From NCBI GenBank assembly GCA_965217895.1, contig CBDCJV010000002.1, forward strand, positions 4,128,001 to 4,192,000: 64,000 nt of DNA, written 5' to 3'. Position 1 is the stretch's first letter; every line of letters starts with the position of its first letter. Made by a program: the position numbers and the translations under genes. The stretch is from Waterburya sp. Lineage in GTDB: Bacteria > Cyanobacteriota > Cyanobacteriia > Cyanobacteriales > Xenococcaceae. The notes beneath the pieces are model-generated. The model was not told where the DNA came from. It saw only the letters and a program-made list of their open reading frames with translations, and did not search any database. Positions 1 through 64,000 of this stretch are shown here, piece by piece.

Positions 1-76
1 AGGTATTAGCCTCAACAATTTTACCGACAATATCATCGCTAATATTTTCAAAGGGTTTTAATTCCGAATCAGACAT
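1..76 (-). CDS. 5' end of a gene truncated by the window edge, probably the chemoreceptor (MCP) of the taxis operon
   Basis: ATG at 76 with AGGA upstream; open frame MSDSELKPFENISDDIVGKIVEANT runs off the edge; position after cheW fits the PatA-CheY-CheW-MCP order. Confidence 0.5.
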   Translation of the reverse strand, partial: MSDSELKPFENISDDIVGKIVEANT

Positions 77-135
77 AGTATTTTTCCTAGTAATTAAAAT
101 ATATAGTTCGACCAACGTTTACAGCTTTACTGTAA

Positions 136-615
136 TTAGGCAGACACCAAACTTGATTGTTGATGTAGCTGCTGCAATAGATTGGCAGGGTTTAAAATAT
201 AAGTGTTTTTAGTTTCTGTAATGACACTGGCAGAACAACAGCTTTTTAAGTTAGATGATATGTTCTCGGAGATTTCTTCATGTTGAGCCTTTAAAGAGGT
301 AATGCCGATTAGCTGCTGCGTTACTAATGCTATCTGTCTTGAGCTTTTGGCTGGATCGTGCTTGAGAACTACAGCCGTTAGCTTTCTGGTCAACTTGTCT
401 TGCTTATTAGCTAAATGAAAATAGCGATCGCTATCTAAAACCCAAAGCAAAGAACCTTTAAAATTTACTACCCCATACCAAAAAGCAGCTACCCCTGGAA
501 CTGGGCAGATATTATTTACTTCTAACTGTATTACCGCGCCCATATTTGCTAAGGGAATTCCTAGGTTTATTTTTGGGGCTAACTGAACGCTAAAATATTC
601 TTGATTCATCAACAC
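136..615 (-). CDS. cheW: CheW-family coupling protein
   Basis: ICPVPGV..WYGVVNFKGSLLWVLD CheW motif; operon context. Confidence 0.85.
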   Translation of the reverse strand: MLMNQEYFSVQLAPKINLGIPLANMGAVIQLEVNNICPVPGVAAFWYGVVNFKGSLLWVLDSDRYFHLANKQDKLTRKLTAVVLKHDPAKSSRQIALVTQQLIGITSLKAQHEEISENISSNLKSCCSASVITETKNTYILNPANLLQQLHQQSSLVSA

Positions 616-665
616 AAAGTAAATTTAAATCTACCTACACACACACAAAGTAAAACAAGTCTGCT

Positions 666-1031
666 TTAGCTAGCAAACTGATTCACTTTATCAACTAAAT
701 TTTGGGGAATATAAGGTTTGGTAATATATTCATTTCCACCTTGACGCATTGCCCAAAAGCGATCAAATTCTTCAGCTTTAGAGCTACAAAATAAGATGGG
801 AATCTCTTTCCATTCATCACGTTCTCTAATTTTGCGACAAAGATCTAAGCCACTTTCGCCTGGCATAACAATGTCCAACAGAATCAAATTAGGACTAGAA
901 TTATTGTTGAGCCATTCCCAAGCTGCTTCTGCACTCGCGGCAACAGCAACGTTAAAACCAGCATGAGACAACAAAGCAGAACTCATTTGTCTTTCAGCGT
1001 GGGTATCTTCAACAATTAATATGGTTTTCAT
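666..1031 (-). CDS. Single-domain CheY-like response regulator
   Basis: Receiver motifs ILIVED, LLDIVMP, YITKP; FWAMRQG typical of cyanobacterial taxis CheYs. Confidence 0.9.
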   Translation of the reverse strand: MKTILIVEDTHAERQMSSALLSHAGFNVAVAASAEAAWEWLNNNSSPNLILLDIVMPGESGLDLCRKIRERDEWKEIPILFCSSKAEEFDRFWAMRQGGNEYITKPYIPQNLVDKVNQFAS

Positions 1032-1115
1032 AATATTTAGGTGATTTTTTGCAGGTTATGTAAAAGATTGGTAATTGGGCTGATATTATAATTCCCAAAA
1101 TAATGCTTGAAATAT

Positions 1116-1265
1116 CATTGAACATTGAACATTGAACATTGCGAGACAAAACCGTTGCGAGGGTTCCCCCCGTTGAGATTATTGTCGAGGGTGAACATTA
1201 AACATTTCATTAGAAGTAGGCAGTTAAGACAATTTTCTTTAACTACTAACTACTAACTACTAACT
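1116..1265. repeat. Heptamer tandem repeats (CATTGAA and TAACTAC types) interrupted by a ~52-bp GC-rich element at 1141-1192
   Basis: cattgaa x3 at 1116-1140, resumes after 1192; taactac x3 at ~1240-1265. Confidence 0.75.
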
Positions 1266-2477
1266 TCATTGAACGACAGGCACAACGGATTTTTCTAAAG
1301 CTTTAGCTAACTGAATTAATTTGTTGGGGTCACAAGGCTTGGTTAAATAATCGGTTGCTCCAGCTAACTTAGCTCTAACCCGATCGATCATTCCGTCTCT
1401 ACCAGTTAGCATAACGATGGGAATTTCCTTGAATTTTTGTGATTTTCTCAGGAGACTACATAAGTCATAGCCATTCATATTTGGCATATTGATATCCATA
1501 AAAATTACCGCAGGTTGATGAGGAGATAATTCTTTTAAGGCGGTAGTTGGATCGTGGATACTAATAACTCGATAATTAGCTGCTTCTAAAGTCATTTTCA
1601 CCTGTCTTTGTACTGTTTTACTGTCATCAATACAGACAATTAAAGTTTGAGCAGCATTACTATCAGCAGGGGATGATTGATTAATATTATCTTGTTGGCT
1701 AGCAGTTTGCTTTTGTATTTCATTAACAGCAGCTTCATCAAAAGGTAACAAATCAACAATTTTTTCTTCAATCGATTCTTCAAGATTTTTAGCTAAGAAA
1801 TAAGTATCGACTTTGGCTTTTGTTGCTATTTCATATAGATTGCTTTTGGCAACGAATAAGCTGACAAAAGAAGAAAGTTTTTGAGAGTTTGCCAAAATCT
1901 CAAATTCAGGTTTGGTGAACAGCACTTTCCATATTTTGTAGAACCTCAAGGCGTTTTTCTGATCTAGATATAGCCTGCTAATAGGAGAATGAAAATATTT
2001 TCTTACCTGTTGCCAAGCTTGTATCTGCTCTTTTACCTGCTCGTGAAAGTAGAGCTTTTTCAGTTCAAAACTAATAATTGATTTATTGATCCGTTTAGCT
2101 GGCTTTAATTCAATACTGGTGTTTTCGATGCTTAAAACATTAATCAACCCCTCTTTAACAAACATAAAAAGCAGCTTTTTGATATCTGCTTCTGACAATT
2201 GTTTATCAATTAGGTGTTGACACAACAAAGAATACTCGGAAACTTTTTGTCTCGATAAATCAGGAAAGCTAGAACCAAGCTTTAACTTTTGCCACAGATA
2301 ATTTAAGCGAGTTTGCTGTTCGACATTGGTACTTATATATTGAATTTTTCCCTGTAGCAGATATATATGCCAGCAAACAGAAGCATCCTTTGGTTCAGTT
2401 ACTTCAATACAACCAGACCAAGTTTCTTTTGATTTGGCATTGATAACTTGTAGAGGACTTTGAAGATGGTTGTTCAT
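1266..2477 (-). CDS. PatA-family response regulator (N-terminal PATAN-like region, C-terminal receiver)
   Basis: C-terminal CIDDS..FMDINMP..YLTKP receiver; first gene of the taxis operon. Confidence 0.85.
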   Translation of the reverse strand: MNNHLQSPLQVINAKSKETWSGCIEVTEPKDASVCWHIYLLQGKIQYISTNVEQQTRLNYLWQKLKLGSSFPDLSRQKVSEYSLLCQHLIDKQLSEADIKKLLFMFVKEGLINVLSIENTSIELKPAKRINKSIISFELKKLYFHEQVKEQIQAWQQVRKYFHSPISRLYLDQKNALRFYKIWKVLFTKPEFEILANSQKLSSFVSLFVAKSNLYEIATKAKVDTYFLAKNLEESIEEKIVDLLPFDEAAVNEIQKQTASQQDNINQSSPADSNAAQTLIVCIDDSKTVQRQVKMTLEAANYRVISIHDPTTALKELSPHQPAVIFMDINMPNMNGYDLCSLLRKSQKFKEIPIVMLTGRDGMIDRVRAKLAGATDYLTKPCDPNKLIQLAKALEKSVVPVVQ

Positions 2478-2623
2478 AATCTTGCTAAAAATTAACTGTT
2501 AAGGGAAGCTAGCTAAAAAGAAATTAAAATTAGATGGTCTGGCTGTACTTTTTTTATAGTTCCCAAAAACTTTAGGAAAATTCATGTTTTAATGATTCGA
2601 ATTTGGGATCGAGATAAAACTAC

Positions 2624-4000
2624 ATGGCTTTAATTATTGCTGGCGATCGCTCTGGAGTAGGCAAAACTACTGTAACCCTTGCCATACTTGCCTTTCTTAC
2701 CCAACAGGGAAATAGAGTTCAGTCATTTAAGGTAGGGCCAGATTATATAGATCCGATGTTTCACTTCTCGGCTACAGGGATACCCTGTCGTAACTTAGAT
2801 CCTGTTTTGACTTCCCCTAAGTATGTTCAAGATTGTTTTAAGCGTCATACCCAAAATGCTAATTGTGTAGTGATAGAAGGGGTGATGGGGTTATTTGATG
2901 GTATCCGTAACCTGGATGGTACTGATTTCTTAAATGACTATGGTAGTACCGCTCATGTTGCTAGAATACTCAATCTGCCTGTAGCCTTGGTTTTAGACTG
3001 TTCTCGCTTATCTAGTTCGATCGCGGCGATCGCTTTTGGCTATGCTAACCTTGACCCAAAAGTAACTATTGCAGGAGTAATTCTCAATAAGGTAGCAAGC
3101 GATCGCCATTTAGAGCTACTAGAAACAGCACTAAAAACAATTGAGATGCCAATTTTAGGAGTCATTAGACGTAATGCGGAAATTACCCTTGGCGATCGAC
3201 ATTTGGGTCTTATTCCCTCCTCAGAAATACCTAATCTTAAAAGCGTTTTCTCTCAATTAGCTGAACTAGCCAAAACTTTAGACTGGGATAAACTATTCCC
3301 CTTACTCAAGTCGCCACCTCGCCACCTTGTCACCTCGCCATCTTGCCATCTCGCCACCTCGCAAAGTCCTGTAAGAATTGCGATCGCCAAAGATAAAGCC
3401 TTCAATTTTTATTACCAAGACAACTTAGATCTTCTAAAAGAACTAGGTGCAGAATTAACCTTTTGGAGTCCTTTAGAAGATCGCCACATTCCTAGTAACG
3501 TTCAAGGATTATACTTTGGCGGTGGATTTCCAGAGATTTTTGCTCAGCAGCTTGCAGAAAATAAGACAGTAAGACAAGAGTTAAAACAGATAATTCAAGC
3601 TGGCATACCTACCTACGCTGAGTGTGGCGGTTTAATGTATCTTTGCCAACAGTTAATCGATTTAAATGAAAAAGCTTGGTCAATGGTAGGCGTAATACCT
3701 AGTTGTGTCACCATGAAGGCAAAATTGACTTTGGGCTATCGGCAGGCAACGGCGTTACAAAATAGTTCTATTGCAACCAGCCAGCAAGTAGTTCGAGGAC
3801 ATGAGTTTCATCATTCTCAACTTACTGCTGTTTCCCCTACTCCTCAGTGGCAGTTAAAAGGTTTTCACAACTCTAGCCCTCAGCTTACAGAAGGTTGGAA
3901 CATTCAGCAGTTACACGCTTCTTATCTACATCTTCATTGGGGTGAATACAAATTTTTGGCGCAAAGATTTAGCCAACGTTGCCGAAATTATAAAATTTAG
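2624..4000 (+). CDS. cbiA: Cobyrinate a,c-diamide synthase
   Basis: SGVGKTT P-loop, FKVGPDYIDP, IEGVMGLFDG, YAECGGLMYL, GHEFH glutaminase motifs. Confidence 0.95.
   Translation: MALIIAGDRSGVGKTTVTLAILAFLTQQGNRVQSFKVGPDYIDPMFHFSATGIPCRNLDPVLTSPKYVQDCFKRHTQNANCVVIEGVMGLFDGIRNLDGTDFLNDYGSTAHVARILNLPVALVLDCSRLSSSIAAIAFGYANLDPKVTIAGVILNKVASDRHLELLETALKTIEMPILGVIRRNAEITLGDRHLGLIPSSEIPNLKSVFSQLAELAKTLDWDKLFPLLKSPPRHLVTSPSCHLATSQSPVRIAIAKDKAFNFYYQDNLDLLKELGAELTFWSPLEDRHIPSNVQGLYFGGGFPEIFAQQLAENKTVRQELKQIIQAGIPTYAECGGLMYLCQQLIDLNEKAWSMVGVIPSCVTMKAKLTLGYRQATALQNSSIATSQQVVRGHEFHHSQLTAVSPTPQWQLKGFHNSSPQLTEGWNIQQLHASYLHLHWGEYKFLAQRFSQRCRNYKI
3311..3358 (+). repeat. Six degenerate octamers (TYGYCAYC), in frame inside cbiA
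   Basis: tcgccacc tcgccacc ttgtcacc tcgccatc ttgccatc tcgccacc = 48 bp. Confidence 0.85.
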
Positions 4001-4048
4001 CTATATTAATTTGAGATACGAAATTTATTAATAACCATTTAGGGATAC

Positions 4049-4300
4049 AGGAGGTGATGCCCATGACAGAACACAGTAGTAACATGGGTCTCCTAGTTGA
4101 TGATAGCCAGCTGCGCGCTGGGGCTGTTCTCTAAACAGTCGCATCTTTAGTTTCTGCGGAAACAGCTAGGTAGACATTGTTGGAGTTCCTTCCAGCAGTT
4201 AGGTTTCGACTAAGAGACCCTCTAGACCGCCCCTACAGGTAAGTAGCCATAGCAACGTTTGTTGTTAACCGTTATCGACCTGTGGGGGCGGATAGTTTTT
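4049..4300 (+). ncRNA. Candidate structured RNA or leader containing a 23-codon ORF (4063-4134)
   Basis: GC-rich island with several stems, perfect SD AGGAGGTGA and a terminal 14-bp stem 4227-4240/4278-4291. Confidence 0.5.
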
Positions 4301-4414
4301 GGATAGATTTTTATTCAAACCGACTCGGATGTTTATGTTATGAACTTGCTCGCAAGTTGCTACAGTTGCTACATTAGATAGAGAGGAATTAGGTGTGTTT
4401 GAGGAGTTAAAGTA

Positions 4415-5431
4415 ATGGCAATTCAGCTACAACAGGCAATGACGGTCGGAAAGTATTTAGTTACCCAACGTCTTAGGGGACGTAAACATTTTCCTCTGGT
4501 ATTAATGCTAGAGCCTTTATTTCGCTGTAATTTGGCTTGCTCAGGCTGTGGCAAGATTCAGCATCCTACGGAAATATTGAAGCAGAATCTAACTCCAGAA
4601 CAATGTTTTGCTGCGGTAGCAGAATGTGGCGCGCCAGTAGTTTCCATTCCTGGAGGAGAGCCTTTACTGCACCCTCAAATTGATGAGATTGTCAGCGGGT
4701 TGGTACGGCGTAAGAAATTTGTTTATCTCTGTACCAATGGTATTTTGCTAGAGAAAAGCTTGAGCAAGTTTAAGCCTTCGCCTTACCTGACTTTTAGCGT
4801 GCATTTAGATGGGTTAGAAGAACAACATGACAAGTGTGTCGATCGCCAGGGAGTATTTGCTAAAGCGATCGCTGCTATTAAAGCTGCTAAACAACAAGGC
4901 TTTAGAGTCACTACCAACACCACAGTATTTGAAGGTGCCGATCCACAAGAGATGCAGGAGTTTTTTGATTATCTTGATACTCTTAATCTCGATGGGATGA
5001 TGGTTTCTCCTGGCTATAGCTATGAGTGGGCTCCCGATCAGGAAGGTTTCCTACAGCGAGAGCAAACTAAAGCCTTATTTAAAGAAATCTTATCTCCCTG
5101 GAAATCTGGCAAAAAGAAATGGAATTTCAATCATAATCCTTTGTTTTTAGAGTTTTTGATGGGCGACCAAGACTTTGACTGTACTCCTTGGGGTAGTCCT
5201 AGCTACAGCGTTTTGGGCTGGCAAAAACCCTGTTACCTTTTGAATGAAGGTCATTTTTCCAGCTATAAAGAGCTAATTGAACAGACTCAGTGGAGTAATT
5301 ACGGCAAAAAAAGCGGTAATCCTCAATGTCAAGACTGTATGGTGCATTGTGGCTATGAACCAACCGCAGCTACAGCAGCTATGCAGCCTGAAAATATGGG
5401 CAAAGCGATCGGCGCATTGTTTGGAGGTTAG
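4415..5431 (+). CDS. hpnH: Hopanoid biosynthesis radical SAM protein (adenosylhopane synthase)
   Basis: [19 protein letters not shown]xxxCxx[20 protein letters not shown]. Confidence 0.95.
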
Positions 5432-5451
5432 TTTCTACTGCCTTTAACAAC

Positions 5452-5568
5452 TATAGTCATTTCAAATAAAAACCATACAATTATGTAAGGGCGAACGATC
5501 GTTCGCCCTCACGATAAAATTGCTTTGCGCAATACCTAAATACGCGGAAGCTAATTGAAATGACTATA
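5452..5568. mobile_element. MITE-like element enclosing a REP-like palindrome
   Basis: Perfect 14-bp terminal IR TATAGTCATTTCAA/TTGAAATGACTATA; internal perfect 22-bp palindrome at 5488-5509. Confidence 0.65.
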
Positions 5569-5820
5569 AAATATAGATTATGCTTCTTTGGCAAGCTTTC
5601 TAGTTACTAATCTTTCAACAGCGATCGCTGAAATACTTATCCAATCTAACTACTCATAATGTTTCGAGCTACTAGGTCTTTCCCTTCTAGATTTTTCAGC
5701 GCAAAAATAACTTCTTTTGGCTATTGGATAAGTTTTTTTTGTACTTCTTTTTTGATCGGTTTTTTCCTGTTCTAGCTTTTCTGTTAGTCCAATACCACAG
5801 TCAGGTTAAATAATAAGAAA

Positions 5821-6792
5821 TCATTTTATTAATCCTATTTCTCGCAGACGCTCAGTTAAAAATTCGCCAGCAGTAATGTCTGCAAATCGTTTAGGGTTGT
5901 GTTCATCAATGCAGTCAGTCAGGCAGGTAAGATCCATCTCCGAAATTGGGTGCATAAAAAAAGGAATGGAGTAACGGGGAGTATGCAATAGTTCTTTTGG
6001 CGGATTAACTACCCGATGAACAGTTGATTTTAATTTGTTGTTGGTAAGTCGTTCTAACATATCGCCAACGTTTACCACTATTTGATCGGGTAAAGCCGTT
6101 ACCCAAATCCATTTGCCATCTTTGCGCAATATTTGCAAACCTTCTGCACTTGCGCCCATCAAGAGAGTAATTAGATTAATATCACCGTGGGCTGCTGCAC
6201 GAACTGCGCCATCTGGAACTTCTTGGGGATTGGCTATAGGAAAGTAATGAATAGCACGGAGAATGCTATTACCCAATCTTACTCGATCGTCAAAATAAAA
6301 CTCATTTAATTTTAGATAAATTGCGATCGCTCTAAGAATCTTCAACCCTGCTGTTTCTAAAGTTCGGTAGGCTTCTACGGTCGCTGTGGCAAATTCAGGT
6401 ACTTCTTGGGGAAATATATTAGCAGGATAACCTAAGCTAGATCTATCTGCTGCGGCAATTTCTTGTCCTACGTGGTAAAACTCTTTCAAGTCTCCAACAT
6501 TTCTACCTTTGGCGTGTTCTTTGCCTTTAGCGGTATATCCTCGTTGCCCTCCCAATCCTTTGATTTGATAATTTAATTTAATCGTTTCTGGTAAAGCAAA
6601 AAACTGTTCGACTGCACTATATAAGCTGGCTGTTAACTCTTCAGATAAGCCATGGTTCTTTACCGCCACAAAGCCAATATTTTGGTAAGCTTCACCCAAG
6701 GTTTGAACAAACTTTTGTTTGCGTTCAGGATTATTAGCAGTAAAGTCGTTTAGATCTATAGAAGGTACTTCATCGTATAAAATTTCGCTCAT
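5821..6792 (-). CDS. 2-oxoglutarate/Fe(II) dioxygenase, isopenicillin N synthase-like family
   Basis: GFVAVKNHG, HGD...H facial triad (AAAHGDINLITLL, STVHRV), RYS motif. Confidence 0.9.
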   Translation of the reverse strand: MSEILYDEVPSIDLNDFTANNPERKQKFVQTLGEAYQNIGFVAVKNHGLSEELTASLYSAVEQFFALPETIKLNYQIKGLGGQRGYTAKGKEHAKGRNVGDLKEFYHVGQEIAAADRSSLGYPANIFPQEVPEFATATVEAYRTLETAGLKILRAIAIYLKLNEFYFDDRVRLGNSILRAIHYFPIANPQEVPDGAVRAAAHGDINLITLLMGASAEGLQILRKDGKWIWVTALPDQIVVNVGDMLERLTNNKLKSTVHRVVNPPKELLHTPRYSIPFFMHPISEMDLTCLTDCIDEHNPKRFADITAGEFLTERLREIGLIK

Positions 6793-6830
6793 AGGTTTTT
6801 TAATTCATACTAGACGTATATCCTCATCCT

Positions 6831-8363
6831 TTAATTAACGCTTCTAATTGCCTCTAATAACCCCCTGGCTTTATTTAAAGTTTCTTGATATTCAGTTTCA
6901 GGCACGGAGTCAGCTACCATTCCTGCCCCTGATTGTACCGAAACCATACACTGATTTTCTTTGTAGGGACGAACAATCATGGTGCGGATAGTAATAGCAG
7001 TATTTAGCTGTCCTTCAAAATCATAGTAACCATAAACTCCAGAATAGGGTCCGCGTCTTTCGGATTCAAGTTCATTGATAATTTCCATAGCGCGAATCTT
7101 GGGCGCGCCACTCACTGTACCTGCAGGAAAACAGGCTTTTAATAAGTCCCAGGCTGTTTTATCAGGTTCTAGTTCACCAATAACATTGCTGACAATGTGC
7201 ATTACATGAGAATAACGTTCGATTACCATTAGTTCATTAACGGTAATGCTGCCTTTAACACAGACACGACCAAGATCGTTTCTGCCTAAGTCTACTAGCA
7301 TGATGTGTTCGGCGACTTCTTTGGGATCTTCTAAAAGATCCTTAGCATAAGCTTCATCTTGGGCTTTGGTTTTGCCACGGGGGCGAGTTCCGGCAATGGG
7401 TCTAAGGGTAGCTTCAATTTTGCCATCGCTTCTAACATCTGCCTTAACCATTACTTCTGGAGATGAACCAATTAGCTGCCAATCGCCAAACTGATAGTAA
7501 CCCATGTAGGGAGAAGGATTAATTAGGCGCAGAGAGCGATACAAGTTGAAAGGATGACCTTTATAAACGGTGGAAAGCTTTTGAGATAAGACAACTTGAA
7601 AAATATCTCCTTTGTAGATATAGTCTTTGGCTTTGGAGACGTTTTCACAGAAAGCTTGCTTATCGGTATTGCTACAGTACACCAGCCCAGAATCAGGACT
7701 ACTGCGACTATCTAAAGATTTCCATTCGAGAGATTTTGCTTCTATAGGCAGAGGTAGCTGTAGCTTGAGCATTAATTTTGTAACGCGATCGCTCGCATTC
7801 TGATATGCTTCTTCTAGGCTAACATCGGCATCTCGTAAGTCCGCATAGGAGATTGCCCAAATCTTGCGTTTTACCTGGTCAAAAATAATTAGATTATCTA
7901 CCTGCATCCAAACTCCATCAGGTAAATCATCCTCTTGGGGGGAATTGACGGGTACACGTGGTTCAATCCAATTGATCAATTCATAGCCCCACACGCCAAA
8001 TAAACCGCCAATACCAGGGGGAAGTTGTGGCAACTTAACTGGTTTGATCGAGGTTAAACAGCGATCGCTAATTTCAAAGGGATTACCTGTATACTCTTTA
8101 ACCGAATTATCTCGATGAGTCTGGATAGTTTTGTTGCCTCTAGCTTCTAGTACCCACATAGGATCGCAGCCCAAAAAGCTATAGCGACCTATTTTTTCTT
8201 CTCCTTCTACAGACTCTAAAAGAAAATTATAGGGTTGACCTGCACATACTTTGTACCAAGCGGACACGGGAGTCTCTAAGTCAGCAACTAATTCTTGATA
8301 TACAGGTATAAAATTACCTTGCTGTGCTAGTTCGGTAAATTGAGCGAAGTTGGGAAAGATCAT
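6831..8363 (-). CDS. trpE: Anthranilate synthase component I
   Basis: FLLESV, GDIFQVVLSQ, NPSPYM, AEHIMLVDLGRND, PAGTVSGAPK. Confidence 0.97.
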   Translation of the reverse strand: MIFPNFAQFTELAQQGNFIPVYQELVADLETPVSAWYKVCAGQPYNFLLESVEGEEKIGRYSFLGCDPMWVLEARGNKTIQTHRDNSVKEYTGNPFEISDRCLTSIKPVKLPQLPPGIGGLFGVWGYELINWIEPRVPVNSPQEDDLPDGVWMQVDNLIIFDQVKRKIWAISYADLRDADVSLEEAYQNASDRVTKLMLKLQLPLPIEAKSLEWKSLDSRSSPDSGLVYCSNTDKQAFCENVSKAKDYIYKGDIFQVVLSQKLSTVYKGHPFNLYRSLRLINPSPYMGYYQFGDWQLIGSSPEVMVKADVRSDGKIEATLRPIAGTRPRGKTKAQDEAYAKDLLEDPKEVAEHIMLVDLGRNDLGRVCVKGSITVNELMVIERYSHVMHIVSNVIGELEPDKTAWDLLKACFPAGTVSGAPKIRAMEIINELESERRGPYSGVYGYYDFEGQLNTAITIRTMIVRPYKENQCMVSVQSGAGMVADSVPETEYQETLNKARGLLEAIRSVN

Positions 8364-8370
8364 GTTTTTG

Positions 8371-8402
8371 AAGGATGAGGAATGAGGGATGAAGGATGAG
8401 GA
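8371..8402. repeat. Heptamer tandem repeat (GGATGAG-like)
   Basis: aaggatg aggaatg agggatg aaggatg; the same unit recurs at ~20671-20687. Confidence 0.7.
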
Positions 8403-8525
8403 AACAGCTATTTAATCCTTCCTTTAAAAATTTCTCCATAGAAACTAATAACCTCCAAAAAAAAGGAGGACAAGTTTAGAAATATAAATCTATACTTTGC
8501 CCTTCCTAATTTTATCTGCTTTTTT

Positions 8526-8957
8526 TTAAACTTCGTAGGTTGCTTTCCCAGAGAATTTAATAGTAGCTGGTTGAGGATTTTGACCGATTGTACGGTCTTT
8601 TATGCCGTTATATTCTCGACCTTCATTTACTTTTTCGGGGAACACGCCATCTGCGGGGTGCAGATATTGAATTTCACCACTAGGGAAAACGCGATAAATT
8701 TTATAGTCTTGAATTCTCGGCTTAAAAGTCCGTAGCTGCGCGCCCAATGCTAAACACTGTTCTTTGCGCGCTAAATAAAGTAGGTTTTCACCTTCGTTCA
8801 TTATTGCTGCGCCACCAGTAGGCATTTCAAATACTTGTTCCTTGCTACTTGTCCAAGTAATAGCGTACTTTTCTTCTACTTCTGCTTTGGTTAATAAACC
8901 ACCTGTGCTGCCGCCAAACTTGGGGGTTTTACCTGAAAGCTTTATATCTTCTGCCAT
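8526..8957 (-). CDS. psaD: Photosystem I subunit II; start taken at ATG 8957
   Basis: [49 protein letters not shown]. Confidence 0.98.
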
Positions 8958-9026
8958 GTTAAAAAAAATCCTCAATTTAAAGGTATTTACGGCATCCTAT
9001 CATTCTGTTCAAGACAATATTGTGAG

Positions 9027-9044
9027 TATGTCAAAAACTGTAAC
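9027..9044 (-). promoter_or_regulatory. HLR1 (RpaB-binding) direct repeat upstream of psaD
   Basis: Minus strand GTTACAGT-TT-TTGACATA with 10-bp period; candidate -10 TAGGAT at 8994-8999. Confidence 0.6.
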
Positions 9045-9148
9045 AGTTTTTAGCAACGCTAACTCGCAGCGCGAAGAAGCGTTACGGAGTTATGCCCCCT
9101 TGAGCTGACTAAGTAAGCAGCACTCTGTCCCATTTTTGAGTGTTTAAG

Positions 9149-11203
9149 TTAGTTCTTTTGTTTTTTGTTATTTTTTTTGCTGCTAGCTGTAGGTTTAGCT
9201 GTTTTTTGCGTTGGCTTTTCTGAGTTGTTGCGGGTGGCTTTGATGGGAATCGTAAAATAAAATTTGCTACCCTTGTCTTTTCCTGGTGATTCTGCCCAAA
9301 TTTCGCCTCCCCAATTTTTGACAATTTGTCGGCAGATAGCCAAACCTAAACCCGTGCCTCCTGCACTACGTCTTAGGGACTCTTCTTCTTGATAAAAACG
9401 GTCAAACACAGTTTCTAAACTGCTAGTCTCTATGCCTCTGCCCGTGTCAGCAATCATGATTTCCAGGGTATTGCCTCCGTTTGTTTTTACAGCGATCGCA
9501 ATTTTGCCGTCAGCTTGGGTAAATTTGCAGGCATTATCTAATAGCTTCACTAGTACTTCTACCAGCCATTCTCCATCTATCTGTATCAGGGGCAAATCTT
9601 TAGGGGTAGTTAGGTTTTTAATTTGAGGCAGCTTTGAGCCATGATTACGCGCCTTGACATTACTAACTGCTAAATCAATACATTCGTTGATAGAAAGAGT
9701 TTCTAGATTCCACTCTATCCCACCACCTTCTAAACGCGAAAGAGTAAGAAAATCTTGAACTAAATTACGCATTCTTTCTGCATCACTAAGGGCAGTATCG
9801 AGCATAATCTGACTCAACTCTAAAGGCATATCAGGTTCACTTGCCAAACTTTCAAGACATATCTGAATAGTTGACAGAGGGGTACGGAGTTCGTGACCCA
9901 CAATTGCCACCAAATTAGAACGGGTACGGTCTAAAGCCTCCAATTGTTCATTGAGATCTTCCAAATCGGCATAAGCTTCTGCTTGAATTAAAGCTACTCC
10001 CACCTGAGTTGCGATCGCATCTACTAGAGCAATGTCATCGGCTTTCCAGGCGATAGGCTTAGTTTCACAGTGATGTAATTCCATTACTCCCAGCAGTTTA
10101 TCTTGATAAAGAATTGGCACTAATAGCCAAGATAAAATAGAGTAATTTTGAATTAAATTTTGAAAAAACTCTCCCGTCCCTTTGTCCTCGGCTATTTTAT
10201 GTAAACGCTCGTCTTCTAGGGTATTGTCAACGCTAATAGTTTCTTTGGTGGCGATCGCTTCTTCAAACAAGGGATTATTAGCTAGCTGCCATTTATGCCC
10301 TCTAACCGACTTTATTCCTGGACTAGTAAATTCTCGATCTACCGTTGCTGTGGCATCCTCTTCGTGACAACGGTAAACAATACAGCGACATACGCCAATG
10401 CCTTCTCCTAGCTTTTGCACTGCAACCTGTAAAATTTGTTTAGTATGAAGCGATCGCCTTACAGCATCGCTGACAGAATTTAATAATATTTCCTTTTGTT
10501 GTTTGGCTGCTAAAGATTTATTGGCTTTTAATAACTTATATTGACTAGCCTGAAGATAAGTAACCAGTCTTTGCACAAAAGGATCTGGATTGGTTAAAGG
10601 TGAATCTATGTCTCTTTTTTTCTTGCTTACTTTTTTGGGAGATAAATATAGCTTACGAGCCAGAGCAATTTTAGCAGCTAATTCTGGGCGATAAATACCA
10701 ATGCGATCGAGCATGAGCTTGGCTGCTTCTATGGTTACGTTGCGATCAAAGGTCCATATTCCCTCAAAACGACGATTAGCATCGATTGGTGCGCCATAAT
10801 TACGCTCCTTTTCTTTAGATGAAAAGCTTTTTTCGCGGCAAACTAGACAACTTGCATAGTGCTGACCAACAATTACTAAATGCCACTCTTTAGCTAAAGC
10901 ATCAGTTGGTTCAAAGGCAATAGTTTCGTACTTTTCTGGGCGATCGCCAAACTCTGTTTCTGGAGCTGCTAAAACATATACCTGATCGCTTTTATCAGCA
11001 ATACGTTTATAACGATGAGATTCTTGACGATAAAAACGCTCCCGTTGAAAACTAGCAATCACTAAAGGCGTATCCGAATCATTTAAGACCAGATCCTCCA
11101 TAGCGTGAGATAACGCCGTCAAAGAAGCCTTAAAATACATTTGTGGTCGCCAACTCGTGCAGGTTTCCAGCAACTGTCGTACAACAGAATTAGAAATGCT
11201 CAT
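9149..11203 (-). CDS. Sensor histidine kinase, DICT-GAF-HisKA-HATPase
   Basis: N-terminal YFKASLTALSHAMED (DICT); GAF; HELRTPL; LLDNACKFT, DTGRGI, GGTGLGL. Confidence 0.9.
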   Translation of the reverse strand: MSISNSVVRQLLETCTSWRPQMYFKASLTALSHAMEDLVLNDSDTPLVIASFQRERFYRQESHRYKRIADKSDQVYVLAAPETEFGDRPEKYETIAFEPTDALAKEWHLVIVGQHYASCLVCREKSFSSKEKERNYGAPIDANRRFEGIWTFDRNVTIEAAKLMLDRIGIYRPELAAKIALARKLYLSPKKVSKKKRDIDSPLTNPDPFVQRLVTYLQASQYKLLKANKSLAAKQQKEILLNSVSDAVRRSLHTKQILQVAVQKLGEGIGVCRCIVYRCHEEDATATVDREFTSPGIKSVRGHKWQLANNPLFEEAIATKETISVDNTLEDERLHKIAEDKGTGEFFQNLIQNYSILSWLLVPILYQDKLLGVMELHHCETKPIAWKADDIALVDAIATQVGVALIQAEAYADLEDLNEQLEALDRTRSNLVAIVGHELRTPLSTIQICLESLASEPDMPLELSQIMLDTALSDAERMRNLVQDFLTLSRLEGGGIEWNLETLSINECIDLAVSNVKARNHGSKLPQIKNLTTPKDLPLIQIDGEWLVEVLVKLLDNACKFTQADGKIAIAVKTNGGNTLEIMIADTGRGIETSSLETVFDRFYQEEESLRRSAGGTGLGLAICRQIVKNWGGEIWAESPGKDKGSKFYFTIPIKATRNNSEKPTQKTAKPTASSKKNNKKQKN

Positions 11204-11418
11204 CTATAAAGTTTTTTTAGAAAGAATTATCCCAGCCAGGATATTTGGTTATCTCGGATTGTCTTCAAGGCAGAATTCAACTGAACTATTAAATGTAAAT
11301 GTAAATGATCGCTTAAAAATTGGTTCAATATTAATATCCTACAAAACCCTCGTGACCTTTCGGCAGTCCATCATCATAATTTGCAATAATTAAGCTCATT
11401 TAAGGCAATTAGGATCCT

Positions 11419-11479
11419 GTAGGGTGGGCAAATTCCTACAATTAAGCAGTAATATTTAATTAGATAATTTTTGCCCACC
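11419..11479 (+). repeat. GTAG-family REP doublet (REPIN-like), copy 1
   Basis: GTAGGGTGGGCAA...TTGCCCACC; 49/61 identical to the reverse complement of 38075-38135. Confidence 0.8.
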
Positions 11480-11578
11480 GATTTTAAGGCTCAGACTAAA
11501 TACTTTAGAGTGGTGGTTGATCAAAAGCTAGAATACACTGTGAGATACTGTTTACCTGTAAATAGCATCTCCAGTAAT

Positions 11579-12457
11579 ATGCGCGTAACCAAGTCATGCC
11601 GTCAGGCTTATCGCTTTCAACCAAACCTATCACTTATCACCACAGTTTTATGCTTGGCAATTCCCCTGCCTGCAAAAGCTTTAGAAGTCCAGGTATCTCC
11701 TAAAACACCCCAGCAGGGAGATACTATTTCCGTTCTCGTAACCCCTGACGATCCTGGTAGTCCTCCAAGTATTACTGTAGATCAAAAAGATTATCCTGTA
11801 TTTCCTCTTCAAGGCAAATATCGTGCTTTGATCCCAACTTCTCCTTTAAATTCTCCAGGCAAAATGACTCTTCACGTCAAAGAAAATGAGCAAACCAGCA
11901 ATCTTGGAGTCTGGCTAAAAAGTCGCACCTTTCCCATACAGCGTATTACCCTTAGTGGTAAAGCGGGTCTTCCAGCAACTCAACTAGAACTAGACAGAGT
12001 AACGGCGTTTAAAAAATTAGTTACTCCGCAGAAATATTGGCAGGGAGCGTTTATACGTCCCAACGCTGGGACGATTTCCAGTGTATTTGGCGTCCGTCGT
12101 TATTATAATGGCGTATTTGCTAATGATTACTACCATAAAGGAGTAGACTACGCAGGTGGCTATGGCTCATCTGTGGTTGCCCCCGCAGCAGGGAAAATCA
12201 GACTAGTAGGCAGAGAAAAAGACGGTTTTCAGGTTCATGGCAATATTGTCGGCATCGATCACGGACAAGGAGTGCTAAGCATCTTTATGCACTTACAAGA
12301 CATTGATGTGACAGAAGGCGAAATGGTCAAAGCTGGTCAGCAAATTGGCACGATTGGCTCAACTGGGGCTTCCACAGGACCTCATCTGCATTGGGGTTTA
12401 TATGTTGATGGGGTAGCAGTAGATCCTGTACCTTGGCGGTTTGGTGTCATTGAATGA
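11579..12457 (+). CDS. Exported M23-family metallopeptidase; start taken at ATG 11579
   Basis: HKGVD and GPHLHW zinc motifs; signal-like segment ending AKA. Confidence 0.9.
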   Translation: MRVTKSCRQAYRFQPNLSLITTVLCLAIPLPAKALEVQVSPKTPQQGDTISVLVTPDDPGSPPSITVDQKDYPVFPLQGKYRALIPTSPLNSPGKMTLHVKENEQTSNLGVWLKSRTFPIQRITLSGKAGLPATQLELDRVTAFKKLVTPQKYWQGAFIRPNAGTISSVFGVRRYYNGVFANDYYHKGVDYAGGYGSSVVAPAAGKIRLVGREKDGFQVHGNIVGIDHGQGVLSIFMHLQDIDVTEGEMVKAGQQIGTIGSTGASTGPHLHWGLYVDGVAVDPVPWRFGVIE

Positions 12458-12579
12458 ACTATATATTTGGCAAATCCGCGCATTTTAAGCTAAATATCTT
12501 TTCGATTTCTAGTTATAGATACTAAGATAGTGCGGGAGATTGGCTTAATTTACCTTTATTTATCATCATTTACTTAATT

Positions 12580-13128
12580 ATGGGAATCAATTCGATTGTC
12601 GAACAAGCAATGCAAGACGGCTATCTTACTCCCAGTATGGAAGCTGAAGTAGGCAGAATTTGCGACACGGCAGCAGAACTATCCGTAGAAGAGTATGTAG
12701 CTTTAGATCAGCTTATGGGCGCGCTGCTGACGGGAGAAGTAGTAGCCGTCCCGCGCAAACAGTTTATTAATGTAATGGAGGAATTAGTTTTGAGCGATGC
12801 GATTACTCGCGTTGCTGAGATTGAACAAACTAGTGATACTTCTTTAGATGTAGGCGATATTGCCGCCTATGCTCTAAACCGTTTACCACCCCTGTATGCA
12901 ACCACTGAAGAAGGAGCGAATTACCAACGTCAACGGGCAAGACAAGAATTGCAAACATTAATTCAAGAGCAGGTAAAAGAAGCAATTAATCGCTATTTAG
13001 ACCGACCAGAATTTTTCCCAGAAAGACAGGCTATCAATCCTAAAAACAATTCTAATATGGCAAATCAACTCAGCAGCTTATTAAAAGATTATGCCCCTGG
13101 CTATGAAAAAGACAGTAATTTTTCTTAA
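12580..13128 (+). CDS. ComFB-domain protein (CdgR-like cyclic dinucleotide receptor)
   Basis: FINVMEELV...DIAAYALNRLPPLYAT ComFB signature; lies upstream of sigG. Confidence 0.8.
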   Translation: MGINSIVEQAMQDGYLTPSMEAEVGRICDTAAELSVEEYVALDQLMGALLTGEVVAVPRKQFINVMEELVLSDAITRVAEIEQTSDTSLDVGDIAAYALNRLPPLYATTEEGANYQRQRARQELQTLIQEQVKEAINRYLDRPEFFPERQAINPKNNSNMANQLSSLLKDYAPGYEKDSNFS

Positions 13129-13225
13129 ACTAGTTAATTGGCTGAGAAAATATTAGGACAAGCTTTGTCTAAGACCATTGTTGCGGGAAAGAAACCAAGA
13201 AAAAGCTCAGTCAAAAATTGCCTTG

Positions 13226-13253
13226 GAACTTTTGTGATTTATTTTCAGTCTTT
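13226..13253 (+). promoter_or_regulatory. ECF-type promoter, probably sigG autoregulatory
   Basis: GAACTT-N16-GTCTTT, ending 43 bp before the ATG at 13297. Confidence 0.6.
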
Positions 13254-13296
13254 GAGAAAGATATACCAAAGCTCTATACTGAGGTTAATTAAGTTC

Positions 13297-13956
13297 ATGA
13301 GTCTATCTCTTCCTGTATCTTGGTCTGAGACTGAGGTGAATGAAACTAAATGCTTAGTGTCTCCTGAAAAACTCTCTAATTACGACCTGATTGTTTACTG
13401 TCAAGCAAATGCCCAGCCCGATAAAGCTGCATTTGCTGAATTGCTACACAGATATCAATCTCATTTGAACCGTCTTTTCTATCACTTAGCTCCAGATTGG
13501 CAGGAACGAGCAGATATGGCTCAAGAAGTGTGGATTAGAGTCTATCGCAATGTTCATCGGCTTCAAGATCCAGCTAAGTTTCGTGGTTGGCTTAGTCGTA
13601 TTGCTACCAACCTTTTTTATGACGAGCTACGCAAGCGTAAGCGTGTTAGTCAGCCTCTTTCCTTGGATGCTCCCCATTATGTCGAAGACGGCGAAATGAG
13701 TTGGGAATTGCCTGATGATGCTCCAAGTCCCAGTGATGATTTGGCTACTAGAGAGTTTTATGAGCATTTGCAAACAGCGATCGCTGCCTTACCTGAAACT
13801 TTTCGTACTACCATTGTCCTACGAGAAATTGAAGGATTAGCCTATGAAGAAATTGCTGAAATTACAGGAGTGTCTTTAGGCACGGTGAAATCTAGAATCG
13901 CCAGAGCCAGACTTAAACTTCAGTCAGTGTTGCAAAACTATCTAGATGAAGAGTAA
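13297..13956 (+). CDS. sigG: ECF RNA polymerase sigma factor; start taken at ATG 13297
   Basis: DMAQEVWIRVYR, FRGWLSRIATNLFYDELRKRKR, region 4 GLAYEEIAEITGVSLGTVKSRIARAR. Confidence 0.9.
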   Translation: MSLSLPVSWSETEVNETKCLVSPEKLSNYDLIVYCQANAQPDKAAFAELLHRYQSHLNRLFYHLAPDWQERADMAQEVWIRVYRNVHRLQDPAKFRGWLSRIATNLFYDELRKRKRVSQPLSLDAPHYVEDGEMSWELPDDAPSPSDDLATREFYEHLQTAIAALPETFRTTIVLREIEGLAYEEIAEITGVSLGTVKSRIARARLKLQSVLQNYLDEE

Positions 13957-14075
13957 ATTGGTATATAAACCAGCTTTAATAATTGATATTTAGGAGAGAT
14001 TAGTTTTGCTGGCTCTTTGGCACATAGATTGTTCCTCACTTTAATTCCTAAAAATATTGTATTGGTAATGCTAAA

Positions 14076-14600
14076 ATGACATCTAATTTTGAAGGTTTAG
14101 AGTCGGATATTAAGCAAACCGACTCTAAAACCGAAGACTCAGCCCTAGATTATTTTGAATTGCTTAGTGCTTATGTTGATGGAGAGCTATCTACTCCCCA
14201 AAAGAATCAGGTGCAGGCTTTGCTCGACCGAGATCCTCAAGTCAAGCAGGTTTATACTCAGCTACTAGCCTTGCAGAGTCAAATGCAGCAATCTATTGCT
14301 CCACCCTGCGAAAAGTCTGTAGATGAAATTACCAAAGGAGTTTTTCGACTGGTAGATCGTCGTCATTCTTACAAACGCAAATTAGTTTGGGGAGGAGGTG
14401 CGATCGCAGCTTCTTTATTTGCTATTATTTCAGGCGTGATTCCAGGAGTCAGCCCAGGTTTAAAAATGGCAAAATTAGATGCTCCTGCTGTGGTTAATTC
14501 TTCAGCAGTAATGTTAGCAGTGGCGGTTAATAAACCTGCAATCAATATTCCTAAGTCTGCTACTGGCTATTCTTTAAAAATGAACTCGACTCGATATTAG
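14076..14600 (+). CDS. Membrane-anchored anti-sigma factor for SigG
   Basis: FELLSAYVDGEL anti-sigma N-terminus, one TM segment, directly downstream of sigG. Confidence 0.85.
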   Translation: MTSNFEGLESDIKQTDSKTEDSALDYFELLSAYVDGELSTPQKNQVQALLDRDPQVKQVYTQLLALQSQMQQSIAPPCEKSVDEITKGVFRLVDRRHSYKRKLVWGGGAIAASLFAIISGVIPGVSPGLKMAKLDAPAVVNSSAVMLAVAVNKPAINIPKSATGYSLKMNSTRY

Positions 14601-14603
14601 AGT

Positions 14604-15476
14604 TTACTGTTTTTCTGCAACTGGTTGCACACAAGCTCCTTTAATGGTTTCGCTCATAGTAGCAATGTTGAGATTGACAACCCTTCCTTCTTTGGTTTCA
14701 ATTAAAGCTTTTTTGGAAACATCGCCATTGTAAAAAAAGTTATAATCATTGTTAACAGTATACTGATTGGCAGTATCGGCTGATTGACCAACGCCCAGAG
14801 CCGACTCTGCCCTTAACGGACGGAGTAATCTCTGACCAATTAGTTTTTGCCAGCTATCAAGATCGCGATTCAAATCAAAACTTCTGGTGCAGATTAATGA
14901 TTTCTCTGTAATACCTTGATTATTTAATTCCAAATTTGCCTTGTTATCTTGTTCTAAATTATTGACTTTAATGCCAACATCAGACACAGTAGGTTCAATA
15001 ATACTTACTGATATGGGTGGCTCAAGTTCTGGCTCAAAAACTATTTCACTGTTATTCTGCATCACGGTAGAATAATAGCGATCGCCGTCTTTGCCGACAA
15101 AGTAAACTGTTTTGCCATATTTAGCTTGAAAAACATCTCTGCTTAAAACAGCTTGGGCAGGAGCTAAAATAGTCTCATCTTGGTCTGACTTTGATTGACG
15201 GTGATAATAAAAGCTGTCTTCTAATTGACAAATATCAATATAGTAATCTTCGGTTTCAAAACTGTACACTTCTTTATATCTAGAATCTATTGATGCGCAA
15301 GTTTCGACTTTTTGCGCTACAGGAATATTCATCTTCCGATTGCTTTTAGTAAAATAACTACTAGAAGAATTAGAAATAACTTTGGCTTTTGATGTCGCCA
15401 AAAGCGAATTATGTCCCCAGAAAAAAGAACCAATTAATATTATGAATAAATATATTTGTTTGTACCAATTAATCAT
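14604..15476 (-). CDS. Hypothetical exported protein carrying a 16-aa in-frame insertion
   Basis: N-terminal hydrophobic signal; FETEDYYIDICQ motif; long ORF. Confidence 0.65.
   Translation of the reverse strand: MINWYKQIYLFIILIGSFFWGHNSLLATSKAKVISNSSSSYFTKSNRKMNIPVAQKVETCASIDSRYKEVYSFETEDYYIDICQLEDSFYYHRQSKSDQDETILAPAQAVLSRDVFQAKYGKTVYFVGKDGDRYYSTVMQNNSEIVFEPELEPPISVSIIEPTVSDVGIKVNNLEQDNKANLELNNQGITEKSLICTRSFDLNRDLDSWQKLIGQRLLRPLRAESALGVGQSADTANQYTVNNDYNFFYNGDVSKKALIETKEGRVVNLNIATMSETIKGACVQPVAEKQ
14785..14839. mobile_element. 41-bp GC-rich insert flanked by the 7-bp direct repeat TGACCAA
   Basis: TGACCAA at 14785-14791 and 14833-14839, 48 bp apart; internal CAGAG-ccga-CTCTG hairpin. Confidence 0.6.
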
Positions 15477-15982
15477 GGCAAAATAGGGCTTTTTAAAAGA
15501 TTTAAAAACATATTTGGATTAATAAAATGAATTTGTAAAGAACTTGCAAACTTGCTGCTCGTAATCGGTAAAGCATCAAGCTGTTTGTTTATATTTTCTA
15601 ATTCTAAGCTTAAAGAGTAAAGAGTTGGACAATGACCAAATCTTTTCTTGTTTCAGCTTTTTTTAAGATTTAAATAGCGTTAATTAATAGTTTTTTCGCT
15701 ACTGCTAATAAAAGAGGTTTATCAAAGAGTTTGTAGTAACGCGCGTTGCTGGCTCCACAAACGCAATTGGGTCTAAACCCCCATTTTATTGACTACTAAC
15801 TATCAACGACGAACTTTTTTATATTCTATACTTTTTAGATAATGGTTAAAAATCTAAAATACTGCTCAACCCAAGAATTAATCTGGGTTTTAAGAATTTT
15901 TGTTAATTTAAACTTAATATATATGAATATAAAGTTAGCTAACGAGTTAAATTTGTAGAATATCTTTGAATCAATTTGATTA

Positions 15983-16405
15983 ATGGCTTCTTTACCGCAT
16001 CACAGACCGAAAAAGTTATCTCTTGGACCTCTTGAAGCCGAAATCCTAGGAATAGTCTGGAAATTAAAGATAGTTACGGTCAAAAACGTACATGACTTCA
16101 TTTTGCAAGATCCTGAACGCGAACTAGCTTATACTTCGGTGACTACGGTGCTTAGACGTTTGACTCAAAAAGGCTGGCTCAAATGTAGTAAAAAAGGACG
16201 TGCTTTTTCCTGGCAAGCTTTAGTTTCTTATGAACAGGCACAGGCAATTCAATCTTATGAAAAGCTAAATCATTTTCTCGCTATAAGTAACCCCGACGTA
16301 GTGGCTTCTTTTGCTGACAGTTTAGATACTGCCAGCTTAGAACAGCTAGAAGCGATCGCATCCCGCCTTCAAACCATTCGCAGTCAAAGAGAGGAACAAA
16401 CATAA
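15983..16405 (+). CDS. BlaI/MecI/CopY-family repressor
   Basis: LGPLEAEIL..VW, LAYTSVTTVLRRLTQKGWL. Confidence 0.92.
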   Translation: MASLPHHRPKKLSLGPLEAEILGIVWKLKIVTVKNVHDFILQDPERELAYTSVTTVLRRLTQKGWLKCSKKGRAFSWQALVSYEQAQAIQSYEKLNHFLAISNPDVVASFADSLDTASLEQLEAIASRLQTIRSQREEQT

Positions 16406-17244
16406 TGCACCTGTTCGCCGTATTAATTATTATCGTTCTAGCTTGGATCGTGCGCCATAGTCCAATTGGAACAGGAACATGGGCTAAACGCTGGCATCAA
16501 GCTTTGTTTGTTTTGGTATTTCCTGCACTATTACTATTGAGTACAGCGATCGCAGTATTATATATGGGTTGTCATGGTGCAATGCTTGGCATACAGGTTG
16601 GCTCATGGGGATGTGCTGTATCAGCTTCTTTACTGATCTTTGCTTTAGGGTGCTTGGGCAAATTAGCTTACCAGGGCAATCAAGCGATAGATCAACTAAC
16701 TAACTATGAGCAACAATCAATAGAAGGGAATACCGCGAGAATCATTGAGCTTGATTTGCCCTATAGCGCGCAGATTGGCTTTTGGCGGTCTGAATTAGTG
16801 GTTAGTCGTGGTTTGCTGATTACTTTAGACCAAGAACATCTAAAGGCAGTTTTAGCCCATGAACAGGCTCATGTATATTATCGCGATACCTTTTGGTTTT
16901 TCTGGCTTGGCTGGTTGCGATCTTTTACCTGCTGGCTACCTAATACAGAAACTTTATGGCAAGAACTAATGTTGCTTCGAGAACTAAGAGCAGATCGTCA
17001 TGCTGCTCAAGAAGTTGACTTTTTGCTGTTGGCAGAATCTTTGTTAACCGTTGCCAAAACACCTTTAGAATCCTCTCCTATTTTGTGTGCCAATTTTAAC
17101 GACTATACAGTAGGCGATCGCCTTAATGAAAGAATAAATTCTTTGCTAGAGGAAACCAAGGCAGTTGATTCAGTTCAGTGGCAGTACTGGAGTTGGGTAT
17201 GTTTACTATTTTTACCTTTGTTAACTATTCCTTTGCATTATTAA
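16405..17244 (+). CDS. M56 (BlaR1-like) membrane zinc peptidase
   Basis: AVLAHEQAH HExxH, ELRAD; TM segments; TAATG coupling to the repressor. Confidence 0.9.
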   Translation: MHLFAVLIIIVLAWIVRHSPIGTGTWAKRWHQALFVLVFPALLLLSTAIAVLYMGCHGAMLGIQVGSWGCAVSASLLIFALGCLGKLAYQGNQAIDQLTNYEQQSIEGNTARIIELDLPYSAQIGFWRSELVVSRGLLITLDQEHLKAVLAHEQAHVYYRDTFWFFWLGWLRSFTCWLPNTETLWQELMLLRELRADRHAAQEVDFLLLAESLLTVAKTPLESSPILCANFNDYTVGDRLNERINSLLEETKAVDSVQWQYWSWVCLLFLPLLTIPLHY

Positions 17245-17283
17245 CTAGGAATTTAGAATGTCTAGTAGACCAGTCGGGAAAAT

Positions 17284-17328
17284 AGAGAAAGTTTAGTGAT
17301 TTTATGAACAAAACCACTAAACTCTCTC
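17284..17328. terminator. Hairpin between the convergent M56 peptidase gene and phoX
   Basis: gagaaagtttagtgatttt / aaaaccactaaactctctc imperfect inverted repeat. Confidence 0.5.
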
Positions 17329-17425
17329 GCTGTCGCTCAATTGACGTTAAATAGCGATTAATTAGACTTTTACTCTAGGCTTATGATGAGGACTGTAAGA
17401 CAAAATTTACTGCACTACGCAAGTT

Positions 17426-19651
17426 CTAAACTATTTCACTGCCATTTAGCCGACGAATTGCTACAACTCCAGGTAAAGGTGGTTGATTGGCTTTGCTACT
17501 GGGCCAATTTGAACCAAGAGGTACTTGGCGTTGTTGTTTAAAAGCTGTCCCGTCTGTAGCTAATAGTTCAAAATCTCTTGCTTCTGCTGCCATATCTTGA
17601 CGCATACCGTTATTTTCCCCTGGATGCTGGATCGAAAGAAATAAACTGCTGTTATCGTTATTAAAAGTTATTCCAGTACATTCGCACTCCATAGGACCGA
17701 GTGCAAAAGGATAAGACTTTCCTGCATTCTCCCCTGATAAAGGAATATACCACATGGAGTTATTCCCAAATGCTCCAGTTAGGTCTTTACCAGTTAATTT
17801 TGCTCCATCTTTTACTCTCGTGGGAATTGCTTCATTCTGAACACTAGTAGACATATCAGTCACAACCCAAAGATTACCCTTTTTATCTAAGGTCAAGTTA
17901 TCAGGATTAGAGAAACCAGCACCACCGTTGGCAACTTCGCCGCCTGTAGCCAGCATACTCCAGGTAAAGCTGAGAGAAGCAGGATCGCTTTGGTCTTCTT
18001 GCAGCCTCATGATCCAGCCATATTCGTAATCTGTTTCACCGTTGAGACCGACAAAAACCGCTTTATCAGGACCTCCTTCGTCATCAGCAGAGCCAGAGGT
18101 AAAAGCAATAAATAAAGTGCCGTTGTTGTCAATTTCGGTGTCTTCAGGGCGAGCTGTGCAGGTGACTCCTGCTGCTGATGCTGCAAAGTGAGCATCAATT
18201 AAAATTGCTCCTTGGGTTTCTTCGGGACTATTACCCTGATATAAATCTCCCAAAGTTTTAAATTGAGATAAGGGCTGCAATTGTTCCTCTGATGATACCT
18301 CCATTATTCCGCCTGCGGTGCGATCGCTGTTGGGCATCATCACCAATCCACCGACAACCTGATTAGGAGATACGGGATTAACCTCAGTATCAGCATTGAG
18401 AGGAATCCATTCCCCTACTCCATCGGCAGAGAATTTTGCCCCATAAAGCATTCCCGCTTCAAAAAGACGAGAGTTGTTTTTATCTTGGGGATCTTGGATT
18501 TTTGACTGGCTGATAAATTTATATAAATGTCCGCCACGGCGATCGCATCCTGAATATACCGCTAAGTTTTTCCCTGCCACAGCGCGAACACCAAAGGCTT
18601 CATGGCGATAACGTCCTAGCCAAGTGTGTTTTGTGCCGTAATCATCTGGATTGGCAGGATCTAGTTCCACCATCCAGCCATACTTATTCCCCGCCAAACC
18701 AAATACATTAGCTCTACCGTCCAAGTCGTCGTCGGTAATTAAAAATGGCTTTTCACTAGGGTTTAAGGATGAACCATCTGCCATAACTGGCTCTGGTACT
18801 TGATCTTGAAAGTTTTCTTCCGCGCTTAAGACTGTTCCCCAAGGAGTTGTTCCCCCTGCACAGTTTTGAAATGTACCAATAATGCGATCGCCCAAGTTAT
18901 CCTCATAACCAAGTTTATTCGGCTTAGTAAATATCGCCACCGCAGCCCCTGTAGCTTTTAGAGCCTGATCGGGGTTATCTAAGCCAGAAATACCTGTTAC
19001 TCGGCGATCTGCTGTGGAGTAAGTTCTCTCCCACTTGCCATCAGCATTACGTTTGACAGAAATGACTCCCAATCCCTGATCGATTAAGCCTTCTCTAGAA
19101 ACCTCTTGGATTTTTGCTTTTAAATCATTATCTTCAAGACTAAAAGCGTCTATTTCTCCTTCAGTAGCTTCAGCCATAGCAATTAATTCAGCAAAAGGAA
19201 GCTGTTTGCCAATCACCAATGGATAGGTTTGCATCCATGTCCCGCCGCTGATATATTCAAAATTAACTGCCAAATAGCCTTCATTGGGTGCAGTCTCAAT
19301 CAAAGACAGATAATCATTGTTGTAGCCAAAACGAGAATCCCCCACGCGATCGCCCCAAGCAGCAATTAAATCATAAGTAAAACCTTCAGGTAGAACCAAA
19401 TCATCTGCAACTTCATAGCTTTGATATGTTTCTAGCTGTTGAGCAATAGGAAATATATCTGTGTTTAAAGGAAGAGGAACTTTGACGGGTTGAAAGTTCA
19501 GGCTCGTTGTCGTTGTTCCAAATTTAGCATTAGTTTCAGCCATAACTGAGGAACTATTAGGCATAATCTTTTTCTGAGACCATGAACCTGTAGCGAGCGA
19601 TCCAGCAGCAGCACCAAAAAAAAGCAGAAAATGACGGCGATTTACGTTCAT
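17426..19651 (-). CDS. phoX: PhoX-family alkaline phosphatase with Tat signal; start taken at ATG 19651
   Basis: NRRHFL twin-arginine; GYNNDY, NCAGGTTPWGTVLSAEENF, LGRYRHE, RPED, SNPDN, ECTG, SIQHPGE. Confidence 0.93.
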   Translation of the reverse strand: MNVNRRHFLLFFGAAAGSLATGSWSQKKIMPNSSSVMAETNAKFGTTTTSLNFQPVKVPLPLNTDIFPIAQQLETYQSYEVADDLVLPEGFTYDLIAAWGDRVGDSRFGYNNDYLSLIETAPNEGYLAVNFEYISGGTWMQTYPLVIGKQLPFAELIAMAEATEGEIDAFSLEDNDLKAKIQEVSREGLIDQGLGVISVKRNADGKWERTYSTADRRVTGISGLDNPDQALKATGAAVAIFTKPNKLGYEDNLGDRIIGTFQNCAGGTTPWGTVLSAEENFQDQVPEPVMADGSSLNPSEKPFLITDDDLDGRANVFGLAGNKYGWMVELDPANPDDYGTKHTWLGRYRHEAFGVRAVAGKNLAVYSGCDRRGGHLYKFISQSKIQDPQDKNNSRLFEAGMLYGAKFSADGVGEWIPLNADTEVNPVSPNQVVGGLVMMPNSDRTAGGIMEVSSEEQLQPLSQFKTLGDLYQGNSPEETQGAILIDAHFAASAAGVTCTARPEDTEIDNNGTLFIAFTSGSADDEGGPDKAVFVGLNGETDYEYGWIMRLQEDQSDPASLSFTWSMLATGGEVANGGAGFSNPDNLTLDKKGNLWVVTDMSTSVQNEAIPTRVKDGAKLTGKDLTGAFGNNSMWYIPLSGENAGKSYPFALGPMECECTGITFNNDNSSLFLSIQHPGENNGMRQDMAAEARDFELLATDGTAFKQQRQVPLGSNWPSSKANQPPLPGVVAIRRLNGSEIV

Positions 19652-19689
19652 ATTGATTGTATTCGGGAAATAAAATAAAATAATGTTTT

Positions 19690-19831
19690 GAGCGTGGGGG
19701 ATGCTGGTGTTTCGCAACTCTTATCCAACCACGCTGTTGAGCGTGAGATAGGGCGAGGAGACCTCTTCCTGTCTTGTCAACCCCTTAAAGGATGCTAGTG
19801 TTTTGCCAGCTAATCCAATCGGGCTGTTGAG
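19690..19831 (-). ncRNA. Candidate tandem structured leader RNA of phoX
   Basis: Two related three-stem hairpins with compensatory changes; G-U pairs favour the minus strand. Confidence 0.55.
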
Positions 19832-19845
19832 AAATTATTATTCTT

Positions 19846-19880
19846 AAGTTAAACTCCGAGTGTTAACAACTTATTAACTT
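19846..19880. promoter_or_regulatory. Possible Pho box (SphR/PhoB)
   Basis: Three TTAA-core units upstream of phoX; two have 11-bp period, the third is off-phase. Confidence 0.4.
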
Positions 19881-19979
19881 TTAGTTTCTATTCGATAATT
19901 TTTTTATTTGTAATCAGACAATTCCCAATGTCATATCTGCTCAAAAGCTTATTTAGAGCAGCTATTTACGTAATATCTT

Positions 19980-20666
19980 ATGGTTTTTTGGCAAGAATGG
20001 CTTTTTCATACAAATAACTGGCTTAGTTCTCTTGGTTACTTAGCTTATCCTGCATTTGTTGGTATATATCTATTGGCAACCTTAGTCGGATTGCCTGCAA
20101 TTTTTCTTTTTTTAGCTGCTGGTAGTTTATTTGGCTTTATTCCTGGATTTGTTATGGTGTCGTTTGCCGATACCCTTAGCGTTGCTACTTGTTATCTACT
20201 AGGCAGGACTGTCGCTCGTAAAACAGTTAGTAAATGGCTAAATAAGCGCCCACACTGGGGAAAATTTGACCGCGCAGTTGCAGAGAAAGGATGGAAAATA
20301 GTATTTTTAACTCGTCTTTCACCAATTGTTCCGTCCAACGTCCTCAACTATGGCTTTAGCTTAACTAAAATCAATTTTTGGCTATATCTGTTTGTATCTT
20401 GGCTGGGTATGCTGCCTGTGATCGCCCTATACGTTTATTTGGCTTCTGTCGGCATTAATTTACTTTCAGGTAACAACGACGATCCAAAACAAATTGTGGC
20501 TTCAGTTATTGGCTTGGTTACAGCTTTGATGGCGATCGCCTACACTACAAAATTAGTCCACGGCACTTTATTCGATAAATCTCAAGAACAAGTTCAATCA
20601 AAATCACCTAGACAGCCACAACCTCAAAAAACCCAAAATATAGATAGAGAAGAAGCTAGACGCTGA
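19980..20666 (+). CDS. TVP38/TMEM64 (DedA/VTT) membrane protein
   Basis: AAGSLFG, FLTRLSPIVPSNVLNYGFSLT. Confidence 0.9.
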   Translation: MVFWQEWLFHTNNWLSSLGYLAYPAFVGIYLLATLVGLPAIFLFLAAGSLFGFIPGFVMVSFADTLSVATCYLLGRTVARKTVSKWLNKRPHWGKFDRAVAEKGWKIVFLTRLSPIVPSNVLNYGFSLTKINFWLYLFVSWLGMLPVIALYVYLASVGINLLSGNNDDPKQIVASVIGLVTALMAIAYTTKLVHGTLFDKSQEQVQSKSPRQPQPQKTQNIDREEARR

Positions 20667-20966
20667 ATTAAGGGATGAGGGATGAGGAAAAAGGAACTGT
20701 TAATTGTTTGAATCCCTAGCAGCTAATTTGATATATTTAAAATGAGCATATTGCCGATAAGCTTCTACAGATAGTGATGCAACTTCGCCAAACTCTTGAG
20801 TTATGGCATTTCTAATAATCAGATCCATAATAAATTAATTAGTTTTTATTGTTCTATGACAAGTCGCTTCACTGCCCTAACTGTTGTTACTTGTTTTAAT
20901 TAATATTAAACTTACAATTACAGTAGTACCAAATAGCAAATTAGAATCAATTAAGGAGTGAGCTTT

Positions 20967-21494
20967 ATGGCTTATCAAGCAACTCTCAACGGTACTCAAC
21001 GAATAATAATCGCCAATCAGGGTAGGCAAACTCAAATTACTCTTGTGGCTAGTAGTCCAGGACAACAACAGAGTCAGAGTAGTAGCTTTACTACAGGAAC
21101 GTGGGTTAATCCACCGCAGTTATTTAACACCGCCCAAGGCTTCATTTTGCAAATTAACGCCGAGCAAGGTAAGCATTTTATTCAGATTCAAGCTAACGGT
21201 ATTAGCACCATCGAAGGCATCCCATCCCTACAAAACGCCACCTCCATTGAACTAGAAACCTTTGGGGATCTTCTTGGTCAAGCCGATATAAAGTTTGAGC
21301 CAATGCAGCCAATGAAAATGGGCAATATGTCTATGGATATTAATTCCATGTCTATGCAAATGGGTGATATGTCTCTCAATCTGGGGAATAGAGCAAAAAC
21401 TACCGTCTCTAAGACTTTTTGTTCTCAGTGTGGCACAGAAGCTAGAAAGGGCGATCGCTTTTGTCGTAGCTGTGGTCATAACTTGAGCCAGTGA
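20967..21494 (+). CDS. Conserved cyanobacterial protein with Met-rich region and C-terminal zinc ribbon
   Basis: AAGGAG RBS; FCSQCG...FCRSCG. Confidence 0.85.
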   Translation: MAYQATLNGTQRIIIANQGRQTQITLVASSPGQQQSQSSSFTTGTWVNPPQLFNTAQGFILQINAEQGKHFIQIQANGISTIEGIPSLQNATSIELETFGDLLGQADIKFEPMQPMKMGNMSMDINSMSMQMGDMSLNLGNRAKTTVSKTFCSQCGTEARKGDRFCRSCGHNLSQ

Positions 21495-21575
21495 ACAGTT
21501 TTAAGGCAGAAATGTTTAGCAATTTTATTTCTTAACTACCCAGATAGTTAAAAGTTATCTGCTATATCTTTTTAT

Positions 21576-22703
21576 TCACCCTATTCCTGGGATAAACTTC
21601 AATTTTTGAGTGGCTTTGTCAGCAATTTGAGAATAGCTTAATTCGCCACAGAGAATCTTACCCATAAGTTGACCAGCAGCAGGACGTTTAACCCCTAGCT
21701 TATAGGCAATCTTAGGAGCTTTATAAAACAAATTAGCTAAGAAGTCTGCTTTGGCTAAATTTGCTCCCCATTCCTGGTTAATTGTTTCTGTATAGTTGGC
21801 TAAAGCATTAGCATCACCTTGAAGCGCATTGCTAACTGCTGCTGCTGCTTGGACTCCTGTAAACATTGCAGGACGAATACCTTCGCCTATGAGCGGATCG
21901 ACCATTCCTGCTGCTTCGCCTACGAGTAAAGCACGATCGCTGTGTAAAGACCGATCTTTCTGCCATAAGTTTAGAGAGTGTTCTTTGTATTCTCCCTGAC
22001 TAGCATCTAAATCAAACAGTTGAGCATATTTAGTTAGCTGTTTTTTTAGTTCGTCTGGCTTACCTTGAGGATTACGCACATAAGCAGCACTAATTGAATA
22101 ACCATCGGCTTTAGGGAAGCACCACATAAAGCCGTTTTTTAGCGAACCAAAATCAAAAAATGCCGTCATTTTACGGCGATCGCTAACTGATCCAGAAACT
22201 TGTAAACTAGCTGCTGCTATCTTCTGAGTATCAGCAAAACCAAGTAATTTTGCCACAGTACTATTAGCACCATCAGCGGCGATTAAATATTTGCTTTCAA
22301 ATACACCATTATTAGTTTCAACTTGCCATGTATCTCCCTGCAAAATAACTCCTGTTACTTCTGTATCAGCTTTAAACTCAACTCCTTGACCTATGGCTTG
22401 CTCCATCAAAAAGTTATCAAAGCGATCCCTTTGTACCATCCACATTGGAGTAACGTTTTTTAGCTCAACCTCAGCAGGATCGCTCATCTTAAAAGTATAT
22501 TTGACCTGAGAAACATGATTTTGGACTACAGGAGCAAAGTCAAAATCAAACCATTGAGCGATCGCAGGAGATACGCCACCACCGCAAGACTTGGTGCGGG
22601 GAAAAGAAAGTTTTTCTAGCACTAAAACTGAATGTCTCTTAGCTAGATGATAAGCAGCACTAGCTCCAGCAGGGCCAGCACCCACAATAATACAGTCAAA
22701 CAT
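21576..22703 (-). CDS. Geranylgeranyl-reductase-family FAD oxidoreductase
   Basis: GAGPAG, KSCGGG, IAADGANS, GEAAGMVDPLIGEGI. Confidence 0.9.
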   Translation of the reverse strand: MFDCIIVGAGPAGASAAYHLAKRHSVLVLEKLSFPRTKSCGGGVSPAIAQWFDFDFAPVVQNHVSQVKYTFKMSDPAEVELKNVTPMWMVQRDRFDNFLMEQAIGQGVEFKADTEVTGVILQGDTWQVETNNGVFESKYLIAADGANSTVAKLLGFADTQKIAAASLQVSGSVSDRRKMTAFFDFGSLKNGFMWCFPKADGYSISAAYVRNPQGKPDELKKQLTKYAQLFDLDASQGEYKEHSLNLWQKDRSLHSDRALLVGEAAGMVDPLIGEGIRPAMFTGVQAAAAVSNALQGDANALANYTETINQEWGANLAKADFLANLFYKAPKIAYKLGVKRPAAGQLMGKILCGELSYSQIADKATQKLKFIPGIG

Positions 22704-22853
22704 ACAAAACTACCTTGTTATCTAAAAATATTGTTTTAAAACCTTTAATACCTTAAAGGAAGGAAAACAAATACGCAACAAAGAAGTTATCAGTTAAGTA
22801 GACAGAAATAAATTAAACAAGATCGCTAATTTACACCATAAGTCTCCCAAGAA

Positions 22854-23216
22854 TTAATGAGTTTCGAGATAACTCAATAGCCAATTAGCTGTGGTTGCTC
22901 TACGGGTTTCTCTAGGACCAAATTCCCCCAGCTTGTAACCTTTAAAACCTAACTTTTCTTTGAGTAGCTGCTTATTTTCTTGGGGAATTGAACGAGTTAG
23001 CTTTACCGTTGGTGGTCGATTAGTAATAAAATCTGGTGGTTCGGGATATTTTTCGCCCCAATCATCTACGACTTGACTAATATCCCAAGCTTGTTTTGTT
23101 TCATCATAAATGTAGCCTAAGCAACTCCAAACTAGCCGATTGACCACTTCGTCGCTGATTTTATCTTGAAGGATTGCCCAAATTGTATCCGTATTTATGG
23201 TTGGTAAGTTTGACAT
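22854..23216 (-). CDS. Conserved cyanobacterial protein (DUF1823-like)
   Basis: YPEPPDFI..RPPTVKLTRSIP.ENKQLLKEKLGFKGY, TRRATTANWLL. Confidence 0.75.
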   Translation of the reverse strand: MSNLPTINTDTIWAILQDKISDEVVNRLVWSCLGYIYDETKQAWDISQVVDDWGEKYPEPPDFITNRPPTVKLTRSIPQENKQLLKEKLGFKGYKLGEFGPRETRRATTANWLLSYLETH

Positions 23217-23269
23217 GAATTAAAATAAGGTCTAATTGTTCAATTTACATATTTATATTATTAAAGTTT

Positions 23270-23428
23270 ATGAAATATATTTGCTCGGCTTGTAATTACG
23301 AATACGATCCAGAAATAGGCGATCCAGATAGTGATATTGAGCCTGGAACAGCCTTTGAGGATATACCAGAAGATTGGGTATGCCCAGTTTGCGGGGTAGC
23401 TAAATCAGACTTTGAACCAGCTAAATAA
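23270..23428 (+). CDS. Rubredoxin, 52 aa (absent from the supplied ORF track)
   Basis: Manual translation [52 protein letters not shown]; two CxxC knuckles. Confidence 0.95.
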
Positions 23429-23586
23429 CGTTAATCTTAGACCAACAGTTAAAACAGTTCTACAGTTAGTAGTGCAACAACTTCGTTAAGCCTGGCAAAC
23501 GCATTTTCATCATTTTCGATAACATAAATAAGATTAGTCAAAAAGTTTTTTGCTAATCGCTCCATAAAGTATGAGGATTTAGAAAA

Positions 23587-24369
23587 TTGGACGCAAATAT
23601 CCGACTATATGCTTATTTATGCCTTGCTTTAATCACTGGTATAACTGCCTTGCATAGTCTTTCCCGTCTAGGTAAATTAGGTAAAGATATTGCTGATTTT
23701 TGCTGTCATGCTCCAGGTATTGATTTAATATTGGCGTATTTTATGCTGCTGCCAATAGCTATTGGCTCTTTAGTATTAGGTTGGACTGGTGCAGGAGTTG
23801 CTTTTATAGCTGAATTGAGTGTTTTATGGGCTTGGATTATTGCTCACGAATTTGCTCATCGAGATGTAAAGCAAAAAGGTCAGATTTTTCGTACTTTGAG
23901 CAGCATTGTGGGCAGATGGCGCAATCATCTGGCGGTTTGGATTACTGCTTTAGCAATCCCCGTATTTTGGATTGTTCGTTTTGCAGAATTAATTGTTTAT
24001 CCTCCTTTAACCAAGCTGATTGGCTTGCCAAAATATGAAGCTAAAGAGTGGGTTAATGTCTCTCGACACAAGTTTGAGGGCTTAATTGGCTATGATTTGA
24101 TTTGGTGTTTATATTGCGATTGGATGACTGGAGTGTGGTCTTTAGGCACAGAAATGCTGCGTAACGTCGAGTCATTTTGGTGTCCAATTCGCTTTTATGA
24201 CAACAAAAAATGTGCCAATTGCCAAATAGATTTTCCTGATATTGACGGCGGTTGGGTTGCTGCTGATGGCACGATGGAAGATGTAGCTAAGGTGCTGCAA
24301 GAAAAATATGACGGCAAGAAAGACTCTAGCTGGTTTGGTCATCCCTGTCGTCAAAAAGATAAAGGATGA
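23587..24369 (+). CDS. Hypothetical membrane protein with HExxH and Cys-rich C-terminus
   Basis: TTG start after GAGGA; several TM segments; HEFAH, WCLYCDW, WCP, CANC. Confidence 0.75.
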   Translation: MDANIRLYAYLCLALITGITALHSLSRLGKLGKDIADFCCHAPGIDLILAYFMLLPIAIGSLVLGWTGAGVAFIAELSVLWAWIIAHEFAHRDVKQKGQIFRTLSSIVGRWRNHLAVWITALAIPVFWIVRFAELIVYPPLTKLIGLPKYEAKEWVNVSRHKFEGLIGYDLIWCLYCDWMTGVWSLGTEMLRNVESFWCPIRFYDNKKCANCQIDFPDIDGGWVAADGTMEDVAKVLQEKYDGKKDSSWFGHPCRQKDKG

Positions 24370-24395
24370 GGAAAATTTGCTTAAAAAGCCTAGAA

Positions 24396-25190
24396 CTATT
24401 TCTTGCTCATAATCAATCCTCGTCTACCCGAAGAGCTTGATTGCTGTACGAAATTTTGTAGATGTCGAATATGTTTATTGTCTGATAGCCGATCTAGTTG
24501 CGCGATCGCCTCTGTTAGAGAAATAGGCTGAAGATACAAGATGCGAAAAGCTTTTTTTAGTTCGCGAACTTCGTTCTGGTCAAAGCCACGTCTTTTTAAT
24601 CCTGTTAGGTTAAGCGATCGCACCTTAGCAGGATTACCCTCAACCATCATGTAAGGAGGGACATCGCGACTAATACGGCTCATTCCTCCCACCATTGCCA
24701 TCGTACCGATATGAACGAACTGATGAATACCTAAAACACCGCTAATGATTGCCATTGATTCGATGTGAACATGACCTGCGATCGCTACACTGTTGGCAAT
24801 AACTGCTTCATTGCCAATTACGCAATTATGTCCTACATGACTATATGCCATCAGTAGGTTGTCATCGCCAATAACTGTCGCCTCCCCTTCATTCGTAGCG
24901 CGGTTGATGGTCACATACTCACGGATACGATTGCGATCGCCAATTGTTACCTGACTATTTGCGCCTTTGTATTTTAGATCTTGAGGTTCTAAGCCAATAG
25001 CTGCACCAGGAAAAATTTGATTATTTTTACCAATTGTGGTTAGTCCATCGATGATGGCATGACTACCCACCACTGTATTTGCACCAATAGTAACTTGGCT
25101 ACCAATTACCGCATAGGGGTCAACACGAACCGTTGGATGTATTTGAGCCTGGCCATCAATAACAGCAGTCGGATGAATTAAAGTTCTCAA
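24396..25190 (-). CDS. lpxA: UDP-N-acetylglucosamine acyltransferase
   Basis: Hexapeptide repeats, PQDLKY, IREYVTINRAT, HVGHNC, HQF. Confidence 0.97.
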   Translation of the reverse strand: MRTLIHPTAVIDGQAQIHPTVRVDPYAVIGSQVTIGANTVVGSHAIIDGLTTIGKNNQIFPGAAIGLEPQDLKYKGANSQVTIGDRNRIREYVTINRATNEGEATVIGDDNLLMAYSHVGHNCVIGNEAVIANSVAIAGHVHIESMAIISGVLGIHQFVHIGTMAMVGGMSRISRDVPPYMMVEGNPAKVRSLNLTGLKRRGFDQNEVRELKKAFRILYLQPISLTEAIAQLDRLSDNKHIRHLQNFVQQSSSSGRRGLIMSKK

Positions 25191-25357
25191 GATCGATTCC
25201 CTCAGGGGCTATAGCTTGTCTTAGTTGGGCAAAATTTAAGTTGCCATATAGAAGCATAGAAGCAATAGACGTTCAACAACATAACTAAAATAACCTCTGG
25301 TTATTCGTTTGATGGTAATTATAGATATTTTTCTTTATTTTGACCTGAATACTTATT

Positions 25358-25843
25358 CTACTGGTCAATCAAAGAGAACATCATTTCTCCTTTAACTGCA
25401 AGCTCTCCATCCACTTCGGCTTTGCCCTGCATTTTGGCAATACGGTTTTGTTTTAAGGTTAAAAGTTCGACGGTCATGGTAAGGCGATCGCCAGGAACTA
25501 CGGGACGACGAAAACGCACCTTATCTATTCCAGCAAAAGCAAAGAACTTGCCAGTCATTCCTGGTAACTGCACTAGTACAATTCCTCCTACCTGTGCCAT
25601 TGCTTCTACCATTAACACTCCAGGCATTAGAGGAAAATCAGGAATATGCCCTGGAAAAAATGGCTCATTAAAGGTCACATTTTTGATGCCGATGGCCTTT
25701 TTTCCAGGTACATAGTCAATAATGCGGTCTACTAGGGAGAAAGGATAGCGATGGGGTAATAGCTGATGTATTTCTTGAATATTAAAAGTTGTTTTAATAT
25801 TTTGAGTAGCAGTTTGTAAAATAGAATTTTCTACAGTTGACAT
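25358..25843 (-). CDS. fabZ: 3-hydroxyacyl-ACP dehydratase
   Basis: [31 protein letters not shown]. Confidence 0.97.
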
Positions 25844-25921
25844 TATGATGATTACTAATTGCTTTTTGTGGGCAATAGAAGTTTATTATATATGGCGCAC
25901 AAAATTATTTTTATTGCTCAC

Positions 25922-26752
25922 CTACAGGTGATTGCTGAGAGTAGACAATTTAGCTGCTAATTGAATATGTAGCTTGTGACTGGCCTTATAAGCAATCAAA
26001 TGAGCAGTGGGAAACTGACCCAACAAACTAATATCCCCTACTAAATCTAATAGTTTATGACGGGCTGGTTCATTGGTAAATCTCAGAGGTGGATTAATCC
26101 AGCCTGTATCGCTACAAACTAAGGCATTATCCAAACTTCCTCCTTGAATTAAGCCAGCCTTTTGCAACTGTTCTATTTGTTCGGCAAAACCAAAAGTACG
26201 AGCAGGAGCAATGTCATTAGCAAAACTTTCTTGAGCAGGATTCCAACTGTGCCACTGATTGCCGATCGCTTTGTAGGCAAAATCTATGCCACAGGTAAAA
26301 CGAGTTTGGGATGCGGGCAAAGCAGCCACAAAAGCATCTTGTTCTCTAATCCAGATTGGTTCTATGGGAGTGATAGAAGAGTGGGTAACAGAATTATCCG
26401 TAACTCCTATTTTGGCGATCGCTTCACACCAGTTTTTAGCCGAACCATCTAATAGAGGAACTTCTTCGCCATCTATTTCAATGCGAGCATCATCCACACC
26501 ATTTGCTATCAAAGAAGCTAATAAATGTTCTACCGTTCTTACTGTGGCATTTTCTGCTGCTAATTCTGTAGACAAGGTAGTTTGTCCTACTGCATCAACT
26601 TGAGCAGGAATTATCGGTTTTTCGGGCAAATCTATTCGCACAAAATAACGCCCCTCTCCAGGTTTGGCAGGTAAAACTTTTACAGTAGTATCTACCCCAA
26701 AGTGCAATCCCACCCCTGATAATTCAAATTTTTGCTTTACCGTATTGCCCAT
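25922..26752 (-). CDS. lpxC: UDP-3-O-acyl-GlcNAc deacetylase
   Basis: [31 protein letters not shown]. Confidence 0.97.
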
Positions 26753-26796
26753 CTCAATTATTAATTGATAAATGTTTAATGTTTAATGGTCGATGA

Positions 26797-28911
26797 TTAA
26801 AATTTCTCACCGATACCAAATTGAATCTCATTACCTCCATTGTTGTTAATGCCATAATCAACCCGAATTGGTCCTAAGGGAGACTGTATCCTAACTCCTC
26901 CACCATAACCATAACCACTGCCAGGTAGTCCTCTGGCAATTGATGGTGAGCCAGGAACCTCAGTTTCTGAGCCTAATAGTGTGCCGTAATCAAAAAAGAG
27001 TGCGCCACCGACAATCTTGAAAATAGGGAAGCGATATTCAGCAGTAGCTTGGAAATAGCTTTTGCCACTGCCAACTTCACCGTCACCATAACCCCTAACA
27101 GAATTACTACCGCCTAAAATAAAGGCTTCATAGGGTGGTAAGTCACCTAAAATTGTTCCTGCTTGAAAATTAAAAGCCAATGTTTCTGGTCCATCGTTGA
27201 AGCGAACTATATTAATGGGAAAATAACGACTATAGTTAGCTCTAACCCGATTAAATAAGATATTGCCTGAACCAATGGGGATGGTTTGCTCTGTTCCCAA
27301 TCTTAGTACTGAACCTTTGGTGGGTTGTAAAGCATTGTTACGGCGATCGCGAGTTGCTCCAAAACTTAAGCTAAACAAATCATCTGTTCCACTACTACTA
27401 AAGGCAAGAGGGATGTCATTAATTCCGTTTATAGTGCCTAAAGGGGCAGAATCCCCATTACTATTTTTTGTCTGCACGTGCTGATATTCAAAACCAGTAG
27501 ATAAAGTCCATTCTCGCCGTGCAAAAGGATCGGCGGGTAAAGGACGAGCAAAGTTGATACCGCCTCCTGTACGGACTATACGCGGAGAATCGTTGCCGTT
27601 CAGGGTGTTAATATCGTCATTTCCATTAAACACTAGGGAAATCGAACGACGACGAAAAGCATTAACGGTATAAGAAGTACGGCTTTTGCTAGTAGCAATC
27701 CAAGGGTCAGTAAAGCTGAGATCGAAAAGTAAATTGCTTTGACCGATTTGCACTTCTGTTCCTAAAGTCTGATTGTTACCGCCTAGGTTTTTCTGCTGAT
27801 AGCTGACTGTACCAAATAAACCGCTAGAAGAGCTATATCCAGCCCCCGCTGCAATTGAACCACTGCTTCCTTCGACAACATCAATATTGACCACTACCTT
27901 ACTAGGATCTTTACCAGGACTAAAAGAAAAACGAGCATCTTCAAAGATTCCCAAGCCAAAAACGCGCTGAAGATCTCGTTGAGCCGTATCCCGTTTAAAC
28001 ACATCTCCTGGCTTTAGCTCTACTTCTCGCGTCACAATAAATTCACGAGTTTTGCCTTTGGCTGGTTTATCATCTTCATCAAGATATCTAACCTTGATGT
28101 CTTCAATTACTCCTTCTGCTACAACCAAAGTAACTTCTCCGTTCGGACTAACTTGAGGCGAACCAACAACCTGAGCTAGTTCGTAGCCATTTTTGCTATA
28201 CCACTCATTGACTTTGATGATACCTTGCTGTAATTTTCTTAGATTAAGAATTTGACCATAGTTCCCGCCAAAGAACTCCTGGACTTTTTCTGGAGGCAAA
28301 ACCCCTGGTTCTCCTTGAGGAACAGTTTGCACCGTTACCTTGTTAAGGACTGGATTGGGTTGAACTGCAAAAGTAATTTTTACGCCTAAAGGGGTGTCTC
28401 CTGGAGTTACCTCCACATTTTGAAAATAGCCAGTTGCATAAATAGCGTTGACATCTTGTTGAAGTTGAGTTCTGGTAGTGGTTCTACCAGGCTCGGTATT
28501 AATAGTTGCATAAACGATATCTTGAAGTTCTTTGTTTGCCCCTTCAACTGCTACTTCTGCTACTAGCACACGAGGTTCTTGTGGCGATGGCTTACTAGGT
28601 GACTGTGGTGGTTGTCCTTCTGGTGAGGGTGGTTGAAATTTAGGTAGCTTAATATTTGGGTCTACTTGGGTATCAGAATTAGGTTGAGATGGTGATGAGG
28701 CTGGGCGATTGGGAGCCTGAGCTATTTTAGTCGAATTAATATTTTTGAGTAGGGTTGCACCATTGGTAACGATGACCCGATCTGAAAGTCGATTGAAATT
28801 TTTGGTTTCTGCTCTAGTAGGTAAAGATATACCTAGAGCTAGGGTTGTAGCCAAAACTGTAATTAGAGTAGGAGATAGACGCACGTTTTTTAATCCTGTT
28901 AACACTTCCAC
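26797..28911 (-). CDS. bamA: Omp85/BamA outer-membrane assembly factor
   Basis: Pro-rich N-terminus, POTRA repeats, SVRGY, SPLGPIRVDYG, C-terminal F. Confidence 0.92.
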   Translation of the reverse strand: MEVLTGLKNVRLSPTLITVLATTLALGISLPTRAETKNFNRLSDRVIVTNGATLLKNINSTKIAQAPNRPASSPSQPNSDTQVDPNIKLPKFQPPSPEGQPPQSPSKPSPQEPRVLVAEVAVEGANKELQDIVYATINTEPGRTTTRTQLQQDVNAIYATGYFQNVEVTPGDTPLGVKITFAVQPNPVLNKVTVQTVPQGEPGVLPPEKVQEFFGGNYGQILNLRKLQQGIIKVNEWYSKNGYELAQVVGSPQVSPNGEVTLVVAEGVIEDIKVRYLDEDDKPAKGKTREFIVTREVELKPGDVFKRDTAQRDLQRVFGLGIFEDARFSFSPGKDPSKVVVNIDVVEGSSGSIAAGAGYSSSSGLFGTVSYQQKNLGGNNQTLGTEVQIGQSNLLFDLSFTDPWIATSKSRTSYTVNAFRRRSISLVFNGNDDINTLNGNDSPRIVRTGGGINFARPLPADPFARREWTLSTGFEYQHVQTKNSNGDSAPLGTINGINDIPLAFSSSGTDDLFSLSFGATRDRRNNALQPTKGSVLRLGTEQTIPIGSGNILFNRVRANYSRYFPINIVRFNDGPETLAFNFQAGTILGDLPPYEAFILGGSNSVRGYGDGEVGSGKSYFQATAEYRFPIFKIVGGALFFDYGTLLGSETEVPGSPSIARGLPGSGYGYGGGVRIQSPLGPIRVDYGINNNGGNEIQFGIGEKF

Positions 28912-29176
28912 ACACCAAACAGAGCATTCAACAAGTTAACCATTTTATTTAGTTGTTGTCTCGCCTCTGATTTGTAAAATTGATATTTAATCAATCTTGG
29001 CTGATTTTGCTGAAGACTAATTGTCTTTAACCTGATAGTTAAATATCGGATAAATATGACCACTTATTTTACTCTATGTTCCCATTTTTTATTAATTGGC
29101 TATTTTTATTAGAGTGGAGCATTAAAGTTAAATAGTTGGTAAAAGCAATTAATAAAGGTAAGGTACTAAGGTACAC

Positions 29177-29911
29177 CTAACTATTTTTTATTTGCGTTAA
29201 AACTCGCTGTTGGACTTGCTGATAAGCAGCTTCTACCCGTCCTAGATCTTTACGAAAGCGGTCTTTGTCCATGACTCTTGATTGAGGATCGGCATCGTTT
29301 TTATCCCAAAGACGACAGGTGTCGGGGCTAATTTCATCTGCTAAAAGCAAATTTTGTTGGGCATCAAGACCAAATTCTAATTTGAAATCTACTAAAGTAA
29401 TATTGCATTTATCAAAAAAGCTTTGGAGGTTTTTATTAATTTTACGAGCCATATTCTCTATTTCTTTAAGTCTTTGAGGCGTTGTTATATCCATCAGAAA
29501 TAGGCGATCGCGTGTTAATAGTGGATCGCTGAGTTCATCACTTTTGTAGTAATACTCTACTAATGCAGAAGGCAAGACTTTTCCTTCTGGTAAACCTGTT
29601 TGGCGACATAGACTCCCTGCGGCAATGTTTCTGACCACAACTTCAATGGGTATAATCGTCACGGCTTTGACTCTCATCTGATTTGGTTGTGGGGTATCTA
29701 TATAGTGAGTCGGTATATCCCTTGAACCCAACCAGGCAAATAAGGCTGCGGTAATCTGACAGTTTATTTGTCCTTTTCCTTTTATCTGTCCTCGTTTTTG
29801 AGCATTAAAAGCCGTAGCGTCATCTTTATAGACTGTAAGCAGTATCTCTGGATTATCAGTAGCATAAAGGATTTTTGCTTTGCCTTCATACAGTTTCTCT
29901 GGCTGGGACAT
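29177..29911 (-). CDS. purC: SAICAR synthetase
   Basis: LYEGKAK, IEVVVRNIAAGS, LVDFKLEFG, LADEISPDTCRLWD. Confidence 0.98.
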   Translation of the reverse strand: MSQPEKLYEGKAKILYATDNPEILLTVYKDDATAFNAQKRGQIKGKGQINCQITAALFAWLGSRDIPTHYIDTPQPNQMRVKAVTIIPIEVVVRNIAAGSLCRQTGLPEGKVLPSALVEYYYKSDELSDPLLTRDRLFLMDITTPQRLKEIENMARKINKNLQSFFDKCNITLVDFKLEFGLDAQQNLLLADEISPDTCRLWDKNDADPQSRVMDKDRFRKDLGRVEAAYQQVQQRVLTQIKNS

Positions 29912-30155
29912 CTCTAATAAATTGTCTAAAATATAGGTTAATAAAAAATTGGATTAAAAACTTAGGTTAAGGCTAGGTTAACAAAGCCTAAATATTTTGT
30001 TAACATCTAAAATAAAGCCCTGTTTATAGTAGCGTCATCAAGTAACTTTTGTGTTTGTATCTCGTCAAAAAAAATAATTGTTACAAATTGCTACGATCAA
30101 ACTAGGTTACATCTGAAATTGCTACAAATTAGTTTACACATCTCTAGTAGGTTCC

Positions 30156-30410
30156 ATGACATCTAATAAAAAAACAAACGATTTTATCTATCCTCGCCAT
30201 CCGTATCATGGCAAGGTTAAACCTGAAAATTTGGTTTTTAATTCTAATTTGCAAGAGTTTGCGCAAAAAATTAGTTATGTTTGCAACTTGGAAACAGGAG
30301 GTAAACTACCGCCTGAACAAGCTTATAAGAGAATCAAATCTTTGTGGAAAGAATTAAAAAAGAGTAAGAAAGAGTTAGGTATTGGACAAAACGGCTACGA
30401 CAAGCAGTAA
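30156..30410 (+). CDS. Conserved small cyanobacterial protein of unknown function
   Basis: YHGKVKPENLVFNSNLQEFAQKISYVCNLETGGK motif. Confidence 0.8.
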   Translation: MTSNKKTNDFIYPRHPYHGKVKPENLVFNSNLQEFAQKISYVCNLETGGKLPPEQAYKRIKSLWKELKKSKKELGIGQNGYDKQ

Positions 30411-30495
30411 GCGCACATAAAAGGCAATAGTATTTTCAATCAAGAGAGCGACTGCTATAACTAGTAAGACTATAAACTATAGCTATAGCTAAATA

Positions 30496-31521
30496 ATGTC
30501 TCGCTCCAAAGCTCTGCAATCATATATCCTAGTTCGTTTGCTTCTTGCCCCATTAATGTTGTTGACTATCGCTACTGTGGTGTTTTTACTTCTTAGGGCA
30601 ACCCCTGGAGATCCTGCCGATGCGATTTTAGGTACTCGCGCCCCAGAAGCAGCCAAAGCAGCATTGCGATCGCAATTGGGTTTAACAGATCCTCTCTGGC
30701 AACAGTATTTTGACTATCTCAAAAATTTACTCAGTTTTGATTTAGGAAGCTCTCTTTCCAGTCGTGGGTTATCAGTTTGGTCAGTAATTAAAGACTATTT
30801 TCCTGCCACCGTCGAACTTTCTTTTTGCAGCATGATTATTGCTCTATTGGTGGGGGTTTTAGTGGGTATGGTTTCTGCTTCCTCAGATCGTAAGTTTCTG
30901 GATGCGGGAGGTCGTTTGTTTGGAATTATTACCTATTCACTGCCTTTGTTTTGGGTAGGCATGGTCTTACAGCTAATCTTCGCGGTGAATTTAGGCTGGT
31001 TTCCCCTGGGTACTCGCTTTCCAATTAGTTCTCCCACTCCGCCTCAGGTAACGGGACTGTATTTAATTGACAGTTTGCTAGCAGGAGATATGGGGATGTT
31101 ACTCCACACCATACATTATTTAGCATTACCTAGTTTGACTTTGGGTTTATTGTTGAGCGGTATTTTTGAGCGTATTGTTAGGGTCAACCTTAAGCAAACT
31201 TTACAAGCCGATTATGTTGAGGCAGCAAGAGCTAGAGGTATTCCTGAAGGCACTATCTTGATTTCCCATGCAATGAAAAATGCCCTAATTCCTGTAATTA
31301 CAGTACTGGGGTTAACCTTTGCAGCATTACTAGGTGGTGCTGTATTGACTGAAGTAACCTTTTCTTGGCCAGGTTTAGGCAATCGACTATACGAGGCTAT
31401 TTCTCTGCGGGATTACCCTACTGTGCAAGGGGTAATGGTATTTTTTGGCGTTATTGTGGTGATTGCCAGTATTGCGATCGATATTATCAATGCCTATATT
31501 GACCCCAGAATTAGGTATTAG
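30496..31521 (+). CDS. Peptide/nickel ABC transporter permease (DppB/OppB family)
   Basis: PGDPA, FPATVEL, DYVEAARARG EAA loop, TEVTFSWPGLG, RDYP. Confidence 0.92.
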   Translation: MSRSKALQSYILVRLLLAPLMLLTIATVVFLLLRATPGDPADAILGTRAPEAAKAALRSQLGLTDPLWQQYFDYLKNLLSFDLGSSLSSRGLSVWSVIKDYFPATVELSFCSMIIALLVGVLVGMVSASSDRKFLDAGGRLFGIITYSLPLFWVGMVLQLIFAVNLGWFPLGTRFPISSPTPPQVTGLYLIDSLLAGDMGMLLHTIHYLALPSLTLGLLLSGIFERIVRVNLKQTLQADYVEAARARGIPEGTILISHAMKNALIPVITVLGLTFAALLGGAVLTEVTFSWPGLGNRLYEAISLRDYPTVQGVMVFFGVIVVIASIAIDIINAYIDPRIRY

Positions 31522-31720
31522 AAACTGTTTGTAAAGTCAATGTCAAGGGGATAGAAAAGTGGTGAAGATGATGGAGGTAGGGAAGAAAGGCGTAAAAACT
31601 TCACTACTTCAAACGCCCCAATCGCCTCAAACACCTCACTACCCCAAATACCCCAGATACCCCAAATACGACCCTACTCAACAGCAGGAAAATTTGATTT
31701 TCTTTTTACAAACAGTCTCT
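31520..31720. mobile_element. ~200-bp MITE-like element with internal 9-mer repeats
   Basis: 15/16 terminal IR AGAAACTGTTTGTAAA / TTTACAAACAGTCTCT; ccccaaata-type repeats; right arm recurs at 44816-44896. Confidence 0.65.
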
Positions 31721-31784
31721 TTAACTTGAGAAAAAATTTGCCAATTCAAGTTAGCATATAGCCTGGGCATTCTACGAAATATTT

Positions 31785-33107
31785 ATGCAAGATCATCTAG
31801 AAAAAGCTATTCAACTCAAGCAGACGGTAGTAGATTTCGTTTATGATGCAGAAGGCGAAATGGCGATCGCCCTAGAAACCTACGCAGCACAAAAAGCTAA
31901 AAAGAATAGCTATGGTATTAAACAGCAAAATTTAACCGTTGATTTATTTCTGAGCGAGGGAAAAATACAGGCTCAAACTCCTTTGGATCTATTTTTAGTA
32001 CAGGCTAAGGATTTAAATGCCGATGACATAGAAATAATTAAGCTGTGGAAGCATAATTTTATTGGTTTGTTTGAAATTAAAGCGATCGCCGACGATGCTT
32101 ATCAGTTAATGAACTGGTTAACTGCTAAAACCTATCAGGTTTATGGTCATTCTGGCATATCAGATAAGGAGAAGAATAGATGGCAGCCAGGAGAAATTAT
32201 TTTAACTATTATTGCACCTATAAACGATCGCGAGTGGTTCTTTTTTAGCGATCGCATTATTAAAGGCAGATTAAGTCAGCCAAAACTAGCGGTAGCTATT
32301 GGCGAGTTTCGCGATAATTACCCTGATTTTCTCTATGCCGATGCACCAAAATTATTAGAACAAGCTTGGGATTCTGTAGCAGTATATCATCAAGAGTTTG
32401 TTGACTATATGGGTAAGGACAATTTAACTTTGCCTGGCTACAAATTAAATCAGAAAATTGCTGAACTTCAGCAAATTATGAGCCAGAAAAAACTGGCTGA
32501 AGCAGGTATTGATGATTCAAAATCTCTATCCCAACTGCTAGCAGAATCAGGTAAAAGTGAGTCTGATTTTACTAAAGCTGCCACGGATTTAGGAGTAGAA
32601 GCCGAAACAGTAGCTAAAATAACTCAGAATAAAGATAAGCTGTCGATGGTAACTCCCAAAATCGATCTGCCAGCCGATATTAAACAAGCAGAAGCAGTTA
32701 CCGTCTTTTCTCATCCGCGCTGGGGTCAAATGTTTTTACCTACCTACGAGAAGTTTACCAGTTTATTAGCCAATGAGAATCTAGAAGATTCTGAAACTGG
32801 TAATTTATATGTTCGCCGCTATTTAGAACAGCCTGAAACAAATTATTATGTTTGGCAACAGCTAAAACAAAAGTATCCTCAAGCATTAACAAAACTGTTA
32901 CAAAATTATAGTAATAAAGACAATTTTGATTTAGAAACAGATTTAGAGCAATTATTACTTAAACATAATAAATCATCGACTCCCGAATTGCCTGCGATCG
33001 CCAGCGTCCCTATCCATCTTAATAACTTGTTTGAAGCAGCGGTAGCACAAGTGCAGAAAACTAAAGCTAAAACTAAGAAAAAGAAGAAAAAAGGTTTCTT
33101 GACCTAG
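31785..33107 (+). CDS. Conserved hypothetical protein
   Basis: 440-aa ORF ending in a KKKKGF tail typical of cyanobacterial proteins; no family recognised. Confidence 0.8.
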   Translation: MQDHLEKAIQLKQTVVDFVYDAEGEMAIALETYAAQKAKKNSYGIKQQNLTVDLFLSEGKIQAQTPLDLFLVQAKDLNADDIEIIKLWKHNFIGLFEIKAIADDAYQLMNWLTAKTYQVYGHSGISDKEKNRWQPGEIILTIIAPINDREWFFFSDRIIKGRLSQPKLAVAIGEFRDNYPDFLYADAPKLLEQAWDSVAVYHQEFVDYMGKDNLTLPGYKLNQKIAELQQIMSQKKLAEAGIDDSKSLSQLLAESGKSESDFTKAATDLGVEAETVAKITQNKDKLSMVTPKIDLPADIKQAEAVTVFSHPRWGQMFLPTYEKFTSLLANENLEDSETGNLYVRRYLEQPETNYYVWQQLKQKYPQALTKLLQNYSNKDNFDLETDLEQLLLKHNKSSTPELPAIASVPIHLNNLFEAAVAQVQKTKAKTKKKKKKGFLT

Positions 33108-33110
33108 CCC

Positions 33111-33866
33111 CTATGTTAAATGTCTCTCAGGATTAGAAATTCTTTCTATTTTCTGCAATTTCAAAGGTATCTTAACTGGGGGACGATGTGTTGCTGCTTT
33201 TTCTCCGTTTAAAATATTCAAGCTTTCTAAAAGAGCATTTTTTACTATTGGTATTTGTGGTTCGAATAACATTAAACGATAATATTCGATCGCCTGCCAA
33301 TAATATTCTGAGTCCAAGCGATTAGTTTTGACCAAGCGAGTTAATTGCCGAATCGCTACTAAACGTTTGAGATGGCTGTTATGGCTCAAATCTGCCAGCA
33401 ATTGTTCTAATTTAGTCTCTAGACTATGAGCTTTTTTATTTTTTTTATTCCACAAAGACCACGCTAATAAAGCTAGAGTCATCAAGCTAGCAAATCCTTG
33501 CACAATTGCCCCTGTTGCCAACCATTGATTATCTGCATCAGCCCAGATAGAAGCAGCCAAATAAGTGCAAAATGCCCCTGTTGCACCGCCACCTACAGAC
33601 AAAATTAATTGACGATTAGAACCAACTAAAAATCTTTGCCACTTCTGACAGTAACGTTGCCAATGAGGATTCTGTAATAGATAGCAGCCAGACATCAAAC
33701 CGATGCCGACTGAGGTAGCAAGAAACAATTTCCAGTTAAGCAGCCATAAAAGAGCAAATACTAAAAGGCAAAATGCCCAGCCGTTAACTTTGCGTAGCCT
33801 TTTATCCTTAACTAGCAAAACGAATGTATTAAAGATTTCTTGCCAGCTAGACTTTGCTTTGGACAC
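33111..33866 (-). CDS. Hypothetical membrane protein with C-terminal HEAT-like helices
   Basis: About four TM segments; LKRLVAIRQL motif. Confidence 0.75.
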   Translation of the reverse strand: MSKAKSSWQEIFNTFVLLVKDKRLRKVNGWAFCLLVFALLWLLNWKLFLATSVGIGLMSGCYLLQNPHWQRYCQKWQRFLVGSNRQLILSVGGGATGAFCTYLAASIWADADNQWLATGAIVQGFASLMTLALLAWSLWNKKNKKAHSLETKLEQLLADLSHNSHLKRLVAIRQLTRLVKTNRLDSEYYWQAIEYYRLMLFEPQIPIVKNALLESLNILNGEKAATHRPPVKIPLKLQKIERISNPERHLT

Positions 33867-33982
33867 AGAGATTTACCAATCCTATCTCGATATAATATAC
33901 TATCAATTTTCAATTATTGCTGGCTTTTTTTCCAAACAGTCTCTTAAAGCTGCAAGCCTTGCCAGCCAAAGATTGTTTTGCT

Positions 33983-34783
33983 CTAACTCTTTTGACCACT
34001 GACTCCTACTGTTGCCAAATAAATCCCCCAGGAAGTAGGCTTTTGGGCAAACTGACAATAGTTTTGGATATCTTCTTTACTTGCTATTCCTGTAGCGATA
34101 TATCTAGCGCAAAGCTGAAGGGCAGATAGCCTCATAATTTTGGCAATGTCTGAATTTCCTGGTGATACAGGGACATCATTCTCTATCTGTAATTGTTTCA
34201 AGCCTAATTGTTGTAAAATCGCGGGCAGCTTAATTCCCAAAGCATAATCTTTTCCTTGATCCTTAAACATTTGCCAAATAGCTCGATTGACTTTATCGAC
34301 TGATTGCTGTTCTTCTGTAGTTCCAGAAATGAACTTAGCAGCAGAAAAATCAGGTTCTTCGATTACTAAGCAGCCGTTGGGCTTTAGTAAATCAATCATT
34401 TTAGCTAAAGTAGTCTGGCAGTCTACTATGTGAATTAGGACATTGCGAATATGAATCAAATTAAAGGAGTTGCTGTCTAAAGAAATTCTGTTGATATCTC
34501 CTTTGATCATTTCCACATTTTGTAACGATGTCTCTTCCACAAAGCGAGTATCCACATCTACCGCGACAACCTTACCCGATTCGCCAACTATTTTTGACAT
34601 CCATTTCATGATCGAGCCTGCCCCTGCGCCAACTTCTAAGCATTGCCAGCCTGTAGCTATGCCTGTGGCTAAAATTCGGCGACGGCTAGCGGGATCACAG
34701 ACTTGTTCTAATATCTGTAGTCGTCTTAATTCAGAATCAAATTGAGTATCGGTAAATATATATTTTGATTCTGTCATTATCAA
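33983..34783 (-). CDS. Class I SAM-dependent methyltransferase
   Basis: CLEVGAGAG, VVAVD, LLKPNG.LVIEE. Confidence 0.9.
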   Translation of the reverse strand: MIMTESKYIFTDTQFDSELRRLQILEQVCDPASRRRILATGIATGWQCLEVGAGAGSIMKWMSKIVGESGKVVAVDVDTRFVEETSLQNVEMIKGDINRISLDSNSFNLIHIRNVLIHIVDCQTTLAKMIDLLKPNGCLVIEEPDFSAAKFISGTTEEQQSVDKVNRAIWQMFKDQGKDYALGIKLPAILQQLGLKQLQIENDVPVSPGNSDIAKIMRLSALQLCARYIATGIASKEDIQNYCQFAQKPTSWGIYLATVGVSGQKS

Positions 34784-34999
34784 TTAAAAAGATTGGCGAG
34801 ATGCGAACTTTTCAATAATTGCCTGGGTTTCTTGCAACATTTGTTGTCTACTGTTATTTATCTTACCAACCCCTGTATCTGTTAGGTTAGGAACTAAGTT
34901 GCGAGCCTGAAGTGCCATATGTAGCTGTAGCTGTGCTACATATTCTCCAATATCTTCATGAAATACATCTTGTTCTACGTTTTGAGGTTGAATATCCAA
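34784..34999 (-). CDS. Small conserved hypothetical protein
   Basis: AGGAG RBS before TTG; IGEYVAQLQLHMALQARNLVP. Confidence 0.65.
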   Translation of the reverse strand: MDIQPQNVEQDVFHEDIGEYVAQLQLHMALQARNLVPNLTDTGVGKINNSRQQMLQETQAIIEKFASRQSF

Positions 35000-35143
35000 A
35001 ATGCTGAACTCCTGTTTTACTTACAATTCCTATCGCTTATAGTCAAAAGTATCACGTAGAATAGCTTTTTTGTATAACTTTTTACAAACCTAAAATATTT
35101 TGCAATATTTCTGGCAAAAAAACTATAGTTATTTTAATGTCAT

Positions 35144-36208
35144 TCAAACGGCACGGTAAGCTGGGAAGAACTGCGATCGCTTTAGTTCTTCAACTGATTT
35201 ATTGATAGACATAGCTCTAAATTGGAGTAAGTCATTGTATAAATGCGTATCAACTACAGATCTCATAGTAAAAAATTCGTATCTCTGCTTAGAAAAGCCT
35301 GATTTAAAAGTATAGAGATTATCATCTTTGCCGCCAACACCACCGCCTATATGTAAATATTTATTACCCCTGGCTTTTGCCCACAAGCGCATATGGTGCA
35401 GTAATAAATTAAAAGGTGATTGTTTGAGAAAATTGGTCTTCGTGCCTCCAAGATGAGCTTGAACAATACCACAAGACTCAAAAAACAAACTGGCACAAAT
35501 TATTTTACCTTCCGATTCTACAATACCCAAGTGTAGCTTATCCTCTAGCTTTAATAAATCTCTAAAATAATCACGACTAAAATAGTAAATATCGTTTGCC
35601 TTTACCCGATCCATTGTCTCTTCATAAATGGCAATAAATTCGTCCATGTATTGAGCAAAAGAAACCGTCTTGGCAGAAAGACCTAGCCTAATACATTTAT
35701 TAATCGTGCTTTGATGCCCTTTACGAGTTTTTGCCCAAATTTGCTCTTCATCTAAAGTTAAATCGATAGATACAGTTTTACCATCTTCCTGAAATGATTC
35801 TGAGTCAAAAGCATGAGTAAATTTTGCACCTAGAATGGGGTGCAATCGTAAAAAAGCTGAACATACATTCCTTTCTTGTAAAGCTTGGCGAAACTTTTGC
35901 AGGGCAAAATCAAGAAATTCAGGGGTATTAATGGCAGTCTCGCTCATTAAAATACCAGGATAACCATAGGGAGAAACAATATCGTAAATTTCTTCTGGTT
36001 CGCAATCAACTATATCTGCACAAGAACGTAATAAATAAGGAGCGAAAAAAACTTTGTCTCCCTCTTCTAGTAAAAAGGCTTCAGGTTTTGTCTTTGTCCG
36101 TTTAGCATCCAAAGCTACATAATCTGGCAAATGATATACATCATGAGACAGCTTGTCTAAAGTTGCAGACCAAACAGGATTTTTCGGATCTAATATTTCC
36201 AGCTTCAT
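35144..36208 (-). CDS. FemAB-like / GNAT-fold acyl- or aminoacyl-transferase associated with glycan genes
   Basis: SPYGYPG, FLRLHP, HLGG, LHIGGG, FKSGFS, FFPAYR. Confidence 0.8.
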   Translation of the reverse strand: MKLEILDPKNPVWSATLDKLSHDVYHLPDYVALDAKRTKTKPEAFLLEEGDKVFFAPYLLRSCADIVDCEPEEIYDIVSPYGYPGILMSETAINTPEFLDFALQKFRQALQERNVCSAFLRLHPILGAKFTHAFDSESFQEDGKTVSIDLTLDEEQIWAKTRKGHQSTINKCIRLGLSAKTVSFAQYMDEFIAIYEETMDRVKANDIYYFSRDYFRDLLKLEDKLHLGIVESEGKIICASLFFESCGIVQAHLGGTKTNFLKQSPFNLLLHHMRLWAKARGNKYLHIGGGVGGKDDNLYTFKSGFSKQRYEFFTMRSVVDTHLYNDLLQFRAMSINKSVEELKRSQFFPAYRAV

Positions 36209-36390
36209 TGTTTTTGTAAGTCAGGATTGTTAAAGTGCCTCATGATTTTGCAGTCCTGACCATTTATGGCTTTTATCTAAATCACGCTTACTACGGTTAT
36301 AATACACTAGCTTTGACCTAGTTGCCAACAATATTTTCGGTCTAGCCCCAAAGATTTCTATACCTAAAAAACGTCTTCTCTTTTACAATT

Positions 36391-37263
36391 TTAAGTCTGT
36401 GACCAAACCACAGGAAATATATGAGGATCGCTAAAATCAGGATCTCCATTAGCTAATTTTCGACAAAGTTTTTCATCAAACATATGGACTTCTTTGCCTT
36501 CTAAATCGTAATATGGACGATAATAATTATCTTTATCCTGATAATGAACAATCATAGCAGTACGTTCGCGATCGCTACAGTTAGGATAACTACCATGGAC
36601 AGTCCAGCCATTGTGAAAGCTTACCTGTCCTTTTTTGAGAGTCATGGGTATTTTGACAACTGCTTTTTTTTCTTGGAGAAATTTAGTCTCTAATTCTTCA
36701 AGATTAGGCTGATTAAACAGTCGCATATGCTCTAAATCTGACCAATGGTTACTGCGATCTATAACCACTAGAGGTCCGAGGGATTCATCGCAATCTATAA
36801 AAGGTATCCAAGCCGTCAACAGTTTTTCTGAACTACAGGTTGCCCAATAAGAGCGATCTGTGTGCCAACCTATCGGCGAATCTGTTTTTGGCGGCTTGGA
36901 AATCAACTGATCGTCTAGCAGCCGAATTTCTGAACTTCTAGAGAGTCTAGCTGCGATCGCTCCCAAAATCGGATTTAAGGCTAACTGTCGCAATTCTTGC
37001 TTCTGTAAAGAAACAAATTCGTTATTTCTTAATGTTTTTCCATCTTGAGGTTTCCAATCAACAAAACCATCATCGGTTTTTAAAATGGCATCCCGTTCTC
37101 CTTGATAGAATTTTTTCGTACCTTCAATAGCCAAATCAATTACTTCTTCAGGAATAATTACGGGAGATTTATACCATCCATGTTCTTCATAAAATAGCAC
37201 TTCTGCTTCTGTAGGTAAAAGAGCTATTTGTTCTGGAGTGAGCTGAAATTCTAAAGTTCTCAT
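36391..37263 (-). CDS. Phytanoyl-CoA dioxygenase (PhyH) family Fe/2OG enzyme
   Basis: GWHTDRSYW, TAWIPF, GQVSFH..TVHGSYPN.S.RER. Confidence 0.88.
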   Translation of the reverse strand: MRTLEFQLTPEQIALLPTEAEVLFYEEHGWYKSPVIIPEEVIDLAIEGTKKFYQGERDAILKTDDGFVDWKPQDGKTLRNNEFVSLQKQELRQLALNPILGAIAARLSRSSEIRLLDDQLISKPPKTDSPIGWHTDRSYWATCSSEKLLTAWIPFIDCDESLGPLVVIDRSNHWSDLEHMRLFNQPNLEELETKFLQEKKAVVKIPMTLKKGQVSFHNGWTVHGSYPNCSDRERTAMIVHYQDKDNYYRPYYDLEGKEVHMFDEKLCRKLANGDPDFSDPHIFPVVWSQT

Positions 37264-37299
37264 GTTTAAAAATATCAGTATTAATTTTCTAAAATTTAG

Positions 37300-37926
37300 C
37301 TAAGATTTAGGCTCTTGAGAGCCAAAGAATTCTTCGTTAGTTACAAATCCTTCCTGATTTATTCCATCTTTGCGTATTACCTTTGAAATCGTCAAGCAAA
37401 GAATTTTAAGATCTAACCATAGACTCCAGTTATCGACATAATTAACGTCCATCTCAAACTTATTGTCCCAGTTAATAGCGTTGCGACCATTGATTTGTGC
37501 CAAACCAGTAATACCAGGCATTACCTCATGTCGGCGAGCTTGTCTGGTGCTATAACGTTTGAGATATCTAACTCTTAATGGGCGAGGTCCGACAAAACTC
37601 ATATCTCCTTTAAGAACGTTCCATAATTGAGGTAATTCATCTAAGCTGGTCTGGCGAATCCATTCTCCAAAAGGAGTCATTCTCTGTTCAAGATTTTGAT
37701 CGTCTGGAAGCTGGTTTCCCTGTTCATCGACGCTATCTTTCATGCTTCTAAATTTATAAAAGATAAATATACGTCCATCTTTACCTGGACGGCGTTGAGT
37801 AAAAATAACGGGACTACCCAGGTTTAAATAAACGGAGATCGCCACTAGTAAAATTAAGGGAGAAAAAATTAACAGGGCGATCGCAGCGGTCAGGCGATCT
37901 GCCAAATATTTAATAAATCTACTCAT
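37300..37926 (-). CDS. Bacterial sugar transferase (priming phosphoglycosyl transferase, PglC-like)
   Basis: KFRSM, SLDELPQLWNVLKGDMSFVGPRP, PGITGLAQINGRN. Confidence 0.95.
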   Translation of the reverse strand: MSRFIKYLADRLTAAIALLIFSPLILLVAISVYLNLGSPVIFTQRRPGKDGRIFIFYKFRSMKDSVDEQGNQLPDDQNLEQRMTPFGEWIRQTSLDELPQLWNVLKGDMSFVGPRPLRVRYLKRYSTRQARRHEVMPGITGLAQINGRNAINWDNKFEMDVNYVDNWSLWLDLKILCLTISKVIRKDGINQEGFVTNEEFFGSQEPKS

Positions 37927-38074
37927 GTTTCTAAAAATTATTAGTTAATTTATCTGTGAAACTGCAATTCTGCTCTGAGTTTTAATCTTGGCTTAGAGCT
38001 AAATCACATGGATGTTCACTTAAATATTTCTATAAATTGCCCTAACTATAATTCTTAGCGATCGCTTTAAAATT

Positions 38075-38135
38075 GGTGGGCAATAATTATTTGATTGAAT
38101 ATTGCTAGCCAATTTCTGGAATTTGCCCACCCTAC
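38075..38135 (-). repeat. GTAG-family REP doublet, copy 2
   Basis: Same length and arms as 11419-11479, opposite strand. Confidence 0.8.
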
Positions 38136-38209
38136 GACTAACTGTCCTAACTGTTAGTTTATTGCTATTCTATAATTTAACTTTAAAACAAATCGGCTGA
38201 ATTTTTTCT

Positions 38210-39193
38210 ATGACTATCCTTGTAACAGGAGGAGCAGGATACATTGGCTCTCATTCTGTCCTGACATTGCAAAAAGCAGGTTACGAGATAATCATACTCG
38301 ACAACCTAGTCTACGGTCACCAAGACCTTGTAGAGACTGCATTAAAAGCTAAACTAATTGTGGGTAACACTTGCGATCGCGCTTTATTACAGCAAATATT
38401 TTCCGATCACCAAATTGAAGCCGTAATGCACTTTGCAGCCTACGCTTATGTGGGGGAATCAGTTACTAAGCCAGCAAAATATTACCATAACAATGTGATC
38501 GGCACTTTCACCCTTTTAGAAGCGATGCTGGAGGCAAACGTCAAGAATTTTGTCTTTTCTTCTACCTGTGCTACTTATGGTGTACCTGAATCTGTGCCGA
38601 TCGAGGAAGAACAGCCTCAAAATCCGATCAATCCCTATGGAGCTACTAAACTGATGGTAGAGAGGATTTTACAAGATTTTAGTCATGCCTACGATTTTCG
38701 CTCGGTATGTCTGCGCTATTTTAACGCCGCAGGAGCAGATCCAGACGGTAATTTAGGAGAAGACCATAATCCTGAAACTCATCTCATTCCTTTAGTTTTG
38801 CAAACTGCCTTGGGTCAAAGAGAATCAATCTCTATTTTTGGTACAGATTATGACACCCCAGACGGAAGCTGTATAAGAGACTATATTCATGTTTTAGATA
38901 TTGCTCAGGCTCATATATTGGCTTTAAAATATCTCTTGAATGACGGCAAAACAGACGTTTTTAACTTAGGCATTGCCAATGGTTTTTCGGTTAAGGAAGT
39001 AATTGAAACAGCTCGCAAAATAACAGGAAAAGAAATAAAAGCGGTAGAATGCGATCGCCGTGCAGGAGATCCTCCCGTTCTAGTCGGTAGTGGTGCAAAG
39101 GCTCAGAAGATATTAGATTGGCAGCCAGAGTATTCTAATTTGGAAGATATTATTACCCATGCTTGGCAATGGCATCAAAAACGCCATGCGTAG
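38210..39193 (+). CDS. galE: UDP-glucose 4-epimerase
   Basis: TGGAGYIGSH, HFAA, YGATK, LRYFNAAGA, IRDYIHV. Confidence 0.95.
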   Translation: MTILVTGGAGYIGSHSVLTLQKAGYEIIILDNLVYGHQDLVETALKAKLIVGNTCDRALLQQIFSDHQIEAVMHFAAYAYVGESVTKPAKYYHNNVIGTFTLLEAMLEANVKNFVFSSTCATYGVPESVPIEEEQPQNPINPYGATKLMVERILQDFSHAYDFRSVCLRYFNAAGADPDGNLGEDHNPETHLIPLVLQTALGQRESISIFGTDYDTPDGSCIRDYIHVLDIAQAHILALKYLLNDGKTDVFNLGIANGFSVKEVIETARKITGKEIKAVECDRRAGDPPVLVGSGAKAQKILDWQPEYSNLEDIITHAWQWHQKRHA

Positions 39194-39456
39194 GTAGTTC
39201 AGACTGCTTTAAATCGAGTGGATATCGCCAATCAGGCAAAAGAATAAGTAGTATTTAGCTAACTGAGCTAGCACATAAGTCTTCAGAAAATTTGGTAATG
39301 TGCAATATTTCTGATTAGTTTATTACAGCAGTTTTAACTAGAACTAATATCGATCTGAATTAAATCATAAGAAAACAGACAAAATGTATGATTATTTTTA
39401 TTTAAATAATGGTATAAAATGAATCGCAATTAATTACTAATATATAATCTATTATT

Positions 39457-40417
39457 ATGAGTACCCATAGTACCCATATTGTTACTGGTGTTGTAGGATT
39501 TATTGGTTCTCACTTGGCAGAAACTCTACTGCAACAAGGTATAGGAGTAATTGGTATCGATCAATTTAATGATTACTACGATCCTCAACTCAAAGAAAAA
39601 AATCTAGTTAATTTAAAGCAATTTGCTAATTTCAAATTAATTAAAGATGATCTTGAAAAATTAGATTGGCGGCAGCTTTTGCAGTCAGTTGATGTGGTAT
39701 ATCATCAAGCAGCACAGGCAGGAGTTAGAGCTAGCTGGGGCAAGGGTTTTCTCAACTATACGACCAGAAACATCAATGCTACCCAAATAATTCTAGAAGC
39801 AGCCAAAGATATCAAATCGTTAAAACGAATTGTCTATGCTTCTAGCTCTTCTATTTATGGCAACGCAGCAACTATGCCAACCCCAGAAACTTTGTGTCCT
39901 CAACCTGTTTCTCCTTATGGTATTACCAAACTAGCTGGAGAACGTTTGTGCTGGCTGTATCAGCAAAATTTTGGTGTTACCAGTCACGACCTTACGCTAT
40001 TTTACCGTTTATGGACCGCGCCAACGTCCTGACATGGCATTTCACAAGTTTTTCAAAGCTGCAATTGACGGTGATGCAATCTCTATTTATGGTGATGGGC
40101 AACAAACTAGAGATTATACTTTTGTTAGTGATGTGGTCGCAGCTAATTTGGCTGCGGGAAAGATCCCTGAAGCTATTGGCGAGGTGTTCAATATTGGTGG
40201 TGGTAGCAAAGTAACTCTAATAGAGCTACTTGAAATTATGGAGCGAGTAATAGGACAACCAATACGCAAAAATTATATTGAACGGGCAAAGGGAGATGCA
40301 CGTCACACTAGCGCAGACATAGCTAAGGCTAAGAAAATTTTGGGTTATGCTCCTCAAGTTTCTTTGACTGAAGGTTTGATAAAAGAATGGAAGTGGATTC
40401 AAACTATTTATACTTAG
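39457..40417 (+). pseudogene. NAD-dependent nucleotide-sugar epimerase (UDP-glucuronate epimerase-like) split by a 1-bp insertion at ~39977-39979, or a sequencing error
   Basis: Frame 1 GFIGSH..AAQAGVR..YGITK..QNFGV continues in another frame as PVTTLRYFTVYGPRQRPDMA. Confidence 0.85.
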
Positions 40418-40459
40418 AAAATGCTCGATCGCTTTTCGATCTGCCATTTAAGTTTTAGG

Positions 40460-41653
40460 CTAAATTGCTTTTTTAGTTAGAGAATTTTCATAAATACTTT
40501 CGTATTTTTTAACAAAAGAATTTAAGCCGTCTACATTAAAGTTAGTTTTAATATGTTTTCTGGCTTTTATGCCTAACTGATGACGTTCATCTTTACCTAA
40601 AACGATTAATTTGCGCCACGCTTTAGCCAATGCTTGAGGATCTTTAGGAGGGACTACAATACCGGTATCTGCGACGATTGCCTCAGAATCACCTATGTCA
40701 GTTGCAACGCAGGGAATTTGACAAGACATTGCTTCTCCAAGCACATTGGGAAAAGATTCGCCATAAGCAGAACTAGTAGTAAAAATATCGAGTGATGTCA
40801 TGATCTCGGGAATATCTTGGCGTTCTCCAAGTAAATGAATTTGTTCGCCAATATTTAAGCTTTTTATCTGATTTGATAAAGCTGAATTGCGATCGTCTAC
40901 ATTAGGTCCTATCAAGATAAAATGCACCTTGGGATAATCCTCAATCAGCTTTGCTGCTGCATTGATTAAATTGGCATGATCTTTCATTGGATGATAACGA
41001 GCCACCGAACCAATCAAAATACTGTCTTTAGCTAGGTTCAAAGACTGACGTAGATTAAATTGGGGGTTAGATACGGGCTTGTATTTAGATATATCAAAAT
41101 TATCGCTAATTGCCACCGCATTGCTAGGATTGTATCCCAAACTGAGATGTTGCTTTTTACCTTTAGCAGCGGAAAACATTACTGTTTCGACCCAGGAAGA
41201 AAGCAAAGCAGTTAACTTGATTGTTGCCACCAGAGAAAGTTTTTCCGCCCTCAAGGAATCTACCGAATGGTGAATGCTCCAAAAAACAGGAACTTTGTCT
41301 GCCGAGAAAAAATTTGCTAGCTGAGCGATCAAATTGGCATGATACATCCAACCCTGAATCAAATCTGGTTGAATCTGGTTTAATAATTTAGTCAATCCGA
41401 TTAATGCTGGGGGCTTGAATACTCCAGGCTGCATACCCAGATCGAATACAGTAATATTTAAGGCTCGAAATCGTTCGACAAATACTCCTCCCTCAATCAT
41501 TGAAACTACGGTTGGGCAAAACCTGTCACGATTTATTCGAGATAACAGTTTGTAGAGCATCATTTCCGCTCCTCCAGTACTCAATCCAGTTATTATAAAT
41601 AGCAGTTTAATCTTTTTGCCTTTAGTATTTGCTTGCTCTAAATCTGATTTCAT
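40460..41653 (-). CDS. GT4-family glycosyltransferase
   Basis: LSTGGAE, ARYHPMKDH, ESFPNVLGEAM. Confidence 0.93.
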   Translation of the reverse strand: MKSDLEQANTKGKKIKLLFIITGLSTGGAEMMLYKLLSRINRDRFCPTVVSMIEGGVFVERFRALNITVFDLGMQPGVFKPPALIGLTKLLNQIQPDLIQGWMYHANLIAQLANFFSADKVPVFWSIHHSVDSLRAEKLSLVATIKLTALLSSWVETVMFSAAKGKKQHLSLGYNPSNAVAISDNFDISKYKPVSNPQFNLRQSLNLAKDSILIGSVARYHPMKDHANLINAAAKLIEDYPKVHFILIGPNVDDRNSALSNQIKSLNIGEQIHLLGERQDIPEIMTSLDIFTTSSAYGESFPNVLGEAMSCQIPCVATDIGDSEAIVADTGIVVPPKDPQALAKAWRKLIVLGKDERHQLGIKARKHIKTNFNVDGLNSFVKKYESIYENSLTKKAI

Positions 41654-41686
41654 TAACTTATTTTCAAATGATATTGATTGTATTTA

Positions 41687-43354
41687 TTAATATGTAGATC
41701 GATCTTTTGAAGAAAGTTGATTGATTTTCTCACCTAGTTTTTGTCTAGCAGAATATAAAGTTTCAGGATCTTTTGTCCAATTTAGCCAATTTTTACCAAC
41801 CTCATGAACTGTTTTCATTGTCCAGTCTTTTTCTCCTAATTTTTTGAGCAGGGAAATATATTCATAATCTTCAATACCGTCTCTAATTCTTTTTAAACGT
41901 ATTGAGGGAACAACTCCATTAATGCCGACGGGAGCGCCAGGATAAAGCAGCATTCCCTCTCCAGAAAAATTGCGATCGCCTTGTTGATAAACAGAGGGTT
42001 TACGCCAAGGATCATCAGACCAAAAGGGAAGATTACTATCATCATCACTCCAACCATCAACTTGAGAGTATAAAACTCCTGTTAAACCTAGGCTTTGAGC
42101 TATAAAACCTTGAGGAATACGAAAATTAATTGGTGGAACATCAATCTGCCATTGAGGCGAATATCCAGTTTGATGTCCAGTATAAAACCAGACTTCATCT
42201 CCTTGCTGCATTACCTCGGCAATTTGCTGCTGAGAATCTTGATACATTTGAGGCTGCACTACCCAAATATCCACATCATCATAAAATTCGGGTTTTGGTT
42301 TCATCACCACCAAGTTTTTTGCCCCCGCCTGATGAATATTATGCGCCCATTGCTTAATTGGCTGTTCAATGTTGGGGCATTTATCAATCTCATCAGCAGA
42401 ATAAACAAACTTAAGTAGCTTTGGATCGTATAAGTCAAATGCCTGTTTAATTTCTTCGACATTAGGGGCAGCACTTAATTTACAGGTGCTATAGTTGGCA
42501 CCACTCCAAAAAGGTAAACGAACAGAATTTAAACCCCATCGATCAATCAACTCTTTTTGTTTCTCAGGCTTAATACGCTTACCTGGCATAACCTTATGCT
42601 TGAGCAATTCCTTGATTAAACTTTCTCCCCGATCTTGCCAAGGATTAAAGTAAGAATTCATTGTCGGTTGTAAGGGCAACTCAAAATTCCACACGGTCAA
42701 CTCAATATTGCCCTTGCGTTCTCCGCGATCGCTAGTGACGGTATAAATTCCCTGGTATTTCCCTGGAGGAGTATCTCTAGGTACATATATATCTACCCAA
42801 ATAGGTTGATTTTTGTTTGCTGCTAAATCAAAAGGGACAGCATCAAAAGTTGCCCCTGCAAGATCTTTGCCAGTAGTCGAATCAGCGAAAGGAATTAGTC
42901 CATCAGCATACCAGCCCATGCCTGGAGTAAGATTACCAACCCAGTTTTCAGGACTAGGGCGATCGACATACACATAATGTTCTCGATATAGGGTGATGTT
43001 TTGTGCAGAAATGATCTCTTGGTCGGCGTTACGTAAATCGGATATGGCGACATCAACATTGCTCAGATATTTATTGTTTGATGTTTGAATTACAATTTGA
43101 AAAGATTCATATTCACCCCGAGCAGTCTGTAATTGGATTTTGTTTTTTTGGAGAGAATCGGCTACGCCGTTTTGTTTTAGATGAAAGTTATTTGATAGTT
43201 GATTATTATCTCGACTAATACTTTCTAGGGAGGAAGCTGCCCATATCTTAAAAGAACTAGATACATTAGTGCTTTGAACAACAAAATTATGGGTAAAAAA
43301 TACTACTACCAAAGTCAGTAAAATTAAAATTATGCTTTTAGACGATAATTTCAT
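41687..43354 (-). CDS. Exported DUF4091 / GH123-like putative glycoside hydrolase
   Basis: Signal anchor; ARGEYESFQ, QPIWVDIYVP..TPPGKYQG, ADE, GEGMLLYPG, SIRLKRIRDGIEDYEY. Confidence 0.75.
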   Translation of the reverse strand: MKLSSKSIILILLTLVVVFFTHNFVVQSTNVSSSFKIWAASSLESISRDNNQLSNNFHLKQNGVADSLQKNKIQLQTARGEYESFQIVIQTSNNKYLSNVDVAISDLRNADQEIISAQNITLYREHYVYVDRPSPENWVGNLTPGMGWYADGLIPFADSTTGKDLAGATFDAVPFDLAANKNQPIWVDIYVPRDTPPGKYQGIYTVTSDRGERKGNIELTVWNFELPLQPTMNSYFNPWQDRGESLIKELLKHKVMPGKRIKPEKQKELIDRWGLNSVRLPFWSGANYSTCKLSAAPNVEEIKQAFDLYDPKLLKFVYSADEIDKCPNIEQPIKQWAHNIHQAGAKNLVVMKPKPEFYDDVDIWVVQPQMYQDSQQQIAEVMQQGDEVWFYTGHQTGYSPQWQIDVPPINFRIPQGFIAQSLGLTGVLYSQVDGWSDDDSNLPFWSDDPWRKPSVYQQGDRNFSGEGMLLYPGAPVGINGVVPSIRLKRIRDGIEDYEYISLLKKLGEKDWTMKTVHEVGKNWLNWTKDPETLYSARQKLGEKINQLSSKDRSTY

Positions 43355-43482
43355 AGTTAATTTTATTTTTAACAGCTTCGTATACTTTGAAACAAGCCTT
43401 AAATTGCCAAGCTCTAAACAGTTTTTATGGTTCTAAAATGTGAATTTTAACCGTAAATTAATTAAAATTCGCTACGTTGTTC

Positions 43483-44733
43483 TTAAATGTTTTTGAGGCT
43501 ACTTTGTCGGCTCAGATTCGCCATCACAGCGTAAGATGTCAGCAATAAAAATGAACTCATAGTTGTGTGGCTGAAAAATCCCCATAAGAGTAAAGAAAAT
43601 AAAAATGGGGCGACATTTTTTTTGTGTTCGCCCTGCGCTTTCCAAACACAAGCTAAAAGCAGTAGGGGATAAATTAAAGCACCTAAAAAGCCAAATTCTA
43701 CCATTTGATCTAAGTAAATATTATGGCATCTTTGGGGAACCCCTTCTGCCGTTCGAAAATTGGGGTTAGCTCCTGAACCTAATCCATTTCCGAGAAAAGG
43801 TTTTTTGTTAAATTTAGCCCAAGCTTCTTCAACGTGGACAAGACGTGAATTTTTTGAATCATCCTCTTGTCCTAAAGGATCTAATAAAAAATTAACCCTA
43901 GCCAGAGTTCCTTCATTAAAGAGCGTTGTGCCATCAGCAGTTTTTATATATGTCAAATTATTTATCTGAACTGACAAGATTGTGACCGCCATAAAAGCAG
44001 ATAATAACATTAATGGTATTTGAGAGCGTAGAATAACCTTATTTAAAAGATACAGCAAAACAACCAATCCCCAACCAATCATTGCTCCGCGAGAAAAAGT
44101 GCAGATAATTCCTATAAAGACAAACAAGGCAAAAAATAAACGATATTTAGGCTTAATTAAATCAATACTAAAAATTAATCCCAAAATTAATGCCACTCCA
44201 GCAGTATTGGCATCTTCGTAAAACCCTGAAGATCTTCCTGGAGCGTGTTGGAGTAAATAAAAAGATAGAGGATTAAAAAATTCCCAAATAAACATAAAAA
44301 CATTTGCCAAGGTAATAAACAAAATTGTTAATCTTGTCCATTTTAAGACTATTGAATGTTGAGAAAAAATCAGTAGCATTACAAGTAAAAATAATATCGG
44401 TCTAATCTGATCCTCAAATAGCTGCATATCAGGAATTTGCGGTAAAACTAGAATTGATAGTAAAAGAACTGCCAGATAAAAACCGCACCAAACCACAACG
44501 GGAATAGCAACGTGAATAAAACAATTTAGAATTCCCACAAACACTGGAATTCCAAGCACTATAAACAAAATAAGCCACCACAAAGGAATTCCAAGCCCTC
44601 TTCCTTCTAGATAAACATCTAATTTTGAAAAAAATATTAATATGGCAGCCACCGCCAAAAATCCTTGGTAATAAACTAAAAAAGTTTTTTTGTTTTCTAA
44701 TACTTGCGCTTCATATTTGCTAAAAATAGTCAT
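43483..44733 (-). CDS. O-antigen ligase / Wzy-like polymerase
   Basis: Many TM segments; RSSGFYEDAN, TFSRG, PFLGNG, HNIYL..EFG. Confidence 0.88.
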   Translation of the reverse strand: MTIFSKYEAQVLENKKTFLVYYQGFLAVAAILIFFSKLDVYLEGRGLGIPLWWLILFIVLGIPVFVGILNCFIHVAIPVVVWCGFYLAVLLLSILVLPQIPDMQLFEDQIRPILFLLVMLLIFSQHSIVLKWTRLTILFITLANVFMFIWEFFNPLSFYLLQHAPGRSSGFYEDANTAGVALILGLIFSIDLIKPKYRLFFALFVFIGIICTFSRGAMIGWGLVVLLYLLNKVILRSQIPLMLLSAFMAVTILSVQINNLTYIKTADGTTLFNEGTLARVNFLLDPLGQEDDSKNSRLVHVEEAWAKFNKKPFLGNGLGSGANPNFRTAEGVPQRCHNIYLDQMVEFGFLGALIYPLLLLACVWKAQGEHKKNVAPFLFSLLLWGFFSHTTMSSFLLLTSYAVMANLSRQSSLKNI

Positions 44734-44815
44734 TTGATTAATTAATAATTTATATACAGGATTTATGCAAAAACATTAAACATAGTAGTGAAGGATAATT
44801 AAACTAATTTCATTA

Positions 44816-44896
44816 CCGCCCCAAATACCTCATTACCTCAAACACTACACTACCCAACAGCAGGATAATTTTATTTTCTTTTTACAAACGGTCACT
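44816..44896. repeat. Partial copy of the 31520-31720 element (right arm)
   Basis: caacagcaggataattttattttctttttacaaacggtc matches caacagcaggaaaatttgattttctttttacaaacagtc. Confidence 0.75.
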
Positions 44897-44956
44897 TAGA
44901 GTAGAAAAATAAAGAGTCACGAAACACGATTACATCCCGTATCAGCAATATCTTTA

Positions 44957-45046
44957 TTACTTATTTCTACTTCGCCCTAGTAATTTATTTCGTAATTTCA
45001 AAATGCGATCGCGATATTTAGCTGCTTCTTCAAATTCTAAGCTTTT
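44957..45046 (-). pseudogene. Relic uvrB 3' end (distal copy)
   Basis: Translates [29 protein letters not shown] versus uvr[30 protein letters not shown]. Confidence 0.92.
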
Positions 45047-45157
45047 GCTATTCTTGTTGAGTAGAATAATGTGTTGGTAATCCATAAAGTGACGCGGGAT
45101 AGAAATATTTGTCAACACTGCAATTTCATATGGTCACTTAATTTGATCCGATATCTT

Positions 45158-45613
45158 TCACTTGTGTTTTTCCATGAACACGAACGACATATTTTTGTTG
45201 ATCTTTTCGCTGTTGAATATTTTATATCCGAGACGCTCGTAAAGACTAATATTTCGTTTGCTCTTATGACCAGTAAACAATTCAAAATGCTGTGCCTGCC
45301 CAAAGCATGATTCGATTTGCTCCATGAGTGCCGTGCCAAAACCTTGCCCTTGAAAATCAGGATGAACAATGAGCCTTTCAACATAGCAAATACTTTCCCT
45401 CTGATATCCTCTGACTGAGCCTATAATCTTGCGCTTAACTTGAACCTTTAAGAAAATTTTGCTGATAAAGTCGCTTTTTAACTCGTTTAAAGTTTGTGTC
45501 AACGGTGGAATATTGAAGTCGTTATAAAGTCGTGCCTCGCTCTGATATGCCAACTGTTGCAGTTCGAGAATAGCTGCTGCATCTTCAGGCGAAGCGTATA
45601 TAACGTTTTTCAT
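45158..45613 (-). CDS. GNAT-family N-acetyltransferase
   Basis: LIVHPDFQGQGFG acetyl-CoA motif; NISLYERLGY. Confidence 0.9.
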   Translation of the reverse strand: MKNVIYASPEDAAAILELQQLAYQSEARLYNDFNIPPLTQTLNELKSDFISKIFLKVQVKRKIIGSVRGYQRESICYVERLIVHPDFQGQGFGTALMEQIESCFGQAQHFELFTGHKSKRNISLYERLGYKIFNSEKINKNMSFVFMEKHK

Positions 45614-45860
45614 TAGTTTCAAACATTTTTCTTATTTGAGGAGGAAAAACACTATCGAGTGGAACAGTTTCGCCACTTGCAATTTCTTGTCGTACCATTG
45701 CAGCCATCTGATCCCATTGATCATCAGTCATCGTAGCAAAACTAGTTTCCCATTTGTGTTCATCTTGCAATTCAGCTAGAAGCCGAGATGCGATCGCATC
45801 TTGTTGATCGGGTAGAAGTTTTTCAATTTGAGCGATCGCCTGTTGAAGCAGTTCAGTCAT
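45585..45860 (-). CDS. Small acidic protein resembling cyanobacterial type II antitoxins
   Basis: MTELLQQAIAQI.KL..DQQDAIA..LL.EL.DE.KW..SF pattern. Confidence 0.6.
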   Translation of the reverse strand: MTELLQQAIAQIEKLLPDQQDAIASRLLAELQDEHKWETSFATMTDDQWDQMAAMVRQEIASGETVPLDSVFPPQIRKMFETNEKRYIRFA

Positions 45861-45904
45861 AGTTTCAAATATATATTGCTGAATTTTAATTAAAGCTGTT
45901 TGTT

Positions 45905-45988
45905 TTAAACATTATTCCTATTATTTTTACCCAATAACTTATCTCGTAATTTCAAAATGCGATACTTAGCAACTTTTTGTAATTTTTA
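45905..45988 (-). pseudogene. Relic uvrB 3' end (middle copy, more degenerate, 6-bp deletion in HIP1)
   Basis: Translates [15 protein letters not shown]; aataacttatctcgtaatttcaaaatgcgat is identical to uvrB. Confidence 0.88.
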
Positions 45989-46063
45989 GGCTACGGTAAA
46001 TATCTTTAAGTCATTACTAAAGTTTCGAGTCCGTCCACTGTAAGTCTTGGTTAGCCTACTCCA

Positions 46064-46396
46064 CTAAAATAATGTAAGAATACCAGTAGTTTGGTCGCTA
46101 TTTAATGCCTTAAGATCATCATAATGATTTCGCAAAATTGCTTCAATATTGGCTGTTTTACAGTTGCCTCGTCTAATCCAAATAATTTTGGGTGGAAAGC
46201 CTTTCAATGTACAAATATCGCTAAAATCTGCATCTTTGGTAACAATTAGAAAACCTTCTTTTCGCGCATATTCCCAAACCTCAGTATCTGGAACTCGATC
46301 AAGATTTAAATTGTAAACGTGATTAGAACCAGCATAAATATCTCCCAGGCAATTTATCAATACTGGAGACAAGTTCTGATCGAAAAGCAGTTTCAC
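46064..46396 (-). CDS. PIN-like toxin (DUF5615 / VapC45-like); GTG start overlapping the upstream stop
   Basis: (M)KLLFDQNL, D.EVWEYA, LIVTKDADF, PPKIIWIR.GN. Confidence 0.88.
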   Translation of the reverse strand: MKLLFDQNLSPVLINCLGDIYAGSNHVYNLNLDRVPDTEVWEYARKEGFLIVTKDADFSDICTLKGFPPKIIWIRRGNCKTANIEAILRNHYDDLKALNSDQTTGILTLF

Positions 46397-46617
46397 GCTT
46401 TTATAACCATTAACATTTTTTCTCGGTCGGCAGCATAACTCAGGCAAGCCCGAATGTCGTCCTCAGTTATGTAGGGAAAATCTTCAAGAATTTCTTGATG
46501 AGACATGCCTGCTGCAAGATATTCCAGAATGTCGTAAACTGTAATTCTCATCCCTCGAATACAGGGTTTGCCACTCCGCTTGCCAGGTTCCATAGTTATT
46601 ATGTCTTCGTAGCTCAT
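46393..46617 (-). CDS. DUF433 antitoxin
   Basis: SGKPCIRGMRITVYDILEYLAAG..EILEDFPYITEDDIRACLSYAA; GAGG RBS. Confidence 0.92.
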   Translation of the reverse strand: MSYEDIITMEPGKRSGKPCIRGMRITVYDILEYLAAGMSHQEILEDFPYITEDDIRACLSYAADREKMLMVIKA

Positions 46618-46683
46618 TACTTTTACCTCGCGAAACCATGCTAAGATTTGATTCTAATCTATGGAATTTTTCTAAAGTACTAT

Positions 46684-48693
46684 TTATTTATTACTTTTTC
46701 TCCCTAATAACTTATCTCGTAATTTCAAAATGCGATCGCGATATTTAGCAGCCTCTTCAAATTCTAAATCCTTGGCCGCCTGTTTCATTTTGGCTTCTAG
46801 CTGTTCTATTAAGTCAGGAATCTTTTCTAGGGGCAGATCGTAAGATTTCTCATATACTTCTTCTAGCTGTTCAGAATTCAAACGACGAGAAATATCCAGA
46901 TAAGCCAAGATCGAATTCTCTTCATTCTTGATAATTGGCTTGGGAGTAATATTATGACGCTTATTATATGCCACCTGAATATTGCGCCGTCTTTCTGTCT
47001 CTTCAATCGCCCTTGCCATACTATTAGTCAAGTTGTCAGCATACAAGATTGCCTGTCCTTGTATATGACGCGCAGCCCTACCGATGGTTTGAATAATTGA
47101 ACTTTCTGAACGCAAAAAGCCTTCTTTGTCAGCATCGAGAATTGCTACTAAAGATACTTCGGGTAAATCTAAGCCTTCCCGCAGTAAGTTAACCCCAATT
47201 AAGACATCAAACTCGCCTTTACGTAAAGCCTGAAGAATTTCGATACGTTCAATTGACTTAATCTCCGAATGCAAATACTGTACTTTTACATCTCGTTCGG
47301 CAAAATATTCGCTAAGGTCTTCCGCCATTTTCTTTGTTAGGGTAGTAATTAAAACCCGTTCTTTTTTGGCTACTCTTTCATTAATTTCGCTTAAAAGATC
47401 GTCTACCTGTCCTTCTGTAGGGCGAACCAAGATCTCAGGATCGATTACTCCTGTGGGACGAATAATTTGCTGCGCCACTCGATCTTCTGACTGTTCTAAT
47501 TCCCACTTGGCAGGAGTAGCCGAAACAAAGATGCACTGGCTCACTTTTTGCCAAAATTCATCCGCTTTGAGAGGACGATTATCCGCAGCCGAAGGCAATC
47601 TAAAGCCATGCTCAATTAAAACTTTTTTCCGCGCCTGATCGCCGTTATACATCCCCCGTAGTTGCGGTACAGTAACGTGAGACTCATCTATTACTAGTAA
47701 CCAATCGTCAGGGAAGTAATCTACCAAACATTCAGGAGGATCGCCTGGATTTTTTCCTGCTAAATGTCGAGAATAATTTTCTACGCCATTACAATATCCA
47801 ACTTCTTGTAATAGTTCTAAATCGTATCGACACCTTTGTTCTAATCTTTGTGCTTCTAATAGTTTATTATCAGTCTCAAGTTCAATTAAACGAGCTTCCA
47901 ATTCATCCTTAATATCTTGAATAGCCTTTTCTAATCTTTCTTGGGGAGTAACAAAGTGACGAGCAGGATAAATACTAACACCATTCATACTTTGCAGTAT
48001 CTCTCCCGAAACAGGATCGACATAGCGCAAAGCTTCAATCTCATCCCCAAAAAACTCAATCCGAATAATGCGATCTTCATAAGCAGGAACGATTTCTAAG
48101 ACATCTCCCTTCACCCGAAACCGCCCTCGTTCTAGTTCAATATCATTACGGGAATACTGAACTGTAACCAAATCTCGCAGTAGTTCTCGTTGATTCACTT
48201 CCATGCCTAACTTTAAAGGTACGGCTGCCTTTAAATACTCCGCAGGCATCCCCAAACCGTAAATACAGCTAATTGATGCCACCACAATGACATCTTTGCG
48301 TTCAAAAAGCGATCGCGTTGCCGAGTGACGCAACATATCAATCTCGTCGTTGATTGAGGCCGTTTTTTCAATATAAGTATCGCTAACGGGAATATATGCC
48401 TCTGGCTGATAGTAATCGTAATAGCTTACAAAATACTCCACCGCGTTATCAGGAAAAAATAGACGTAACTCGTTACACAATTGAGCAGCTAAAGTTTTAT
48501 TGTGTGCCAGAACTAAAGTCGGCTTCTGCACATTGCTAATCACGTTGGCGATCGAAAAAGTCTTACCTGTACCTGTTGCCCCTAATAAAGTCTGGAAGCG
48601 GTTGTTTGCCTGTAATGACTCCGTTAATTGCGCGATCGCACTGGGCTGATCTCCTTGGGGTTCAAAAGGTGCTTGCAGATTAAATAAGCTCAT
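46684..48693 (-). CDS. uvrB: Excinuclease ABC subunit B
   Basis: [45 protein letters not shown]-terminal UVR domain. Confidence 0.99.
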
Positions 48694-48851
48694 TGAGAAG
48701 ATATATTTATACAGTCACATTCTTTAAAATAACGCAAATATCGGTATTAGTTCATTTGTTTTAAATTCAGAAACTATAAAATTAAAACAGTAAGCTGAAT
48801 ATCCTGATTAATCATGCCTGTAGTCAGTTTCATATCTAAATGCACTATAGT

Positions 48852-49742
48852 TCACTTAGTTTTATTTATACTGCTTCGTATAGCTTGAGTTAGCAAATCT
48901 ATCGCCAACCCAGGCAATCTTTTTTCTGGTGAGGCTGCTATGCCAACAGGTAATTCTAAATTCAGATTATTAATAGTTTTGACAACGGTGTTACGAGGTG
49001 GAGGGACAAGAACAGCTAGTGGCATGACTCCAATCCCTAAACCTGATTCAACCATACTTTGTAGAGCTTTTAAACTCATAATTTCTATCACAGAATGGGG
49101 ACTGACACCGCAGGATATAATTTCTTTTTCAAAGATTTGTCGGTAAGGACAATTAGCTTCTGTCAGTAGCAAACGTTCTTCAGATATGTCTGTTACTTCA
49201 ATCGTCTTTTTTTGACTTAGATAATGCTCTGCTGGAATTAACAACCTCATAGAGTCGTAAAACAACCTTTCAAAGCTTAAACCCAATTTTGTATCAGGGG
49301 GCGAACAGATAGCTAAGTCTAATTTACCCTCTGTAAGTCGCTGGCTAATAGTTTGAGTCACACCTGTTTCTAAGGTTAAACGTACATTGGGGTATTGACG
49401 ACAAAAAGATACTAATAAAGAAGGCAATCTTAGACTGGCAACAGGTTCTATCGAGCCGATACGCAGATGTCCAGCTTCTCCTGCAACTAATTCAGACATT
49501 TCTTTTTGCAACATTTCTGCACGGTGTAACAAAAAACTTGCATGAGTACTTAATGCTCTACCAGCCGTTGTCAGCTGAACTTTTTTGCCTCGACGTAAAA
49601 ACAATTTTGCGCCTAATTCAGTTTCTAATTGTTGAATATGCAGTGTAATAGTTGATTGCGCGTATTGAAGTTTTTCGGCTGCGTTTGAAAAGCTTCCTAC
49701 TTCCATAATTGTCTGAAAAGTTTGTAGATGACGAAATTCCAT
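48852..49742 (-). CDS. LysR-family regulator
   Basis: GSFSNAAEKLQYAQSTIT.HIQQLE.ELG.KLF.R HTH; divergent from the cupin gene. Confidence 0.95.
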   Translation of the reverse strand: MEFRHLQTFQTIMEVGSFSNAAEKLQYAQSTITLHIQQLETELGAKLFLRRGKKVQLTTAGRALSTHASFLLHRAEMLQKEMSELVAGEAGHLRIGSIEPVASLRLPSLLVSFCRQYPNVRLTLETGVTQTISQRLTEGKLDLAICSPPDTKLGLSFERLFYDSMRLLIPAEHYLSQKKTIEVTDISEERLLLTEANCPYRQIFEKEIISCGVSPHSVIEIMSLKALQSMVESGLGIGVMPLAVLVPPPRNTVVKTINNLNLELPVGIAASPEKRLPGLAIDLLTQAIRSSINKTK

Positions 49743-49862
49743 CGGTAATTCTTTATCAGTAAAAATGAATTAAAACTGCATTTATTATATATTTACAAAT
49801 AAAAGACTTGAATTTACGATTATGAATAAGTTGAGAATATGTATTAAATCTAAGCAAAATTC

Positions 49863-50183
49863 ATGAACAATATCGAAAAGCTATTTTTCGCTAACTGGAA
49901 ACAGCAACCAGCGCAAGAAATATTTCCTGGTATTCAAGTTTATTCAATGTGGCAAGGAATAAACTTGAAAAAAGCTTTGGTCGTAACAATTGAAGCAGGT
50001 AGTAAGTGGCAAGGTGTAGATATCCACAAAACTAGTTCAGAAGAGATTTTTGTTGTTAGCGGTACATTTAATGATGGCGATCGCAACTATGAAGTTGGTA
50101 CATTTATTCACTATCCAGTAGGCACTAGTCACATACCACAGTCAGACACAGGATGCACTCTTTTTGTTTTTTATCCTGATTAG
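49863..50183 (+). CDS. Small cupin (ChrR-like)
   Basis: DIH..SSEEIFVVSGTF.DG, HYPVGTSHIPQS.TGCTLFV. Confidence 0.8.
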   Translation: MNNIEKLFFANWKQQPAQEIFPGIQVYSMWQGINLKKALVVTIEAGSKWQGVDIHKTSSEEIFVVSGTFNDGDRNYEVGTFIHYPVGTSHIPQSDTGCTLFVFYPD

Positions 50184-50277
50184 AGTTTAGCTGGCACTCT
50201 AAGGTTATATTTTTTTCTTAAGGTGATCGCTCTATTTAATCGATCCTACTCCTTGGTTAAAAGCTGATAGCTAAGAA

Positions 50278-51534
50278 CTAAGAGCTTTCTAATGCTGCAT
50301 CAGCTAAAACATTTTGCTTTGAAGTCAACAATTTTACTGCTTCTTGGTATTGCTTGTCTGCGTCTGTGGCAATTTGCGCGTAGGTAATCGGGTTTTGTGA
50401 TATGACATCGTCAGGCATAATTCCCAATTTATTGATATCTGTGTGGTTAGGAGTCTCATACTTAGCCACTGTTACGGCTAATCCTGCGCCATCAGGTAAT
50501 TCAAACAAAGATTGAATTAAACCTTTGCCAAAAGTTTTCTCACCTACCAATAATGCTCTCTCATTGTCTTGTAAAGCTCCTGCCAAGATTTCGCTAGCAC
50601 TGGCAGTACCTTGATTAACCAAAACCACTAAAGGAGCATCCGTCAGCATTCCGTCATTGGCATCAAAGCTGCCCAAGGCTCCTTGGCGGTTGACTGTATA
50701 GACAATAGTGCTATTGTTCAACCACATTCTGGCAATTTCAACCCCTGACTGTAACAAACCTCCAGGATTATTCCTTAAGTCTAAAATATAAGCTTCTGCA
50801 CCTTGTTTCTCTAATTTGCTAACTCCATGAGCAATTTCTTTGGCTGCATTGGCACTAAATTGATTGAGACGAACATAGCCAATTTTTTCATCGGTGCTGG
50901 TATCTAAGGCAGTGAAGACAGGATTAAGAGAAATGCGATCGCGTACTATATTTACAGTATGGGGTTTAGTAGCCTTATCCAAACCAGACTGCACCCGCAG
51001 GGAAACTTTAGTGCCAATAGCACCACGCATTTTTGCTGCTGCTTCATCTAGAGTAATAGTTTTGGTGTCAACTCCATCAATTTCTAAAATGCTATCTTTT
51101 GGTTGAATTCCTGCTGTTTCGGCAGGAGAGCCAGCCAAGGGAGAAATAACTTCAATCAGCTTGGTTTCGGGATTGACGTTGATCTGTAAACCAACTCCAG
51201 AAAGTTCTCCTGAAGTATTAACCTGTAAACTATGATATTGCTCTGGTCGTAGTAGTCTAGTAAAAGGATCGTCCAATTTAGCCAGCATCTCTTCGATCGC
51301 CGTATAAGTTTCGTCGCGATCACGTAGGGGCTTTTTAACAAATTTTTCCCGTAGCTTCCACCAATTTTGATGGTTGAAGCTTTCATCTACATATGACTGG
51401 TTGACAATCCGCCAAGACTGAAGCAGTAACTTTTGCTCTTCGGTAAAAGCTTGAGCCTGAGAAGTGTACCAGCCAAAAGAAGACACGAAATAGAAAAATG
51501 TTAGTAAGGCGATCGCAAAAACTTTTTTGACCAT
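50278..51534 (-). CDS. ctpA: C-terminal processing protease (S41)
   Basis: LDDPFT, PDZ SGVGLQI, LDLRNNPGG, TASASEI, TFGKGLIQ; divergent from petB. Confidence 0.92.
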   Translation of the reverse strand: MVKKVFAIALLTFFYFVSSFGWYTSQAQAFTEEQKLLLQSWRIVNQSYVDESFNHQNWWKLREKFVKKPLRDRDETYTAIEEMLAKLDDPFTRLLRPEQYHSLQVNTSGELSGVGLQINVNPETKLIEVISPLAGSPAETAGIQPKDSILEIDGVDTKTITLDEAAAKMRGAIGTKVSLRVQSGLDKATKPHTVNIVRDRISLNPVFTALDTSTDEKIGYVRLNQFSANAAKEIAHGVSKLEKQGAEAYILDLRNNPGGLLQSGVEIARMWLNNSTIVYTVNRQGALGSFDANDGMLTDAPLVVLVNQGTASASEILAGALQDNERALLVGEKTFGKGLIQSLFELPDGAGLAVTVAKYETPNHTDINKLGIMPDDVISQNPITYAQIATDADKQYQEAVKLLTSKQNVLADAALESS

Positions 51535-51996
51535 GAGAAAATTTTGGGGTTACATCTTAGATTATTTTAATTTATAAAATCTTAATTAATTGTTACGCAA
51601 AAACTAAAAATTTTTTGACCAGCGCGCAAGCTTCGACAGTATATTTTTGGGATACACTGGTTATCCTGCCCTAAATATGGCGTATAATACGATAATAAAT
51701 AAAGCCACCATAGCTTAAAGCTATGTTACATTTTTTAAAGAGGTGAGAACCATTTTATTTATGAGTTCTTTCCCCTGATGGACTTAAACAATAGATATAC
51801 CTATTTGTGCCGTTTGCCTTTGTGCAGCAAGGCTTTGAAAAAGTTGGCACTCTTTTATCTGAAGGCTTGATGGCAGTCTCGCGTATCCACAGGTTCAAGC
51901 AAAGTAATCTTGAATTGTAAAGATAGCTAAGACTCAAAATAAGCTAATTCGGTAAAATCATCCACAATTATTTTTGTTAGCTAATTTATAGGCTTC

Positions 51997-52665
51997 ATGT
52001 TTTCTAAACAAGTAACAGATTCAAAAACTTTTCAGTGGTTTGATGAGCGTCTAGAAATTCAAGCAATTTCTGACGACATCACCAGTAAGTACGTGCCACC
52101 TCATGTAAACATTTTTTACTGCTTGGGCGGTATAACTCTAGTCTGCTTTCTAATTCAGTTTGCGACTGGATTTTGCATGACTTTCTACTACAAACCCAGT
52201 GTAGCTGAGGCTTTCACTTCAGTTGAATATCTGATGAACGAAGTCAGCTTTGGCTGGTTAATTCGTTCTATCCATCGCTGGTCAGCCAGCATGATGGTTC
52301 TTATGATGATTCTTCATACTTTCCGCGTCTATCTTACAGGTGGTTTCAAAAAACCCCGTGAGTTGACCTGGATTACTGGAGTAATCATGGCTGTAATTAC
52401 AGTAAGCTTTGGCGTTACTGGTTATTCTCTTCCTTGGGATCAAGTTGGCTATTGGGCTGTAAAAATTGTCTCTGGTGTACCAGCAGCAATTCCCGTTGTC
52501 GGCGACCAAATGGTCGAACTGTTGAGAGGTGGCGCAAGTGTTGGTCAAGCTACATTAACTCGTTTTTATAGCTTGCATACCTTTGTTTTACCTTGGTTAA
52601 TTGCAGTGTTTATGCTGCTACACTTTTTGATGATTCGCAAACAAGGAATTTCTGGTCCTTTGTAA
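51997..52665 (+). CDS. petB: Cytochrome b6
   Basis: [43 protein letters not shown]. Confidence 0.99.
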
Positions 52666-52802
52666 ACTAGAAATCATTACTTTGTCAGAGGTTTTAATCA
52701 GCGGTAGCTGATAGATTTCGATTAAAATTGCAAGTAAATTGTATCTAAGCTAGATAAATTATTTCAATTAGCTGATTCCCAAGAAAATTAGGAGAAAAAA
52801 CT

Positions 52803-53285
52803 ATGTCCACTTTAAAAAAGCCCGATCTCAGCGATCCCGCTTTACGCGCTAAGTTGGCTCAAGGTATGGGTCACAACTACTATGGTGAACCTGCTTGGCC
52901 CAATGATTTGCTATATATATTCCCCGTAGTTATTTTAGGAACTATTGGTTTAACCGTAAGTTTAGCTGTCCTCGATCCTGCCACGATTGGCGAACCTGCT
53001 AATCCTTTTGCTACTCCTCTGGAAATTTTACCTGAGTGGTACTTGTATCCTGTATTCCAAATTTTGCGTGTAGTTCCTAGTAAACTATTAGGAATTGCTG
53101 CTCAAACAGCCGTACCTCTAGGGTTGATGTTAATTCCTTTCATCGAAAACGTTAACAAGTTCCAAAATCCTTTCCGTCGCCCTGTAGCTACTAGCCTATT
53201 CATATTTGGAACTTTGGTAACTATTTGGTTGGGAATTGGTGCGACCTATCCCATCGACGAATCCTTAACTTTAGGCTTGTTTTAA
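52803..53285 (+). CDS. petD: Cytochrome b6f subunit IV
   Basis: [34 protein letters not shown]. Confidence 0.99.
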
Positions 53286-53335
53286 ATCCTAGTTAACTAT
53301 AGGCTATAGGTTTGATTCAAGTTTTAGTTAAGTTT

Positions 53336-53407
53336 GCGAGATATAGTATTTCGTTATTCATCATTTTTCATTTTTGTTATGAAGAGTAACGATTGATTGT
53401 ATCTCGC
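53336..53407 (+). other. Long 3' stem-loop after petD
   Basis: gcgagatatagt/attgtatctcgc and tcgttattc/gagtaacga nested stems with G-U pairs on +. Confidence 0.55.
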
Positions 53408-53534
53408 TGTTTAATTTAGTAACGCAATTTCTGAGAGATTGTCGTAACTTATAATTTATTGGTATCATGAATTGATTGAGGAGTTGATAGCTAAAATTAC
53501 ACCTCTTCACCTGCATACTAATTAGAGAAGAAAG

Positions 53535-53560
53535 GAAGTGGGGACAGCCCGCTTTTTTTT
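53535..53560 (+). terminator. rimP leader attenuator-type terminator
   Basis: AAGTGGG-gacag-CCCGCTT followed by a T run, upstream of rimP-nusA. Confidence 0.75.
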
Positions 53561-53626
53561 GTTGTCTAAATTAAATAAACAATTCCAACTCAAGCAAAGT
53601 TGGCTGACGACAACCTTTTCCTCAAC

Positions 53627-54085
53627 ATGACTCATCCTGTTGTTCTCCAAATTATTGAACTAGCATCTCCCCTAGCTGAAGAACTCAATCTAGAGTTGGT
53701 TGATGTGGTTTTTCAAACAAATAAAAACCCACCTATTTTAAGAATAGATGTTCGCAATCCTAATACAGATACTAGTTTAGAAAATTGCGAACAAATGAGC
53801 CGTATTTTAGAAGAGAAACTGGATCTTGCTGAAATTGTTCCTGGAGCTTATGTTCTAGAAATTTCTAGCCCTGGTATTTCTCGTACTTTAACTACAGAGC
53901 GAGAATTTGTGGCATTCAAAGGTTTTGCTGTCAAGATTAATACTTTTGCTCCTTACAAAAATCATAAACAATGGCAGGGAAGACTACAGCATAGAGACGA
54001 AGCAGCAGTTCATATCAATAAAAAAGGAAAAGCGATCGCCATTCCCCGTAATTTAATCGCCAAAGTAGAGCTTGACGATGAATAA
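53627..54085 (+). CDS. rimP: Ribosome maturation factor RimP
   Basis: MTHP start, LENCEQMSR, YVLEISSPGISR.L. Confidence 0.95.
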   Translation: MTHPVVLQIIELASPLAEELNLELVDVVFQTNKNPPILRIDVRNPNTDTSLENCEQMSRILEEKLDLAEIVPGAYVLEISSPGISRTLTTEREFVAFKGFAVKINTFAPYKNHKQWQGRLQHRDEAAVHINKKGKAIAIPRNLIAKVELDDE

Positions 54086-54161
54086 CTTAGCCAACTTTAA
54101 CAATCTAGGTTAATCACAATTATAGTCTTAATCTAAATTTTACTATTAGGAGTACTAAAAT

Positions 54162-55508
54162 ATGACCTTAGTCAGTTTGCCTGGTCTGAGGGCAACAATC
54201 GCCGAAATCAGTCAACGATACAATTTACCCGATAGTGCTGTTGAGGAAGCTTTAAGAGAAGCTTTAGTTAAGGGCTACGAAAAGTTTCGCCGTTCTAAAA
54301 GCCGTGATGAAGAATTTAGTGAAGAATATTTTGAAAATTTTAATGTTCAGTTAGATACAGAAGACGAAGGATTTCAAATTCTGACTACCAAAGTCATTGT
54401 TGACGTTAGTAAAGACCAAATTGAAGATCGGGATCATCAAATAGCTTTGAGTGAAGTACAAGAGCAGGTTGATGACTCAGAAATTCAGGTAGGAGACTCA
54501 GTGTTAGTTGATGTCACTCCCGAACAAAAAGATTTTGGTCGCATGGCAGCAATTCAAACTAAACAAGTCTTATTACAAAAATTACGGGATCAGCAAAGAA
54601 AACTTATTCAAGAAGAATTTGAAGATTTAGAAGATACAGTTTTACAGGCACGAGTAGTCCGTTTTGAACGTCAGTCAGCTATTGTTGCGGTTACTAGCGG
54701 TTTAGGACAGCCAGAGGTAGAAGCTGAATTACCTAAAAGAGAGCAACTGCCCAATGATACCTATCGTTCCAACACCACCTTCAAAGTATATTTGAAAAAA
54801 GTCAGGGACACGCCCAATCGTGGTCCTCAGCTAATGGTTTCTAGGGCTACGGCGGGTTTAGTTGTTGAACTGTTTAGCAATGAAGTTCCCGAAATTGAAG
54901 AAGAAATTGTCCGTATTGTGGCTGTGGCAAGAGAAGCTCATCCTCCATCACGTCATGTTGGGGTACGTACCAAAATAGCTGTAGATACCTTAGAACGAGA
55001 TGTCGATCCTGTAGGAGCTTGTATTGGTGCTAGAGGCTCAAGAATTCAGGCAGTAGTTAATGAGCTTAGAGGCGAAAAAATTGATGTGATCCGCTGGTCT
55101 CCTGACCCAGCTACTTATATTGCCAATTCTCTAAGTCCTGCCAGAGTAGATCAGGTGGTTTTAGCAAATACTGAAGAAAAGCAATCTGTGGTTTTGGTAG
55201 CTGAAGACCAACTAAGTTTAGCAATTGGTAAAGAAGGACAAAATGTTCGATTGGCAGCTAGACTTACAGGCTGGAAAATTGATATCAAAGATGTTGATAA
55301 ATTTGATGAGGAAGCTGAAATGGCGAAATGGGCTGCCCAGGCAGAGGCAGCTAAGGCAAGGACAGCAGAACTTGCTGAAGAAGAAGTAGAGGAAGTAGAA
55401 GTAAAGCTAGCAGAATCTGACCCCGAGGCAGAAACGATTACCGAGTCTGCGTCAGAAGAAGATTTAGCAACTCAACCAGCAGAAACAGAAATAGAAGAAG
55501 AGGACTAG
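54162..55508 (+). CDS. nusA: Transcription termination factor NusA
   Basis: [51 protein letters not shown]. Confidence 0.98.
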
Positions 55509-55614
55509 GTAATTTGTATTTATGCGGTCATAGATTATAACCATAACTATAACCGCGCAAAAAACTATAGCCCGTGCAATAGGCAAAAGCAAAATATTCG
55601 ATAAAAGCAAAAGT

Positions 55615-55863
55615 TTGAAGCAGATTAATGAGCGTCGATGTGTTAGCTGTCGTCGAGTAGCATCCAAAGAATCATTTTGGCGAATAGTTCGCCTACACCG
55701 AAACCATCAAATTCAGTTGGATAGAGGCATGGGGCGTTCGGCTTACCTGTGTTGCAATATTAAATGTTTAAATCAAGCTAAAATTAAAAACCGTTTAAGT
55801 AGTTCTTTAAGAACAAAAGTACCTGAAGGTATTTATCAAAAATTACAAGAACGTTTAAGCTGA
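55615..55863 (+). CDS. ylxR: YlxR-family RNA-binding protein
   Basis: RRCVSCR, GMGRSAYLC; between nusA and infB. Confidence 0.9.
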   Translation: MKQINERRCVSCRRVASKESFWRIVRLHRNHQIQLDRGMGRSAYLCCNIKCLNQAKIKNRLSSSLRTKVPEGIYQKLQERLS

Positions 55864-56122
55864 TAATATTAATGTCAGAAAATAAATACCAAACTTTTTT
55901 AAACTTAAACTTAAAATCACCTAAACAATCTGATATTTTTCTCTAAAATAGAGCTATGAGGTAATTTTCTTTAGACTTAAAGACTTGTTCAGTATCATTC
56001 TATATTTAGATTTTATTTGATAGAGTCATAAAAGTTAGATTAGCAATCTTGGAAACATGAAAGACTACATGGATAAACAAATGGTCAAATAAACACAAAC
56101 AGTTAACAGAGGGGCATAGTGG

Positions 56123-59080
56123 ATGAACGGCAAAGTAAGAATATACGAACTATCGAAAGAATTAAATTTGGACAACAAAGACATTAAAGAAATTTGCGAA
56201 CAGCTTAACATTGCAGTTAAAAGTCATAGCAGCACAATTACAGCATCTCAAGCAGAAAGAGTAAAAGCAATGGCTGCAAAATCCCCTCTTGCTGAAAAGA
56301 CAACAAATAGCCCAAAAAAAGAAGCAAAACCACCAAAAGCACCAGGGAAGCGCAAGCAGCAAATCTTGGCTATTCATCATAATAGGGGTGAAGCTCCTGC
56401 TTCCTTTCAAAATAACAATTCTAATGGTGGAACATCTTCAAAATTGGTATCTCCACCCAGCAGACCAGGATCCTCAACTTCAAAAACATCTCAATCAGAA
56501 TCTTTGGTATCACCAAAATCTGCTCAATTTAGAGAGCCTGATTCCAATCGTCATGAGCTTAAACAATCTTCTCGAAGAGAACAAAATAACTTAGACTTTA
56601 CTTCTAAATCAGCGGCAGCTAAACCGCCTCGATTAGTTACGCCTCCTGCTCGCGCCCAGGAGAACAAGGCGAAAAATTCTGGTTCTGTTCCCTCACCTGT
56701 TAAGCCTAAAATAAAAATTACGGAGCAACCTCAAAGTAAGCAAGAAGGAGAGAAAGAGAAAGAGAAAGAGAAAAAGAAAAAGGTTATTCCTGCTCTGCCT
56801 AAGTTGAATCAAAGACCTCAAAAAGCGGAAATAGCGAGCAAAGCCAAAACAACACCAGATGAAGATCTTGATGATAGTCTCGCTATTGACTTGCCTGATG
56901 ATAATGAGATTGATAATGATGAGATTATCAAAAAAACTGAAGTTAAAAAGGTTACTAGACTCAAGCGTCCAACTCCCCCTCGCAAAGTAAAAGAATGGGA
57001 AAACGAAGAGGAGGATGAAGGAAAACAAAAGGCTGGAAAAGCAAAAGCTAGTAAAAAGCGTCGTGGAATCAAACCTTTGTTGGATGATGATGACGATTTT
57101 GATTCTGATTCTAATGCAGTTCAAGTTAATAAAGCCTTTAGTTTGTCTACGGCGCGTCCAGCCAAGCCAAAATCTATGCAGCAAGAACAGCCTGCTGCCA
57201 GCGTCAACAAAAAACCTCGCAAGCCATCATTCAAGACAGAGAAAACTCAAAAAACTGAGCGTCAGTCAAAAAATAAAGCTGTTACGCCAACTTTACCTGA
57301 GATAATTACTTTATCCGATAATTTGACCGTCAGAGATCTATCCCAAAGACTTAATACACCAGAAACGGACATTATTAGAAGCTTATTCTTCAAAGGAATA
57401 GCGGTCAATATTACTCAAACTTTAGATTTAGAAACGGCTCGTTCAGTAGCTGAGGAGTTGGGGGTAATTGTAGATACTCCTGAAGAAAAATCAGCAGCTA
57501 CTAAAGATACAGAAATGTTAGATGCTAATGATTTAGAAAATCTTCAGCCTCGCCCACCTGTAGTTACAATCATGGGTCACGTAGACCACGGTAAAACCAC
57601 TCTGCTTGATTCAATTCGCAAAAGCACCGTAGCTTCGGGAGAAGCAGGGGGGATTACCCAGCATATTGGGGCATATCATGTTGATGTAGAACATAACGGT
57701 AGTAATCAGCAAATTGTCTTTTTAGATACTCCTGGTCACGAAGCCTTCACAGCAATGCGTGCTAGAGGCACGAGAGTGACGGATATAGCTGTTTTGGTAG
57801 TGGCTGCTGATGATGGAGTACAGCCTCAAACCAAAGAAGCTATTAGCCATGCTAAAGCTGCTCAAGTGCCGCTCTTAGTAGCTATTAATAAAGTAGACAA
57901 GCCAGAATCTAACCCCGATAGAATTAAACAAGAACTAACAGAACAAGGATTAGTTCCTGAAGATTGGGGTGGCGACACCACTATGGTTGAGGTAAGCGCG
58001 CTTAAGGGAGACAACTTAGATGAACTAATGGAGATGATCCTTTTATTAGCTGAGGTTGAAGAGCTTTCGGCTAACCCAGACCGTCCTGCTAAAGGAACAG
58101 TGATTGAAGCCAATCTCGATCGCAATCGTGGTCCAGTTGCTACACTTCTAGTTCAAAACGGTACTCTACGAGTAGGAGACAGTATTGTTGCTGGTTCTGT
58201 ATTGGGCAAAGTTAAAGCTATGGTTGATGATACAGGGAATAAAATAGAAGCAGCAACGCCATCATTTGCTGTTGAAGTCTTAGGACTTAATGATGTTCCT
58301 GAAGCTGGAGACGAGTTTGATATTTACCCTAGTGAAAAAGAAGCCAGAGTAGTTGCTGACCAAAGAGCGATCGCCCAACGCGATACCCGACTACTACAGT
58401 CTTTGTCATCTCGTCGAGTCAGTCTTAGTACTCTTTCCGCTCAAGCACAGGAAGGAGAGCTTAAAGAGCTAAACCTGATTATCAAAGCTGATGTTCAAGG
58501 TTCGGTAGAGGCTATTCAAGGTTCTTTACAACAGCTACCTCAAAATGAAGTTCAGATTCGCACTTTGATGGCATCTCCAGGAGAAGTAACTGAAACTGAT
58601 GTAGATTTGGCAGCAGCTAGTGGTGCAGTCATTATTGGCTTCAATACTACCTTAGCTACAGGTTCAAGACAGGCAGCCGATAGAGAAGGGGTAGACATTC
58701 GCCAATACAACATCATCTATAAGCTTTTAGATGATATTCAAGGGGCAATGGAAGGTCTGCTCGATCCTGAAGAGATTGAAGAAAGTCTAGGTCAAGTTGA
58801 AGTTCGTGCCGTATTCCCAGTTGGTCGTGGTGCTGTGGCTGGTTGTTATGTTTTATCTGGTAAAATCGTTCGTAACTGTAGGATTCGCGTTCGTCGTGGA
58901 GATAAAATAGTCCACGAAGGTGAATTGAATTCTCTCAAACGGATGAAGGATGACGCAAAAGAAGTTAATACTGGTTTTGAGTGTGGTATTGGCGCATCTA
59001 AATTCTCTGACTGGAAAGAAGGAGATATTATCGAGGCTTACGAACTAGTCTTCAAGCGTCGTACTTTAGCAACTAAATAA
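56123..59080 (+). CDS. infB: Translation initiation factor IF-2
   Basis: [42 protein letters not shown]. Confidence 0.99.
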
Positions 59081-59274
59081 ATACGCTTTTTGTTGTTGAA
59101 AGAAATTAGAAGCTAAGCTTGATAGTAGAGGAGGTATACTTCCTCTATTTTTTTTGTCTGTACTTTGTTATTTTGAGTAATACTAAATTCTGTTCTCAAG
59201 ACCCATTTATAATAGAGAAGTAATAAACAGTAAAAAATAATGTCGAGAAAAGCTTCTCTAGCACCTCGCTGCAT

Positions 59275-59533
59275 CGCAAGTCGAGCAATCCAAATCACAG
59301 CTTGTTTGATTGAAGGAGTTTTTTTAAGCAAAGGAAAACCATGAAAGTAACAATAAAGAGATTGCCATTCGTGATCTTCTAGAATCGTATCGCAAGGAAG
59401 GTCAGGATTTGTTCTAGCCTCATAAGTTAACTAAAGCAACCGCCAAGCAACAATCGTATAAGTGGCTAAAGCTTTTTTAATTCGTTCAGCAGTCTTTAAT
59501 TGAAGTTGCTCAATGCGACAACCGCTTTTAATA
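59275..59533 (-). pseudogene. IS4-family (IS50/Tn5-like) transposase C-terminal fragment
   Basis: Broken frames read KSGCRIEQLQLKTAERIKKALA / IVAWRLL*LTYEARTNPDLPCDTILEDHEWQSLY / PSIKQAVIWIARL. Confidence 0.8.
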
Positions 59534-60130
59534 CCAATTCTCAAAAGTAATGCACTAAATTAAGAAGAGAGAAGTGCAAGATGAATTTTCAGGGGAAACA
59601 AACTGAAAGTAGAAATTACCGAAACTGTCAAAGAGTTCAAACACCAAAAAAAAGGTCAAGAAAAAGAACGCCTGCAAATGCTTTATTGGCTCAAGAGTGG
59701 TCAAGTGAAAAGCCGTAAAAAACTAGCACAAAGACTAGCTAGAAACGAATCTACTATTTATCGATGGCTCAAAAAGTATCAACAAGGAGGATTAACTAAA
59801 TTGTTATAAGTCAAACTAGCACCTGGAATCGAACCCAAGATTAAAGGTCAAGTTTTAGAGCAACTTCAAGAGAAGTGATCTCAGCCACAAGGTTTTAAAA
59901 GTCATCGAGATATTCATTCTTGGTTAACCAAATTGTTTAAGCTGGAGATAGGCTATTCAACGGTACATCGAATAGTTCGCTATCAACTCAAAGCTAAATT
60001 AAAAGTCCCCCGTCCGCGATCGCGAAAGACGACAAAGCACTCGTCAGCAACATCTAAAAAAACTGCCCGAACTGATTCAGGTAATGACCAAGCATTTTGC
60101 CCATGAGCGTCCGATACGTTACTTCAGCGA
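59534..60130 (+). mobile_element. Degenerate IS630-family element: left end plus truncated transposase with internal stops
   Basis: TA + CCAATTCTC..ATGCACTAAATTAA end; KERLQMLYWLKSG..STIYRWLKKYQQGGL..YSTVHRIVRYQLKAKLKVPRP. Confidence 0.85.
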
Positions 60131-60377
60131 TAAGGTAAGAATTGGTGGGGCAGCATCGGGAGAAATCATTGACCTAGACAAATCCCGCACCGTTAGCGTT
60201 GAAGTTGAGAATGTCGCTCCAGAAATCACCGAGATTCAGATACCTGACGATATTATAGAGGGATTCTAAAATGATTACCGCACTTCACAAATGGTTTAAC
60301 GCTCAGAATCAGGATCATAACGGTCACGAAAATATGAATCATTGGTGACTCATTGTAAACAAGATGGAATAGAACTC

Positions 60378-60409
60378 TTGACTCTCTACCCAACTCAAGA
60401 GTTTAAACT
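60378..60409 (+). promoter_or_regulatory. MerR-family (ZntR-like) metal-responsive promoter
   Basis: TTGACT-N20-TAAACT with ACTCT-N12-AGAGT dyad. Confidence 0.75.
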
Positions 60410-60447
60410 AGAAATCTCATAAACAAATCACTATAAATTTAATCGAT

Positions 60448-61026
60448 ATGTCAAAACTATTATCTAAAATAACCGTTACTTTGATCGCGATCGCAACCGT
60501 TCTTGGTGGAGCATATTATTTTACTTCTACTCAAGGGGCAAATAAAACAATCAGCATTAACAATTCAGTGATGGTTGGCGATATCACACAAGCTACTATG
60601 GTCAGCGTTTGGGACAAAGAAACCGAACCAGCTTATTCAGGAACAAGAGATATTACCGTCTATCGTCGTCCTAGCTGTGGCTGCTGTGGGGTATGGCTCG
60701 AACTGGCTCAGAAGCATGGCTTCAAGGTTAAAGATGTCAAAACTGAAGAGATGGAAACGTTAAAGCAGAAATATAATGTGCCTCCTGAGTTAGCATCTTG
60801 CCATACAACTATTGTTGATGGTTACGTTATGGAAGGGCATATTCCTGTCGATGACATTAAGCGTTTTCTAACTGAAAAATCAGAAGAATTTGTGGGTTTA
60901 GCTGTACCAGGAATGCCTTTAGGTTCCCCAGGAATGGAGACGGGAGACATGAAGCAGCCATTTCAAGTGTTGGCATTTAACAAAGAGGGAAAAGTTGAGG
61001 TGTTCCAAGAACATGAATCTTACTAA
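60448..61026 (+). CDS. DUF411 / CopG-like exported metal-binding protein
   Basis: VYR.PSCGCC..W, LASCHT, YVMEGHIP, GLAVPGMPLGSPGME. Confidence 0.9.
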   Translation: MSKLLSKITVTLIAIATVLGGAYYFTSTQGANKTISINNSVMVGDITQATMVSVWDKETEPAYSGTRDITVYRRPSCGCCGVWLELAQKHGFKVKDVKTEEMETLKQKYNVPPELASCHTTIVDGYVMEGHIPVDDIKRFLTEKSEEFVGLAVPGMPLGSPGMETGDMKQPFQVLAFNKEGKVEVFQEHESY

Positions 61027-61186
61027 TACAGCATTTGTACTCTTTCTTTAGTGCTGGAAGTTACTGCATGGTGCAGTCGGTGTTTCAATTCCTCAACACT
61101 TTCATTGACTTCTACCTGAAATTTATTTCCCATTCCTTTGCACCCTATCACTACTATTAATTTAGTGCATCTTCATGGAGATTTGG
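61023..61186 (-). mobile_element. Second IS630-family left end with the first ~35 transposase codons, inverted
   Basis: End 23/30 identical to 59534-59563, TA outside; reads NKFQVEVNESVEELKHRLHHAVTSSTKERVQMLY*. Confidence 0.8.
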
Positions 61187-61245
61187 TATTATTTAAAGAA
61201 GTTGTTAAATGTAATTACTAGAACTTTCTAAGATGGTTAGTACCC

Positions 61246-61488
61246 GTGCTGTTCGAGCAAATCGATATCACCAAACCAGTGAAATTTCTGTCGGAAGAGC
61301 TAAGAACTAAAGCACCAAGTATCCTGAAAAAAGGCGATAAATTAATTATCGATATCACAAGCAAAGTATTTCTCAAAGATAGCGATCGCCCAATTATCGT
61401 CAATATTGAACCCCAGTCTTCTTACCAAGAAAACTTCAGTGAACGAGTAGCAAAATACAATCGGCTATTAAACATCAAGCACAATTAA
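61246..61488 (+). other. Short ORF or gene fragment of unknown origin
   Basis: 80-codon frame without clear RBS; may be the 3' remnant of an IS-interrupted gene. Confidence 0.3.
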
Positions 61489-61625
61489 ATTATTGTCAAA
61501 CGTACAAACAAACAGCATTTAGCATAGCTTAGATGAAAAACAAATAACAGAACTATTAATGAGGGTGAGAAAGTACCAGACGTTTAGGGGTTATATGAAT
61601 CAGGTGGTAAATAATTTGTAAGTAT

Positions 61626-61706
61626 AGTTCTTAGTATTTGGTTTTTAGACTAACGACTAAAAACTAAATACTAGCCAAGGTGTACCCACCGCAGGGACTA
61701 AGAACT
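61626..61706. other. Candidate oriT
   Basis: 16/17 IR 61632-61648/61657-61673 followed by GCCAA; overlapping 10-bp IR 61626-61635/61697-61706; upstream of mobC. Confidence 0.5.
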
Positions 61707-61798
61707 TATTTATCCCACATCCAAACTTAAATCACAGCCAATTTCCAAAACCTAACTCATCTTGAAAGTAAGCAATCACTCCTTACCCTAAAAGAAAG

Positions 61799-62135
61799 AT
61801 GAGTAAACATAATTCATCACCAACCACAAAAAACAAAACACAAACGGCACAGATTAGATTTACAGCAAAAGAGCTAGCCTGGATTGACGAACAGGCAACC
61901 CAAGCAGGCATGAACCGCAGCAGGTGGATTAGAAGTAGTATGTCTCGATAACAACGTAGTTGTCAACCGAGAAACCGTTGAGTATCTTCACGACCTCAAG
62001 CAAGTAAACAGACATCTGGCAGCCATCGGCAACAACGTCAACCAAATCGCCAGAAATATCAATACCGCGATCACAAACCACTATAGTTATGGTTCTAAAG
62101 AAATCGCATCAATCCAGCCAAAAATCTTCAATTAG
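61799..62135 (+). pseudogene. mobC: Frameshifted MobC relaxosome accessory protein
   Basis: RHH-like QIRFTAKELAWIDEQATQAGMNRSRWIR, then in another frame LAAIGNNVNQIARNIN. Confidence 0.8.
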
Positions 62136-62679
62136 AGTTGGGTTTTAGTCTAGTTACTTTCAGGGTAAATTTTCCCCCGCTAGTTTCACCAAAGGCTCTA
62201 ACTCGTACAATATATTTTCCTGCTTCGGTGATGCGCGAAAAAAGCAAAGAATTAGTTGTACCATCAGGACCATCATCGTTTTCAGCAACGGTTGCTCCAT
62301 CAGCAGCAATTAACATCACCATCGAATCGAAGTTATCCGAGGTAAGATCGATCGCCACCTGATCTCCTTTTTCTAGCTGCACATGATAATCACGGGCAAA
62401 ACCTCCTTCTCCTGTAGGAATGTCATTTTCCGTAAGCGTATCAGATATTTCTTTGTCTGAGGTAATTGAGGGTGGATCGTATATCTTAGATTCGGCTTGA
62501 ACAGACAGGGTTTGTAGTTCACATATAGAAATGGTAATTGCAGCAGCTAATATGTTTAACCAATGAGAAAAAACAAACTTAATAACCATACCAAACTGTA
62601 ATCTAGATAGCTTCAATTTTTCCATTATATATAGGCAGGTGAAATAAGAATGAAATTTCTTCTTTACTCCAAACTCCAA
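62128..62679 (-). CDS. Exported PPC-domain protein (true start probably downstream of 62679)
   Basis: LEKGDQVAIDLTSDNFD, AENDDG, GKYIVRV. Confidence 0.8.
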   Translation of the reverse strand: MEFGVKKKFHSYFTCLYIMEKLKLSRLQFGMVIKFVFSHWLNILAAAITISICELQTLSVQAESKIYDPPSITSDKEISDTLTENDIPTGEGGFARDYHVQLEKGDQVAIDLTSDNFDSMVMLIAADGATVAENDDGPDGTTNSLLFSRITEAGKYIVRVRAFGETSGGKFTLKVTRLKPNSN

Positions 62680-62728
62680 AAAAGCATTAGCTGCCCCCTA
62701 CTCCTTACTTCCTACCTCAAGGTCTAGC

Positions 62729-64000
62729 TCAGACGGTGGTGAAGTCAATTGGTGTAACATCAGCAGCACTAACGTTATCTAAAATCGCCAAAACTTGATC
62801 GCCATCTGCCATGTTTTGAATAACAACTTTTGTACCTGCGCTATTGTTAGTAATGTATAAATCATTAAAACTTAGAGAAGAAGTTAATCCTAGCAGATCC
62901 GAACCATTATCAAAATCTTTGACCTTTATTGTTCCTTGACCTGATTCGAGAGCAAAGATATCAGCCCCGCTATTACCAATTAGAATGTCGTCGCCATTGC
63001 CACCAAATATAATATCGTTACCGTTGCCACCAAAGATAGTGTCATTCATTTGACCACCATGTAAAGTATCGTTACCATCGTTACCACGAATGACGACTTG
63101 AATTTGAGTTGATTGGGAGGCATCAATCAGATTATTTTTTGCTCGACCGTAGAGATTGGCAAATTCGATTCGACTGATATCATCCGTACCAAGACCTTTA
63201 AGTTGATTGTTTGTTAAGGTTAAGTCTCGATCGCTAAATACAAAAAGGCGATCGCTACCCGCGCCACCATTAAGAGTATCGTTGCCAGCACTAATATTAA
63301 TCTCATCATTACCATCGCCACCAAAGATAGTGTCATTCATTTGACCACCATGTAAAGTATCGTTACCATCGTTACCACGAATGACGACTTGAATTTGAGT
63401 TGATTGGGAGGCATCAATCAGATTATTTCCTGTCTGACCGTAGAGATTGGCAAATTCGATTTGACTGATATTATCTCTTCCAAGACCTTGAAGTTGATTG
63501 TTTGTTAATGTTAAGTCTCGATCGCTGACGGCAAAGAGGCGATCGCTACCCGCACCACCATTAAGAGTATCGTTGCCAGCACTAGCATTAATCCGATCAT
63601 TTCCAGCATTGGCACTAATAAGATCATTACTAGCAGTTCCATTTAGGATATCGTTACCAGTAGTCCCGCTAATTATGTTTGCATCAGTATTTAAATCTAG
63701 TTTAATATTGTCTGAACCAAGATTAATTTGACGAGTGCTGCCGAGAGTTTGATTATCTTTAGCAAAGCTAACATTGTAAATTCCTGGCGTGAGAGCAATT
63801 TGATATCCCCCTGCTGACATGGTGTCGGTAGCAAAAGAGCTATTATCAGACTGACGTACTGCGGTAACCGTTATGCCAGCAAGACCTTCGCCGACACTAT
63901 AAAAATCATCATCAATAACCTCATCCTTAAAGGCTACTCCTGTTAGAAAGGTGCTTGAGCCTGTTGTAGCAAAATTTTGGGTCACCATCAAGGAATTGTA
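62729..64000 (-). CDS. RTX-type Ca-binding secreted protein, 3' part; frame open past the window edge
   Basis: Many GGxGND nonapeptides; upstream FLTGVAF.D...GEGL and MVTQNF segments. Confidence 0.88.
   Translation of the reverse strand, partial: YNSLMVTQNFATTGSSTFLTGVAFKDEVIDDDFYSVGEGLAGITVTAVRQSDNSSFATDTMSAGGYQIALTPGIYNVSFAKDNQTLGSTRQINLGSDNIKLDLNTDANIISGTTGNDILNGTASNDLISANAGNDRINASAGNDTLNGGAGSDRLFAVSDRDLTLTNNQLQGLGRDNISQIEFANLYGQTGNNLIDASQSTQIQVVIRGNDGNDTLHGGQMNDTIFGGDGNDEINISAGNDTLNGGAGSDRLFVFSDRDLTLTNNQLKGLGTDDISRIEFANLYGRAKNNLIDASQSTQIQVVIRGNDGNDTLHGGQMNDTIFGGNGNDIIFGGNGDDILIGNSGADIFALESGQGTIKVKDFDNGSDLLGLTSSLSFNDLYITNNSAGTKVVIQNMADGDQVLAILDNVSAADVTPIDFTTV
63011..63592 (-). repeat. Intragenic tandem duplication, 291-bp (97-aa) period
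   Basis: gccaccaaagatagtgtc at 63026 and 63317; near-identical protein blocks. Confidence 0.9.

Follow-up and report, generated by a model that had tools for sequence, protein, structure and literature searches.

HIP1 starts the displaced gene tail at about half of 23 gene-gain scars in one cyanobacterial genome

A single genome of Waterburya sp. carries 23 independent gene-gain scars, and at about half of them the relic gene tail starts at the octamer HIP1 (GCGATCGC). In the curated set from this genome, 27 displaced tail copies of 40-200 bases lie behind 23 unrelated genes, with small add-on genes between the copies. The hosts include UvrB, MutS, Mfd, CysS, ClpB, UppP, Mg-chelatase/CobN and transporters. 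HIP1 is the most abundant cyanobacterial octamer, and its function is called unresolved in the available parts of the sources (PMC5861425, bioRxiv 10.1101/2024.09.10.611283, PMC13756078). Prior evidence for a role in recombination came from a few laboratory events; here it comes from natural junctions and from empty sites in relatives.

The window, a stretch of 64,000 nucleotides, holds one such array. Two small cargo cassettes lie behind uvrB, and a displaced chimeric copy of the uvrB tail ends each of them (Table 1). An earlier reading of the sequence alone had described the cargo as a DUF433/PIN-like pair and an antitoxin-like gene with a GNAT, with no integrase or transposase nearby. This description was confirmed: the uvrB cassettes contain neither, and the nearest tyrosine recombinase lies 65 kb from the distal relic. 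The orphan antitoxin-like gene of cassette A has a 76-aa homologue after uvrB in G031, paired there with a ParE-like gene that is absent from cassette A. The truncated DUF433 start at the right end of this cassette is 91% identical to a DUF433 start located 1.1 kb behind uvrB in G030. Promoter and terminator scans stayed at chance level, Rfam gave no match, and no inverted repeats were listed inside the tail repeats, which are coding tails. The small dispersed repeat beyond the array is probably not part of the capture mechanism.

Table 1. Parts of the uvrB array, in positions of the window.
Feature	Position	Strand	Remarks
uvrB, host gene, intact, 669 aa	46684..48693	-	Pfam UvrB, UvrB_inter, Helicase_C, UVR
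Resident uvrB tail (duplicated segment)	46684..46776	-	last codons unlike nearest relatives' alleles
HIP1 palindrome in uvrB tail, YRDR codons	46732..46739	.	same place in 36/37 genus loci
Cassette B, DUF433 antitoxin-type gene	46393..46617	-	same position in G023
Cassette B, DUF5615 (PIN-like) toxin-type gene	46064..46408	-	common to G023
Middle relic	45870..45985	-	stop at 45905, plus 35 nt past stop
Cassette A, orphan antitoxin-like gene	45585..45860	-	91-aa ORF, no curated family match
Cassette A, GNAT acetyltransferase	45158..45622	-	family match
Truncated second DUF433 gene, upstream region and first 7 codons (cassette A right end)	45065..45152	-	
Distal relic, chimeric	44957..45049	-	own HIP1 at 45005-45012
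Small dispersed repeat beyond array	44811..44905	.	16 matches in this genome

The repeated tails and the cargo between them are real. The distal copy (44957-45040) aligned with uvrB (46684-46767) over 84 nt at 88% identity, without gaps and with its stop in register, and the local alignment scores of the two relics (128 and 76) exceeded those of the opposite-strand (42) and reversed (31.5) controls. The 7 synonymous and 4 non-synonymous differences counted earlier over 30 codons of this copy were found again. The two relics had also been said to lose similarity at about the same point, which proved incorrect: when aligned to the G020, G019 and G023 alleles, the distal copy extends to 45049 (93 nt), and the middle copy is degenerate on its left side, in a form common to the G023 relic. 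The distal relic keeps its HIP1 and the middle one has lost it via a 6-bp deletion; neither window relic begins at HIP1. That HIP1 is the relic start at about half of the loci genome-wide is a point absent from the earlier reading. Finally, the middle copy had been described as the more decayed. This is true of its left part, but its right half matches another allele, being 81% identical over 94 nt, including 35 nt past the stop, to the G030 relic.

Left of HIP1, the distal relic equals the G030 allele at 28/28 nt, the best of 39 alleles; its last 30 nt match G017 at 29/30 positions and G030 at 16/30. G030 is also matched by cassette A at its right end and by the middle relic over its right half. 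From this comparison, with 2-4 informative sites on the left side, the distal relic appears to combine a foreign left part with a native right part, and the middle relic an old left part with a foreign right part. The putatively foreign halves of both match the uvrB region of one relative. As anticipated from the window alone, the cargo downstream of uvrB differs among relatives, and 8 of 36 genus genomes carry a uvrB relic of their own, arrays having been built repeatedly. G023 carries the same cassette B cargo, and the relic, at this position. Three unitigs of one sequencing run tile positions 43500-46735 with 0 differences; the run may be the source sample, and is therefore not independent.

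The sequence-only reading regarded the uvrB tail as a specific attachment site with one shared boundary, and proposed a genome scan for other genes with 3'-end duplicates downstream. The scan yielded the curated set, and the idea of a uvrB-specific site was abandoned, since 22 other genes are followed by the same structure and the boundaries at uvrB differ from one another. For 3520 gene tails, intergenic same-strand copies within 10 kb or less numbered 21 downstream and 2 upstream; the controls gave 1 for gene middles downstream and 0 for opposite-strand tails downstream. An unbiased scan detected 24 tail-downstream pairs, 6 tail-upstream pairs and 0 inverted tails. The 700 kb scanned in G040 gave equal numbers, three tail-downstream and three candidate tail-upstream pairs, and one cargo there contains an ISL3 transposase; 400 kb of G023 held no real relic, with about 2 expected. 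A uvrA-tail search in 151 genomes returned, among the matches listed, a second uvrA-tail copy in G070.

Pooled differences between relics and resident tails comprised 123 synonymous and 93 non-synonymous changes, against an expected synonymous fraction of 0.22. This bias and the best matches in other genomes indicate that the relics are alleles and not decayed local copies, in line with the earlier proposal that they are former functional tails of other alleles. Short tandem copies of a gene end do exist (L156, with 42-nt spacing). Nevertheless, local tandem duplication followed by decay and insertion of unrelated cargo, refuted at most loci by the synonymous bias and by relics that resemble alleles of other genomes more than the resident one, is extremely improbable as a general origin, as is misassembly, given the empty sites described below, the same cassette in G023 and the unitigs that tile the array.

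The cargo, which includes toxin-antitoxin pairs and a restriction-modification pair, is typical of mobile DNA, and in known elements such as e14 and phage 21 at icd an integrase drives the replacement of a coding gene's 3' end. The cassettes might thus be remnants of prophages or genomic islands integrated at gene 3' ends, their integrases later lost. We regard this as very unlikely: the 23 targets in one genome are unrelated, none of the 43 cargo ORFs of 18 loci encodes a recombinase or an integrase remnant, and in G045 a duplication that must be young, its copies being 99% identical, surrounds a restriction-modification pair and nothing else. Nor was a uvrB tail found on mobile carriers, the single match of a viral-contig scan being to another sequence and plasmids matching cargo genes only. 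A tyrosine recombinase that lies 1.8 kb past the relic at L045 was discarded as a mobilizer; it belongs to backbone shared with an empty-site genome.

HIP1 occurs 5798 times on contig C2, about once per 900 bp. The tail start coincided with a HIP1 of the resident gene at 9 of the 23 genes (chance, about 2.6%) and, at a further 2, with a HIP1 visible in the relic only. Within -12 to +6 nt of the relic start, HIP1 was present for 13/23 genes of the curated set (background 2.6%, p about 1e-10); the boundary showed none for 10/23. The motif lay within or adjoining the duplicated segment at 17/23 genes, versus 17%. In the unbiased scan it was found at 11/24 inner boundaries, far above the background of 2.0%, and at 1/24 outer boundaries. 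Seven relics begin with a complete HIP1, exact to the base, and three start inside one. HIP1-started tails sit beside their own gene: among tail fragments distant from it, only 1/21 started at HIP1. At the ends of alignment blocks between G000 and its relatives, HIP1 was seen in 11/139 cases against 1.0%, a figure left out of the supporting evidence since these loci had been preselected for relics.

On the cargo side the picture was less regular. At putP, the cargo in G017 continues up to a HIP1 that sits precisely at the joint and diverges beyond it, and ectopic putP tails in G019 and G020 are bounded by HIP1. Donor-like genomes for chlH lack HIP1 on the cargo side; therefore a relic can acquire its full HIP1 later. 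At uppP and mfd, cargo matches end 10-25 nt before HIP1. The microhomology at the joint was HIP1 itself at putP, and a short AT-rich match adjoining GATCGC at chlH. A cargo-side HIP1 was not retained as a rule: among the five loci compared (putP, chlH, uppP, mfd and L045), it was seen once (putP) and contradicted once (chlH).

These joints might suggest a dedicated host recombinase acting in trans on pairs of HIP1 sites, which would excise and insert HIP1-bounded cassettes in the manner of an integron integrase. Such an enzyme would account for the relics that open with HIP1 to the base, for the bounded putP tails and for the swapped order at L051 (see below); the genome has 10 tyrosine recombinases, and HIP1 site-specific recombination has been reported in PCC 7002 (as cited in the available part of PMC4390886). 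However, it is a doubtful candidate, because the joint lacks HIP1 at 10 loci and falls inside the motif at three, the chlH donors lack a second HIP1, and tails that open with HIP1 are nearly confined to the neighbourhood of their own gene, which means that homology is needed and not the 8-bp site alone.

Empty sites, with one tail and adjacent flanks, were found in relatives at 6/10 loci tested; at the other 4, uvrB among them, none was found. Where empty sites exist, the target tail was duplicated and nothing was lost. This bears on homology-facilitated illegitimate recombination (HFIR), a route suggested in the sequence-only reading. Canonical HFIR combines insertion with deletion of similar-sized recipient DNA, and its joints show 3-10 bp microhomologies (PMC3240628, available part). 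The present arrays appear to share its layout, homologous at one end and joined illegitimately or by microhomology at the other, and likewise lack an integrase. They depart from it in that the target is duplicated, with six empty-site loci free of loss, and the canonical form is not supported.

Alleles at the empty sites were informative. The uppP relic matches the empty-site alleles at 117-118/122 positions and resident uppP matches them at 105-106/119. The displaced relic thus appears to be the native allele at uppP, and the distal uvrB copy appears native in its rightmost part. At L051 the cassette order is swapped between G000 and G035, the only such case, and the tails move with their cargo (119/128 vs 105-113/128). 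The label GshA for the L051 host was rejected, as the protein has no Pfam family and only a weak DUF1156 match. In a variant of HFIR, linear donor DNA would pair upstream in the gene body and its far end would join a nick or microhomology in the tail, with no circle. This predicts the identical map, would use HIP1 as an 8-bp GC-rich microhomology of the kind that marks HFIR joints, removes the problem of a short homology arm by long upstream homology, and agrees with the wholly recipient-type look of the relics at uppP and L051. We consider it unlikely, although less so than a trans-acting recombinase: canonical HFIR removes recipient DNA, a wholly recipient relic is predicted, yet the distal uvrB relic agrees with a donor-type allele on its left side, and sliding identities gave no clear step that would mark a donor patch upstream of the boundary, a comparison of low power.

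Altogether, we favour, with moderate confidence, an array built by integrase-free insertion-duplication, in which circularised DNA from a relative would integrate by a single crossover in the tail homology. A fragment carrying a gene end and its neighbouring genes would be taken up, probably by natural transformation (a ComEC-family gene with an intact open frame is present), and a break would form within its tail, in many cases at methylated HIP1/GATCG. The broken fragment would close into a circle and integrate by one RecA-type crossover within 40-200 bp of tail homology. Selection would keep gene-restoring events only, and would therefore leave tails downstream and fewer heads upstream. For a RecA-type event, 40-90 bp of tail is little homology, which counts against the proposed crossover. 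The hallmark of a single crossover was observed: part of the homologous target is directly repeated on either side of the insert. The chimeric relics fit integration of a circle better than canonical HFIR, because HFIR deletes DNA. Both uvrB relics agree with reciprocal chimeric copies; at seven other loci the allele patterns along the tail were mixed, with no clean crossover.

In the window, cassette B would have come first; G023 shares it, with a divergence close to that of uvrB. Integration of circle A would have followed, by a crossover near HIP1 into the old relic of B, giving the middle copy with its old left and foreign right parts and the distal copy with its foreign left and native right parts. 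Entry of A followed by B, the latter as a ready-made unit, is a possible alternative order. The earlier view that the order was not simply sequential may be right: one crossover into an older relic explains both chimeras.

More tentatively, HIP1 might be a natural programmed break or joint site for integrase-free gene capture, with methylated HIP1 of incoming cyanobacterial DNA defining the cassette ends and any conserved, HIP1-containing gene end serving as a reusable landing site; we consider this possible rather than probable. If true, HIP1-rich genomes would be a distributed integron with hundreds of potential sites, giving HIP1 a role in horizontal gene gain. A function of HIP1 becomes directly testable, with the prediction that joints follow the HIP motif, also in lineages with another motif. 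Such capture may account for the arrival of toxin-antitoxin pairs, and of other small genes that lack mobility functions, at new sites in cyanobacteria. It also points to one-armed short-homology integration as an engineering route.

No description of this displaced-tail pattern of gene capture was found in the literature searched, and several known systems share parts of it. Elements e14 and phage 21 integrate at the 3' end of icd, restore the gene with a tail of their own and leave the old tail at the far end. Likewise, uvrB is intact here and the old tail displaced, but those elements use their own integrase and one target, whereas the present arrays have no integrase and many unrelated targets. 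As in integrons, cassettes occur in different order (the one case at L051); unlike integrons, the uvrB array has no IntI-type integrase within it or next to it. Vibrio T6SS effector-immunity arrays and Rhs/CDI orphan modules also form integron-like arrays with no known integrase, by sequential displacement behind a conserved anchor that keeps the displaced 3' end; the host genes there encode polymorphic toxins, for which exchange of the variable end is the purpose of the swap (PMC5361080, available part), whereas ours are conserved housekeeping genes with a neutral tail and a DNA motif marking the joint. HIP1 has been placed at recombination joints before, in the smtB deletion between HIP1 sites, PCC 7002 plasmid recombination, the SDR5 insertion and boosted transformation (PMC13756078, PMC4390886, PMC5861425, bioRxiv 10.1101/2024.09.10.611283), and in PCC 7002 a homologous HIP1 in the homology arm raises integration (bioRxiv 10.1101/2024.09.10.611283). 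Those were deletions, plasmid events, tiny repeats or two-armed engineered constructs, and the available parts of this HIP1-linked literature contain no description of natural gene gain with gene-tail duplication. A mechanistic parallel comes from E. coli conjugation, where a single crossover of re-circularised DNA yields a partial duplication of the homologous locus: 109-950 bp are duplicated around foreign DNA, and one boundary is the circle-closing joint (PMC3240628, available part). There it is a rare laboratory product of an engineered plasmid; the present arrays are natural, recurrent at 23 housekeeping genes, duplicate 40-200 bp, and have a boundary enriched at a genome-wide motif.

The uvrB array in Waterburya sp. 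(G000, 5.29 Mb in two contigs; other G-numbers denote genomes compared, L-numbers single loci) is real. By its UvrB the host is a Pleurocapsales-type cyanobacterium, since named loci sharing at least 91% identity in this protein bear labels that include Pleurocapsa, Waterburya, Myxosarcina and Hyellaceae. As the sequence-only reading had claimed, the end of uvrB recurs in the distal relic, a displaced copy of the gene's tail, with the stop codon in register, and over 30 codons the two differ by 7 synonymous and 4 non-synonymous changes; identity over the last 84 nt is 88%. The relics aligned to uvrB with scores of 128 and 76, controls with 42 and 31.5. Misassembly was checked with sequencing run X2, which may be the source sample: three unitigs tile 43500-46735 with 0 differences.

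Features of the uvrB array, in order from the gene (window coordinates)
Feature	Position	Strand	Remarks
uvrB	46684-48693	minus	intact
Cassette B			DUF433 gene and DUF5615 gene
Middle relic	about 45905-45985		6-bp deletion removing HIP1
Cassette A			91-aa ORF and GNAT gene
Distal relic	44957-45040, reaching 45049 against the alleles of G020, G019 and G023		stop codon in register

G023 carries cassette B at the same place, together with the degenerate left portion of the middle relic; identity is 89.9% over 764 nt, close to that of uvrB itself (roughly 91%). The end of the G023 relic resembles the distal copy of G000, and a MatE gene comes next. The right part of the middle relic, with 35 nt past the stop, matches the G030 relic (81% over 94 nt). 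To the left of the distal relic, 88 nt represent the start of a DUF433 gene, with its upstream region and seven codons, and this stretch is 91% identical to its counterpart at the DUF433 gene lying 1.1 kb behind uvrB in G030. Within the distal relic, the 28 nt left of HIP1, the abundant palindromic octamer of cyanobacterial genomes, agree completely with the allele of G030, the best of 39, whereas the last 30 nt fit G017 (29/30) better than G030 (16/30). Read from these alignments, cassette A comes from the stretch behind a G030-like uvrB, its ends lying in the gene tail on one side and inside a DUF433 gene on the other; the two relics would be the reciprocal products expected of one crossover near HIP1, of which the left side rests on 2-4 sites. 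The orphan gene of cassette A stands after uvrB in G031, beside a ParE-like partner. In run X3, which belongs to another study, one contig contains cassette A together with the left of the distal relic (12 differences over 44977-45723) and then continues into a different sequence.

The DUF433 stub and the distal relic share a frame (44957-45085, minus strand; an in-frame chance of one in three), giving a predicted 42-aa ORF that would end in the C-terminal helix of UvrB and retain the DUF433 upstream region. At 44811-44905 lies a dispersed repeat of about 85 bp, with 16 matches in G000 and many more in relatives. Behind the array, 41687-44733 is a variable surface-polysaccharide region with O-antigen-ligase-like and GH123-like genes, missing from the four closest genomes searched. 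One gene, which its motifs lead us to take as NAD-dependent epimerase-like, appears split across two frames at 39457-40417 (39457-40032 and 39971-40417).

The tail-relic pattern is general in G000. ORFs were called mechanically (4727 kept); for the 3520 with a length of 450 nt or more, three 120-nt segments each (start, middle and end) were searched against the genome. Multi-copy matches and matches inside other ORFs were removed, and intergenic same-strand copies within 10 kb were counted. Tail copies numbered 21 downstream versus 2 upstream, head copies 10 upstream (several weak) and 3 downstream, and gene-middle copies 1 downstream and 0 upstream; no opposite-strand tail copy was found downstream of these ORFs. 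One of the 21 was dropped as a whole paralogue. An independent self-comparison of the chromosome (C2) found 24 pairs with the tail copy downstream and 6 with it upstream, 6 pairs with a head copy upstream and 3 with it downstream, 11 mid-gene pairs, and no inverted tails. Both scans combined yielded 27 relics behind 23 genes, so that a reusable attachment site peculiar to the uvrB tail, as first proposed for an integron-like array lacking an integrase, is not borne out. Host genes include MutS, Mfd, CysS, ClpB, UppP/BacA, a SpoU methylase, Mg-chelatase/CobN, a MobA-like protein and transporters. At the chelatase gene a further decayed tail lies at G000:C2:4677912-4678066, and G008 (L223, contig G008:C20) has several, forming a longer array.

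The cargo between gene and relic comprises toxin-antitoxin genes, methyltransferases, a GNAT, regulators, unknowns and one reverse transcriptase. No integrase, recombinase or transposase was present among its 43 ORFs (18 loci scanned of the 22 besides uvrB). Only one of the 10 tyrosine recombinases of G000 lies less than 30 kb from any relic, outside the cassette, in backbone common to the empty-site genome. Decayed integrative elements are a very improbable source of the cassettes, and a HIP1-specific recombinase acting in trans is unlikely.

Of the single-base codon differences between the 27 relics and their resident genes, 123 were synonymous and 93 were not (expected synonymous share 22%, p 4e-28; p 4e-11 for a share of 35%). 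Judged by this bias, the relics are other alleles of the host genes, and local duplication of the resident tail is scarcely credible. The uppP relic is identical to the G023 and G020 tails at 117-118/122 positions, the resident at 105-106/119. Ten loci were taken whole and compared with five close genomes for an empty site, i.e. one tail with adjacent flanks. Six had one: uppP (in G017 and G020), putP-like (G020, G023, G017), L045 (G017), L051 (G035), the first SpoU cassette (G019) and the MobA-like locus (four genomes). In these five genomes none was found for uvrB, glcD-like, chelatase and clpB; clpB has relics in G023 and G019 as well. The order of the two L051 cassettes is swapped between G000 and G035, each tail moving with its own cargo. 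Site-by-site allele patterns were mixed at seven loci.

The chromosome carries 5798 HIP1 octamers. In the self-comparison, 11/24 pairs had a HIP1 no more than 6 nt from the gene-inward boundary, and 1/24 had one at the outer boundary (background 2.0%). In the curated set, 13 of 23 genes had it within -12 to +6 nt of the boundary (background 2.6%, p about 1e-10), and 17 of 23 had it inside or beside the duplicated segment, versus a background of 17%. By eye, the boundary HIP1 was the resident gene's own at 9 genes and in the relic only at 2; two of the 13 cases were ambiguous (uvrB middle copy, cysS). Of 21 tail fragments lying farther than 10 kb from their gene, only 1 starts at HIP1, which means that the events are targeted by homology. 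As for the cargo side, in G017 the cargo of putP extends to a HIP1 at the joint and diverges after it. On this side of the chelatase joint, HIP1 is missing from three donor-like genomes, and the joint adjoins GATCGC of the tail; therefore a complete HIP1 in a relic can be secondary. At uppP and mfd the cargo matches end 10-25 nt before the HIP1, and L045 likewise gave no clear cargo-side joint. In a mirror case (L105:7793-7880), the uvrB 5' end is copied upstream of the gene and terminates exactly at HIP1; this uvrB also has a tail relic. Off-gene putP-like tail fragments occur in G020, G019 (two copies) and G017 (L072, L073, L074), and three of these fragments start at HIP1 or a one-change variant. 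Inserts of 21-27 nt that split HIP1 after its third base lie inside relics at L008, L017, L037 (uvrB) and about G000:C2 2161080. They resemble SDR5; repeats of this type are reported only in Nostocaceae (PMC5861425).

In the genus, 8 of 36 genomes have a uvrB relic, two of them weak, with scores of 49 and 52 where controls did not exceed 38.5, and several contigs end early. Four of the eight start at or inside HIP1 (one with its left end hidden by a small repeat), three at 72-88 nt before the stop, and one is decayed. Cargo varies: a HicA-type pair, a ParE-like pair with a group II-type reverse transcriptase, or small unknown ORFs. At L017, uvrB is followed (+1178 to +3692) by a tandem row of six paralogous ORFs, about 110 aa long, which match Frankia_peptide weakly. 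G035 has two divergent full-length uvrB genes (L005, L036), probably through contamination (5% by record). A pattern scan for uvrB gave at least 117 loci; 69 among the matches listed had enough flank, about 54 outside the family, and 4 of these 69 had a relic (3 known genus loci and a 42-nt tandem copy). In G045, of another family, a young uvrB tail duplication without integrase (L038; 186 nt, 99% identical) surrounds an ApaLI-like restriction-modification pair. In 700 kb of G040, also of another family, 3 tail-downstream and 3 tail-upstream pairs were found; among the former, one begins inside HIP1 (98%), the uvrA pair (96%) begins 7 nt before it and the third begins without it, and one cargo holds an ISL3 transposase. 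No tail relic appeared in 400 kb of G023. Thus the pattern is firm in the genus and only suggested beyond it.

Canonical homology-facilitated illegitimate recombination (HFIR) couples insertion with deletion, and in E. coli re-circularised DNA, partly degraded beforehand, gave a partial duplication of the homologous locus through a single crossover (PMC3240628). We therefore lean towards break, circularisation and single crossover in the tail. DNA would be taken up and broken, frequently at HIP1, the fragment closed into a circle, and the circle would enter the chromosome by a single crossover in the gene tail, steps which, like the crossover enzyme, we infer. The data themselves show that tails are duplicated, that the relics are of allelic origin, that the cargo has no recombinase genes, that HIP1 is enriched and that homology guides the targeting. 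The same map would follow from a linear route whose joint falls within the tail; its probability is smaller, though appreciable. A recombinase in trans, decayed elements and local duplication fit less well.

Tail-relic arrays can be likened to elements that replace the 3' end of a gene. By membership tests, they are distinct from integrons, canonical HFIR and integrase-bearing islands. HIP1 has been linked to a deletion (PMC13756078), plasmid recombination (PMC4390886), SDR5 insertion (PMC5861425) and improved transformation (bioRxiv 10.1101/2024.09.10.611283). HIP1-bounded gene gain with tail duplication was not found described in a literature search that covered few subscription journals. 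Tail relics, on the favoured reading a form of insertion-duplication, are of interest mainly for their natural link to HIP1, and in their working they are like the sequential displacement arrays of Vibrio T6SS (PMC5361080).
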